In this document: piece by piece, positions 1 through 64,000 of the stretch
Numbering within the stretch: the first letter of the stretch is position 1
How the letters are laid out: every line of letters begins with the position of its first letter
Source: Oculina patagonica
Taxonomy: Eukaryota
Assembly: GCF_052425735.1 (NCBI RefSeq)
Contig: NC_135759.1
Coordinates: forward strand, 46,128,001-46,192,000
Direction of reading: 5' to 3'
Length of the DNA stretch: 64,000 nt
Position numbers and translations under genes: made by a program
The notes under the pieces: model-generated
The model's database searches: none
Told to the model about the DNA's origin: nothing
What the model saw: only the letters and a program-made list of their open reading frames with translations

Positions 1-234
1 TCATATTGTTAAATAATGAAAACGTTGTCATTTATTATTGCCATGTCGATGTATCAGTATCAAGTTATCCCGATTTATCAGAACATGAAGTCATACTGGG
101 ACCAACTTTAGCTATAATATTTTATCAAACGTTATCTTTTATTGCTCAGTTTTTTGTCTAACCACAGTTTTTTACTTTAAACTGTCACGACCAACGAGAT
201 ACTATCTCTTCGCTTTTTCCTTTTTTTTTATCAG

Positions 235-765
235 AGAGCAGAAATGAATTTACCTCCTCTTCAAGCCGAGGCTCGGCTGAAATGTGACATCAAAGCTATC
301 ACGACTATTGCCATCACCATAGCAACGTACTTCCTCTGTTATGTTCCTTCTATTGTTGTTGCTGTGGTCGGTCTGAAGCACGAAAACCAAGCGGAGCACT
401 GGTTTGGTTTCACTGCCTGGTATTGCCTTTACATCTCAAGCACCGTGAACCCGATTATATACTATCTACGAACCAACCGGTTTCGTTCTGCTTTCAAGCA
501 GTTTTTCAGAGATCCTCTTGGATCAAGCGACTTCAAAGAAAAGCCAAGCGGCCGTGGCACTGGGGTGAAACGAAAAGCTAACATTACTATCTCAAGAAAG
601 AGGGATGGTATAAAAGCTAAAAGCGGCAAAACGCTTGAAGTTCAATTTGATGAAAACCAAAAACATTCAGGCGAAAAAAATAATGAAATGGTGATTTTAG
701 CCATTAACAACCTAAGTACTCGGGATCCTTGCATTTCACTGCTTTCATTTATCTGGCGAAAATAG
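235..765 (+). CDS. Terminal exon of a class A (rhodopsin-like) GPCR: ICL3, TM6, TM7 and C-tail; upstream exons lie outside the window
   Basis: Pyrimidine tract plus CAG acceptor ending at 234, in frame with ORF 244-765. TM6 'KAITTIAITIATYFLCYVP' (FxxCxxP), TM7 'YISSTVNPIIYYLR' (NPxxY) and helix 8 'FRSAF'. Confidence 0.85.
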   Translation, partial: RAEMNLPPLQAEARLKCDIKAITTIAITIATYFLCYVPSIVVAVVGLKHENQAEHWFGFTAWYCLYISSTVNPIIYYLRTNRFRSAFKQFFRDPLGSSDFKEKPSGRGTGVKRKANITISRKRDGIKAKSGKTLEVQFDENQKHSGEKNNEMVILAINNLSTRDPCISLLSFIWRK

Positions 766-2715
766 TGAATAAACGGGAAGCAACAAAACATAAAGCACAG
801 AAGTCATGCGAACGAAAACGGGTGAGGACAAACGTGCGAGGGAATGAAAGAACTGCTCAAGGAATGTAGGCTCACAAATAAGCCCAAAGCACATATAGAG
901 CAAATCTTCGTTCTTTTGAAATTACCGACTTAGTTATCAAGCTCAAGAGAAAAGATAACTTGTCAACAACGAAGACGAAAACAACAACACCAACAACAAC
1001 AACCTTTATTCCCAGTCAGGTGTTAACTTTGTACCCACTCGGCGTGTTCCATTGGAAATATGCAAATCTGATTGGTTCTCTCATCGCTGTCTATCTGTGC
1101 TTGAAAGGAAAAATAGTCCTGGCTTAGTTTTTTGGACTCCGATCCTAGCGTCTACTAAAACAATCAGAATACTGATGAGCAGCAGTCACTCACTTCCTGA
1201 AAACTCGGTCTCGCAGTGTACAACTATGCTGAAATTGTTAATTAGCAAACAAAGCAATAAATAATGGTTGTATAACATGAAAATCACAAGGATAAAGACG
1301 ATCCAGTAAACCAATCAAAACTTTAAGTAAGTATGCATGTGACTCGGCACTTGACATTTTGCACCGTTGGTTGTTGAACAAACTCGTTCCACTGAACTTT
1401 GGCGTGAGCTAGGCGACGATAAGATTTATAGGTGATGGCGGCTGCACGCCTTATCAGGACGCTCTACTTCTTCAACGTTTCTATCGTAATTCTCTTGCTC
1501 TAAAACAGAGAACAAAGAACAGTAACAACAGTAGTGCAACAATGCAATTGTAACTGTATAGTGTTTTAGATGTATTATGCGTTATCTAGATTTTAGTTTA
1601 GATTTTAAACAAGATTATAATTTAAGTATTTGTAGATCAGTGAAGAGCCACCTTGTGGAAATGCTACAAATAAACTTTTATCATCAACAACAACATCATC
1701 ACAGATCTCTCAAATCTCGCGATTTTGCCGTGAGACTCACGGTGTTCACTTTAATCTCAAAATGACACTCAGAAATCTCATGGAAAACAGGGTCACAAGT
1801 CACTTGATTAGCACCTAGATCTAGTTATTTTTTGTCCGTCAGTTGATCAAGACAAAAAAATCTCCCGGTTTTTACTGAATTCTCCAGATTGTTTGACCTC
1901 AATCTCCAGATTTCAAGTGCTTTGAGGTTGGAGTAGCGAGTGGAAACAATGTAAGCTATAGGAAAAGAAAACCCTGCCATTTTACACTTAAAGTGGTAAA
2001 GTATTCCTAAAGAACTGCCTCATGAAGAATGCTGAAAATAGCATTTTAGACATAAGGCATAAGACGTAACTTTTTCAAGTGGTCATGCACTTAGCCGTCT
2101 TAGCTACATGAAGAGTTTACGGTGCAGCTAATTCGCAGGCATGCCACTGGAGCTTCTAGATGTCAAAATGTTAGGGGAAAGCATGCGCTTCTCTCGCGCG
2201 GTTTTGTGACCCGCGCGAAAAGCCGCGTTTCGCCGGCCTAGCGTGGGCCTGCCGCAGGCGAGGAAGAAAAGCTCTGATATCCAGGGGTATTGCCTTCGAC
2301 GCTAGCAAGATTTAGCTCGATTTTGATTTACCAGCAGCTAGAAAACGTGTTTCAAAAATGCGGGGAATTTGTTGGTCTTTGGTCCCTAATAAATGGACAT
2401 AAATTGGCTCGATGGTACGTGTGAAAAAAAAAAATCCCAAACGGAGCAAATCGAATAAGTCGTTTATATACGAGTGGGGTTTAACATGCATTGATTAAGA
2501 ACATCGTGCATTCACATTATTAAACAACAAAAAAAGCTTCAAGCCCAGTCAGTTGTATGAACAGTAAACGACTTTTAGCCTATTCATTCTACGAATGTTT
2601 GTTTTCAGCGAGTGAAAATACCATTAAAAACCTTTGAATATTGACACCTAAAAGTACGTACTCAACGATCGTACTTTACTCTTTCGTCAGTACATATTCA
2701 CTTAGTAATTGAAAA

Positions 2716-3261
2716 TTACTTCATAACAAATATTTTATCTTTTGAAGATGCACTTCCGTCCATCTTTCGAAGTATAAAGTCACTATATTTGAAATGCAGT
2801 GTATTAGCGGGTTGAAACTTGTCTGAAGACCTTGTGTTTGCTTTCGGAAAGTGCGGTTCGCTGAGCGACTCTGTTGTTTCTTTGCTCTTTGCAGTAACTT
2901 TCTTGATATCATTGTCTGTAGTTTTCAGCTTAATAAACGGAAGTTTCACAGCATCACTAACAAACATGTCTCTGTACTTTTCTTTTTTCCTTTTCGAGGG
3001 TTTCGCATAAGGATCTCTGCATACAAGTGGCCTATATCTCTGGACGTCGATTTCTGGCAATTTGAAGTGAAAGTTCGCTTTGTTGTAAATGCCGTAATTA
3101 TCGACCTCGTGTACTGTTGCCAAATTCTCCGCGAAGCAAACTTTTGCTTTGTTAAAATCCGGTTTGTTTCTGTTCTGAAAATACATTGAAGTTCGGCGAT
3201 ACTTTGACTTCATCGCCGTACCGTCTCGAGGCGTCCAGTTCAACAACGTTTGCGAAGTCAT
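2716..3261 (-). CDS. Intronless uncharacterised basic 181-aa protein with a PP1-docking RVxF-like motif (KAKVCF)
   Basis: 546-nt ORF with protein-like composition; the true start may be the upstream in-frame codon region or M17. TATAAAG on the minus strand near 3384-3390. No family recognised. Confidence 0.55.
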   Translation of the reverse strand: MTSQTLLNWTPRDGTAMKSKYRRTSMYFQNRNKPDFNKAKVCFAENLATVHEVDNYGIYNKANFHFKLPEIDVQRYRPLVCRDPYAKPSKRKKEKYRDMFVSDAVKLPFIKLKTTDNDIKKVTAKSKETTESLSEPHFPKANTRSSDKFQPANTLHFKYSDFILRKMDGSASSKDKIFVMK

Positions 3262-5532
3262 CCCGCCATTTTCTGTACAAGTTTGTTGTCAGTTCTTTGG
3301 ATAGCAACCAACTTCACACTTGACAAATGGTCGTCTTTAGAGTCCTGTTTTGCGGAACCACGCACCATAAATGAAACACCACTACTTTATAACTTGCATC
3401 GTTCACTTTTAGACACTCAGCTCGCGCTCAAAAGAACAGGAATTTTAGTCACAGGTACAGCCAAAGCAGTTGCGAGTTGTGAGTGTATAAACTCTTCAAA
3501 TCCTTTTTTCGCTTTATCACCTTGAACAATAGTGTTAAACATGGATCCTTTCACGTTTTCTCAAAGCAACGAAGCCTCTTGGGAAGGACCCAATTGTTTA
3601 GTTCTTTTTCACGAAACGAATTATAAACAACTGTTGTTATTTTTTATGTTTTTAGAGGTGATTGAATTTAAAAAGTCAACTGCGATGACTCTTGTTTGAA
3701 AAAATTCTTATGTGCTATTTATCGGGAAAGCTTGTTTTGCTTTCTATCAAAGTATTACGTGTGGAAAGCGGCAACTTAAACACGGATTTGATTATCCGAC
3801 ATTAATTACAAAATGCAAATATTCCTGACGCGACTGAAATACTTAACTTGTCTATCTTTTGTCAAAACAAAGCACTTCAGTTTTCTAAACGGAAGCCGTA
3901 AATCTCTTTAACAATAAAGTAATTAAAGTGTCCTTGACTAGAACTTGGTAATTTTAGCGTTATGTTTCGCAAACAATCCACAAAGTTAAAAGATTCCATC
4001 AACTAGCAGTGAGTTATTTATTTGAAAAGACAGCGGGATCACCAGGCCATTTGCCTTTTCAGTAACCTATTTTCAAGCTCAAACGTTTTAATTTCAATTT
4101 ACAATGAAGAAGGCAATTGTATTTTCTAAAGAAGGATACAGCTGTATGCGTTAGAAAGGAATTGTTATAAACATCACGGAAATGTAGTAAATCGGTCAAA
4201 ATTAAACCACGCTCACAACTAAAATCGTGCCGGTTTGCTCAAGCTGCCTGCTTGTTATTAGAATTGTAATTGGTCGTACTGGCAAGGCTATGACAACACA
4301 GTCGTGACGTATCATTGCATTTTAAATGGCTTCACTGTTCGAAATCTGACGCAAACACTCAAGAAAGTTGAAGAGAATAGAATTCAAATTGGATCGTAAC
4401 CAAATTGGCTCATGCCCTAACTGTTACGTTAAACCTTTTTTATACTCTGACACTGACAGGTTTTCTGTGAGAAAGAAACCCGCATGAGATCTCAGCCGTT
4501 TTATAAGAAGGACTAACAGAGCTGCACTCTAGCAGAGCCTGGGTGCCATAGGCAACTTTTTTTTTTTTTTTCATTGGGTGACTTGTTGTATAACAGTGCA
4601 ATCGCGAAAGCCTTTAAGAGCTGGGCAAGATTTCTTACAAAAGAGCCTTTAGGCACCCCGTAATAGGCCTTATGCATGATAACGTCATAAGTTCAAACTT
4701 CACCACCAAGCCTCTTTTTTACGCAAATTATTCGCAACTTTTCGCCACTTTCATGCATTTTTTACGTAGAAATTCTTTTCATCTTTGCTGCTTTGGGAAT
4801 TCGTAGCCAGGTTGACGTAATCAAGCATAAGGGCTATTATTCTAAGAGCACAGCTTTGACTAAGCATAAACAGAGATGTCCTCTGATTGGTTAAATTTCA
4901 GTTGCCTTTGGAGGGGCCTGTTACTGACCCAACGTTGGGCGAGAGAAGGTGAAATTCAAATAAACAAAGACAAAACTAAAACTAAGCTAGTTTGAAGCAG
5001 GTAATTGCATGGCTGAAGTAGAATGTAGCTGGTATGTGATTCGGTTTTAGTAAACAGTGACGATACTTGATGTTTAACAGTTTTTCCCTTTATTTATGTA
5101 ACAGGATACTGTTGTTTTATTTACAAAAGAATACAAAAGAATACAAAAGTGTCAACATAGTTCATATACACCAAACTAAGATAGCATTGAGAAATTCTAC
5201 TTTGTCCGTCGAATTTCGTTCTCATTTATTTACAACTTTCTGCTACGAAGCGGCTTCATAGGCAAACCTAGAACAGGGAGAGTGAGGGCAAGGAGAGATA
5301 AAGAGGAAGCATGTGAAGCGATGGGATTATCTCCTCTCTCCCGCCTGTCCTTCTCTCCAATCTCCGCACGCTTTATCGCTCTAGCGGCACTTGCAAGGCA
5401 AGAGAGAATAGTAACAGGTATTTCAAATATTTTTTGCAACTGGCAATTATACAGACTTGTCTGATATATTTTTAAATATAGGAATTGAGTGTTGCCTGGA
5501 AGCTTCATTGCTTCGGTGTTATACAAATGAAG

Positions 5533-8500
5533 TTAATCCCCGGCGGAGGTTGCAGAATACCCCAGGGGTTTAGATCGTCCAACCACTTGGGTAAATCTTG
5601 GCCTCTTCTTCAGCTTCTCTTCTGAGCTCAGGAATTTTTGAGCATCGGGCGACCTGACAAAATTAAAAAAAAGGAAATTAAATTCGGAATAATAACAAAA
5701 CTAGTGAGTCCCCTGCAAAGGCAGTTTCTTTTAACAAGAGATGATGCTAATGTCACTAACATTCAAATTTAAGCTTCGTAAGATCGAATGTAATGAGGCT
5801 GGCTATTAACGATTTTTTTAGTCACAAAATTCGCTTCAGGTTTTAAGCCCAACCGTGTTATCTTTTACTCTGACGTGATGAACAAACAAACAATTGAGCA
5901 TTTGGAAAGGTTTTTTCACTTTTTCAGCCCACTACTCTTTTTAGCTAATAATTGGCCAAATCAAGTGAAACCGATCAAAAAATTGATGTCAAAAATTCAC
6001 CGCGCATCACTGCAATTGTATGAACACTACTTACATTTTTACACGGCTGATAGCATCTGACATTTCTTTCGTCTTTTTATGATTATTCCCTAATGTCGCA
6101 CTCAGCATGTTGTAGCCCTGCAACGAGAACATCTGCATTTTAAATTTCCTGAGAAAAGAAAAACTAAACTGGAAAAGTGAAGATCATAAAATATATGGAA
6201 TGTGGGATTTTCAAGGTAGGCTGGGTGGTATAACCTTTGTCAGCCATTTCAATGCTTGTTCTGTTTTTCCTTGCTTGAGTCTGATGCTACCCAGCATCTG
6301 ATATGAAGCAGCCGCCTGCTCACTGGGGTCGCCATACAGCTCTACTTTAGCTTCTGCCACTGACCTCTGAAGAGACACCGCATCCTCAAGACTGCCGTCA
6401 CGGACTAACAGACGGCTTAGCTCATCCTGAGTGGAACAATTGGAAGGACACCAGCATTATTGGTATTATTACTCTAAAACAGAGTAGCCAATACCTGTAG
6501 TGCACCATTATTACAGCTGCAGTACCAGATCAATGTGTTTTCACGCGTTTTGTTGAGGCAAAATTCTAATATCAATCTGATTCTATATAAAGTCAGGAAC
6601 ATGTGCTTTATTGGTATCGAGGTAAACTTTCTTCTTTTATAACAGTCGCTCGTTAAATTACAAAATGCTTTACATTTTCTATTCAAAGCACTACCAAACT
6701 GACGTTATATCCTACTACAAGGCCAGCCCCAGATTTCAATCTACGATACAGAGGTGTCTATTTATCTACCATAACGTTAAAAACTAGTTGTACCTATCGG
6801 TAAGTGCCAACGAGCGAAATACTCATGTTTGTTCATAAGAACAGATATTGAATGGTTTTTGATAGAACTATATTTGAAATGACCAAAATATGGTAAATTG
6901 TATTTTATAGGAAAATCCATTACCTGACGAGGGAATTCCACGTTAAATTTCACGCGAAAAACCGATATCGGTTTTTCAAGTGAAATTTAACGTGGAATTC
7001 ACGAGTCAGGTAATAGATTTTCCTTGAATCGCATAGCCTTTTTAGAGTAAAAAAGAAAACCAAATTTCTTTTTTTGTTTTGGCTGAATGTTGCAATTTTT
7101 AACGCGCGCTCAGGAAGCCATTCAAGAAATTCTTAAAAATCAAATCCCAAAATCAAAACTGCTAAGATGCTTTTTTAAAAATAATTTTCAGTAATCAGAG
7201 ACAGTAATGCACGGGTCAGATTTCAGTCTCGCATGCGAAGTGTCATGTTCAGTTACGCAAAACTTGAAAAATGTGAACAGAAAACAAAACTTGAACGGTC
7301 AAGGATTATTTGGAGACAAAATTTTTATTCAAGTTAACATTACATTTGCCGTTTGAAGCAAAAAACTTTTGACTTTCTTGTGTGTATGACATGCAGTAAT
7401 TTTAGTGAGCGTCGCTTTGTATTGAGGTTATTCCTACGCGGAGCGAAAATGCGTGCCAAATAAAATATAAACGGTATTTGATTCGGAATAAATCATCGGT
7501 CAAACAATTACAAAAACACAATCGAGACTAAAAGGAAGCATTTACCCGTCAGCATTCTCAAAAGTCAAGAAACTCTTTTTGAAGTCAACAGTCCGCTTTT
7601 GATTTTCATGTCTCTCTTCGATCGTAAATCAAAGGACTCCAAAGTCGAAAGATTATTTCATCGCTTTGAAGACCTTGATGTTCATTTTTTCGGCGGTCGA
7701 ATATTCTGTAGGGTATTCTCTTTCGATTTATAATTCCCTAAAGGTGTATTTATCGGTAAAGGGATGAATGACCACATTGATAATTTTAACAGCGAGCCGC
7801 GTGGACGCCATTTTGGTCATTTGCTCTCTAGCAAGGAGTGAGAGACTGGGAACCAGTTGGGAAGAACAATACAACCCAAATATGGGGTTTACTTACACCC
7901 AAATATGGTAAAAAAAAAAGTCCCTTACGCAGAACTTAAGATTTTCTCTGCCTATACACTCATACGCACACGGCTCTATGATTCTGCCGCCTCAACAGCC
8001 TCGCCTCTTGGCTCGGCTGTCTCGTTGGCAACAATGACTGTACTTTTTCAGCCAGAAATATGTAACGAACCCAGTATACAGTTTTTTCATTCTATTTTTA
8101 ATGGGTGGGATAATTTTTTATATTTTTAATAGCATATACTTAAGTGTATTTTAATTTTAGTCCTACGTTTTATACATGAGCCTCTGGCTCGGACATTGAA
8201 ATTGTATTGTATTGTATTGTAACTAACAACTGTACTATATTGTGGCCCGCAAATCGCAGCGTCTAAATAAAAGAAATATCCGCTGCACAGGGTAAACGCA
8301 CATTTGGCTCACTTCCTCCCTGCAAAAAGATACCCAACATGAAAAGGCATAGAAGTTAGATTACAACAAACGAGTACTAGCAAACAAACCTGAGCCTTGA
8401 TAGTTGAGTTGTGATAAGGACCTCTGTGTTTCATGTACAAAGTAATGGCATCTTCAAGGTATTGCTTTGCTTTGTGTTGGTTGTCATCGTCATTCATGTA

Positions 8501-11500
8501 ACCAGAAGCCACAACAAATGATGAATCTGCCACTTCCACTGAATCTTCTCCAAATCTGTCACACAATGCAGAAATATAGTTTTATTAAGGAATTTACCCA
8601 GAATTATCGCAGACATGATTCCTTGAACTGGTCATTTCCAAGCAATAAATAAATATACGAATGAAAACCGCGGGAACAATTTTATGAACCTGCAGACTAC
8701 TTGGACGTTTTGTTTGCAGACATCTTTTACAAATAATATACCTTGCTTTACTGAGATCATGAGCTTGTAATAATAGCTTCGTAGCCCTTTCATGGCTGGA
8801 TGCATCACCCTGGCTGCTTTCTGCGCGTGCAAGACATTGATAAATTGGAATCAGCTCTTTGCTGTCTTCTCCATAGTATTTCTGAGCAACTTCTAATGCC
8901 TGCAATGAAGAAAATGAAAATCAGTGAACTAGAAAAGAAGAAATTGGTCCGGGTAAGAAGGCAAATATTTAGAAATAGAGAAATCATTGTAAGATTTAGG
9001 GAGAACAGATAGTTACATGTCACGGTACATACAGAATGCCTTTCCATGATCTTTTGACTCTTGTGATGTTTTTACCTCATACAGCTTTGATGTATGGCGA
9101 TTGACTTAGTTTTTAATAGGCTGTTCTTAATTTATAGTTACATTTTTTTTTTGATGATGTATGGCGATTGACTTAGTTTTTAATAGGCTGTTCTTAATTT
9201 ATAGTTACATTTTTTTTGATGATGTATGGCGATTGACTTAGTTTTTAATAGGCTGTTCTTAATTTATAGTTACATTTTTCTTTTCATTTTACTATTTATT
9301 CATACCATATTTTTATATCTTAGTGCATTTTAAATACAACTGGAGTACTTGTCGTCATCACCTGTAAATCAACAATACGAATGATTACAAAGTACCTCTT
9401 GTTTAATACCTTTTCAAAAGACTCCAGAGCATATCCAGTTTTATGTGCTTTCAGGCTGACACGGCCAAGTGACATCAATATTTGAAGCCTTCTTTCTGGG
9501 TCCTGATGTTTGAATCCCAGTTCCTCTCTTTCTTTTGATACTAGTTCTGCTTTCTTTAAACTGTGCTCTGCTTTCTGAGTGCTGTGAAAAATGGAGAGAC
9601 TTTCTTGAAATAAATTATTTAACAAGCTACATGTACTGTAAAATCAGAGGTCTGGGTGTTAAGAATGGGCACATCATTTATAACCATGCTGGGTTTTGCA
9701 GTGCAGGATTTACTTTAATAACAATCTCTTATATTTTACGTTGACAGCAGCTGTGAGTGCTACAGTTGGCATCTAGTTCATACAACTCTCCAAAACACTA
9801 CAGTAGATTTGTACTTACTTTTTCATGGCAATGTGAGCCTGTCCCATAATGAGATAAATCAACTCCATGACAGGTAACACATCAGATTTATCATAAACCT
9901 GTCTTCCTTGCTGTTTGGCTGCATCTGCTGCAAGCAATACATCACGAGCGTTCCCAGCATGAAGTAGAGCTTGTTGAGCTAAACCTTAACAACATGTAAA
10001 AAAAATTAATAATCAATTAATTTCATGTACAGGTGCTGTATTATTTCATCATTTAAAACCAACACATGAAACTATTAATATCCTACTGCTGGGCAATCCT
10101 ATAGAACCTTCTACCGGGAGAGTGCCGCAATGCAATTTCCCTAAGGAGTTTTAAAAAATTACCATGCGCTGGATGCAATTACCGGTAAAGACATTGATTT
10201 TTATAAGGCAACCTCTACTACAAGAATTTTTAGCATTTTTTATCTTTCTATCGCTAAAATATCTGTGTAATTTAAGTTTGGTATTTTTACCTTAGTTTTT
10301 ACTTTATTTATACATGGCCCCATGATTGAGTGATTGATTGAATGATTAATTGAAGTACCTGAAAAAGCTATAAAAGCCCACTGTACCACCGTATGGCAAA
10401 GTTATCAATGACAATAGTCACAGTTGCATTACTTTGAAAAGTTTAATTTTACAGCTTTTAACAAAAGTCAGTGATGCAACTGACAACTGCAGTCAAAATT
10501 CACTGTTCAATAAACATTAACACTGCAGTTATTGTACCACCAATCAAGGTGTTATTTCAATAGCCACAGTACAACCTTACCTTGTGATGACCCAATATAA
10601 AGACCATCTTTTTAACAACCACTTTCCTTTGGTCGCAAAGAAAGCACAGTATGTTGGTACATCTTGAAAAAATTAGCCTAATTTTTTTACAATTATTTTA
10701 TCCTAACAACCCTTGTTTAGTTCTGTGTTTTACCTTGGAAAACTATTAATACAAATGTATGCTATACATGTATGTCTACACCATTAATGTGCACATCCCT
10801 GTAAATTTTGGTAGCCCGTAAGTGGTCTTGAGAGGATTCTACTGTCAGGGCTGCAAATACGGTAACAGTCGGTCATCGGACATTGGCTGACCAAAATTTG
10901 CTCATGTCCGACGAAATGTCAAGTGTGGTCGGACATAATGTCCGGACAATTTTTCGATCGTAAATCATTTTAGGGCAACAATGAATAAAATTTAACCTTT
11001 TGTTTTTGGTAATGTTCGATCAAAATTTTGTTCTGTCCGACCAAGAAGGTGTCTTAGTAGGAAAAAACGTCCTTTCAAGTGAAAAAAAATATTTGCAGCC
11101 CTGTACTGTACATAATAAGAATGCATACTAATCATAACTTGCTTTGCTGTTACTCACCTCTTTGTTCAAGATATGCCTGTGACAGCTTGGAATAAGCTTT
11201 GGCCAGCTTCCAGTGATTATCTCCATACATGATTCTAGTCAATGCTACACAACGCACACGATCATACACAGCTCTCTCATCTCCCATACTGGCAAATTCC
11301 CGTGCTTGTCTTCTGTAGTTTTTTAACAATACCTCAGGTGGGGCTAAACCTGATTAAAGTGAACATATTACATAACCGATGTAAGTTTTAAGGATAAAAA
11401 AAGTTACATGGCTCTTCGGTGCCTGCGTTTTAATATGAATATCTATTTTCTACATCACTCCCATTGAGGCTTGCATCATAGTTTGTAGAGGAACTATGCT

Positions 11501-14236
11501 TGCATTTGTGACGAGATGGTGCAGACAAAATAACCTGCAATTATAATTGTAAACCAAAAAGGAGGGAACGAAGAAAAATTTGCTATGTTTCAGGCTGGCT
11601 ATGTTTATTGGGTTTTCAGTGAAATTCGAACTCTGAAATTTAATCCTCAACCAACGGTTTATGCTTTTTGCTGCTGTCAATCATCTTAACGGACCTTTTG
11701 GGAAACAGACGTTCACTTCAACTGGGTCAAAAGGTCATGTCTCTTGATTGTGATTGGTAAATTTCGATCCATTTTGTTTGTTCATGTTTTTCATGGTTCA
11801 TTAGCTGTCGCCATAATTATGATTGACGGCAGCGAAAAGCGCAATCATTAGTTGGATTTTCAAAGTTCACATTTCACTGAAAACCGCAATAAATCAGCCA
11901 AATCATGACAATTACAACAGAACCTTCAATTCGTCAAACAGCAGCTTCATGTAAAAACAAAAAACTACTTTTAACAGTTGTTGTTGTTTCACAAGAGATT
12001 TTTTTGTTTTTTGCAGGATATCATAACAATAATTTTTAAAAATAATTATAACAATCTTTATTCAGGGCACTCGCACCACAAATGTGGTATTCTGTGATTG
12101 GCTGCAACAAAAGTGCTGTCTTATAGCCCAGGGCTAGTTGAATGATTTGCTGTGTTAGCATGTTTTTATCAAGGGTTACCCAACAGACAAGCAACATTGG
12201 TTTTTTTTTCTGTTGACAAACCTCAGAAATGAGTGTGTAGCAGACAGTTCAAGAAGGAAAGTGAAGCAATTTTTTCTTTAGGTAACATGACAAAGAAAAT
12301 CAAAGTGACCTATGTCAAAGTTTTTAAGTAATGTTTAATAAATGAGCAGCAGTGTTTTATCAAGTTTAAAACACGAGGCGCAGTCGAGTGTTTTAGACTT
12401 GATAAAACACGAACTGCTAAAAATCTTCTGATGTAGATCAACACATTCTTGCACTAATATTTAGATTTGGGGTTATTTTGGCCTAGAAAATTGGACGTAA
12501 AGTTTAGCCGTGCCTTTATCAGATATAAAGACACTCATTAAACATTAATTTCTTTTGTATTTTCTTTATGAATTATTAATGAGTTTTTTAAATGATAAAT
12601 TATTTGCTGACATTAAAGTTATTAACATGCTCTTTGAAAGCATGACACACTAACCCCGAACATAATCTGCAGAGTTATCGCCATCTTCTCCATGATCAGA
12701 TTCCTCTGAAGAGGAATATCTGTGGCGCACTGAAATTCCTATCTGTTTGGGACTGCTGTTTGATGCTGATGGAATATGTATAACCTCTGGAATGACATTT
12801 CTCTGTTGTCCTGTTCAAAACGTTAACAATTTATCACTGTTACCAATAAATTAGCTCACCTTACTTGTGCAGTGGCTGAAACTTTCAAGAGGCCACAATG
12901 GTTGAGCTCAAAACATTATGTTAAAACAGACATTATTACCTAAAACACAATAATTAATAAAAATGCAAAAAGTTATCCCCTCAATAAAATTTAGGTGTAA
13001 ATCTGCAATCAAACGCGACATCTCAGGGTGAACAGAGAAAAAGTATGACAATATGTGTTGGGATCATGGTGCATGTCCAAAAAAGTTTTAAAGTGCTTCC
13101 AATTAAATAACAGAGGTGTTCATTCTCCCATTAGTGTTATCACCTGTTGTATTAGTCCCAGGGGGTACTGGGAATTTCAAATGATGGGGATGATCGAATG
13201 GGGGAAAAATTCAAGACCCAAAAAAATCCCGAGGGCTTACAACGTAACCCAAAAAAATCCCTTGATCAAAAATTAACCCCTCAAAAATCAATGTTCAGTA
13301 AAACACGTTTGTTTGTATGCGGAGCTCCACAGCGGCCCGAAGGGCCGCAGAGCGGAGCCCCATACCCATAGAAAATTCACAGAAATAGGAAAACCATGAA
13401 CTTGAGTTTTCATGGTCATCATGGCTAGCGGCATGGCTCGCGGGCGCGTACGTACGGCGTACGTACGGTGTTGCGCACTTCAGAAATAGATAAACCCTCA
13501 TCTATTTGTTACTGGGCATCCAAGTTATGGTCAATTGACAGCTGTCAATACAAGGTATCCGCTGACCAGTATCACGTGATCATATCGCGGGCTCAGGTGT
13601 ATAACTCTTCGAGGTAACGCGTTTTTATAAAGTTTACCGCTTACCGAAAAATGGTTTTTTTATTGGATTGCGGGCTCATTAACTATCTTTTATGCCTACA
13701 GTCAGTGAATTCAGATATTTTAATAAAGGGCAAAGTAAATTACCGGGGAGCTCCGCTTTTAGGCTTGGCTAAATCTATTTATACTTTATTCGCAGAACTA
13801 AGCAGCCAAATTACAACCACAAATCTTTAGATTGTTTTAAATACCCCAAAACATCCTTACTTAAATCTAAAAAATATTTGCCAAATTTTCCTACCTTAAA
13901 AAATCCCAGAATCGAAAATTTCGAGCCCAAAATCCTGTCACTAGAAAACCCGAGTACCCCCCCCCCCCTTCCCCTGGGGTATTAGTTAATATGCGTGTTA
14001 ATAAACCAATCAGATTCAAGAATCTTCAGTTGTTGCACAATTTTATAAGAATTCTTATAATTAATTTATGGGGAATAATATTTACAGTTTTTTTCCGAAA
14101 AATGTCATTGAAGCAAAAGAATAATTAAAACCACACCTGAATGATGGAGTTCTTCGCTGTCACTTGCAGTGTCGGTTCTGCTAAGACTCGCGTCGCTTTC
14201 TGTACGAACAGCAGCTGAAGGCACTACTAGTTCCAT
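5533..14236 (-). CDS. TTC23: Tetratricopeptide repeat protein 23 (TTC23/TTC23L family), ~501 aa, 10 exons
   Basis: Exons (minus): 14236-14137, 12810-12655, 11349-11158, 9984-9819, 9581-9410, 8899-8742, 8555-8390, 6426-6235, 6117-6035, 5653-5533. All GT-AG and phase-consistent, 1506 nt in total. Translation includes 'VRCVALTRIMYGDNHWKLAKAYSKLSQAYLEQRGLAQQALLHA', which matches the TTC23 signature (RCVALTRICYGDSHWKLA). Confidence 0.9.
6910..7023. repeat. Palindromic/foldback repeat (~55-bp arms) in TTC23 intron 7
   Basis: GGAAAATCCATTACCTGAC..GAATTCCACGTTAAATTTCAC..AAAAACCGATATCGGTTTTT..GTGAAATTTAACGTGGAATTC..GTCAGGTAATAGATTTTCC. Confidence 0.8.
9088..9279. repeat. Tandem repeat, 3 x ~65-67 bp
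   Basis: Unit TGATGTATGGCGATTGACTTAGTTTTTAATAGGCTGTTCTTAATTTATAGTTACA(T)n starting at 9088, 9155 and 9220; units differ only in T-run length. Confidence 0.95.
10846..11103. mobile_element. hAT-like MITE
   Basis: TIR CAGGGCTGCAAATA...TATTTGCAGCCCTG; flanking TACTGT duplicated (10840-10845, 11104-11109). Confidence 0.8.
13157..13978. mobile_element. Non-autonomous DNA element (CCCAGGGG termini, 8-bp TSD) containing a nested repeat at ~13315-13780
   Basis: CCCAGGGGGTAC...GTACCCC..CCCCTGGG; TSD GTATTAGT at 13149-13156 and 13979-13986. Internal GCGGAGCTCC...GGAGCTCCGC segment with palindromes. Confidence 0.8.
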
Positions 14237-14472
14237 CTATAAATTTGATTGTCATACTTTGAAACGCATTTCATTCTTCACGAAACTTAAAGAGAAGATT
14301 GAGATTATCATAATGAACTTATAAGTGTTGAATCTCTGCTAAAATCTCTTCATAACACAGCGAACCTGCAGAAAAAAATGAAGCTAAAACTTTGCAACCT
14401 TTAGGGCAGGCTGACCAGCGCCATTTTCAATGTTTTCTGATCGCGCAATGCAAATCGGGAACGTGGCTTGTC

Positions 14473-14486
14473 GTCGTCATAGTAAC
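14473..14486. promoter_or_regulatory. RFX X-box in the TTC23/ROPN1L bidirectional promoter
   Basis: GTCGTCATAGTAAC fits the GTYNYYATRGYAAC X-box pattern. It lies in the ~320 bp between two divergent start codons of ciliary genes, with adjacent AAAATGGCG (YY1-like) motifs on the minus strand. Confidence 0.7.
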
Positions 14487-14546
14487 TAACATCCGCCATT
14501 TTGACGAGCCAAGTCTGTGAAAGAGAAATCTCTAAACTTTGTTTGA

Positions 14547-20005
<5,459 letters not shown>

Positions 20006-21299
20006 ATCTAGAATATCCTACTGTTCATCGTAAACACATTAACCGGTTTTGTATGTTTCATGTACCATTCAAGAATTCTGTGATATACTTTATGCTGCAG
20101 GCCAGGCATCAACTGTACCTAATGTACATATGTTAGAAACAATGGCATAAGTTTTATTAACGTTACTGTCCAAAGTATTGTCGCTACAAAACATAATTTG
20201 TATGTATATAGTAAATTCACAGGCAGGCAGCTCTTCAGAATAAGTAGCGTGTTGATAACGCGGTAGTGATTGGCTCTTCTCGATAGAAACCTTGTTAATT
20301 GGAAGATTATAGAAAGCGATGGAACAACCTTGTACATATATATTTGTAATCAAGAAACAAATACAATATTTCTGAACTGTTACTGGCATCTGATGATTTA
20401 TCAGCTTTAAATATGGGGACCTTGTTGGGGTTCCCCCCCCCCCCAACCCTGGGCGAAGCCATTTATTGGTGTTAATTGAGCGGGGCACTGTGACCATGGC
20501 ATTTATTTAATAAAAACTGTGGCCGCTTGCTAAATATATGCTCTTTACTTCATCACGAGTCCATCTGTGAATAATAAGCTTTTCTCGCGTTCATACCTAG
20601 TGTGAGAAAGGAAAGAAGTCCTTATTCCGTTGACGGAAGACCTGCTTGCTGGCTGCTCGTGCGGGCTAGTGAACTATGTCCTGAAATACCCAGCAGCAAG
20701 GACTCTCCTCCTTTTCTGTTCCAGTCCTTGTTTAACGTCGTGCCAGCACGCCGCTACCCAAAGCCGGCTTTAGTTTTGTGACTGTTTTATATGAGCACAT
20801 ACACAGCTTCGTCACTTCTGACACAGTTCGCACTCTTACCGTTAGTGTGCTATACGGATAGAGAGGAACACTGATCGAAAACGTAGCCTGTATTAAAGCG
20901 CAGACAGTCAAAACCGCCACAGTATCGAAGATTCTGAAACGCAGGCTAGCGTACTTGCAGTGTTGCATGGATCTGAAATCAACGTGGCAGTGACGGATCT
21001 AGGGGAGGGGCCCCTGGCCCTCACATTATCTTTAGGCCAAACTAATGGCCGAGAAAAATTATTTTCGAGAGCGCTCCCTCCCCCTGATTTATACAGAATG
21101 TGGATGATCGGGCCCAACACTTACCTGAAGGTCTGGATCCGCCACTGCTCAGTGCATTTTTGCATGGCATATTGCAGTACGTATGTGGCCATCAATCCAG
21201 ACAGCCCTTGGTCCGGACACGCAACTTTATTTATACACGGTTTGTGTTTAAAGCTAGAAGCTTGTGGGGCCGTGTATATGAAACAAATACTGAACAAAT

Positions 21300-21498
21300 A
21301 TAATATATTAAATAAACATAACATGATTAAAAATCCCAACTGGCAGGAGGCAGACCAGCTGGCTATTTACAAGCATGACCGAGGATTTTAACTCGGGACG
21401 ACCGAGAACAAATCCAGATAGTGGTCAGAACGGGACTTGAACCCGGGACCTCCAGATTTCAAGTCCGGCGCTCTAACCACTCGGCCACGCTGCCTCCC
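21300..21498 (-). mobile_element. tRNA-derived SINE (family A)
   Basis: Minus strand GGGAGGCAGCGTGGCCGAGTGGTTAGAGCG (A box)...GGGTTCAAGTCCC (B box), followed by a non-tRNA body ...GCCTCCTGCCAGTTGGGATTTTTAA and AT-rich tail; second copy at 35710. Confidence 0.85.
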
Positions 21499-22545
21499 TG
21501 CATTTTTCCGATAGGAAACAAAGTTTTAACAAAACCGAACCTTTCCAAAGATTTCTCGATCTGTTTGATGTCTGAATCTCGCTTGAAGGATTTCCTGCTG
21601 GTGGTGAAGTCGAGAATCAAATTATCTAATTTTCTTTACATTCCTGTATATCCGAACTGAGCACGCTAAAAGAGGTAATTTTTGGTAGAATTGATGTATA
21701 GGAAATATTCTTTCGACTAGTGCAAAAAATTTGATTGACCGCTTGAGTTTCCGTCCAAAGAAACGAATTAAAATTTCTACGTAATTTTCCTGACTAGGTC
21801 CGTGGTCGGGCACTGACAGCAATCAAATATAACTTCAAACTTTTGAAGGTGGCAAGCTAAATAATACTGGAAAAGAAAGAGTCTAACAAAATTAACACCT
21901 AAGGCATATTAAACTTCATTTTACAACAATAAAACTAAAACGAGAAGTTTTAATTCAAACTTTGCAAATCACGCTTATCAGTGTAATAAGCGCTATACTG
22001 TAGTTTATATTCACTGTACTTGTTGATAAGATGAAATGAAGCTCTCTTCCCTAAAATTTTTATTTCATTTTTCTGAATTTCACTAAAACATATTAAAAAT
22101 GTGCAAGCTTCTTTAAATAAGATTTTGAACAATTGTTGCGTGAATTTTGCATGCTATCCGGACCAAGGACCGTCAAATCGAACCACCGTTTTCGATATTA
22201 CAGAGTAATCGAGTAAGCACATCAGCTGTTGTCTTTTCACATGTTAGCTGGATGGCACGGTAACTTACAGGACAAATATCAGCTCACTGCTCTTCTTCTA
22301 AGCTGAGAAATACTCGTTCGCGTCTTTTTCGTCCGGACCCAGGGTCACAAACTGTACTGACAAACGAATAATGTCAACTAGATAATAAAAATTGTTTCCA
22401 GCTAACTAGCACCTCAAATATTGTAGTTGATAACATCTCCGTCAACAGTTTGCTGCTCATTTTTTTTTTTGCTCATTTCTAACTTTGCTTCGCAAACAGT
22501 GAGGATTCTGCGAAGTGCCACTTTTCTTTTCTCGCAATGCAACAT

Positions 22546-22656
22546 CTGACTCGTCCCCAGTCGTCTTTTGAGTCCGTCTGAGTCGACTGCTGAACACGGA
22601 GGGAATTATCCTTCGTCTTGCAATTTTCGCATAAGAGACGACTGGGGACGAGTCAG
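22546..22656. mobile_element. 111-bp MITE with 9-bp TSD (MULE-like) upstream of LMAN1
   Basis: TIR CTGACTCGTCCCCAGTCGTC...GACGACTGGGGACGAGTCAG; TSD ATGCAACAT at 22537-22545 and 22657-22665. Confidence 0.9.
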
Positions 22657-22970
22657 ATGCAACATCAGATTTTCGAGTAAAAATTGTAAATCCAAAAATT
22701 TTGTGGTGTCATCAACTTTCACCTCATAGAAATCTAAAGCATCACAGTAGACATTGTTTTCTTTAATATTTCGTGCTCAAGGAAGATCGCTAGACCGTGG
22801 ACTAGACCACAAAGAAACGAGAAAAAAAGATTACTTGCCTTTTCGAAAAGTCCCGCCTGCACAGGAGAAGGGAGAACAGAAATTAGCCAATCAGCGCTTG
22901 ACAAATATCCGGGAAAATCAATAAATGCCCAGAATGCCATGCGCGCCGAATTTCTTAGTCAATTTTCAAA

Positions 22971-25900
22971 ATGGCTTCCGTAGAAGCTTTGTATGGCATA
23001 ACATTCTTATTGTTTTTAACTCGTTTATCTTTAGCTTCAGTACCAAGTGAGCGTCATGTTAAATTCCAATATAAACACAGTTTTAAAGGACCACATCTAG
23101 TGAATAAAGATGGAGCAATTCCGTTTTGGAATCACGGAGGAAGTAAGTGACCATTGTTTTGTAAAGTGAATTCTTTTGCTTCACCAGTACACGTGTACAG
23201 AGTTTTTTTAAAATAGATTTTTTGGTTGATTTAACGAGTTTTTTTTATTTTTTGCTTTAGGTGCCATACCTAGCGATGATCAAATTAGATTGACTCCTTC
23301 AATGACAAATAAAAAAGGTTTGTTTCCTGCAGTTTTATTTTTACTGAAAGCAAGCGATCGGTTTTAGAGTTTAAAGCTTATAAATAAATGTAAGCTTCTA
23401 AACTGATACGTTTACAATTGCCACAGCTGCTTGCAAAGACGTTTAATTTTGATTGACTTATAGAGTGCTCTTGTCTTTCATGTTAAATCAGAAGTCTGTT
23501 ATGGATGTTGACTTAAACTGTAATAACAATATTCCTATTTAATGGTCATAAACAAAGTTTTGAAATGTATTTAGAGTTGTAACGTATTTTTATCACTGGA
23601 GGTCACGGTGAAGGGGTTCGTTTTCCGGAAGAAAAATTCTCCATTTGTAGCTTACTATCGATCTCTATCTACATTGCTTTTAAAAGTTTAAATATAACTG
23701 TCTATAGATAAGGCAATTAACTTTAAATACAGCATTTTTGGGTTTACATCTGAGTGTAAGAACCCGGCTGTGAAATTTTTGCTTGTTTTGAAACTATTGT
23801 TTTCCTGCTCTATATTGTTTCTTACTTCTTTGTAGTCTTGGTCGTTCTTTGTTTTGCGCCACTAGAGAGTTACACCAAGGATGAGCCAAATTTTTACTTA
23901 AGGCAACAAGACTTTTTGTAAATTTTATTGTGTTGTTCCAGGAAATATCCATACCTTTCCTACAGAAGGTTTTTTGGTTTAAACCTTCACTCCCCTCTAG
24001 CTCAGTCCCATACTTCCTTTAAAAATTTTGTCTCTTGAGACCCCCCCCCACCCCTCAGAATTTCCAATGACAAGCCATGGGGTGGGTATGGATATTTTCA
24101 GGGACTTTAGAATGTATTTTACTATACTTTGAGTAAGAGATAAATACCAAGATCAAAGGTACCGTAAAGTTCCGTGTATAAGCCGCACCCGTAGATAAGC
24201 CGCACCCCCGATTTGGAAGCTCAAATTTTGGAAAAAAAAATATATACGGACCATAAAGTTTGAAGTTCAAGTGAAGTTCTATTGGTAACAAACAAGGGCA
24301 AACAAGCACGGTTTCGAAACACTGACACGGCGGTTGTTGCAATGTTTAATATAAATTAAGACCTACGAAAGCGAAATTTCACTTGTCATACCTCCCTTTT
24401 AGTTTGAGTTCACAATATCTTAAACTTGGATGCTCTCTTGATATAATTTTTTTCGAGATTATCGCTTCTAAACACTCCTGAATTCGTTCGAATCGTACGC
24501 GAATGATGAATGCTTTGAAATGTAGAGAGGAGTCTGGGCACTAAAAACAAACATGGCGGCACTCGGCGGCACTTTCTTCGGAAGAAACCACGTTTTTCTT
24601 TCAAGATTCTTGGAAACTGTTTCACGCAACAGGATAAAAACTTCATGCAGAAAATGAGTTTGTTAATCCAACAGATGCATTTGTTGTGAAGGTCAATAAA
24701 AAAGTGAAGCGGTCGGCCATTTGCCTTGTGAGTACTTGCGTTTATCTTGGTGCTTTCTCGCATGCGACGGAAAGACATGATTCGAAGTGACTGGCAGGCT
24801 TCACTGCAAACAGCTTTGCAGAGGAACTAAAAGGCAGTGAACAACAAAGTTTTAAGGTTGTTATATGTTTATTCAGTGACGTCTTGAGAAGTTTTTTTAT
24901 GAATATTAATAAGCCTTTTAGAACTCCAACCAGAGATGTTTTCGTAGATAAGCCGCACCCCCGATTTTTGACTTGAATTTAGAGGGAAAAGGTGCGGCTT
25001 ATACACGGAACTTTACGGTATATGGATTAATGCCAACATTTGAAGTATTTACAAGACTTATTTTAAGATTTTATTCACGAGATATCTTTGTGTAAAGACC
25101 TGGGACTGATGGACCCATCAGGAAGGAAGATCTTTATATATATATATTAGTTTCTGTTAGCTTTGTTTCCTTTCAATGTATTTCCACTGAAATGTCAAGG
25201 AAAGCGCTCTTTTTTAACTAAAAGTGTCCAGTTAAGATTCTTCAATTTTAAGATGAGAAATAATGTTAATTGCATTAGCCCAATTCATCTCATCATGCCC
25301 CTTAAAGGGGCTGTGTCACGGCTGAGAAAAAATTATTTTATTAAGTCTTGCCGAAAACTTGCTATGGAACTTACTTTTGAAAAGAAATTACATCTCTGGA
25401 TCAAAATGACAAAACCATAGCTTCATTGCAACCAAATTTGTCTCCTAGACATTATAATTTGAAGTTACAAGCAAACGAGATTAACTTTGAAAACTGTTCA
25501 ACCCAACAACATTTCAAAACCCCATATTGCAATCCGTTTCAATCTTTGTCACTTTTGGCCATCCGTACCTTCTCTTCAAGTTGTGTTATTGAAATGTTAT
25601 TAAAATCAAATTTGCTGTGTTATTGAAATGGTCCTTCATTGTTTTAAGAAGTTATTTTTATATTTCGCCGAATTTGATGCTTATTTCCCAAGCCTAAATT
25701 TTGCTAAAATCTGTGACACAATCCCTTTAAGGCATGCTTTAAAACACCTGGCATGAAAGGTGATGTTGTCAGAACAGGAGAATAATCATACTCCTTCAAA
25801 GCCGGTTTGGTTGGTTAAGGAGTCAATGGATTTAAGATCTATTATAACAATCTAATAAGAGAACACGACAGAGACATAAGGCTTGCTCATACACAAACCT

Positions 25901-28900
25901 CCCCAGTTTCGGAGCACGCAAACGAAACGGGGCATATTCCTTTATGGAATCAAGTCAAGTTTATCGATCGTGACCCTCACCGTACACACGCAGGGTCAAA
26001 GAGGCTATGCAAATAAGACTTCATTCTAATAACATCAATAGAGATAGCGGAATTGAAATTCTTGAAGCATGGATACCTACGATCAGATAGCACAACAGCC
26101 GTTCAACTACAAAGCGGACCTCCGAGGGAACATCATCTGTTAGTCGGAATAATAATGAGGATCGAAATGCACCAATCACAGCGAACTAACGTGCATGAAT
26201 AGCGACGCGTAAACAATCGATGAAGACTAGCAGTATTGCAGTCGAAACGTCTCGATCAACATCTCAAAGCGATTCTATCGTGAGACAAACGAATAAACGT
26301 TCATTACCTAACAATCTAATATCGATAATTTTGTTTCATCCTTAACATCCTGAGTTGTTCTGTGTTCCTGAGTATATTTTCTCTAACATTCAGAATTTTT
26401 AAAAAAAGTGATATTTCCTCTTATCAGGCTATGCATGGACAAAAAGTACATTTCCTCATGATTGGTGGGAAGTGGAAGTAGCCATTAAAGTGACTGGCAG
26501 AGGAAGGCTAGGCGGGGACGGTGTGGTAAGATACATGTATATGTTGTGGTTCAATTTCACCCTTGGTAGAATTTGGTATCTTCCTTTGTTTTATACTCAT
26601 TATCATTTCCACACACCAAAACAAAGGGAAAATACCAAATTATGCCAAGGGTAAAATTGAACCGCAACATATACACTCTGTATATTGTTGCATATTACGG
26701 ACATAGACCTGCAGCTTATTTGTCCAGGGGGTTCCTTTTGTTTTACACATATAGATTTTTCTTCAGTAACAGTGACTTATCAATTATACTAAGGTATTTT
26801 AGTCAGTTGTCAATAGCCCAAAGTTGCCTTGTTCAAAAGCCGATTAACACTAACCATGGTTAAAAGCTGTTGGGAGGGGGAGGAAAGGTTCAATTTCTCT
26901 TTCAAGTATAAAAGTGTTTAAATTGTTTATTTTTGTGACTCATCAGGCCATTTGGTATACAGAAACGGCAGGAGTAGAGGGCCCAGCATTTGGAAATAGT
27001 AACACATGGAAAGGTCTTGGTGTTTTCTGTGACTCATTTGATAATGATCAACAGGTAGGTAAATGTTGTTTATACCTGTGTAGTGGTCATGAACATAGCT
27101 TTATATCTCTTTGAGAAAGCTAGTTTACAGGCATAACACTTGAAACAGTTATGTTTAAAGAAGAGTGCCTATATTTAAACAGGGTTGCTCTTTCAGTAAT
27201 TATAAATCACAAAATTACTGCTATCAATAGAGGCCCTATAAGAATGAAAACTACATTATTACATTACAATAAGGATAATATTTAAAACGACATTAAAACT
27301 AATTGAAAAAAAAACCTTAATTAAAAATTACAAGTTCATTTAATTTAAGTAACTATGTAGTCACATCATAGTATGAAAAATAGTAAGTGACCTTTTACCA
27401 AGGTCACTGCTGAGCATTTACTGTGGATTTTACATTATAATAAATTGTAATGAACCACTGTAATTAGTATTTAAAAAAACCCTTGATGTTTAAACAGTAT
27501 TTAGTTCGACCTACAGGGTGATTGTCTGGGTGAGAGTAGTTCTGAAAAGAATAGTCTGTTGCTGCAGGTGACTCAGATTACAACAACCCTAGTCATCTAA
27601 AGAGTCGATGTCCTCAGTCAGTCAATCAATCTGTTGTAAAAGTTTATTGATTGTTATTTCTAATGATTTGTCTTCCATGTTGCCCTATATTTCTCAGTGT
27701 TCATGTTCACTGTACTAATTGAGCATCTTTTTTTTTTCAGGGAAACAACCCCTTTATTTCAGTTATGCTGAATGATGGAAATCAGATTTATGATCATAAT
27801 AAGTATGTACAAATTCAAGTACTTTTTGTTTCCCTTTACCCAAATGAGCTTGTTTTACACTGTTGTTCTGTATTTTACGTAATAACTAAAGTTGCTGCTG
27901 CTTTGTCTCAATCTTACAATGTGTGTAAGTACTTTTTGTCAAGAATAATAGCCAGCAGCAGTCTGTCTGCATAGCTCCATTTTGATAATCTTTTTTTTTT
28001 TCAGAGATGGCCAAGATCTCCAGCGTGGTGGTTGCTTACGAGATTTCCGTAATCGGCCCAACCCAGTTAGACTGAAGATTCGCTATTATGAAAATGTGCT
28101 TACTGTAAGTAAAGCTCCTGTACTGATTATAGTTTATGACACAGACAAGTTTATCCTATATTGACTGTAATTTGTAATATAATATTAAATTTCATAACCC
28201 ACTGATTTATTTCTGTGTGCTCTCATTGGACAAAACACATCATGACAGGTATCAGACAGTATAGCATGTCCAATTTAAAATCCATCATCCAGTTTTAAGA
28301 GGAGTGCTGAACAAGTCACCTTTTCTGGTCTAACTTTTTAATATCAACTTGCAGTTATTTCACCATGATTACTTTTTTCACTTTTCATGTTTTGCAATGA
28401 AACTAATAGCCGATTCCCTCTATAGGGCGCGCCTGCAGGGAATCACGGTAGTTGTATTCATCAAACCATGCGCGAGACTTAGCAATGTGCATCGTTGCTG
28501 AGTCTCGTGCATGGTTTGATGAATACAACTACCGTGATTCCCTGCAGGCGCTCGCTATAGAGGGAATCGGGTATTGGAGGGTAAAAACGCCTTTCTGGCT
28601 TGCTGGTATGTTGGTTAAAAAATGCCGTTGGCTGAAAGATTGTCCCCAGAATTTCACAGTTGCCCTCAAATCTTCACTTCTCGGCGGGCCAACTGTTCAT
28701 TATTTTTCATCCACAGGCATTATCCTCCAATATAACAGCTGCCTATGTTTGTTTAGATGCAGCAGCAACAAATTTCTCTGACTCTTTCCAGCCTTGTAGT
28801 GCCATAGTAATCATTATGGACAATCCGTTGAGAATACACATACTTATTCAACTTTGATGCTGTTCATATCTAGTTATGGGTTCATATGGGTATGAGTACC

Positions 28901-31900
28901 AGATCTGAAGACTTTGAGCTTTGCACTCGACTGGAAAACATAAGCCTGAATAAAAATGGCTTCTTTGGTGTGTCGGCAGCGACAGGTGGCTTAGCAGGTC
29001 AGTAAACCAGTAGCACTGGAATCAAGTTGTTCAAAATGATAGCTATAGAGTTTGCCTGTTACCATCAACTGTGCATCCTACGAAGTATCATATAAGCTTA
29101 TTGAAGACTGTAGGTGCTTGATTGGAATTTAGGTGATCAGTTAACCACAGTTTATAATAATTTGTTTATGTCTATGAATTCTCATGACAAGCAATATAAG
29201 GCATAGGAATATGGTATTCTCATGACAAGCAAAAATGGTTTATAGGAAATGGATTCTTTGAAGGAAAAGTGTGACTGAAATGATGCTGTGGTTTTGATTG
29301 GTAAAATAAGAAGTGGCAATTGCCATCACGTCTATAATAGTAACCTTGGGATCTAATAACTTTTTCAGGTACAATAATACTGTGGTTACAAACCTTGTTA
29401 AAATTTACAACGTTTTGTTTGTTTGCAGACGACCATGATGTAGTATCATTTATTACTCACTCTCTCACACCACCAAAGGACTCACAGGTAGGATTATTAT
29501 CAGTAACTCTGGCTACTGCAACTAAGTACACCATCAAGTTTGACAGCAAGTTTACATGGCAGCTCATGTTTGTGTTTTATCACCCAGACCTGAGATGTTT
29601 ACATGTATATCAGCAAAATTTGTATCAGCTACAGTAGCTATATGTTTTTGTTCTGATGTAATTTTACTTGCTACATTGACTCTGGAAAAAACAAACTCTT
29701 ACAAAAAAGACTTAACGTTATTTCATAAAACTGCTCCCAAGTCCAGTTACTCACAGTTGATGCAATTGTCTTTGATTTCAGACTGAAACTGGAATGAGTG
29801 AAGAGGAACAAAAGAAACTTGCAGAGCAGTATGAAGAATATCAAAAGAAACTGGAGCAACAAAGAGAAGAGTAAGGACATATTATTTGAATTGCTGGTGT
29901 ATATATGAGTATTGTTGGCTTGTTGGACAGTAGAGTTACTTTGTCATATCTTTACAGGTACAAGACTGCCCACCCTGATAAAGTAAAGACACCTGAAACA
30001 GAGGTACATGGAACAATGATTTAACTTAAGATATAATCAGGATTACATGTACAACTGAAAGTAAACTTTCACTGGATGTAAGACAGTTACATGTAAACTA
30101 GAAACTAAGAAACTAAGTCTCAGTGTTTGTAGTTGTAAACAGGAACTTTTGTACAGCTAACAGTATCCCCAGTACTCAATTACTGTGCGAATCCAAAAAC
30201 CATGAACACTTTTGTTAGCCTTTGGAAGTGAAAGAAGAGAAAACAGTAGACAGATTATTTGCAAAACATAACTAATTGGCTCCATCACTGTTCATTTGTT
30301 TTTATTGCCAGCAATCTGAACTGTCATTAAATGGCTTTTTACAAACCTTTTGTGCTGTAAAACCCTTTTACTGTAGTTCTGTAAGTTGTGATGTCAACAT
30401 ATAAATTTCTGACTGGTTTTCACACATAATATCAATCCATCTGGTTAATCAGTCAATTGATCATTGTAAAAGGCAACTGTATTTTCCTTTATTTTTTGGC
30501 ATTATACTAACTTTCAGATTTTTTTTTGTAGTACGAGAACGTGTATGAGCGAGATGTTCGTTTGGTTTATGAAGGACAGAATGCAATCCACCAGATGATT
30601 GGGTAAGGTTTCAATGAAAAAAGAAGCCAACGTTTTTACAGCCACAACATCACCCTGATTTACATGAAATACAAATTTATCTTGTCCAGCGCAGAAGTCT
30701 TTTCCATTCTACTGACTGACTCTTTTCTGCTCCAAAACATCATGCATGATCCACCTGTGTTTAAATATCGATTTCCTCACCTGGTTGAAATAGCTGTAAG
30801 AAAGAAACTTAGTTTGCACTGAGTTCTTAGCACATTCTCCCAATATGGTGGTGGAGTTTTTTTTTGTGTAGTTTTCTATCATATGTACTACATACATTTT
30901 AACTATATGAGATTTAGTAAGTAACAACAATTCTTGTCTAATATTTTATTTGGTTTATTTTCCTGTAGCAACCTTCACACCAAAGTTGGTGAATTAACAG
31001 TACAAGTGAATACATTGTACACACTGGTGACCTCAGATCACAATCAGATCAGCCAAGTGGTTAAACACGACCAAACAATCAACCGACAAGAAGTAAATAC
31101 TTTGATCAACATGCAGCAACAGCTCACTTCAAAACTGCAGGAAATGAGGTAAGAACTACTTGCTGGAATTTCCTCACAATCTTTAAAATTGTGTTAAAAA
31201 AGGATGTATAAACCTTGTCTGTTGAAAGTTTATTCTCGAGGCATTGACGCAAAATGTGTGATCTCTTTTTTGACAGTAATTTATTGAATCAGAGAGGCAA
31301 TATAGAGAAAAGAGATGTTGGCGACTCTGCTGGTGTAACGTCTAGACTCAGTGACATGCAGAATGCAATTGAATCTCTGACTCATTCAGTCAACAATGTG
31401 GCCACTAAACAACAAGTAAGAACAGAAATCATACGACTTTTTTTAGCTTCTTACACTCTTTCATTTTCTTCCAAAGAAAAATTGCTTTTAGCATGGTGTA
31501 TTTCCCGTCAGCTATATCGTGTGGACTACAGGTCTAGGTCTAGACATGCGTTTTATCTCCCACCTGCTCCCCTTGCAGCTATCGCAAAAGTCACTCCTAA
31601 GACTGAGTAAACAAAAGAAAATAGTACAAACCAACACAACCTAGATCTTTTTCCTCGAACTAGTTGCACCTGCGACGCTATTTTCTTTGCAGTAAAAATG
31701 ATCAGCTCGTGCTGTGTCGAAACATTAAATTGATTATTTACTGAAAGTTGATAAACACTGGTAAACTAGTAATAGTTCTCACTATAAAGCTGCCCCCGCC
31801 TTTTTATAATTTGTTTTACAGCAATAATCTAGGATTAGTGGAATCTTTTTGTGGCCTTTAAAATAAGGCTTCTTTTTTACTGTGCCATGTACGTCAAGAC

Positions 31901-33099
31901 ATTGTTTTGTCTTTTTGCTGCGGAATTTCTTGTTGTGTGACACCATTGCGTCCTAAAAATATTCACAAATTCAAGTCGAATATATTACCTAACGCGCGGA
32001 AATAACACCTAGCGGAAATAACACATAACACATTATTCGTGGTGACAACACGCAAGATTATTCCCGGGGTTATAACATTCACAATTAACTTACAATAATT
32101 GCCAGTTCAAAAAGCCTAAAAATTCCACGAGTGACAAAATATGGCACATTCAAAGATTCGAGAAGACAATTTTTGATCCTTGTTCAAACCACTTTTTGGA
32201 TCAAATAATCTGACAGTTTTTGTTAGCGAAACGAATTACCCCCGAGAGCAAACCTTAACGCTCGAACCAGCTCTTGGAACACACGTAGCCAAGAACACGA
32301 AACCAATTGCTTGAAATCTTTTGACGTATTACTAACAACTGCTTCAAATATCACTTAACACAACCAAAGCAGAGAAACCACTCGAACAAATCTGTGAACA
32401 CGCGAAAGCCAAATATCGGAGTAATCAACGTGCGAGAAATACCAAAACACGCATCAGTCTTTTAAATACCGTTCTAACCTAAGATAGGGATTTTCATTTA
32501 CCGCTACCCCCCGTTATCGTGACGTCATAATACCCATAACTCCAAATCGATAATCTTCTGCTTATACGTCATCATTACCCAAAGATGCTTTGCGGCAAAA
32601 CGTCATCATTACCCTAGATTCCTCGCGGCCTTTTTCGAGCAAATCGAGATTTTTTCTGGTATACATACCGTATATTTCGACTGTAAGTACATTCTCTATA
32701 TATACGCGCAAGCTACAATGTATGCCTCCTCGGGCTTTCGCCTCTGGGCGAAAGCCCTGCGGGGGCAATTAACCACCGTAGTGAATTTGTAAAGCTGACG
32801 TTTTCGAGCGTTCACGCTTAGTTGGAGCAAATTTACGACTTTTTTAAACCTGGTATCAGTTGATGTCTTGAGCACAAGTATCTTTTAGTTTCAATCAAGA
32901 CTAATTAATTCTTTACTTTTGACTTTGTTTTCAGATGATTGGAGGGCAGGAGAAAAAGGACTGTCCCCCACCCCCTCCGATGCCACAGTGTATAGGTCCC
33001 GGATATTTCGTGGTTTTAATCATAGCTCAATTAATAATGCTCATTGGTTACATTGGATACAAGAATCAAAAGGAGGCTGCTGCCAAGAAATTCTTTTAG
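22971..33099 (+). CDS. LMAN1: ERGIC-53 / lectin mannose-binding 1 (L-type lectin cargo receptor), ~489 aa, 14 exons
   Basis: Exons 22971-23142, 23261-23317, 26428-26525, 26947-27054, 27741-27802, 28005-28104, 28874-28997, 29429-29487, 29782-29870, 29958-30003, 30532-30602, 30969-31148, 31277-31415, 32935-33099 (1470 nt). Signal peptide, 'FQYKHSFKGPHL', 'GRGRLGGDG', 'DSFDND', 'GVSAATGGLADDHDV', coiled coil, TM helix and C-terminal 'EAAAKKFF*' retrieval/export motif. Confidence 0.96.
24162..25018. mobile_element. Tc1/mariner-pogo type MITE
   Basis: TIR CCGTAAAGTTCCGTGTATAAGCCGCACC; TA TSD on both sides; internal ATAAGCCGCACCC repeats. Confidence 0.9.
25306..25726. mobile_element. TTAA-targeting MITE (Kolobok-like)
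   Basis: TTAA|AGGGGCTGTGTCACGG...CTGTGACACAATCCCT|TTAA. Confidence 0.7.
25858..26308 (+). mobile_element. 5'-truncated Penelope-like retroelement (GIY-YIG C-terminus plus pLTR)
   Basis: Translates IREHDRDIRLAHTQTSPVSEHANETGH..RRVKEAMQIRLHSNNINRDSG (disrupted). 13-bp TSD TAACAATCTAATA at 25845-25857 and 26309-26321. Degenerate hammerhead core GATGAAGAC..GTCGAAACGTC at ~26219-26251. Confidence 0.88.
28410..28570. mobile_element. Near-perfect ~160-bp foldback (hairpin) element in LMAN1 intron 6
   Basis: CCGATTCCCTCTATAG..CCTGCAGGGAATCACGGTAGTTGTATTCATCAAACCATGC..GAGACT, short loop, then the reverse complement with about 4 mismatches. Confidence 0.9.
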
Positions 33100-34010
33100 G
33101 ATTTTACGTTTAATGAACTTTGTACAAGCCAGTCTGTTTCTGTATCACAGAGACTTGTGGGATGTTTAGAATCAATTGAAATTATTGCGCCAGGGCTCTA
33201 AGTGCGCTTGAATTGGTCACTGCGCAGTTGACAATAAACCTGTTACACTACAGATTCATTTTAAAAGCTTTTGTACTGCGTGCACACAAAGCACAAAGTC
33301 CGCGGTCCTAAAGACTATTGAGCTGCGTTTACGCTATGCTTTGTTACAATACTTTTACTAAATAGAGAATTTAGCCGTTATATTGAAACGTGCCTTTTTC
33401 AAAGAAAAGATTGAACGTATTGTTAGCAAATCGTACCGAACCGAAATTAACAATATGTTATCATTTTATCAAGGTGTGGTCGTTCATGTATAAAAAAATG
33501 TTTTAGGAACAAAAATGAATGGGACTTGTTCAGTGTTCAAAGAAGAGCGTTGTCTATTTATCGGTCATTCGTATCAACCTCGCATCTTTTATTGGAATAG
33601 AGCTTTCAGAAAAAAAAAACATTTCTGAACCAGTAACTGTCTCGCACAAACTTATTCATTAAACCAGATGTTTACTGCTGGTTCCAGAGTCGACAAACCC
33701 AAGAAATTCTGTAATGCTATTCTTTGATATTAATGGGAAGGTCACCCACATTTTGAAATCGATTAGCAGAGAGGGAGCAGCAAGAGTTGTTCCTATTAGC
33801 TTCTAAAGCATTGTTATTCCAGCATAATCTCCGATATTTTATAGTTTCTTCACTGGTATTTTGTTTTTACCTTTAATTCCATGTCTCTCTTGACTCAATC
33901 TGTATTTTCGTCTAACATTGTGAAAATAAAGTTTAGAATTGAAGTTTGTTAGTGCATTCCGTATTGCATTTCTTTCACGTTCGACAACATTTTTATTAAA
34001 TACCTCAAGA

Positions 34011-34217
34011 TGGGAAGCGCGGTAAAGGCCCAATGGTTGGCGCGCGGGACTCCAGATCGAGCGGGTAGAGTTTAAGCCCCGGCCGGGGTCACTGCGTTGT
34101 GTTTTTGGGTGCGACGACTACTCTCGTAGGGTTAATCTCTACCCAGCTGTATAAATGGGTACCGACGAATTTAATGCTGGGGGCAACCCTGCGTTGACTA
34201 ACATCCCATCCAGGGGA
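34011..34217 (+). mobile_element. tRNA-derived SINE (family B, Deu/Nin-domain-like core)
   Basis: Degenerate tRNA head followed by CTCTACCCAGCTGTATAAATGGGTACC...AACCCTGCGTTGACTAACATCCCATCCAGGGG; related copies at 56295-56496 (-) and 63385-63485 (-, partial). Confidence 0.75.
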
Positions 34218-34915
34218 AACCACCGGGCCACTTGACCCAAACGCTGGACAAATGCTTTTTTAAAGCAGTTGCAATAGACTACCACTTCTTGTCACCAGTT
34301 CTTTCAAGTGAGTGCGAAAGGAACACAGAATTCACGAAGAATCGCGTGTGTGGAGAGATGCCGGTGTGGTGATTCTTGCAGCTCTTTTCGCAACCAAGAT
34401 GCAGAGGAATATACCTTTGCGGTAAACATTTCTAATAAAGATCAGACTTCAGGCCATTGAATTGCTTTATGTATTTTATTGGCTTGCTAAAGTAAATGTA
34501 CAATGTATTTTGAATAAAATGCATTAAAAAACATTTTGCCGTAGCGACAAGTAACATTAAAGCAGTGGCAAATCCAGTGCTGGAGCTCTGGGGAATCGAA
34601 CCAAGCCTTTTCGGTGAAAAGCGAGGCCCGAAAGGTAAAACTGAGCATCTCCAATAAGGAATTGGAAATCTGGAGTCCACTGTAGCTAGAATTCTCTACT
34701 ATACTATCCCCATGGCTAACAACAATTAAGCTGAAACGTAAAGGCTTCTTTTGTTAAGCGTCCCAATAATTATGACACTTTCAGTGATTAACCGACGGTG
34801 ATGAAATTTACTTTTGCTACTAAGCTGAAATTTTTACTAACATTTTTAAAATAATCCCTGCCTACTGAAGTTATCAGTATACAACTATAATGAAAAAATA
34901 TTTCTTCATCAAATT

Positions 34916-37873
34916 TTAAATTTCCTTGTGACACCAGTACATATACAATTTAAAAGTAATATTCTCCAATGCAATACCTGTTTCTGTAAAGTGCTTTTTC
35001 ATTAGCTCATTAAAAAGTTCATGGAAAGCCTTCTTATCACTTTCACTACCACCAGCTATTATTGAATAAGAAGCAAAATGGTTATAGGCATGATCAAAAG
35101 AACTGATCGGGAAGCAATGTTCAAAACCTATACATTCTTCTGGGCTGTTAAATAAACGTCCTGAGAGAAGGTTGAACACTTTTTTCCACTCTTCGCGATG
35201 AGGAAAAACAAGAGAATTTTCGTTATCTAAATGATTAAGAAAATCGTTAAGGTGTTTTTGCCATGGTATGGATAAGTCTAATATTTTCCACATCATTCCA
35301 AATGAGCCATTTGGAACCAGTACCCGGTAGATCTCCTCCAGAGCTGTGCGGTTTGTGAACCAGTGGAAGCTTTGAGCAGCAATCACAACATCCACACTTG
35401 AATCAGGAAGTGCTATCAAAATTGAAACAGAGACATATGATTAATCAAAAAAATACCCATCATAGATGAGCTAGTGAAAGTGTAGCCCCTGTGAAAAAAT
35501 TATAGAGAAAAACACACAAAAAAACAACAACAATAAAAACAAGGCCACTAACAAGGAGCAACATCACTGCTTAGACAAAAAATTATCCCCATGCACCTCA
35601 CCCAACCCACCCATCACCCCACCCCACCAAAAGGCACAACTTTATGTCTTGAAAAAGAATTTAGCAGCTGATGTCAATTTGTGCTGATAATTTTTAGGAA
35701 ATGAAAATAGGGAGGCAAGCATGGCCGAGTGGTTAAATGTTGTAATCTGGAGGTCCCCGGTTCAAGACCTCCCCTTGCCACTATCTGGATTTGTTTCTCG
35801 GTTGTCCTGAGTTCAAATCCTCGACCACGCTTTGTATATAGCCAACTGGTTTGCCTCCTGCCAGTTGGGATTTTTAACCTTGTTATGTTTTTTTAAAAAA
35901 TATTTGTTTCCTCTGTTTCAGTGGCATGCCAGCCCTGTAAACTAGCTATCTTGTTGAGATATGAAGCTAAGTGCATGACCACTATAAACATATATTTATT
36001 TATTTTTTTATATGAATGGTGGAGATAAACAAGCATTGACATGCTCCTTACTGTGCGCCCACCAATAGGACATTTCCAAGTTTGATCCCTTTGCATCTGT
36101 TTTTCAAATGAGTCTACGTGTGAAACCATTTAAATAAAATGGAGTTTGATTTGCATGAAAATGGATCTGTAGGTAAAACACATTTTCATATGAATGGTTT
36201 TGCACGTAGACTCGTTTTGAAATAGAGGCAAAGGGAAACTCGGAAATGGCCTATTGTTTTGGTCTGTAAGTACTTGGTAATTGTTAGGCCCCTACCTTTT
36301 TTCCAACCAATATTAAGCCCGAAAATATGCCAAAAATCCCCCCCCCCCCCCACTTTCAAGAAAAGGTCAACTCTCACTCTGTGCTCCTCTTGAGGCCCTG
36401 TTAGGGTAAATTCCGACAGGCGACACGGCTCTGAAACGGCGCCATGAAGGAGCTGAAATGACGATGAATGACGAGATGCTACCGTGATATTACGACATCG
36501 ACAAAGAAAAAAGCAAAATCGACAGCGACATTGGCACTTTTTTAAGCGACTTGTAGGCAAAAATAGCCTTTGCAGCTTTACCCTTTTGTGTTCCCATCTT
36601 GCAGTTTGTAAAGACCTCTCTTAGTTCCTTGCCCCCTGGTGGGGGATAGGGCCGGACATCAATGTTCGCCATCTGTCCCTATTCTTGGCCACAGCTGCTG
36701 CTGCAGCCCACGATGTTAGTCCCAGCTCAGCGCGTTAAAAAGACCATTCCACTTAAATTGAACGAATGCAATCTTATGCTCTGACAGTTCATTTTTAGGC
36801 TGCTTAAGTTAAGTAACTACATAACGATCAATCATCCTGAAAATACTTCACTCCATGTTCTCTTTGTACCCGCTCAGAATAAAGGAAAACATGTCTTAGC
36901 AACTACAGTTTTTCAAAATTTTCTGGGGGAGCATGCCCCCACACCCCCCTAGCAAGTTGTCTTATTCAGCGTCACACAAAAACGCTACACTGTCTCAAAA
37001 CAGAGTCAAAATCTCACTCTGTGCCAACAAATTCAATTGAGAGATCCATGAATAGATAATATTTTGGAGACAGAATTACGAACACGCATTATTTTGTGTT
37101 ATGCACTCCGAACTCAAACATTTCCAGTGGCTATGGACGAATTGAAATTCTGACAGCGACATGCGAACCGTTTGAAATTGCGATGTGAAAAGGTTTGAAA
37201 TTCAGACGGGGGACATAAAGACCCCCCCCCCTAACAGGGCCTCCCTCTTCTCCCCCTACCGTCCAACATAAAGGGGAAGAAACGGCCCCTCTACCTTCTC
37301 TCCCCCCCCCCCCCCCCTCCTTTGAGCACCTTCTAATCAACAGCGTAGCTCAGTGGTTACGGCACCCGGAGTGTTGGAGGATTATGGGTTCTGCTACCGC
37401 AGGGACTCTAAATATTATTGCCTCTAAAGTCTCATGAAAAAAAAAAAACTACCCTGGGTGCCAGAGGCTTTTCATTCGCGGTTTCCGGTTTCGGTTAAGT
37501 CCTCTGGTGCACAGGGTGAATGAAAACAATTTTACTTACGTATTTGCTCGGCAGCGCATTGGATAATTTCCGTATCAGGTACCACCAGTTTAAATTGGTC
37601 GCACATGCTCTGCATAGGATCGCTCGCTATCACTCGAACATTCTTGCCCGTCAACACTTCTACCATTACTCGAGTGAATTTCCCCGTTCCACAACCGAGT
37701 TCCAAGATCGTGAATGGCCGATCTCTTGTACTGTTCGACGAGTCATTGTCCTTTACACCAAGTTTCTGTAACAGAAACTCCACTGCCTCTACAGCATATC
37801 CTGATCGAACATGCTCGTAGTTTGTAGCTGAAGCAAAAGCTCTTTGCGCGACAATAGAAACTGTTTCGCTCAT
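34916..37873 (-). CDS. Class I SAM-dependent methyltransferase (Methyltransf_11-like), ~276 aa, 2 exons
   Basis: Exon 1 37873-37540 (motif I 'ILELGCGTGKFT', 'VIASDP') joins in phase to exon 2 35412-34916 ('PLPDSSVDVVIAAQSFHWF...EIYRVLVPNG'); 831 nt. Confidence 0.9.
35710..35892 (+). mobile_element. tRNA-derived SINE (family A), second copy, in the methyltransferase intron
   Basis: GGGAGGCAAGCATGGCCGAGTGGTTA...GGTTCAAG...GCCTCCTGCCAGTTGGGATTTTTAACCTTGTTATG, closely matching 21300-21498. Confidence 0.85.
36392..37243. mobile_element. MITE with GAGGCCCTGTTAGGG TIRs
   Basis: GAGGCCCTGTTAGGG...CCCTAACAGGGCCTC; CCTCTT duplicated at 36386-36391 and 37244-37249. Confidence 0.75.
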
Positions 37874-38214
37874 AATGATTAGAGAGAGAGTCACGAGATC
37901 ACCGAAACATTTCATTGCAGCTTACATGACGGTCACAGTGAAAAAGCATCGTTCCCAGTCTTTCTTACCGAGTTTGGCGTCGTTCAAGCTTCTCTTTCTT
38001 GAAATCTTCTTTGTTGGACAGGTTAAGTTTACTAATCCTGCTTCATCGAGCGCTGTGTCCTCGGATTTGTACCTCAGACGTAACTATAACCTTCATTATT
38101 GTTCTTTTTATGTTTTTATATTGCATTTTAGGAGGATGAGCAGTTCTCCCAAGCATAAATATGTCTTATGTCAAAGACAGTTTTGCTTACATCATGAAAA
38201 GCTGTTTGTTAGTT

Positions 38215-38526
38215 GAGCCTCTCTATGGGTATTTTCGAAGAAATCGAAGACGCGAAGATCACTGCGGCAAATCGAAGATCTCAAGATTGAAGCGAAGATC
38301 TGAAATTGACCAAAATTCGCGTGATCAAATTGAACACTCAGATATAAAACTGTCAAAGCTAGTAAACACCACAGAAAATATCTGCAATTCCTGATTTTTT
38401 AATTTGACCACATTTCACGAAAAAAAAACGAACGAATATAAAACGAAGATCTGCTTTAAAAAGAACGAAGATTTGCAAAAAAAATTGCGAAGAAAACGAA
38501 GACCGTGGGTACCCATAGAGAGGCTC
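38215..38526. mobile_element. MITE with GAGCCTCTCTATGGGTA TIRs; interrupted second copy at ~49408-50270
   Basis: Perfect 17-bp TIR; TTAGTT on both flanks; body rich in CGAAGA. The copy at 49408-50270 is split by a pogo MITE. Confidence 0.85.
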
Positions 38527-39492
38527 TTAGTTAGTCTCTGTGACTTGTAGGCTCTGAAAGCTTCTTGTTTGCTGGGTTTTAGTGCATATGATCGACTTAA
38601 GCAAACTTATTTCACGAAGATATTTTGTCAGCGTTTCACGCCAGTACCAACTTTTGGCACCACTTTCGACTTAAATTGGAAAGTCGCTTTCAAATTTTAC
38701 TTTCCATTTCAAAACATGACTCTCTAAAAACAGATTAATATTCGTGGTGAAAAAATGCGGTATATGATACCCAGACTTGCTTGAGTAATCTTTCACAGTA
38801 TTCCACTTTTTAACACAAAGCCATACATATCAAGGTAAAACTTGCTTCCCACTAGACCAGATTAGGCTAGTATTTTGGTTATTTTTTTTTAAGTTTTTAC
38901 TTAAGGAAAAAATGTTATGACAAGTGGTTGAGTGTTAGGGTCGAGCTCCCTTTATTTTCTCATCAGAGCTTCATTTGATCATACAAATGTCCCTGGCAAA
39001 CAGCTTAGTAAGCTTCACAAAAAGGAGCTTTGCTGCGTAGCACTCGATAGTTTCAATAAGTGTTTAATAGACTGTGTTTTTGGAGTGCATGGAGAGTTTT
39101 AAAAACAAACGTTTCAGGGAAACCCCTTCATCAGTGTTGGAACGGTTGAGCTTAGTGTACGTTAAACGTCTTGACACGCAAAAAAGATTCTGTTTAGATG
39201 CTTTCATTTAATGTGTTAACATAAATATAATTAATGCCAATTTTTGAAATTCACAAAATAACAATATGTAACGTTAACTTTTCTATAATAAGGTATGATT
39301 TTTTTGCAGATAAAAAATTGTCTGAAAAAGTATATTAATATTATTATAAAAGTAAAATTATTATTTCATAACTTCTGGTAAGCAATAATAAAATCGCAAA
39401 TTTAAAAAATACGAAAACACTTTTTAAGAACATGTTTCGGCATGACTTATACCATCTTCAGTTTATTGAGATAAATGCTACCTACATATATA

Positions 39493-41321
39493 CCGTATTT
39501 ACCCGTATATTAGTCGATCCCGTGTATAAGTCGACCCCCTATTTTTGAGGCCATAAACTAAGATTTTTTCATTTCTGGGTAACAATTTTTTGGAAAACTA
39601 AACTTGTGTTTCTTAGAATTTCGTTTCAGGTAAAGATACTTAATGAAAAAAACACAGCAAGTTTCAAATATGTGAAGTTTATTATCATGCTTACGCGAGC
39701 ATTTTAGCAACACATGTTTATGCAGGCGTTTTGTCCATTATTTTTTGAAACAGCCTTATAAAATCAAACACACTAATTTCAAACGAACCTTTCTAATTGT
39801 GGAGATATAGTAGCGGCTTTAGAAGACAAGCAAAACACCAAGGAACATCAGAAAACTTTGAAACCCACTTGATAAACAAAGTCAAAGCTTGCTTGGGGAA
39901 CTTGGTAACCAAGCTACAAAATCGGTGAGGTACTGGTAACTGATAACTACACGTGCTTGCATCATGCCAGGTTACTAAGTAGTGAAGTTCGAAGCAAGAA
40001 AGATCATGCATGAAGATGTTTTTCTCGAGTGGATTTACCAGCTTTATTAGTGTCATCATCATTAAAAACGTTTGTATATAAAGGTGATGAACCTTTTTAC
40101 ATGCACGATGAGATAAAAGTAATTTTAAATGGACAAAGCGTTTTAATCAAAACAGTGGTTTCCAAATCTGTCTATAAGGAACTTCGGGATAGAATCATCA
40201 CCCCACCAACTGCTCAAATGAATTTTAATGCGCGATTTATAAATGATGTCTTAGAATGGAAAGAAATCTACGCCTTGCCTTTTCGCGTTGCATTGGATAC
40301 AAAACTGCGTGAATTTCAGACAATATACTTAATAGATGTCTTGTGACAAATATCCTTTTATACAAAATCAACGTCGTACAATCTCAAGCCTGCTCCCTTT
40401 GCGGTGAAATTACTCAAAGAATTTCTGGGCTGAGGTTATCAAATGGCTTGAAAATCTTGACGTAAAGATTAAACAGCTTTCTGACAAAGATATAATGTTT
40501 GTCATTCTAAAGTGCGAGGATGAGTTATTTGTTAACCACATTTTATTAGTCTCCAAACAATATTTATATTCTTGTAGACAAAGTAAATCTTTACCTTCAA
40601 TAAGAGTATTAAACTCGAAGATTACATTGATTTACCAAATAGAGGCAATGATATCAAAATCAAACAATAAGTTGTCAGCTCACAATAAGAAATGGAGCAA
40701 ATATAAAAATAAATTAGTATGCAATCCTGCACCGTTTGCCGCAAATTAATAATAGCATTGTAGAATAACATTTAAAACTGATAAATGAAGTGAGGACTCT
40801 GTGTCAACTCCGATTAATTTTGTAGTATTTGTAGTGTCTGTTATAATTTAGTAATTAAAAGCAGTTTATAGTGTGGTAATTAAAATATTGTATTTTACTA
40901 TATTTTTTGTAGTGTTTGTAAAAGTGTTGTAACTTAAACATTGTATGTATTTTTTAGAAACTAATAAAAATAATTAAAATACAAAAAAAAGCTTTATTAG
41001 TGGAAAATGTCAACTCTTTATTCAAACCTTGTGCCAGTGAGTCTCTACAACATTCAGGTTAATATTAAGCGGATAAATCGCAATGAATTTCGATGTGAAC
41101 TGCCAATTTAACGACACAGATAGCAAAGTGAAAGGACACCGTAACCTGTACTGTTGTTTATTTGATGTTTGTTGACATCTAAAACAATTGTTATGCTAAT
41201 TGCGCAGGATTTATTTAACTGGTGCTTGGGACAAAAATTTTGACCCGTGTATAAGTCGAGGGCGATTTTTTGGACCGATTTTTAGGTGGAAAAAGGTCAA
41301 CTTATACACGGGTAAATACGG
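39493..41321. mobile_element. pogo/Tigger-like MITE carrying a LINE insertion
   Basis: TA|CCGTATTTACCCGT...ACGGGTAAATACGG|TA; subterminal CCCGTGTATAAGTCGA repeats. Confidence 0.85.
40053..40989 (+). mobile_element. 5'-truncated L1/Tx1-like LINE (zf-RVT C-terminus, 3'UTR, poly-A)
   Basis: 'EWKEIYALPFRVALDTKLREFQ', CxxC remnant, 'FVNHILLVSKQYLYSCR..KW'. AATAAA plus A-tail ending 40990. TSD AGCTTTATTAGTG at 40040-40052 and 40990-41002. Confidence 0.9.
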
Positions 41322-41476
41322 TAAGGTTCTCTGCATTTATCTCAATAAACTGAAGATGGCATAAGTCATGCCGAAACATGTTTTTAAAAAAGTGTTTTCG
41401 TATTTTTTAAATTTAAAATTATTATTATAATTGCTAACTTATTTGCTTACAAAAGTTGCAGGAAGTTGAATTAAAG

Positions 41477-42518
41477 ATGTCTCATATACCAGCAAAGATT
41501 GTGCTCAAGAGCACTACAAGCAAGACGCTAAATGATCGGTGAGCAATCCATCATGTACCTTGCTGTACATGGCGTTATAGTACCTTATATCTGGCTTCAT
41601 GCATGCAGTCTTGTTATGGCTACTAGATAAGAGCTTTATAAGCCTCATATAAGTGTCATTAATGACCTTAATACAAGCCATAGAATATCATGGCTACAAT
41701 CCAAGCCATAGAAAAATATTGCTGAGGCATTATGTAGAAATGTTATGGCTAAAAAGTTGGTTAGAATTTGTTTGTTGAGTGAAATGAAATGCATACTTGT
41801 GCAGTGAGTGTGCAATTGCATTGAAGCCAGTCATATAATACAAGGTACAAATTCCTCCTCTCCATCCATCTTCTGAAGCTTCACTGAAATGGCCAAAAAG
41901 CAAATCCGTTCGCCGCCACAAGTTACCATCACTGGAGTCCGAAGCAATCAGTTCCAGATGTCACAAGCCAGCATGAAGAATCGTCGCCTTGCAGCACAGA
42001 TGGCCAACAGACCAGGTGTTCAAGCAGCCCTTGGAGGAAACACATCCAGCCTCAAAAGCCGACTTGGCTCACCGACCAGAGGAAGGGGCATAAATGCTAA
42101 AGGACAGTTGAAAAACCGACTGGGCACTAGTCCAACAGGTGTTGTAGGAAGGACTCGTGGTAGAGGACGTGGTAGTAGTTTTGGTGGTGGGTTTAGACAA
42201 GGAAGAGGTCTTGGTAGTAATATGCGTGGTGGTGTCCGTGGGAAAAGAGGAGGAAGTGGAGTTGTTCGGGGTGGTCGTGGAATGCAAGGTGCTGGTAGAG
42301 GGGCTCGGGGTGGTCGTGGAATGCAAGGTGCTGGTAGAGGGGCTCGTGGTGGTAGAGGGGCAGCTAGGGGTCGTGGTCGGGGACGTGGCAGAGGTGATAA
42401 GCCAGTGTCCAGAGACAAATTGGATGAAGAACTTGATAAATACATGTCCAAAACAAAAAGCCATCTTGATGCTGAACTTGATGAATATATGCAGCATGCA
42501 GAGGAAGACAACGAATAA
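41477..42518 (+). CDS. CHTOP: Chromatin target of PRMT1 (CHTOP/FOP), 233 aa, 2 coding exons
   Basis: Exon 41477-41538 (MSHIPAKIVLKSTTSKTLNDR) splices to 41879-42518 (FTEMAKK...'QASMKNRRLAAQMANRP', RG/RGG-rich region, C-terminal FoP duplication 'LDEELDKYMSKTKSHLDAELDEYM'). A CAG acceptor at 41459-41461 implies an upstream 5'UTR exon. Confidence 0.93.
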
Positions 42519-43101
42519 GGCCTTAGCAAGAAAAAAACACTTGTGAAATTATTGACAGGATTGTATGGCTGTTACGAACTGGACAGATCAGGAGTTATCA
42601 TTTGAGACTTCTGTGTTTTATTACTTCCTCCTGAAGAACTTTGCGCTCGTGGAATTCTTTGTTGCTAAGAACAGACATTTTAGTTGCGTAACAATGCCTC
42701 GTGAAATATTGTTAGTAATGCTTAGTTTGTGTAGCTTGGAGTATTTGAAGTTATTGCTTCGCCAATCACTTTTGTATTTGACATAATTATTTTTAGTCTG
42801 CTGAAGTGCAGTAGAAGTCATGTGGCATCAATCTGTGTATATAATATGTAACATAGGTAATATAACATTTTATGATTACTGTGGTCTTTTTAAAGTGGGA
42901 CCTGCACTATTTAAGACATTTTAAGCAGTGGTAGGTTTTATTAAATAACATGCCTGAGTAACATCACTTAACTTGAGGCAGGAAGTCATTTTTCTTCCAT
43001 TTGACAAATCCACACCTCTTTTATCCTGCTTAGTTTTCATAATACAGTATACCTGTGATAATTGGACCTATTTCTGTCTGAAGGAGCAATACAATAAGAG
43101 T

Positions 43102-43269
43102 AGAATTATTTACTATAAAACAAAAAAAAACTAAAAAATGTTGCGAACAGTGTCATTTTGTGTTGTTTTTCACACTAAAGGAGGGCTATGCCCAAAACGT
43201 TTGTGTAAACAACACAAAATGACACTGTACGCAACATTTTTTTAGTTTTTTGTTTTATAGTACTAATTC
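43102..43269. repeat. Foldback element (~70-bp arms) with a degenerate hammerhead-like centre
   Basis: ACTATAAAACAAAAAA..ATGTTGCG..CAGTGTCATTTTGTGTTGTTT / loop CACTAAAGGAGGGCTATGCCCAAAACGTT / reverse complement. Confidence 0.8.
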
Positions 43270-46246
43270 AGTTGAAAGTGTCACGCATCAACTGGGAATT
43301 TTTTAACCCGCATTTGTCGTAGAATTATTTACCCTATGAAAGAACCATTTAACTAAATGCATTGAATAGTGTAGGTCCCAGTTACAGCAAGTTAATTTTT
43401 TTCTTATATTTATCAGACTTTGAAAGAATGTTTTATCAACATCACTGATTATGTATACGGATCCCAACAGCGGAACAAAAAAAAGTAATTGCATTGCATG
43501 CAAATAGTGCTATATTAAGTGGAAGCAAAACAATGTTATCAAAGTTACCAACAAAATGTTAATTGCATTGTTCGTTACAAGATTTTTTTTTATAAGTCTC
43601 AAGATTGTACATCATTGAGTATTTAACCTCTTCAAATAAGTGCATTAGTCAGATGTATTAAAATTAATATGTTTATTGCAACATTCTTTGTGTCTTGGTA
43701 CAATGATGTGGATGAAAGCATACAGCTCTTGACCCAAACTTTGGTGAATGGTTGTTACGGAAACCAGAATTTGCGAGAGTCTATTTCAAAATCAGTTAGA
43801 CGTTTTGAATTAAACAAAATCACTACACCTTTAAAAAAAAATGCAGACTGCCCAAGTCAATGGTTACATTAATTTTTTTTGCTGCCATCAATCATCTTTG
43901 AGGACCTTTTAGAGAATTGAAGTTCACTTTAACCAGTTCAAAATGTCACCTCTGTCAGTCGTGATTTGTAGATTTTGATTTAAGGTTCGTTGGCTGTCAT
44001 GGCTGCCATAATTATGATTGACGGCAACGAAAAACACAAAGCGTTGGTTGGGTTTTGAACTTCAGGGGTCGCATGTTATTGAAAGGTGCAATAAAAAACA
44101 AAAACGATGGAGGAAACTTGTTTTCAACAAATTATCATTTGATGCTAGGCTTATCAGTTAAGAATGCAACGAGGGAATTTTCCCGCCCAAGTTTTAACAT
44201 TAAAACTGCTGTTGGTCTTGTGCTATTGACATCAGCAGACTGTCGCACTTTTCAGTGATTCAACTTTTGCACTAACAGGACTTCGAACGTCAATAGCATG
44301 AGATGTTGGTCGCCCCTTACAACAGCAGAGTTTTAATGGTAAAACTTTGGTGTGAAACTTGCTTTGTTGCATACTCAACTGATAAGCATAGTATGTATAC
44401 CAGATATGTGTCTGAGAATTTATGGTGATCAGAGCCATTGGTAAAACTCTGAGGAGAATGTTTGCGAACTGAACATATGCATCACAACCTGCATCAAGGC
44501 TTTTTGACTGGGCATAAGTATAAGTGCATAAGACAAACAAACCCCTTATGCTGTCGTCACAAGGAATAGGCACAAGAACAAGAAGACGATCTATTTTTTT
44601 GTACCACATTTATAAGGACAGCATATAAAAAAGCATGACTGCTTTGGTGCTCAAAATACATATGATTGTGGTATATAGGTTTTAAAAGTATTTCAACGCA
44701 AACTTCTGTTAAAATTCTTCCCACTGGTTCACATAAATTCATAATTTTCATTTTCAGAGTTGGGCAATATTTTATATTGGCCAACCCTCCCCTCCCTTTA
44801 GCATGAAGCCTACCAACCCCTTCCCTGGTGCATTCTCATACCTCCCTCCAAGTGCTTTGAGGTTGGGTAAAAAAAAATGCAAGGCTGGTACTACGGCAAA
44901 GGGCTGGTATTTGGACTAGTACCACAAGACTGCTTCAAGGCCAGTGCTATTATGAATGATAAAAGGGTTCTTTTTTTAATTTAAAATTACAACAAAAACG
45001 AAAGTTGTTTTTGTTTCTCTCCCTTAGTGCATAGCCCCGCCGGGAACGGTGTTGCCAGGGATTTACAACCATAAGACATGAATTATGTTCTCACATCTCT
45101 AAGGTTGATGTAAGGTACATATATTTAAGTGAGAACGAGAGGATTAAGTACCTACTTAGAGCTGACAATGAACATACATCAAAAGTAGTAGGTAAATATA
45201 TACATTCAATGTTTCAAAAAAGGAAAGAGCTTCTTAACTTACAAGCACAATGAACATTATAATTTATTTAATTTTTACATATATTGACATTATGAATTGT
45301 ATAAGATTCAAATTTTTGTTATTTCTTAAATGTATTAGTAAATGTTAAAACCTTTGTTGTAAACAGACCAATACCTCCCTTTGGAGAGTAAGGCGCAATA
45401 AAGATATACTATTACTATTACTATTACATTGTTTCATTCTTATATTATGCGCTTTTGCTTATACTCAATGAAAACCATCCAAAACAGTAGATCTTAGGTT
45501 GAGTAGGCCACGTGGCTTGTAGCCTGCGATCAGGCGTTTTAATTTATTTTTTGATGATCTCAGGTTACATTGTGGGAAGTGTACACGTGGGAGGTGTGAT
45601 CGTCTCATGCAATGTGGTCGATCAATTGAACCTGAAACATTAAGCCTGTTCACTGTAAATCAGTTGTTGGTAACAGTTTTCATGTTGCAAGGGGTGGGAA
45701 AGGGGTAAGGAAGTCTGTTGGAGGCCAGGAAAGCGAGGGTAGGAAGTATGGTGCGCAAGAGAAAATGAAAAAGTTACCTTGCATTAATAGAAAAGCGAAA
45801 AGTTGCGAGAACCACTAAGGAACGGCCAGAACCCAGTAAAAGGAACGGGAGGCGGGAAGTTCGGACCCCCTGGCACCCCTCCCAGTCTAAGGCAGTGTCA
45901 CAGAACAGAGAAGACATCAGATTGGCTGGCATCCCGAGCTAACAATAAGAGCCAAGTACCCTAAGAAGAAGGTTTTGTATGGGAACGAAATAATTTTGTT
46001 TTGGGATGTTTCATGAATAAAGTTGACTTGCACTGTTGCTGTGTTATGTTCTTCATTGTTTACCAGCTCCTCAGGTCGATCTGAAGCGATTTCGCTAAGT
46101 TACTGCTTTGCGAAGTTGGCGCCTACAGAGTTTTTTGAAAAAAGTGATTTTAAAGACATTTTTGACAGGTTTTTCGTCAGTTACAAGCTAAATTAGATCC
46201 CCATTGACTCAACAAGCCCTTCTTCGTGCTTCGACCTTTAATTGGT

Positions 46247-46393
46247 GACGGACCATTATTTTTGGAGGGGGGTATGAAAAAAATATTGAAAAAGTTGTTT
46301 GCAACTAAAAAAGGTGCATAAACTAAAACAATAGTTTGCAGAGGAAAATTTTTCATACCTCCCCCCCCCCCTCCAAGAAAATAATGGTCCGTC
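46247..46393. mobile_element. Short MITE (GACGGACCATTATTTT TIR; Harbinger-like)
   Basis: GACGGACCATTATTTTTGGAGGGGG...CCCCCTCCAAGAAAATAATGGTCCGTC. Confidence 0.65.
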
Positions 46394-46967
46394 CGTTACA
46401 CTTAAATTAGCCAATCAGATTGCTCCATTGTCGGTTCAATATACATGAATATATTTTTTGGACCGTGTATTCTCCAAGTTATCTCGCGCAAATCCCGAAC
46501 GGCTGAAAAAAATAAGCTTGACTCGCATGAAAAATCTTCTCGTACTTTGGTTTGTGAAACAACGTTATGGAACTCTTTATCGACCAAAACACCCGTTGGG
46601 TTCTCGGTCAGAATCGCGTTCTTTTGAACCTTTCCGCTTTGAAATCCGCTTATATGTAGAGAAATTTTTTGCCGTCGTTTAATAAAGCTCCTATTTACCA
46701 AGCTTGCTAGAATCCTCCACGCAAAACACAGGATCCGATTGGTGGCAAATCATTAATAGATCTGATAGAATATCGGCCCTCGGTCTTTTCTGTACAGACT
46801 CCGTCCGTGCCGACTGGACCTAAGGCCCATATTATTTTATATTCTCCCAGTAGGTCCCTCACGCTTGCCGGCTTATAACGGATGTGTATATTCAATAGCA
46901 TTTATTAGATCGTGGTTCTTTTTCATGCATTGCACTTACTCTGGGTACAGTATATCGTTGGTTATAC

Positions 46968-47415
46968 CCCCGGGGGGTACTCCCATAAATTTCGGATAGG
47001 GGTGTGCCGCCAAGGTTCTTAAACCCTGACCCTATTAAGGATAAAGAAAGCGAAAATTGATACCCTTTTTAAGGCCTAAAACCGAAAAATGACACCCTAT
47101 TCAAGGGGAGGAGAAGCGTTCCATGCGACCCAAATAACGGCTAACCGCGCACGGCAAGACACAAATCTCTATAAAATCGCTTTACTAATACCTGAACAGA
47201 AAATTCAGTTTTAAGATACCTTTTTTGGTTGAGCTGGGCATTTATTTTAGCTTATAGAATTTAGGTACCCTATCTAAGGATCACACCGGGAGCTCATTGC
47301 CAAAAGGAGCAAAAATGATACCCTATTTAAGGACCGAGAACCACAAAAACCATACCCTATCGGGCGGCACATACCTATATAGGCCACATATGGGAGTACC
47401 CCCCCCCCGGGGGGG
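46968..47415. mobile_element. MITE with CCCGGGGGGTACTCCCATA termini
   Basis: TIR-like ends; GGTTATAC duplicated at 46960-46967 and 47416-47423; internal ATACCCTATTTAAGG-like repeats. Confidence 0.8.
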
Positions 47416-47614
47416 GGTTATACCAGAGTTGTTATATCGGGTTCCACTGAACCGAGGATCAACTTGAAGTTTACCCTATCCCCCTCCCCGTAGTCAATTT
47501 AGAAAGCCGGCATTTGCAAGCGTTACCCCTTCATCGTAGCAAAGTGAAGGATTACAAATTGTGTGCCGCATTTGTTTATTGAAGTTATAACAAACACATT
47601 TCCCCACCACCTTG

Positions 47615-48147
47615 TAGGCCTTTCAGGATTATGCTAGCATTTTTTTCGGCATTTTTTGGGAAAACGAGAATTTTTTTTTCGTTTTTTCTTAAAAAAGAAT
47701 TGCTAGCATTTTCTGTCTTTTTTCATTACTGTGATCCAGATTTCAGAACTCAGAAGGATAAATAATCCTAAAGTTTCACAATTTTGATTACTTAACTTGA
47801 TTGTTTTTGTCTGTTTCGACTGTTTGTGCGTTGTGTTACTTGTTTACTTGTGTTGTGTTACATGTGTGTGTGTTTTTTAATTTTTTTAAAAGTATTTTTT
47901 TTTAATTTTTTTTTTAATTTTTTTTTATAAACAAACAATTATTAAGTATCACCTGTTGTTGACTGATATGATCATATAATGTAAGAGTTTGTACGTTTTG
48001 TTTGAAATAAAACAAAGCATTCTTTGGAATTCAAGTGGCATTTTTTAAAGAAATCAGGCATTATTTTAGCATTTTTTTTGGCTTTATGCGAGAATTTCTA
48101 GTAGCATTAAATGCCAGTTTTACTAGCATTTAATCGAGAAAGGCCTA
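47615..48147. mobile_element. hAT-type MITE
   Basis: TIR TAGGCCTTTC...GAAAGGCCTA; 8-bp TSD CCACCTTG at 47607-47614 and 48148-48155; subterminal TAGCATTT repeats. Confidence 0.9.
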
Positions 48148-48768
48148 CCACCTTGACAATTTGTTACATTAGGGTTCTCCTATAAACTCATTGCTTCTTC
48201 CTATAGACGCGAGCAAGCCCCGTAGGCGGACTGACCCTTTTAGCCGAGACGAATCTTCTCATATGGAAGAATTTCGTTCGGTTCCTGAGTGTTTTTTAAA
48301 ATTGCATTGCGAACGTTAGATTATGCAATTGCGCGGTGGCACATGTACACTTGAAATTCTTCACTTCGGCAGGCAGGACAAGTCAACTGACAAGTCGTTC
48401 ACATGGAAAACTTGTTATACCTCCCAAACGTTTCGTGGTATGCGCAATGGCTGCCGAGATCTCGCGAACCCTATCAGCTCTTTTTCTCCTCCGGCGTCCA
48501 CCCTTTGGATGGCGGTGCGCGTGGATCTTTCTTCCCGCCCGGTTATGGGCCTGTTGCATTTCCCTAACCATCAACCCACGCGCCCCCTGTTTCCCGCCCT
48601 TCACCAAAGAAATGCAAAGGTGTCTCGTTGGATACGAGATGGTAGATAGCCAGTTGGCTATAACGATCTCATATCCAACAAGCGCGAGTGGAATATTAAA
48701 TTTAAAAAAAACAACGCTTAAAAATTGCAATATTTGAGCTCCCCAGGTGTTTCCGTTGACGTATATCG

Positions 48769-49370
48769 GCGGTCATAACGCCCCCGAGACATAACGCCCC
48801 CTCTAAGACATGACGCCCCCTATTGCGATATTTATATATTCAGAGAAAGATGAGAGAAGAGCATGATCTGAGGATATAATAAAATCAATAAATGATATGA
48901 ACTACTGTAGTTTACTGGTCTGTTTGCGTTGCGATTCATCCGTAAATGGCAATTGCGATTCTTCTGTTTTTGTTGCTCGATCGGTTTCGCTCGATCCATG
49001 TGAGCAACGAGTAGTAAAGATGAAAAACTATGGAAAGATACTTACCTGTTTGAACACGGTGCGATTTATGGCGATTTAGAATTGGTATCTAATATGGCGA
49101 ACACTTATGGCACAGTGAATACCGATCACAATCCAAACAACCCAACAAAGAGCAAATAACAAAAATAGGAAAGTATAAGAACCTTGGATCGGTAGAACCC
49201 GCTCACTATAAACTCGGTTTTTACGATCGAAAACTGAAAAATTATCTTTCTGCTATCGTCATCATAAAATCACAAATTAAAATTCCCTTTCTTACATTAG
49301 GGGGCGTCATGTCTTATAGGGGGGGCGTTGACTTATAGGGGGCGTTATGTCTCGGGGGCGTGATGACCGC
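48769..49370. mobile_element. MITE with long repetitive TIRs (ACATAACGCCCC)
   Basis: GCGGTCATAACGCCCCCGAGACATAACGCCCC...GGGGCGTTATGTCTCGGGGGCGTGATGACCGC. Confidence 0.8.
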
Positions 49371-49563
49371 AATACATATCGGCTACCCTGATTTGTGGTC
49401 AATGGAAGCCTCTCTATTATATGGGTATTTCCGAAGAAATCGAAGACGCGGAAAAAACGAAGATCTCAAGACTCTCTCAAGACTGAAGCAAAGATCTGAA
49501 ATTGACCAAAATTCACGTGATCAAATTGAACACTTAGATATAAAACTGTCAAAAATCTCATTA

Positions 49564-50113
49564 CAGTGGAACCTCGATTTAACGAACCTCTATACAACGA
49601 AGCCCTCGGTATAACGAACGATATTCTTCAGCCCGGCCAAAGTTACAGTGAAATGTATGGAACAGGACCTCGATATAACGAACCTCGATATAACGAAATC
49701 CTCGTTATAACGAACACAATCCGGAAGCCCAAACGTAAAATGTACCTCGATATAACGAATTTCAGTAAACACACGACAAAAAGTCTACAAAAGATGAACG
49801 TAGATCAGACCAACAAAGATGAAAATACTTTAATCCTAACAGGAAAACAACTCCAAAGACATATTTCTATACCTATGTGGATATTGAACATAAAAGTACA
49901 AATGTTATTTTTGACAGTCGTTCAGATCATTAAATGCTGGGTAGTGCAACGTAACAGCGTGAAAAACAATTATTAACTATACCTCGATATAACGATCACT
50001 TTGGTTGTTTTTCCACAAATTCGTTATATCGAGGTTTTCGATATAACGAACCCTCGATATAACGAACAAATTTCCCCAGTCCCTTAGCACTTCGTTAAAT
50101 CGAGGTTCCACTG
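49564..50113. mobile_element. Tigger/pogo-like MITE nested in a GAGCCTCTC-family element
   Basis: TA|CAGTGGAACCTCGATTTAACGAA...TTCGTTAAATCGAGGTTCCACTG|TA; many CTCGATATAACGAA repeats. Confidence 0.92.
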
Positions 50114-50559
50114 TAACATTACAGAAAATATCTTTAATTTCTGAATTTTGGCATTTGATCACATTTTAAGAAAAAAAAAGAACGAAGATAAAACGAGGAT
50201 CTGCTTAAAAACACGAAGATTTGCAAAAAAAATTGTGAAGAAAACAAAGACCGTGGGTACCCATAGAGATGAGCTGATGTACCATTGCCTGTTAACCAAT
50301 CAAAACTCAGGAATAGCAATATACCATTGCTAGTTTTTAATTAAAAGAGGTGTTACCTGGAAACGAGATTAGAAGAAGACCATAAAAGCTATTTTTGGAG
50401 GGAGATAACTTCTGTAAGAGGACACGAGGGAGCGCATTTGTACCGAGGGTGGAGGAGGGTGGCTTACTAAAAGTAATCATCCCACGCCTCACAACGTTAC
50501 TCCAGTATATAGAGGGTACTGGTAAAGAGGTTATTGCTGTAATTAATTACAAACACAAA

Positions 50560-52336
50560 AGATGCAACGAAGGCTTTTCAGTTTAATCTGACAAAAACAA
50601 CCTTGTTGCCGTTTCTATTTGAACCAATAAATCTTGCCATACACTAAATATATGTATACTATTTATCTTGAAACATTACAGGCATACATGATCCTGTTAC
50701 AGCTGAGAAGCATATCAAAATTTCTCAAAACAAAAACACTAACACGCTCAAAAAATAACTTACCAATGGCAACTCTTTACAAAAATGTTCAGCAGAGAAC
50801 ATTATAAATACTTAATTACACTAATATTAGCTCTCACGCTTTGCAACCAATAAAAAGTTCACCTTCTTTATAACAACTACAAAATTAAATACGTGGCAAT
50901 CTTTCTAAATACGTTTTTTGTTTCTGTTTTTTTTTTTAAGTTAAAAACGACTATCACGCTATACTCAACAAAGATGAAACCTTTTGGCTCTAAATAAGTG
51001 CAACCTTAATAACTTAAAGATATTGAAACGTGTTCAAGTGTAATTCATTACAACACTAAACTTTTTTCTCTTTTTTTTTCAATCATATATAAAAACAGCT
51101 TTTTTTCTTTTACCTTTTTATACAATTACAGTTAAAAGATGCTATATCAACTTACAAGACTGAGAAAGGTATTGCTTGCATTTCAAAAATTGAAAAATTA
51201 GAAACACTCTTGACAGCAAAACTATATACAAATATTTTGTGCCGTTTGTGGTGCCCAATAAATTAGACTCCAGTTTAATAAAAAGACAAGTAGAAAAAAG
51301 TTAATCATTGAAGTAGAAGTCCTTGTGTGCAAATGACACAAATAGTATGTTTATAAAAAATCAAGGTCAAATTGGAAAAACCAGGAAAAACAGATAAAAA
51401 GAATTTTTCTCCTACTGTCCGAGGACCAGCCTTTGAGAGAGCAGACTTTCTCTGATGTTTTTAAATAAAACATGTAGTGTAGAAGACACAAAATGTAAAG
51501 TTCAAAAGATGTAGTCATTTGCGCAAAAGTCTGTGGCAATAGCCAGTGAAAGCACATGAATTTTATAACAATCAAAAAGCCCTAAATAAACTAAGAAACT
51601 AAAATAATTCAAAACAAAGATACTGTCAAAAACTGAATGATCATCCGTATAAGCAAACCATGTCGGTGATGGAAATGAGAATGTAACAAATAAAAGAACA
51701 GTATGCATTTAAATAAATATGTATGTTGGAAAATATAAAATGAGTCCATACTGTGGAGTTTGAACTAGAACTTTGTCAAGGACATGAATTCTTTATGTCT
51801 CACTACATATTCCGCTGCATGTTCAGCTAAAACAAAGCTATTAATTATACTTGCATGATGATCAAAACATAATACACTGTTTTTCAAACATCTCTGTCAT
51901 GGTTGCTTAAACTTGCAAATCACTCAATACAAATGTGCAGTAAATGCTAAAACTGGAAGTCAGTGACAGTCAAGCAAAAGCAAATATTACCTTTTTGTTG
52001 AATTAACAATAAGATTACATCAAAAATATTGTTGAGTAACATTGTAATCCCCAGCTCAACCATTAGCATGACTAACTTACGATGAAAACCATTGCAAGAA
52101 AATATTTTGTATTACATGTGAATTTTTACCTAAAGACTGTCTATAAAATAATCAAATAGAAGAAATAGAACACTCTAAACATTCAACAGATGCACTTCAA
52201 ATTACCAAATTCATGTGATACGACTGCACCCAAAGAAAAAACAACCAAACATAAGCACAGACAATTGCCTGTGAGTCAGGCACAATGCAGTCTGGTTACT
52301 CATTTGCATAAAGTGTTGCTGCTTGCCACTGGAGAA
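50560..52336 (-). promoter_or_regulatory. Long U-rich CPEB1 3'UTR with multiple CPE-like elements, a Pumilio element and an ATTAAA poly(A) signal
   Basis: Minus-strand TTTTAT/TTTTTAT at ~50850, 51089, 51279, 51353, 51394, 51464, 51690, 52143. TGTATATA at 51223-51230. ATTAAA at 50582-50587 followed by GU-rich TTTTGTGTTTGT. No obvious TE insertions. Confidence 0.6.
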
Positions 52337-55300
52337 TCACTGAGTAGTTCCACTCTTGCTTGTTCGTGTCAGTGGTCTGAAACAAATTATAAAAGAGTGT
52401 TTATGAACAGCTGTCTGATCTCACAGCCAAACACTTGTGTTTTTTTCAACCCTTTTTAACCCATTGACACCTGTGCACTTCTGATGTCATCACTACTGCC
52501 CAAAAAAGGCATCACTCATACTCAATCTCTGCAGAGGAAAAGATCTTTCCAGTGATACCCAAAGCAGAGCTTGAACTGCGTTTTAAAATGCTTACAAATT
52601 TGAGTGAAAAACTCAGAGGAAAATTTTCCTCTTCTTTCCTTGGTTACTCCATGGTAAAAATTTCCCATCTTGTTTATGCTTTCTCAGGAGTTCTTGAACT
52701 CAAAGCAAGCCTGGTATAAGGCTGGCCAACAACAACTGCAGCAAAAAAGATTAGAAATTGGGGAAAGGGAAGTGCAAGTGGAAAGAGGTACATGAAGGGC
52801 CGTAGGCAGGGTATGATGGGTGTGTCCGCACCCACCCACGGGCCACAAAGGTCTGCCTAACTGGGGAGTGAGGGTAAAAATTACTCTCAGAATGCAGGGA
52901 ATGTGGACTTAAACAACTTGATTTTTCAAAATTTCCTGTGGGATAATAACCCTGGACCCCCAAAGACGCTTGCGCCTCTGGCCCTTGTACCCACCTATGC
53001 AAGATCCTGCCAAAGGCCTTGACATGTAGGTCAAAATCTCAAAATTTTGACTTGTGCATATGCCAGAACAAAAAATTAATGTCATAAAATGCAATGCCAG
53101 TGGAAGGCAAGGCATGCTTTAATATTGCAAATAGAGGTGGCTGTTTTGAATGGCTTGGATCTAATTTAGCTCATAACTGACCAGAAAATCTCAAAAATTC
53201 CTTATATGCAGTTCTTTCCCACAAAAACTTCAGGCATCAATGGGTACATATAATACAAACAGAGTTGCTGAGGCATTTGGTGTGCTTAAGAGTCATTAAA
53301 CTCATCAACAATAGATGAGCTTGGGGATGGTGCCTGGAAAGATGGTGAAGCCTCGAGCACAAAGCCGAGAGCGTAGGGTAACCATGACAACCCTGTGAGC
53401 GGCAACCACCAGGCACCATCACACTGCATACACAGTGGAACCATGATACTTACCTCATACTAACCAGAGAGGGAGGGAGGGCAGGGAGAAGACGCCAAAG
53501 ACAGTCGAACGGCAAAGGCGCACGTGAAAATGAGCTGACCACAGAAGCCGAGCTGTAAAACCACGCGACCCCCAGCAGATCCCCCCCTCCCACTACACAT
53601 GACCAAAACACGGGTAGGCTGCTGACCAGCATTGTTTCGCGTTTAACTTAGCTTAAATTACATTCAACCACATTAAAAGGGCCAGCAGTGACAAAGAAAA
53701 GACATACTGCAAGCCACCTTTAAAAAAACAAAATTTGCACATAAAACTTGCTTAGAAAAATATAAAAAGTTTCACTACCTGTGCTGACGATAACCCTCAA
53801 TTGAGTGATGCCACAACCAACATGAATGACAGTAATACTTGAAACAGGATTCTTCACGACAGAAGAAAGGACCAGATGTAGTATGGCAAATGTCACACAT
53901 GGAGTCCTCTAAATATGGGTCAACTTGGACCTGAATTCCAGGAAAGAATCAAATGAGCAATTAAAAAAATCCACCGTCTTTTTCAAGATGGTGACTTAAT
54001 AAAATTTGACATGTGCATGTCACAAGGCTTAATCCAGCCAGGACTGGTTCAATTACTTTTGTATAGTAATAATTTTTTGTAGCAACTGCCAATATTACAT
54101 TTATAATTAATGTAATATATTGGCAATTATTATTGACAAGCATAATTTCTGTTTCAACTCTACAATAAAAAGTTTGAAACACAGCAAAAAAATGAGCACA
54201 GAAATAGTAAAAAAGATTGCTTCTAGCTCACCTTTTTAACAAATTTTGGTGTCTCTATTTCAATGAATCCTGAACGTACAGCTTCCAGGAAGCTCTTCTG
54301 GTTGTTAAATGTAATGCGACCAGAACCTGGGATGACGAAACATTTAAAATTATGGTTTTTGTTTGTTTAATACGGCCTTATGTGCCCAAGGCACAAAGAG
54401 GATTTAGTGAGTGATGTTTAATGTTACTTGCTTACATATTCAGCAGTTAACTCACCTATAGGATAGCGGTGTTTATCAGTGTCAATACCAGCATAGACAA
54501 CTCCTCCAAACAGGTCGTTCATAATATAGGCCAGACCCTCTGAAATATGAAAAATTAACAAATCAACCATATTCCAATAAACAGGGTTTACAAGTGTTAA
54601 GCTGTGTGTACATTACACAGCTATTATTAATTGTTGCATATTTTCAAAACCACAACCTCAATCTGTGGCATTTTATGGTACAGTAACTATACATGAACAA
54701 AACACAACAGTACAGTAACTACACATGAACAAAACACAATGACCCTGACCGATGCTGGAGCCAGGAATGAGGATGATAACTATTTTTCATCAGAAATCCA
54801 TGGTTTGTCAAAGCTTATTACTTTAATAACATACCTGCATTCAGCATGCCATGCAGTCCACCCACAAACACAGTCCAACTTGTGTCCAATCTTTGATGAG
54901 GACCACGCACATAGTTGGTATCTGACAGGACCCATGGAATCACCTGCACCTAACAATGTGAACAGACCGGACAGAACTGCTAGTAACATCATGTACTGGG
55001 TGTTTTGTCGGAAATGATAAGACAAGAATCAAATAATAACTTATTGTGAGATCACATCACTTATGACGTAACAAACCTGTAATTTCTCTAATAAAGAAGA
55101 TCTGATCTACATTTCGCCTAGCCGCAAATGCAACAGAGACGCCAATGGGTAAATATTACTTCTCTCTTACTTCAATGTTAATTTTTGATGGATTTATCAC
55201 TAACTGATACTTATTTTCATACAGACTTCGAATTTTACTTGTACAAGAATTAAACATTGTGACAATAAACGAAAGTGAACAATTTGAAGCCTTGGTGAAA

Positions 55301-58300
55301 CACGCGACTGGGCGAAACACTGGGTACTTGTTCTTTTCCTGACAAGTTGTAAATTCATTAAACAACTCTAATGTTATACATTTCTGGGATAACAGATGTA
55401 TGAAGTTTTTACTAACACAATCAAGTAAGACTTCCCATGACAGCAGACAATTAACTGGTTCACATTCAAGGTTCAGTCTTTTTTTCTGGGTATTATCAAG
55501 TTGCTTCTCCATAGACCCTTTCTGTTTCACAGACCCTTTCTGTTTCACTGCCTTTCTTAAGTTTTTGAAAAACAAGCTCGGGATAGACAAACAGAAGATT
55601 CGAGACCTAGTTACTTTATAGTTTATTTTACCTAGTTACTTTATCTCTGTAAGTTGTCTTTTTTTGTATTCTGTTTTATTTTATTGTTTGTAAAAAAATT
55701 GTCTATTGTAAAATATTTTGTCAATTATTAAATAAAAAAATGCATTAAAAAAAAAAAAAGTTGCTTCTCCATTCTCCAATATCAACAATATTGAATGTTT
55801 ATACACTGATTTCACAAATGGCGGACGCGCAGAAAAGAACTGGAACTGAAGCATGAAAACGAGGCGTTTTAGGATAAACAACTTTCGTGTTACAAGGGAA
55901 AAAGTGAAAATTTGCAGGAGTTTTGATGCTTTCCTCCGTTAAATGGGGGTATTAGATCGTTTTCTAGGTTGATTTCGAGATAACCGAGTTCGAAATAAGT
56001 TCGCGGCCTAATATTTGTCATTTTGTTTCGGGTTGTAAGCAAAACCCTGGGCTGGACATGGCTTGAAATATTGAAATACGGCGGGTCGCCAAAGACTTTA
56101 ACTGCTTGGAACATCAAGAAAGCTCCAGTATTCAGTCGAGTGTACACATTTTCTTGAGGATTTTGGTGAGTCATTAATGGTCTGCCATTTGTGAAATCGG
56201 TGTATTTATGCTGCTCAAGGCTAGGAAAAATGTGTCTAGTTGTCCAGGACAAGTAGATTTTTCTGCCAGACAAGTAACTTTTAATGTTGACAACTACTCC
56301 CCACCCAGATGGGATGCTAGTACATTGCAGTGTTACCCTCCCCCCCCCCCAGCATAAGTTCGCCAGTACCCATTTATACACCTGGGTGGAGAGAGGCACT
56401 ATGAGAGTAATGTGTCTTGCCCAAGAACACAATCCAATGACCGAGGCCAGGCTCAAAGAGTCCCGCGTGCTAACCAATAGGCCACCGCGCCTCCCATGTA
56501 TACCTTTACTTTTATTTTACTTGAGCTAGTTACCTCTTTGCATCTCATACGTCTGCTGGAGATCTTGAAGTACCAGTCTCCACCATTACAGAAATCATGA
56601 GTGCAGGAAGCCAGTAAGGCTTTGACTGATTTCTCAGAATCAAAGATCAGATAAACATATCCTGAAATGTTAATTACACATCAAAAAATAGAACTTTAGT
56701 GTTTGCAAAGTGTCAAAGATAAATAATTGAAACCTCAACCAGCACAAGATGGTTCAAACTCTAATAAAAAAACGGAAAAAAAATGGAAGAGAAATATCTC
56801 AAGTTACCTTTAGGAGGGTGATGCAAATGCCGGCCATCAGCCTTTCCAGGCCATTCCACTTTGACTGTGCCAAAAGGTTTAAAGGACATGACAAGAGATG
56901 CTAAGGGTTTAAGAAAGTACAATGTTTTCAAACTATTGACAACAAAATGCTTGAATAAGAAGATGGAACTATAATATGACTGTAATCAGTTAAAATTTGA
57001 AAATCAATATATAATAATTATGTACATGATTGCAATATTAGTTAAGTTACCTTCTGTTATATCCCAAGGAACACCTCCAAGAAAAACTTTAGTTGAGTAG
57101 CTTGGATTCTTGTAGTTACGGCGAGGTAGCTGTCCTGACCACTTTTTCATATTCCCTTTATTGTAATCTGCACCTTGTCACAATCAAAGAAAGTTAAGCC
57201 TGCAGCTACAAGGCTATTTATTTTGAGTTAGCTTCATTAAATTCTCAGCTGTTTGACATACAAATGAGGCAATAAGGGTCATTCTGCATCGATTTAATCA
57301 ATGTGTTGACCCTTTTGTCTCTAAACGAAAGAAAATATTGTCACAGGCTCAACTGTGTAAATAACAGCTACTACACAAATTTAAAGTTCAAGTTTATAGG
57401 TTGTTCACAGTACGATTACACTAGTCTGTGATTAGCAAGAATTTTGATTCAGTGGTTTTCTGTTTATAATTTCTTACGTCCAGTTTTGACGTCAACTCAC
57501 ATCAATGGCAATGAAAGGCACAGTTTGCACCAATAGGTACGAAGTACACAGAAGCCACAAGATGAATCATCTTTTCACACTAAAATAGCTTGTCAACTGA
57601 TGTAATGAGTTACATATAATTTTGGTTCCCCAGGTGTTCTTGATCAACATCTAATCCTGGCTCAGTGTAAGTGAACATTTTAAAACCCAGAGCTCCAGTG
57701 ATGGTATCAACAAGCAATGGCTACAACACCACCAAACTGCAAAAGGTTTCTAAGAGCCATTATTTTACATTATAAACTAAGTTACCTGGTAATAGCTGTG
57801 CAAGCCCTGGTGGCTGCATGTAATCTAGTCCTGTTGGATCATTCCACATTCCAAACAAGGGATTAACACCAGTCCACCGAGGATCAGTAAACAGGCTTCC
57901 CATTGTCGGCATCTCAGCTGGCTGCAGCGCTGCAGGAGGTATCCCAATCTGTCTTGGCTGACAACGAGGGAACACAGAGCTGCGGTATGAAGGCCTCATA
58001 GGACTAATGCCAGATTCTGAGTCCACTGGGGAAACAGGAGAAAAAGGGAATGCTCCAAATGGGGAGAATGCACCAATAGGAGAAGAGGGAATACTGTCAG
58101 GAGGAGTATGTATTCCAAAATGAGCACCGCTAGCCATGAAATTACCCTGAAATAAACAAAACCAAACCTTTCTCATTAGCTTTGCAAGTATATAAAGTTT
58201 CAGAGCTTTAAGGTGCAATTAACTGGTTCATGCTAATTGTTAAAAAATTTAAGGGGGCTTTGAACCCCTTCTGGAAATTTTTTCAACTTTGCAAAATAGT

Positions 58301-60253
58301 ATCAACATGCTAATCACAATTCAGAAATAAAAAATAAGGGTCACAAAGATAATTTTTGTGTTATTGTTGCTATGGTGACATGTAATGTCATGAAGATAAC
58401 CACAACTTGGTCAAAAAAACATCTGGCCAAGTGATTTTAAGAACTGCAAAAAAAAAAGACAGTTGTCATTATTATTTTTGTTCTTTGCAAAAAGGACTGC
58501 GAGTCACCTTGGGTGAGTGGGTGAGTGCTTATTTCCAATTTTTATTATTGTGGGGAGATCGAAGTATAAGTGCCAAAAACTGTTGCCAGCCACCCTAAGT
58601 CTGTGAGGGGAAATTTATCTTTCTTCTCCTTGGTAAGGAAACTGCTTTACAGAATTATTTTGGACAACAACTTTTATTTTAATGTACATTAATTAACAAT
58701 AAGGCAAGATTTCCGCACAGGACCCTACATTAATTATGCATACAATTTTCTGACTGATTCGTTCTTTTCATGATTGCTGTTTTTGTATAGTGATAGTATG
58801 AAATAGTTGCATACATAATTAATGTAGGGTCCTGTGCGGAAATCTTTCCAACAATAATATAAAATTATGAATAAGACCCCTGTGTCATCAAAAAATTAAC
58901 CGGAGACACTTGCCCTAAATCTGTACTACAAGTCTATCATGTCTGCCTGTAAATTGTTATTGCATTAGTTATCCAATAAAAACAGCAGATCCATTCTTGT
59001 CCTCTTAAACATGGAAAGAAAGTTTTTGCAATGTTTGCAGAACGTTTTTGGCAAATTGTCAGCGAATCGATGAGCGCATGACGAATAAATTGGAGATAAA
59101 CTTACAGCATAGAATAACCGTTCTGACGTTGGTGACTTGTTTTAAGGCAAGTATTAAACTCAATCAACTACAATAGAAAATTAATTTTAGATGGCATCGC
59201 CACAATTATAATACTGCTCACATTATTTATTCCCACATAGATCGAAGTACTGCATAAAAGGGTTTTCCATTGACATACCGAAACGAAACAAAGCAGACAA
59301 CAAACAGACGCAAGGTCGAAAAACAGGGCACAAAAGTGATTAAGATCGGATTCACCTAACGCTTTCAATTAGTACAAAATGCTTACCATAAAAAGTTCGC
59401 CAGCCCTTTCATCCATATGCAGGGGGCTTGGAGATCTTGAGTCCGGCGGTGTAGGCTGAAAACCTGGATAGCCGAGAAAGGGTCCACAGGCTGGTTGTGG
59501 AACTGGCTGAGGGGAAAAGAGACTTTTCCCAGCCGAGTCTGCAAAACAACAAAACGAGAAAACAGCTTCGCGTCACGCCTTTCCGTTAATTGCCATGATT
59601 TTGCAGCTTTGTACTAATTTGTACTCGAAGAACTCGAATGAGCTCTGGAAAAATTACTTACTGGGATCCAGAGCTGAGTCCAGCAACGCATTGATTCGAG
59701 TCATGATGGAAGTTTTGTCCTCTGGTGCATTCTGCAAGGAAAGAAAATACGTTGACGATGCATTGAGCGCGAGTGAAAAAAAAATTCTTGAAATAACTAG
59801 ACCACAATTGTTGACCTCAGCGTCTGACACACGGCGATTGTTACCTTTGTAAATTTATTTATCTCGACCAACGTGCACAAAAACAACTTAAAAACATTGA
59901 GCTTATTCAGTCGAAGTTCATTTCTGCACTTGATATTTGGGATGACGACAAGCTATAAGACAGTGATTTTGTGTTGAAAGTAAAATGCTGGCGTTCTGCT
60001 TTTCACTGGTCTAAGAAAAACAACTTCATCGACAACACTTTGAGCCGGAAAAATATTCCTTCCTTCGGCACCTGGACCGATGACAATTGCCTAGGCAATT
60101 CTTGACAAACAGCTAGGAAGCGTCTCCTTTAGCTGCGTCCAAAATTCAACAATGAAAAAATAATAACATTTCAAGATTCAAGCTCACCTCCTTACTCATG
60201 GCTGAAAGTGAAAGCGTCCCGAACTTGCAAAGCTCCTCATTCTCGTCTCTCAT
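52337..60253 (-). CDS. CPEB1: Cytoplasmic polyadenylation element-binding protein, CPEB1/orb subfamily, ~492 aa, 12 exons
   Basis: Exons (minus): 60253-60188, 59731-59662, 59538-59387, 58146-57786, 57173-57051, 56900-56808, 56661-56534, 54949-54835, 54539-54456, 54326-54232, 53930-53779, 52376-52337 (1479 nt). '[11 protein letters not shown]' (CPEB1 N-terminal motif), RRM1 '[22 protein letters not shown]', RRM2 '[35 protein letters not shown]', ZZ finger '[23 protein letters not shown]'. Confidence 0.95.
53454..53717 (-). other. Putative alternative (PTC-containing) cassette exon in the last CPEB1 intron
   Basis: Acceptor TTTTGTTTTTTTAAAG|G at 53718, consensus donor GAG|GTAAGTAT at 53454/53453, in-frame TAA at 53650-53648. 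Confidence 0.55.
55513..55757 (+). mobile_element. Very short 5'-truncated LINE (ORF2 C-terminal tip, 3'UTR, poly-A)
   Basis: 15-bp TSD AAGTTGCTTCTCCAT at 55498-55512 and 55758-55772; AATAAA and poly-A; '[16 protein letters not shown]'; ~18-bp duplication at the 5' junction. Confidence 0.85.
55803..56203. mobile_element. MITE
   Basis: ACACTGATTTCACAAATGGCGGAC...GTCTGCCATTTGTGAAATCGGTGT. Confidence 0.75.
56295..56496 (-). mobile_element. tRNA-derived SINE (family B) in a CPEB1 intron
   Basis: Minus strand GGGAGGCGCGGTGGCC...GTGCCTCTCTCCACCCAGGTGTATAAATGGGTAC...TAGCATCCCATC. Confidence 0.8.
58706..58846. repeat. Foldback element in CPEB1 intron 3
   Basis: AAGATTTCCGCACAGGACCCTACATTAATTATG...CATAATTAATGTAGGGTCCTGTGCGGAAATCTT (33-bp perfect arms). 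Confidence 0.85.
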
Positions 60254-61545
60254 GGCCGCTGTATTTGTATCATTTCGGTTTAGAAGCTTGATGCACGTGG
60301 AATCTGTGGATTCTCGTGCAAATCACCTCATTGGTCAGTCAATATTGCCATTGTTTTATGACCAATCGGATCGTCGTACACAAGTAAGCGCTAACTTCCT
60401 CTTATTATCACTTCCGGTTAATTTTTCTCGTGTGATCGTTCAATAACAGCAATTCGGCGGTATTTGCTGTTGTGGAATAATTGGAACTTCGCACCCGATT
60501 TAATGCTTTTAGTTCTTGCAACATCTGCGGTAATATAATTATGAAAAGGCGCATGTACCACCACGAAGAAAAAATTCAGTCTATTTTCGCTGCGAGAATA
60601 CATTCCAAGGTGTCTATGATAATTTTTTTTATTCTCTTTTTGTATTGTATGCGATGTGAGTGCGAACGAACTGTACATCATCACGAGACTACAAAACAAC
60701 AACGTTGTTGATACTTTTACAACAGGCAGTAGAAATAAAATAAAGGAAATTTTTTATACAGAATGCGTGGACGCAATGAAAAACTAGAAATACATGTACA
60801 GACTTGTCGAATTTTAAAATCTTGACTCGCTCAAGTTTATTTGAGGGATGCGGTTTTCCATACAGTGTCCATACAATTGTTGTCTCCGATGAATTTTGCG
60901 GAGTCGTTGTTTATAAAGACAAATGCATGGAAATATAAAACCGCCATTACACGGTTCCTAGCCCAGCTACACATCTCAGATTTGATCAATTAAAGCTTTA
61001 AAGCTTTCGTCATATATCACAGCCAGGGAATATCACATAAATCAAACTTTACGACTGAAATTGTTTCACTTTGTGTTCACTGTATTTCACGCCATATTTG
61101 CAAAACAAAACGGGAATTGGACATCAGTGGGTGTGTTGTTTGTTCATATACCGACTGACAACTATGAACTTTCTCACGACGGAATTGATCAATAGCCTGC
61201 TATGACAGGTAATTGTAATGACCGGTTATTCGAATTATTTCACTGCAGTTCAACAACATATAGGTGGCGGAAATAACAGCATGCACACCTGTTACAAACA
61301 GTACAGGAGACACACAAGTATCCCTGACCACGAGAAATGAAATAACGTACCACAAATATTGAACTTTTTATTTACAGACTTATAAGCAGGTCACCCGCAC
61401 ATGCTATTTTCTCCACGTCAAAGTGGGCTCCAAAACCAAAATGGCGGCGCTAGGTACACTGTAAAGGCCACAGACAGGCAGAATCACTTCCCGGAATAAG
61501 AGGAAGTGAAAAATTGGCCAAAATTTTCTAAACTTTTTTCTTTTC

Positions 61546-61951
61546 AAGCCATCCCAATAAAATGTTTCGTTTCCCATTGCCCCGTCTCTTGTGATGGTGG
61601 GTCGGTCGGTCAGGCAAAAAAAAAAAAGAATGAACACTTTAAAGGGTCTGGTTTCATTTAAGAAGCGAGGAGATGCAGAACCGATAGATTTTGTTTCAGT
61701 CGATCTCGCTGAAAATGTTGGAACAATCGTTAATGCCCTTGGCGCGAAACAGCCATTGAAAACTTTTATATCGATGTTAATTAAAGACAAGGACATCACA
61801 TTATACCAATTGCTGTTGATAAAACAAGATCGTGTGCTTGTAAATTAAAGTACTTGCCTCTTTGACTAGTGAATCTGGAACTTTTTTTTATTTCTCGAAA
61901 AATATGGGTCGGTCGGGCGATGGGAAACGAAACATTTTATTGGGATGGCCT
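61546..61951. mobile_element. MITE (Harbinger-like GGCCATCCCAATAAAA TIR)
   Basis: GCCATCCCAATAAAATGTTTCGTTTCCCATTGCCC...GGGCGATGGGAAACGAAACATTTTATTGGGATGGC. Confidence 0.8.
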
Positions 61952-62674
61952 AAATAGTTTGAAATTTAAAAAAATGCCAGTATCATAAGTAAGTTAAACA
62001 ATAGATGTTTCCCCAACGGCTTTCTATTATTTTGGCTACTGTTTTCTCTAATTAAACATGCATAGAACTGAATGCATATCGGAGAGATATCGGAGACAGG
62101 GTGCCCACCATTTGAGTTTTGTTGTACGAACGCCCAGTTCGATAGCTTAGAAGTAAAAAAGACATGTCATGATGACGAATCGAAGAATTTCGATTCATCA
62201 ATGTACATGTGTGCGCTATTTAGTATTTGGCTGTTTAGTGGCGAGGCGCGCTGGTTAGCGGCGCGTTGACCATAAACCGAAACAAAATATATTCCTTCTG
62301 TACCATATTACGTAATTTTCTATTGACAACGTCCTCTAACGCAGCTTTGAAAGACCTCTCAGGAGATTTGCAGCTGCCATTATTTATTACCGCACATCCT
62401 TGTTTTTCGCGCGCCAACCTTCAGGGTTCATATTATTCCCGCGTAACAGGTTCACAGAAACGTTTTCAATGTTTCGACCGAAACTAATTAGAGCACCGAG
62501 TTTCTTAGAGCTCTTCTCTCCGTGATACGCAAATAGTAACAGCAGCTTGGGTATCGATAATACTCTTTGTGAACTGTAGGCAAGTCTAGGTCCATAAAAA
62601 AGCAAAGATTCCAATGACGGACAATAATCGCAATTGCCAACGACCAATCACAGCAAATACAATTATAACGGAAT

Positions 62675-63042
62675 GAACCAATCAGAACACGAGGAAAAAT
62701 ATACAGTCTGTGCCCAGCGCGGGAAAATGCGCGTGTGAACCAATCAGAACACGAGAAAAAATATGCAGTCTGTGCCCAGCGCGGGAAAACACACGTGTGA
62801 ACCAATCAGAACACGAGAAAAAATATGCAGACTGTGCCCAGCGCGGGAAAACACACGTGAACCAATCAGAACACGAGAAAAAATATGCAGTCTGTGCCCA
62901 GCGCGGGAAAATGCGCGTGCGAACCAATCAGAACACGAGAAAAAATATGCAGTCTGTGCCCAGCGCGGGAAAACACACGTGTGAACCAATCAGAACACGA
63001 GAAAAAATATGCAGTCTGTGCCCAGCGCGGGAAAACGCATGT
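62675..63042. repeat. Minisatellite, 6 x 60-62 bp
   Basis: Unit GAACCAATCAGAACACGAGAAAAAATATGCAGTCTGTGCCCAGCGCGGGAAAA(CACAC/TGCGC)GTGT starting at 62675, 62737, 62799, 62859, 62921 and 62983. Confidence 0.97.
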
Positions 63043-64000
63043 GATAAGATATTCTATTCTAAGGTTGGTGATCCCACATATAAACTTGAGTTACAACATT
63101 TGTCTTGTTCAATGGTGAGAAAACTCCAGTTTAAATCACAAGGTGATCAGAAGGTGTCCGGTTGAAAAATAAAACATCATGCGACTACAAGCTCAAAACT
63201 CCACCAATCTTTTAACCATTATTTGAAGCAAACAAACTAACAAAAACTTGTACATTAGTGGTCCTAGACCAGCAACAGGACTGATGTTAAGGATAAGCAC
63301 GGCTGGGTAGAGTTTGTAGAGCTTAAACCAGCTTCGATAAAACAAAGCGGTTACTGCTCTACAGTTTTTCCTAGATTAGATGCTGGTGCATCCCAAGTAA
63401 CCTACCACATCGCCGCTACCCATGTATTCCCCTGGGTGGAGAGAGGCATTGTGAAAGTGAAGTATCTAGCCCAAGAACACAACACAAATAGAACATAAAA
63501 ACTTTCTTTGTTTTAGGAAGTCAATCAACAGGAGGAGTCCACAACTGTTTGATTGTCATCAATATTGTTTTTTTTTTTCATTGAAGGTGATATGGTGTGA
63601 GGCATAACCCGTAAATCAAAATCTTTTGGAATGATCAAATACGATTAACATCCAACATATAATAGGTTCAGATCGGAATATTTCAATGTTTATTCACAGC
63701 ATAATCAACCAGATAATTAACAAGGCTACAGTATTGCTAGATATGGGGAAGAGATAGTGGTATGTATGTACATAAGGGGCATCATTACTCATTCCTTCGT
63801 TACTTGTAAACTGCACCATAAGCAGTCTGGCAAAAGTCCCCTAACCAGTGTTGTAAATTATCCCTAAAAAGCCCTGAGGGGAGTGGATGATTACATATAT
63901 TACAGTTTATCCTAAGCTTGTGTGATGGATGGCTACGTAACGTGATGGATGGTTATCACATTTACTGGTATTAAAACATGGGTTTTCGTGTATTACACAC

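Follow-up and report, generated by a model that had tools for sequence, protein, structure and literature searches.

Is the single coding intron of CHTOP in the coral Oculina patagonica a regulated element, and is it the same element through which human CHTOP controls its own expression? CHTOP is a core mRNA-export (TREX) factor linked to PRMT1, and to our knowledge its self-regulation by intron retention is known from mammalian cells only. The human gene has an exon 2 of 81 nt and retains intron 2, which carries a stop at its 5' end, and transcripts that keep the intron are targeted to NMD (Izumikawa et al. 2016, PMC5175361). The N1 domain of human CHTOP binds predicted intronic stem-loops and its RG domain binds exon 2, raising retention, and hnRNP H antagonises the circuit through intronic G-runs (PMC5175361). 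The sequence-only reading of the window (the whole stretch of 64,000 nucleotides of O. patagonica DNA analysed here) had noted the retention of human intron 2, the binding of a stem-loop and NMD, all in agreement with that paper, and had proposed that the circuit may predate the cnidarian-bilaterian split. According to the same authors, no CHTOP orthologue is known outside vertebrates (PMC5175361).

A CHTOP gene with one coding intron

The host gene is the O. patagonica orthologue of CHTOP. It carries Pfam domain PF13865, its best named matches are CHTOP and chromatin target of PRMT1, and the conserved parts of the protein are the N-terminal KIVLKSTT..LNDRF and the C-terminal LD.ELD.YMSKTK.HLDAELD.YM. 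Translated exon 3 matched, at 100% identity, the O. patagonica entry "uncharacterized protein LOC144644937 isoform X1" (NCBI). The exons joined without 41539-41878 give exactly the 233-aa NCBI protein of this species, which makes this intron the sole coding intron of isoform X1. Since an RNA contig links a non-coding exon ending at 38079 to 41456, the exon that holds the ATG is exon 2 and the intron at 41539-41878 is intron 2, numbered as in the human gene. The gene is laid out on the window as follows (X1 and X5 in the lines below are sequencing runs; a slash marks a splice junction here and in the text).

38050 to 38079, + strand: 3' end of exon 1, non-coding (5'UTR); the loose 30-nt end of the run X5 RNA contig, joined to 41456, with 1 mismatch
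38080, + strand: intron 1 donor GTAACT, directly after exon 1
38080 to 41455, + strand: intron 1, a 5'UTR intron of about 3.4 kb made mostly of repeated elements; from the joined ends in the X5 contig
41456 to 41538, + strand: exon 2, 83 nt, with 20 2/3 codons (MSHIPAKIVLKSTTSKTLND-R) from the ATG at 41477, preceded by 21 nt of 5'UTR; ends ..AAT GAT CG
41539 to 41878, + strand: intron 2, 340 nt, phase 2, GTGAGC...CTTCTGAAG (end CTGAAG); spliced joint in X1 and X5; single copy
41540 to 41542, + strand: in-frame TGA read on retention (CGG TGA at 41537-41542)
41879 to 42518, + strand: exon 3, the remaining coding sequence (FTEMAKKQ...EEDNE), starting C TTC ACT GAA ATG, with the stop at 42516-42518

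Several features of the surrounding gene were seen along the way. Exon 2 starts at tandem acceptors (AAAAG/TTGCAG/G, 41454-41461) that lie 6 nt apart, and it is 83 nt long or, via the second acceptor AG at 41460-41461, 77 nt; the bridging contig of run X5 uses the upstream AG, and the tandem-acceptor motif AAAGTTGCAGG is kept in most corals. A 209-aa ORF opens with the methionine at 41889-41891, which lies 10 nt inside exon 3 (FTEM, and FTNM in fish) and is shared by vertebrates and most corals. Further into exon 3, at 42266-42353, 2.3 tandem copies of a 39-nt unit (97% match) place GRGMQGAGRGARG two times in the RG domain. Exactly one such unit separates isoform X1 from NCBI isoform X2 (220 aa), a difference that may be a repeat-number allele, slippage or an assembly difference rather than alternative splicing. 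Intron 1 is mainly high-copy repeat over 39500-41431, where the DNA runs reach 5-200 times single-copy depth, and a pair of 20-nt terminal inverted repeats within it (41240-41259 and 41297-41316) resembles a miniature transposon. Contigs of the RNA runs jump about 950 nt of intron 1, from 40039 to 40990, suggesting either a polymorphic insertion or further copies of the element.

Intron 2 splits LNDR/FT and its retention reads CGG TGA, ending translation at 21 aa (MSHIPAKIVLKSTTSKTLNDR), just as had been read from the sequence. The same CGG TGA stands at the start of the intron in 16 of the 16 orthologues examined, corals, the octocoral and fish among them. Because a phase-2 intron with a G/GTGAG donor always reads xxG TGA, the immediate stop is automatic and carries no weight alone as a special feature.

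The position of the intron is shared more widely. In the teleost Cynoglossus semilaevis, the first coding exon of CHTOPa encodes MSAASSQKVVLKSTTKVSLNER and ends CG/GTGAGG, and the next begins C TTC ACT AAC ATG; this intron (LNER/F) equals the coral one in codon and phase, its retention again reads CGG TGA, and the three further coding introns of fish CHTOPa are absent from corals. The octocoral Dendronephthya has a single coding intron at SDR/FGE, which is 97 nt long, in the same phase, plain, and closed by a TAG acceptor. A non-scleractinian hexacoral (L015, 2701-3035) likewise has a single coding intron, of 335 nt, at the same position (LNDR/FTE). The acceptors of fish (...CCCACTTCTAAAG/CTTCAC), coral (...CCATCTTCTGAAG/CTTCAC) and L015 (...CTCTTCAAG/CTTCAC) are all AAG, an uncommon acceptor, behind a C-rich tract. 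With the human intron placed through the exon 2 and stop described in PMC5175361, the homology of position on which the proposal of a shared circuit depends was upheld at the level of codon and phase, the bilaterian evidence being one teleost.

Constraint and predicted structure in intron 2

We compared 12 stony corals, Oculina and eleven others, using loci from ENA and Logan assemblies and JGI metagenomes. Synonymous sites were heavily diverged, with four-fold sites 45-59% identical to Oculina in the seven tabulated pairs. In a seven-coral alignment of 3.6 kb, intron 1 and the 3' flank reached identities of 0.04-0.4 (about 0.2) and were essentially unalignable, whereas intron 2 reached 0.42-0.92. 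Over all pairs of the 12 corals, identity was 0.59 at four-fold sites; within the intron it was 0.74 over the first 70 columns, 0.51 in the middle and 0.89 over the last 67, with 0.94 for the pyrimidine tract plus acceptor. Since identity at the intron ends exceeds that of four-fold sites, constraint there is much stronger than at silent coding sites, and the alignments indicate that intron 2 is under strong purifying selection in stony corals. Point variants among individuals in the runs fell only at 41659-41716, in the intron centre. The intron-containing contig of run X1 (41509-41907) lacks 24 nt relative to the reference, which reveals an indel allele within intron 2. A transposon origin of the intron was rejected, as it has a single match in the genome.

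The elements of the intron that enter the argument are these, with coral identities.

41552 to 41571, + strand: hairpin CATGTAC with GTACATG, 14 nt 3' of the 5' splice site; some hairpin here in 12 of 12 corals
41580 to 41603, + strand: 5' arms, H1 GTACCTT at 41580-41586 and H2 CTGGCTTCA at 41591-41599 with TGCA; identity 0.80
41670 to 41723, + strand: interior tandem unit AAT.CAAGCCATAGA...ATGGCT with ATGGCT and AGCCAT; partly conserved, alternative small hairpins possible
41817 to 41848, + strand: 3' arms, H2 TGCA-T-TGAAGCCAG, an 11-nt loop and H1 AAGGTAC; identity 0.89
41849 to 41878, + strand: nearly invariant C-rich pyrimidine tract with its AAG acceptor, AAATTCCTCCTCTCCATCCATCTTCTGAAG; identity 0.94 over 12 corals

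The weak AAG acceptor behind a C-rich tract, noticed in the sequence at the outset, is present, and both this acceptor and the non-consensus +6 C of the donor are invariant across the aligned stony corals. The tract is the most conserved part of the intron and contains CUCUCC and UCUUCU motifs. The one branch-like motif, a possible branch site GTCA just 3' of H2, would fall in the loop separating H2 from H1. A branch site would be expected where the 3' arm of H1 lies; the earlier suggestion that pairing occludes the branch point is a conjecture, as no site can be assigned clearly.

Much of the constraint on the intron could be explained by conserved sequence to which proteins putatively bind. 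One alternative is that retention is regulated by other RNA-binding proteins (for example PTB- or PCBP-like) reading the C-rich/UCUU tract or the repeated AUGGCU and AGCCAU motifs, the likeness to human CHTOP being one of inherited position only. The supremacy of the tract with its CUCUCC and UCUUCU fits this account, as do the lack of similarity to vertebrate intron elements (the fish intron was compared), an octocoral intron devoid of the coral elements and the absence of the G-runs through which hnRNP H acts in human cells, there being no GGG anywhere in 41539-41878. Autoregulation is, however, the commonest logic for retained or poison elements of RNA-processing genes and has been demonstrated for this very intron in human cells, and we regard control by such other proteins as quite unlikely.

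Pairing of the two ends of the intron was the central structural claim of the sequence-only reading, and the MFE and centroid folds do both contain a long-range helix. H1 joins GTACCTT to AAGGTAC (41842-41848); H2 joins CTGGCTTCA to TGAAGCCAG (41822-41830) and is lengthened by TGCA with TGCA, with one bulge. The local hairpin near the 5' splice site (CATGTAC at 41552-41558, GTACATG at 41565-41571) and the repeated complementary motifs of the interior (ATGGCT three times, AGCCATAGA twice) were also found as read. The MFE of the whole intron is ordinary against shuffles (z -1.23, with 8 of 100 shuffles folding equally well) and was for that reason left out of the evidence. The two terminal 90-nt segments of the intron pair with each other more strongly than do those of dinucleotide shuffles (z -2.4, a value reached by 32 of 2000). 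The RNAalifold consensus of the 12 coral introns retained the 5' hairpin, H1 and H2, and the arm-to-arm duplex was predicted at -22 to -29 kcal/mol in each of the 12 corals.

Nearly all of the 20 predicted pairs of the end-to-end helices are invariant, with one compensatory pair and two wobble changes: H1 of L016 has a U-A to C-G change with a register shift, and H2 of L006 has the two wobble-compatible changes. One helix pair is broken in each of L001 and L007. Covariation is scarce because the helix arms are almost invariant; of the expectation that alignment would reveal conserved, covarying stems, the conservation of ends and stems across 12 stony corals stood, but covariation was thin. 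In the 5' hairpin, 90.8% of the alignment cells of the 12 corals are paired and three pairs changed on both sides, a count matched by 42 of 500 shuffles. Compensatory doubles swap two of its pairs in L006, G-U substitutions occur in several species, and L007 and L016 have a shorter hairpin on the same CCAU-AUGG base. On this comparative evidence the 5' hairpin is better supported than the H1 and H2 helices. A competing pairing, TGTACCTTG with CAAGGTACA, had also been proposed; it is possible in Oculina but in only 6 of the 12 corals, being kept in Oculina, L002, L003, L010, L011 and L014 and weakened or lost in L001, L005, L006, L007, L016 and L018. Taken together, the folds and alignments suggest that intron 2 likely contains RNA structure.

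Two further observations concern the 3' end of the intron. Near-copies of the start of exon 3 lie inside it (ATGGCTAAAAAG at 41745 against ATGGCCAAAAAG at 41889; TGAAATG at 41780 against 41885), and the TGAAGC of the H2 3' arm is able to pair with GCTTCA across the 3' splice site.

The motifs of the coral intron had no sequence counterpart in the fish, octocoral or L015 introns, and end-to-end pairing was absent from the introns of the fish and the octocoral. L015 is predicted to close its own ends with unrelated sequence, AAGGACUU pairing with AAGUCCUU at the pyrimidine tract (z -2.8 for the MFE, -1.35 for the duplex), a closure also given as AAGGACTT with AAGTCCTT over that tract, and its intron may be an independent version of the coral architecture. 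Judged by its position and phase, the coral intron is the orthologue of the known autoregulatory retained intron, with RNA elements that appear specific to its lineage.

Spliced and retained RNA

Four sequencing runs were used, of which X15 and X17 act as genomic DNA (contigs totalling about 0.5-1 Gb, with even coverage of intron and exon and no spliced joint) and X1 and X5 act as transcriptomes. The spliced GT..AG joint 41538/41879 was present in contigs of X1 (depth 222) and X5 (depth 55). Alongside it, a contig that spans 41509-41907 (30 nt of exon 2, the whole intron and 29 nt of exon 3) had depths of 71 in X1 and 43 in X5. With exon 3 at depths of 301 (X1) and 154 (X5), the intron-containing form amounts to about 24-28% of exon depth. 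The repeat at 41340-41431 has about 210 times single-copy depth in X15, yet its depth is 335 in X1 and 176 in X5; this caps single-copy DNA at about 1.6, and genomic carry-over therefore cannot explain the intron signal. The retention ratio that the sequence-only reading had asked for is thus available from contigs of two runs: spliced and retained RNA coexist. The intron-bearing form makes up around a quarter of transcripts in the two studies, a value that is only indicative since it comes from per-contig k-mer depths of unspecified library types. Because these are contig depths from two runs and intron 1 is too repetitive to serve as a clean control intron in the stretch examined, ordinary pre-mRNA could account for part of the intron signal. 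Three Logan contigs (L004, L019 and L020), considered as retained transcripts of other corals, were set aside as uninformative, being collinear with genomic DNA including the upstream intron.

These data bear on a second alternative, in which intron 2 is constitutive but difficult to splice, its conserved blocks and helices serve only to make a weak 3' site work, and the intron-containing RNA is slowly spliced pre-mRNA. In yeast and fly introns, helices that join the ends close to the 5' splice site and the branch region do aid splicing, the spliced form predominates in the RNA runs, and the structure statistics are modest. Selection could nevertheless improve the AAG and its tract, yet the weak site is frozen in 12 corals, in L015 and in fish; 24-28% unspliced is high for mere kinetics in an intron of 340 nt; and the homologous human intron is proven to be regulatory (PMC5175361). 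We consider a merely slow intron rather unlikely.

A third alternative places the function outside splicing altogether, in an element that acts as DNA (an enhancer within the intron, or an alternative promoter) or in an unrecognised small RNA encoded by the intron, with retention incidental. Strong non-coding conservation in a first coding intron would be expected of such an element, and the conserved methionine 10 nt into exon 3, with its 209-aa ORF, would suit an internal start. The depths of exon 2 and exon 3 agree, however, giving no sign of an internal start, and conservation peaks at the RNA signals near the splice sites and at two mutually complementary blocks, where compensatory and wobble changes preserve pairing. 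An Rfam scan of 41300-42000 at E<=1 returned no family, leaving a known snoRNA, miRNA or riboswitch unsupported, and no C/D or H/ACA boxes were present. A DNA element or small RNA is, on this evidence, very improbable.

Retention as a proposed control on CHTOP output

We favour, at roughly even odds, a reading in which intron 2 is a conserved, purposely inefficient intron whose retention sets CHTOP output, with CHTOP protein itself the likeliest controller. That the intron serves as a dosage-control switch we infer to be very likely. A weak 3' end that does not vary (AAG and a C-rich tract, lacking a clear branch site), the hairpin beside the 5' splice site and the two helices that tie +42 to -31 would together set the rate at which intron 2 is removed. 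Where the intron is retained, ribosomes would halt at the donor-made TGA after 21 codons and the transcript would be non-productive, so that gene output would depend on the spliced fraction; the retained transcript would then be held in the nucleus or degraded via its pseudo-3'UTR of about 1 kb or more. CHTOP protein sensing its own level would raise retention and close a negative feedback loop, and by analogy with human cells it is the most likely controller.

The likenesses to human and mouse CHTOP (Izumikawa et al. 2016, PMC5175361) run through the whole arrangement: an orthologous gene; an intron after a short, ATG-bearing exon 2 (81 vs 83 nt), in phase 2 at LN(E/D)R/F (checked in the teleost) and with a stop at its very 5' end; conservation of the intron within the clade; predicted stem-loops with repeated motifs; and retained and spliced forms found together. 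The coral intron differs in being 340 nt rather than 1641 nt long, in elements that share no sequence with the fish intron, and in a predicted end-to-end helix and 5' hairpin where human CHTOP has two internal stem-loops 300-440 nt into the intron. Unlike human CHTOP, the coral gene has no introns downstream of the stop. With no exon junction after the stop, EJC-dependent (classical) NMD is impossible, and silencing of the retained form would need NMD triggered by a long 3'UTR or detention in the nucleus.

Other systems offer partial parallels. Detained introns in RNA-processing genes were reportedly described by Boutz and colleagues in 2015. The coral intron resembles them in being short, conserved and weak in its splice signals, in an export/processing gene with a sizeable unspliced fraction, the coral case being one of contigs only. 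PRMTs and CHTOP have been linked to detained introns (PMC8765754). As in the poison exons and retained introns of SR and hnRNP genes, the gene encodes an RNA-binding protein, the non-coding sequence is conserved above the level of synonymous sites and inclusion brings a premature stop; unlike SR/hnRNP poison exons, the coral element is a whole small intron that is retained, not a cassette exon, and it is conserved within stony corals and not across phyla. The boxes about 40 nt from the 5' and 30-60 nt from the 3' splice site, with the interior looped out, recall the intron-bridging "zipper" stems of yeast and Drosophila, which bring the branch point closer to the 5' splice site, and conserved long-range structures of human introns. 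Such stems usually promote constitutive splicing, whereas the coral stems lie in a partly retained intron and, in some species, a local pairing may compete for one arm. A literature search for cnidarian CHTOP splicing found no paper.

As to age, autoregulation of CHTOP at the base of animals is plausible. We advance only tentatively the fuller proposal that a retention valve on CHTOP dosage was already in the cnidarian-bilaterian ancestor. Under this proposal, the position, the stop and the weak AAG (...CTTCTRAAG/CTTCAC, coral and fish) would have persisted for over 600 million years, with the protein-binding RNA elements replaced in each lineage, corals having come to use an end-to-end helix switch and no EJC-dependent NMD. 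The earlier suggestion that feedback is why this intron is kept in the coding sequence has a simpler counterpart. The 5'-most introns tend to escape intron loss, and the survival of this one may simply reflect that.

For work on splicing and structure, the coral intron is a useful, well-delimited RNA of 340 nt with predicted helices that can be tested. It raises the question of how a retained-intron transcript is silenced when no exon junction lies downstream. It may also provide a tractable second example of the CHTOP circuit which, if confirmed, would date that circuit to early animals.
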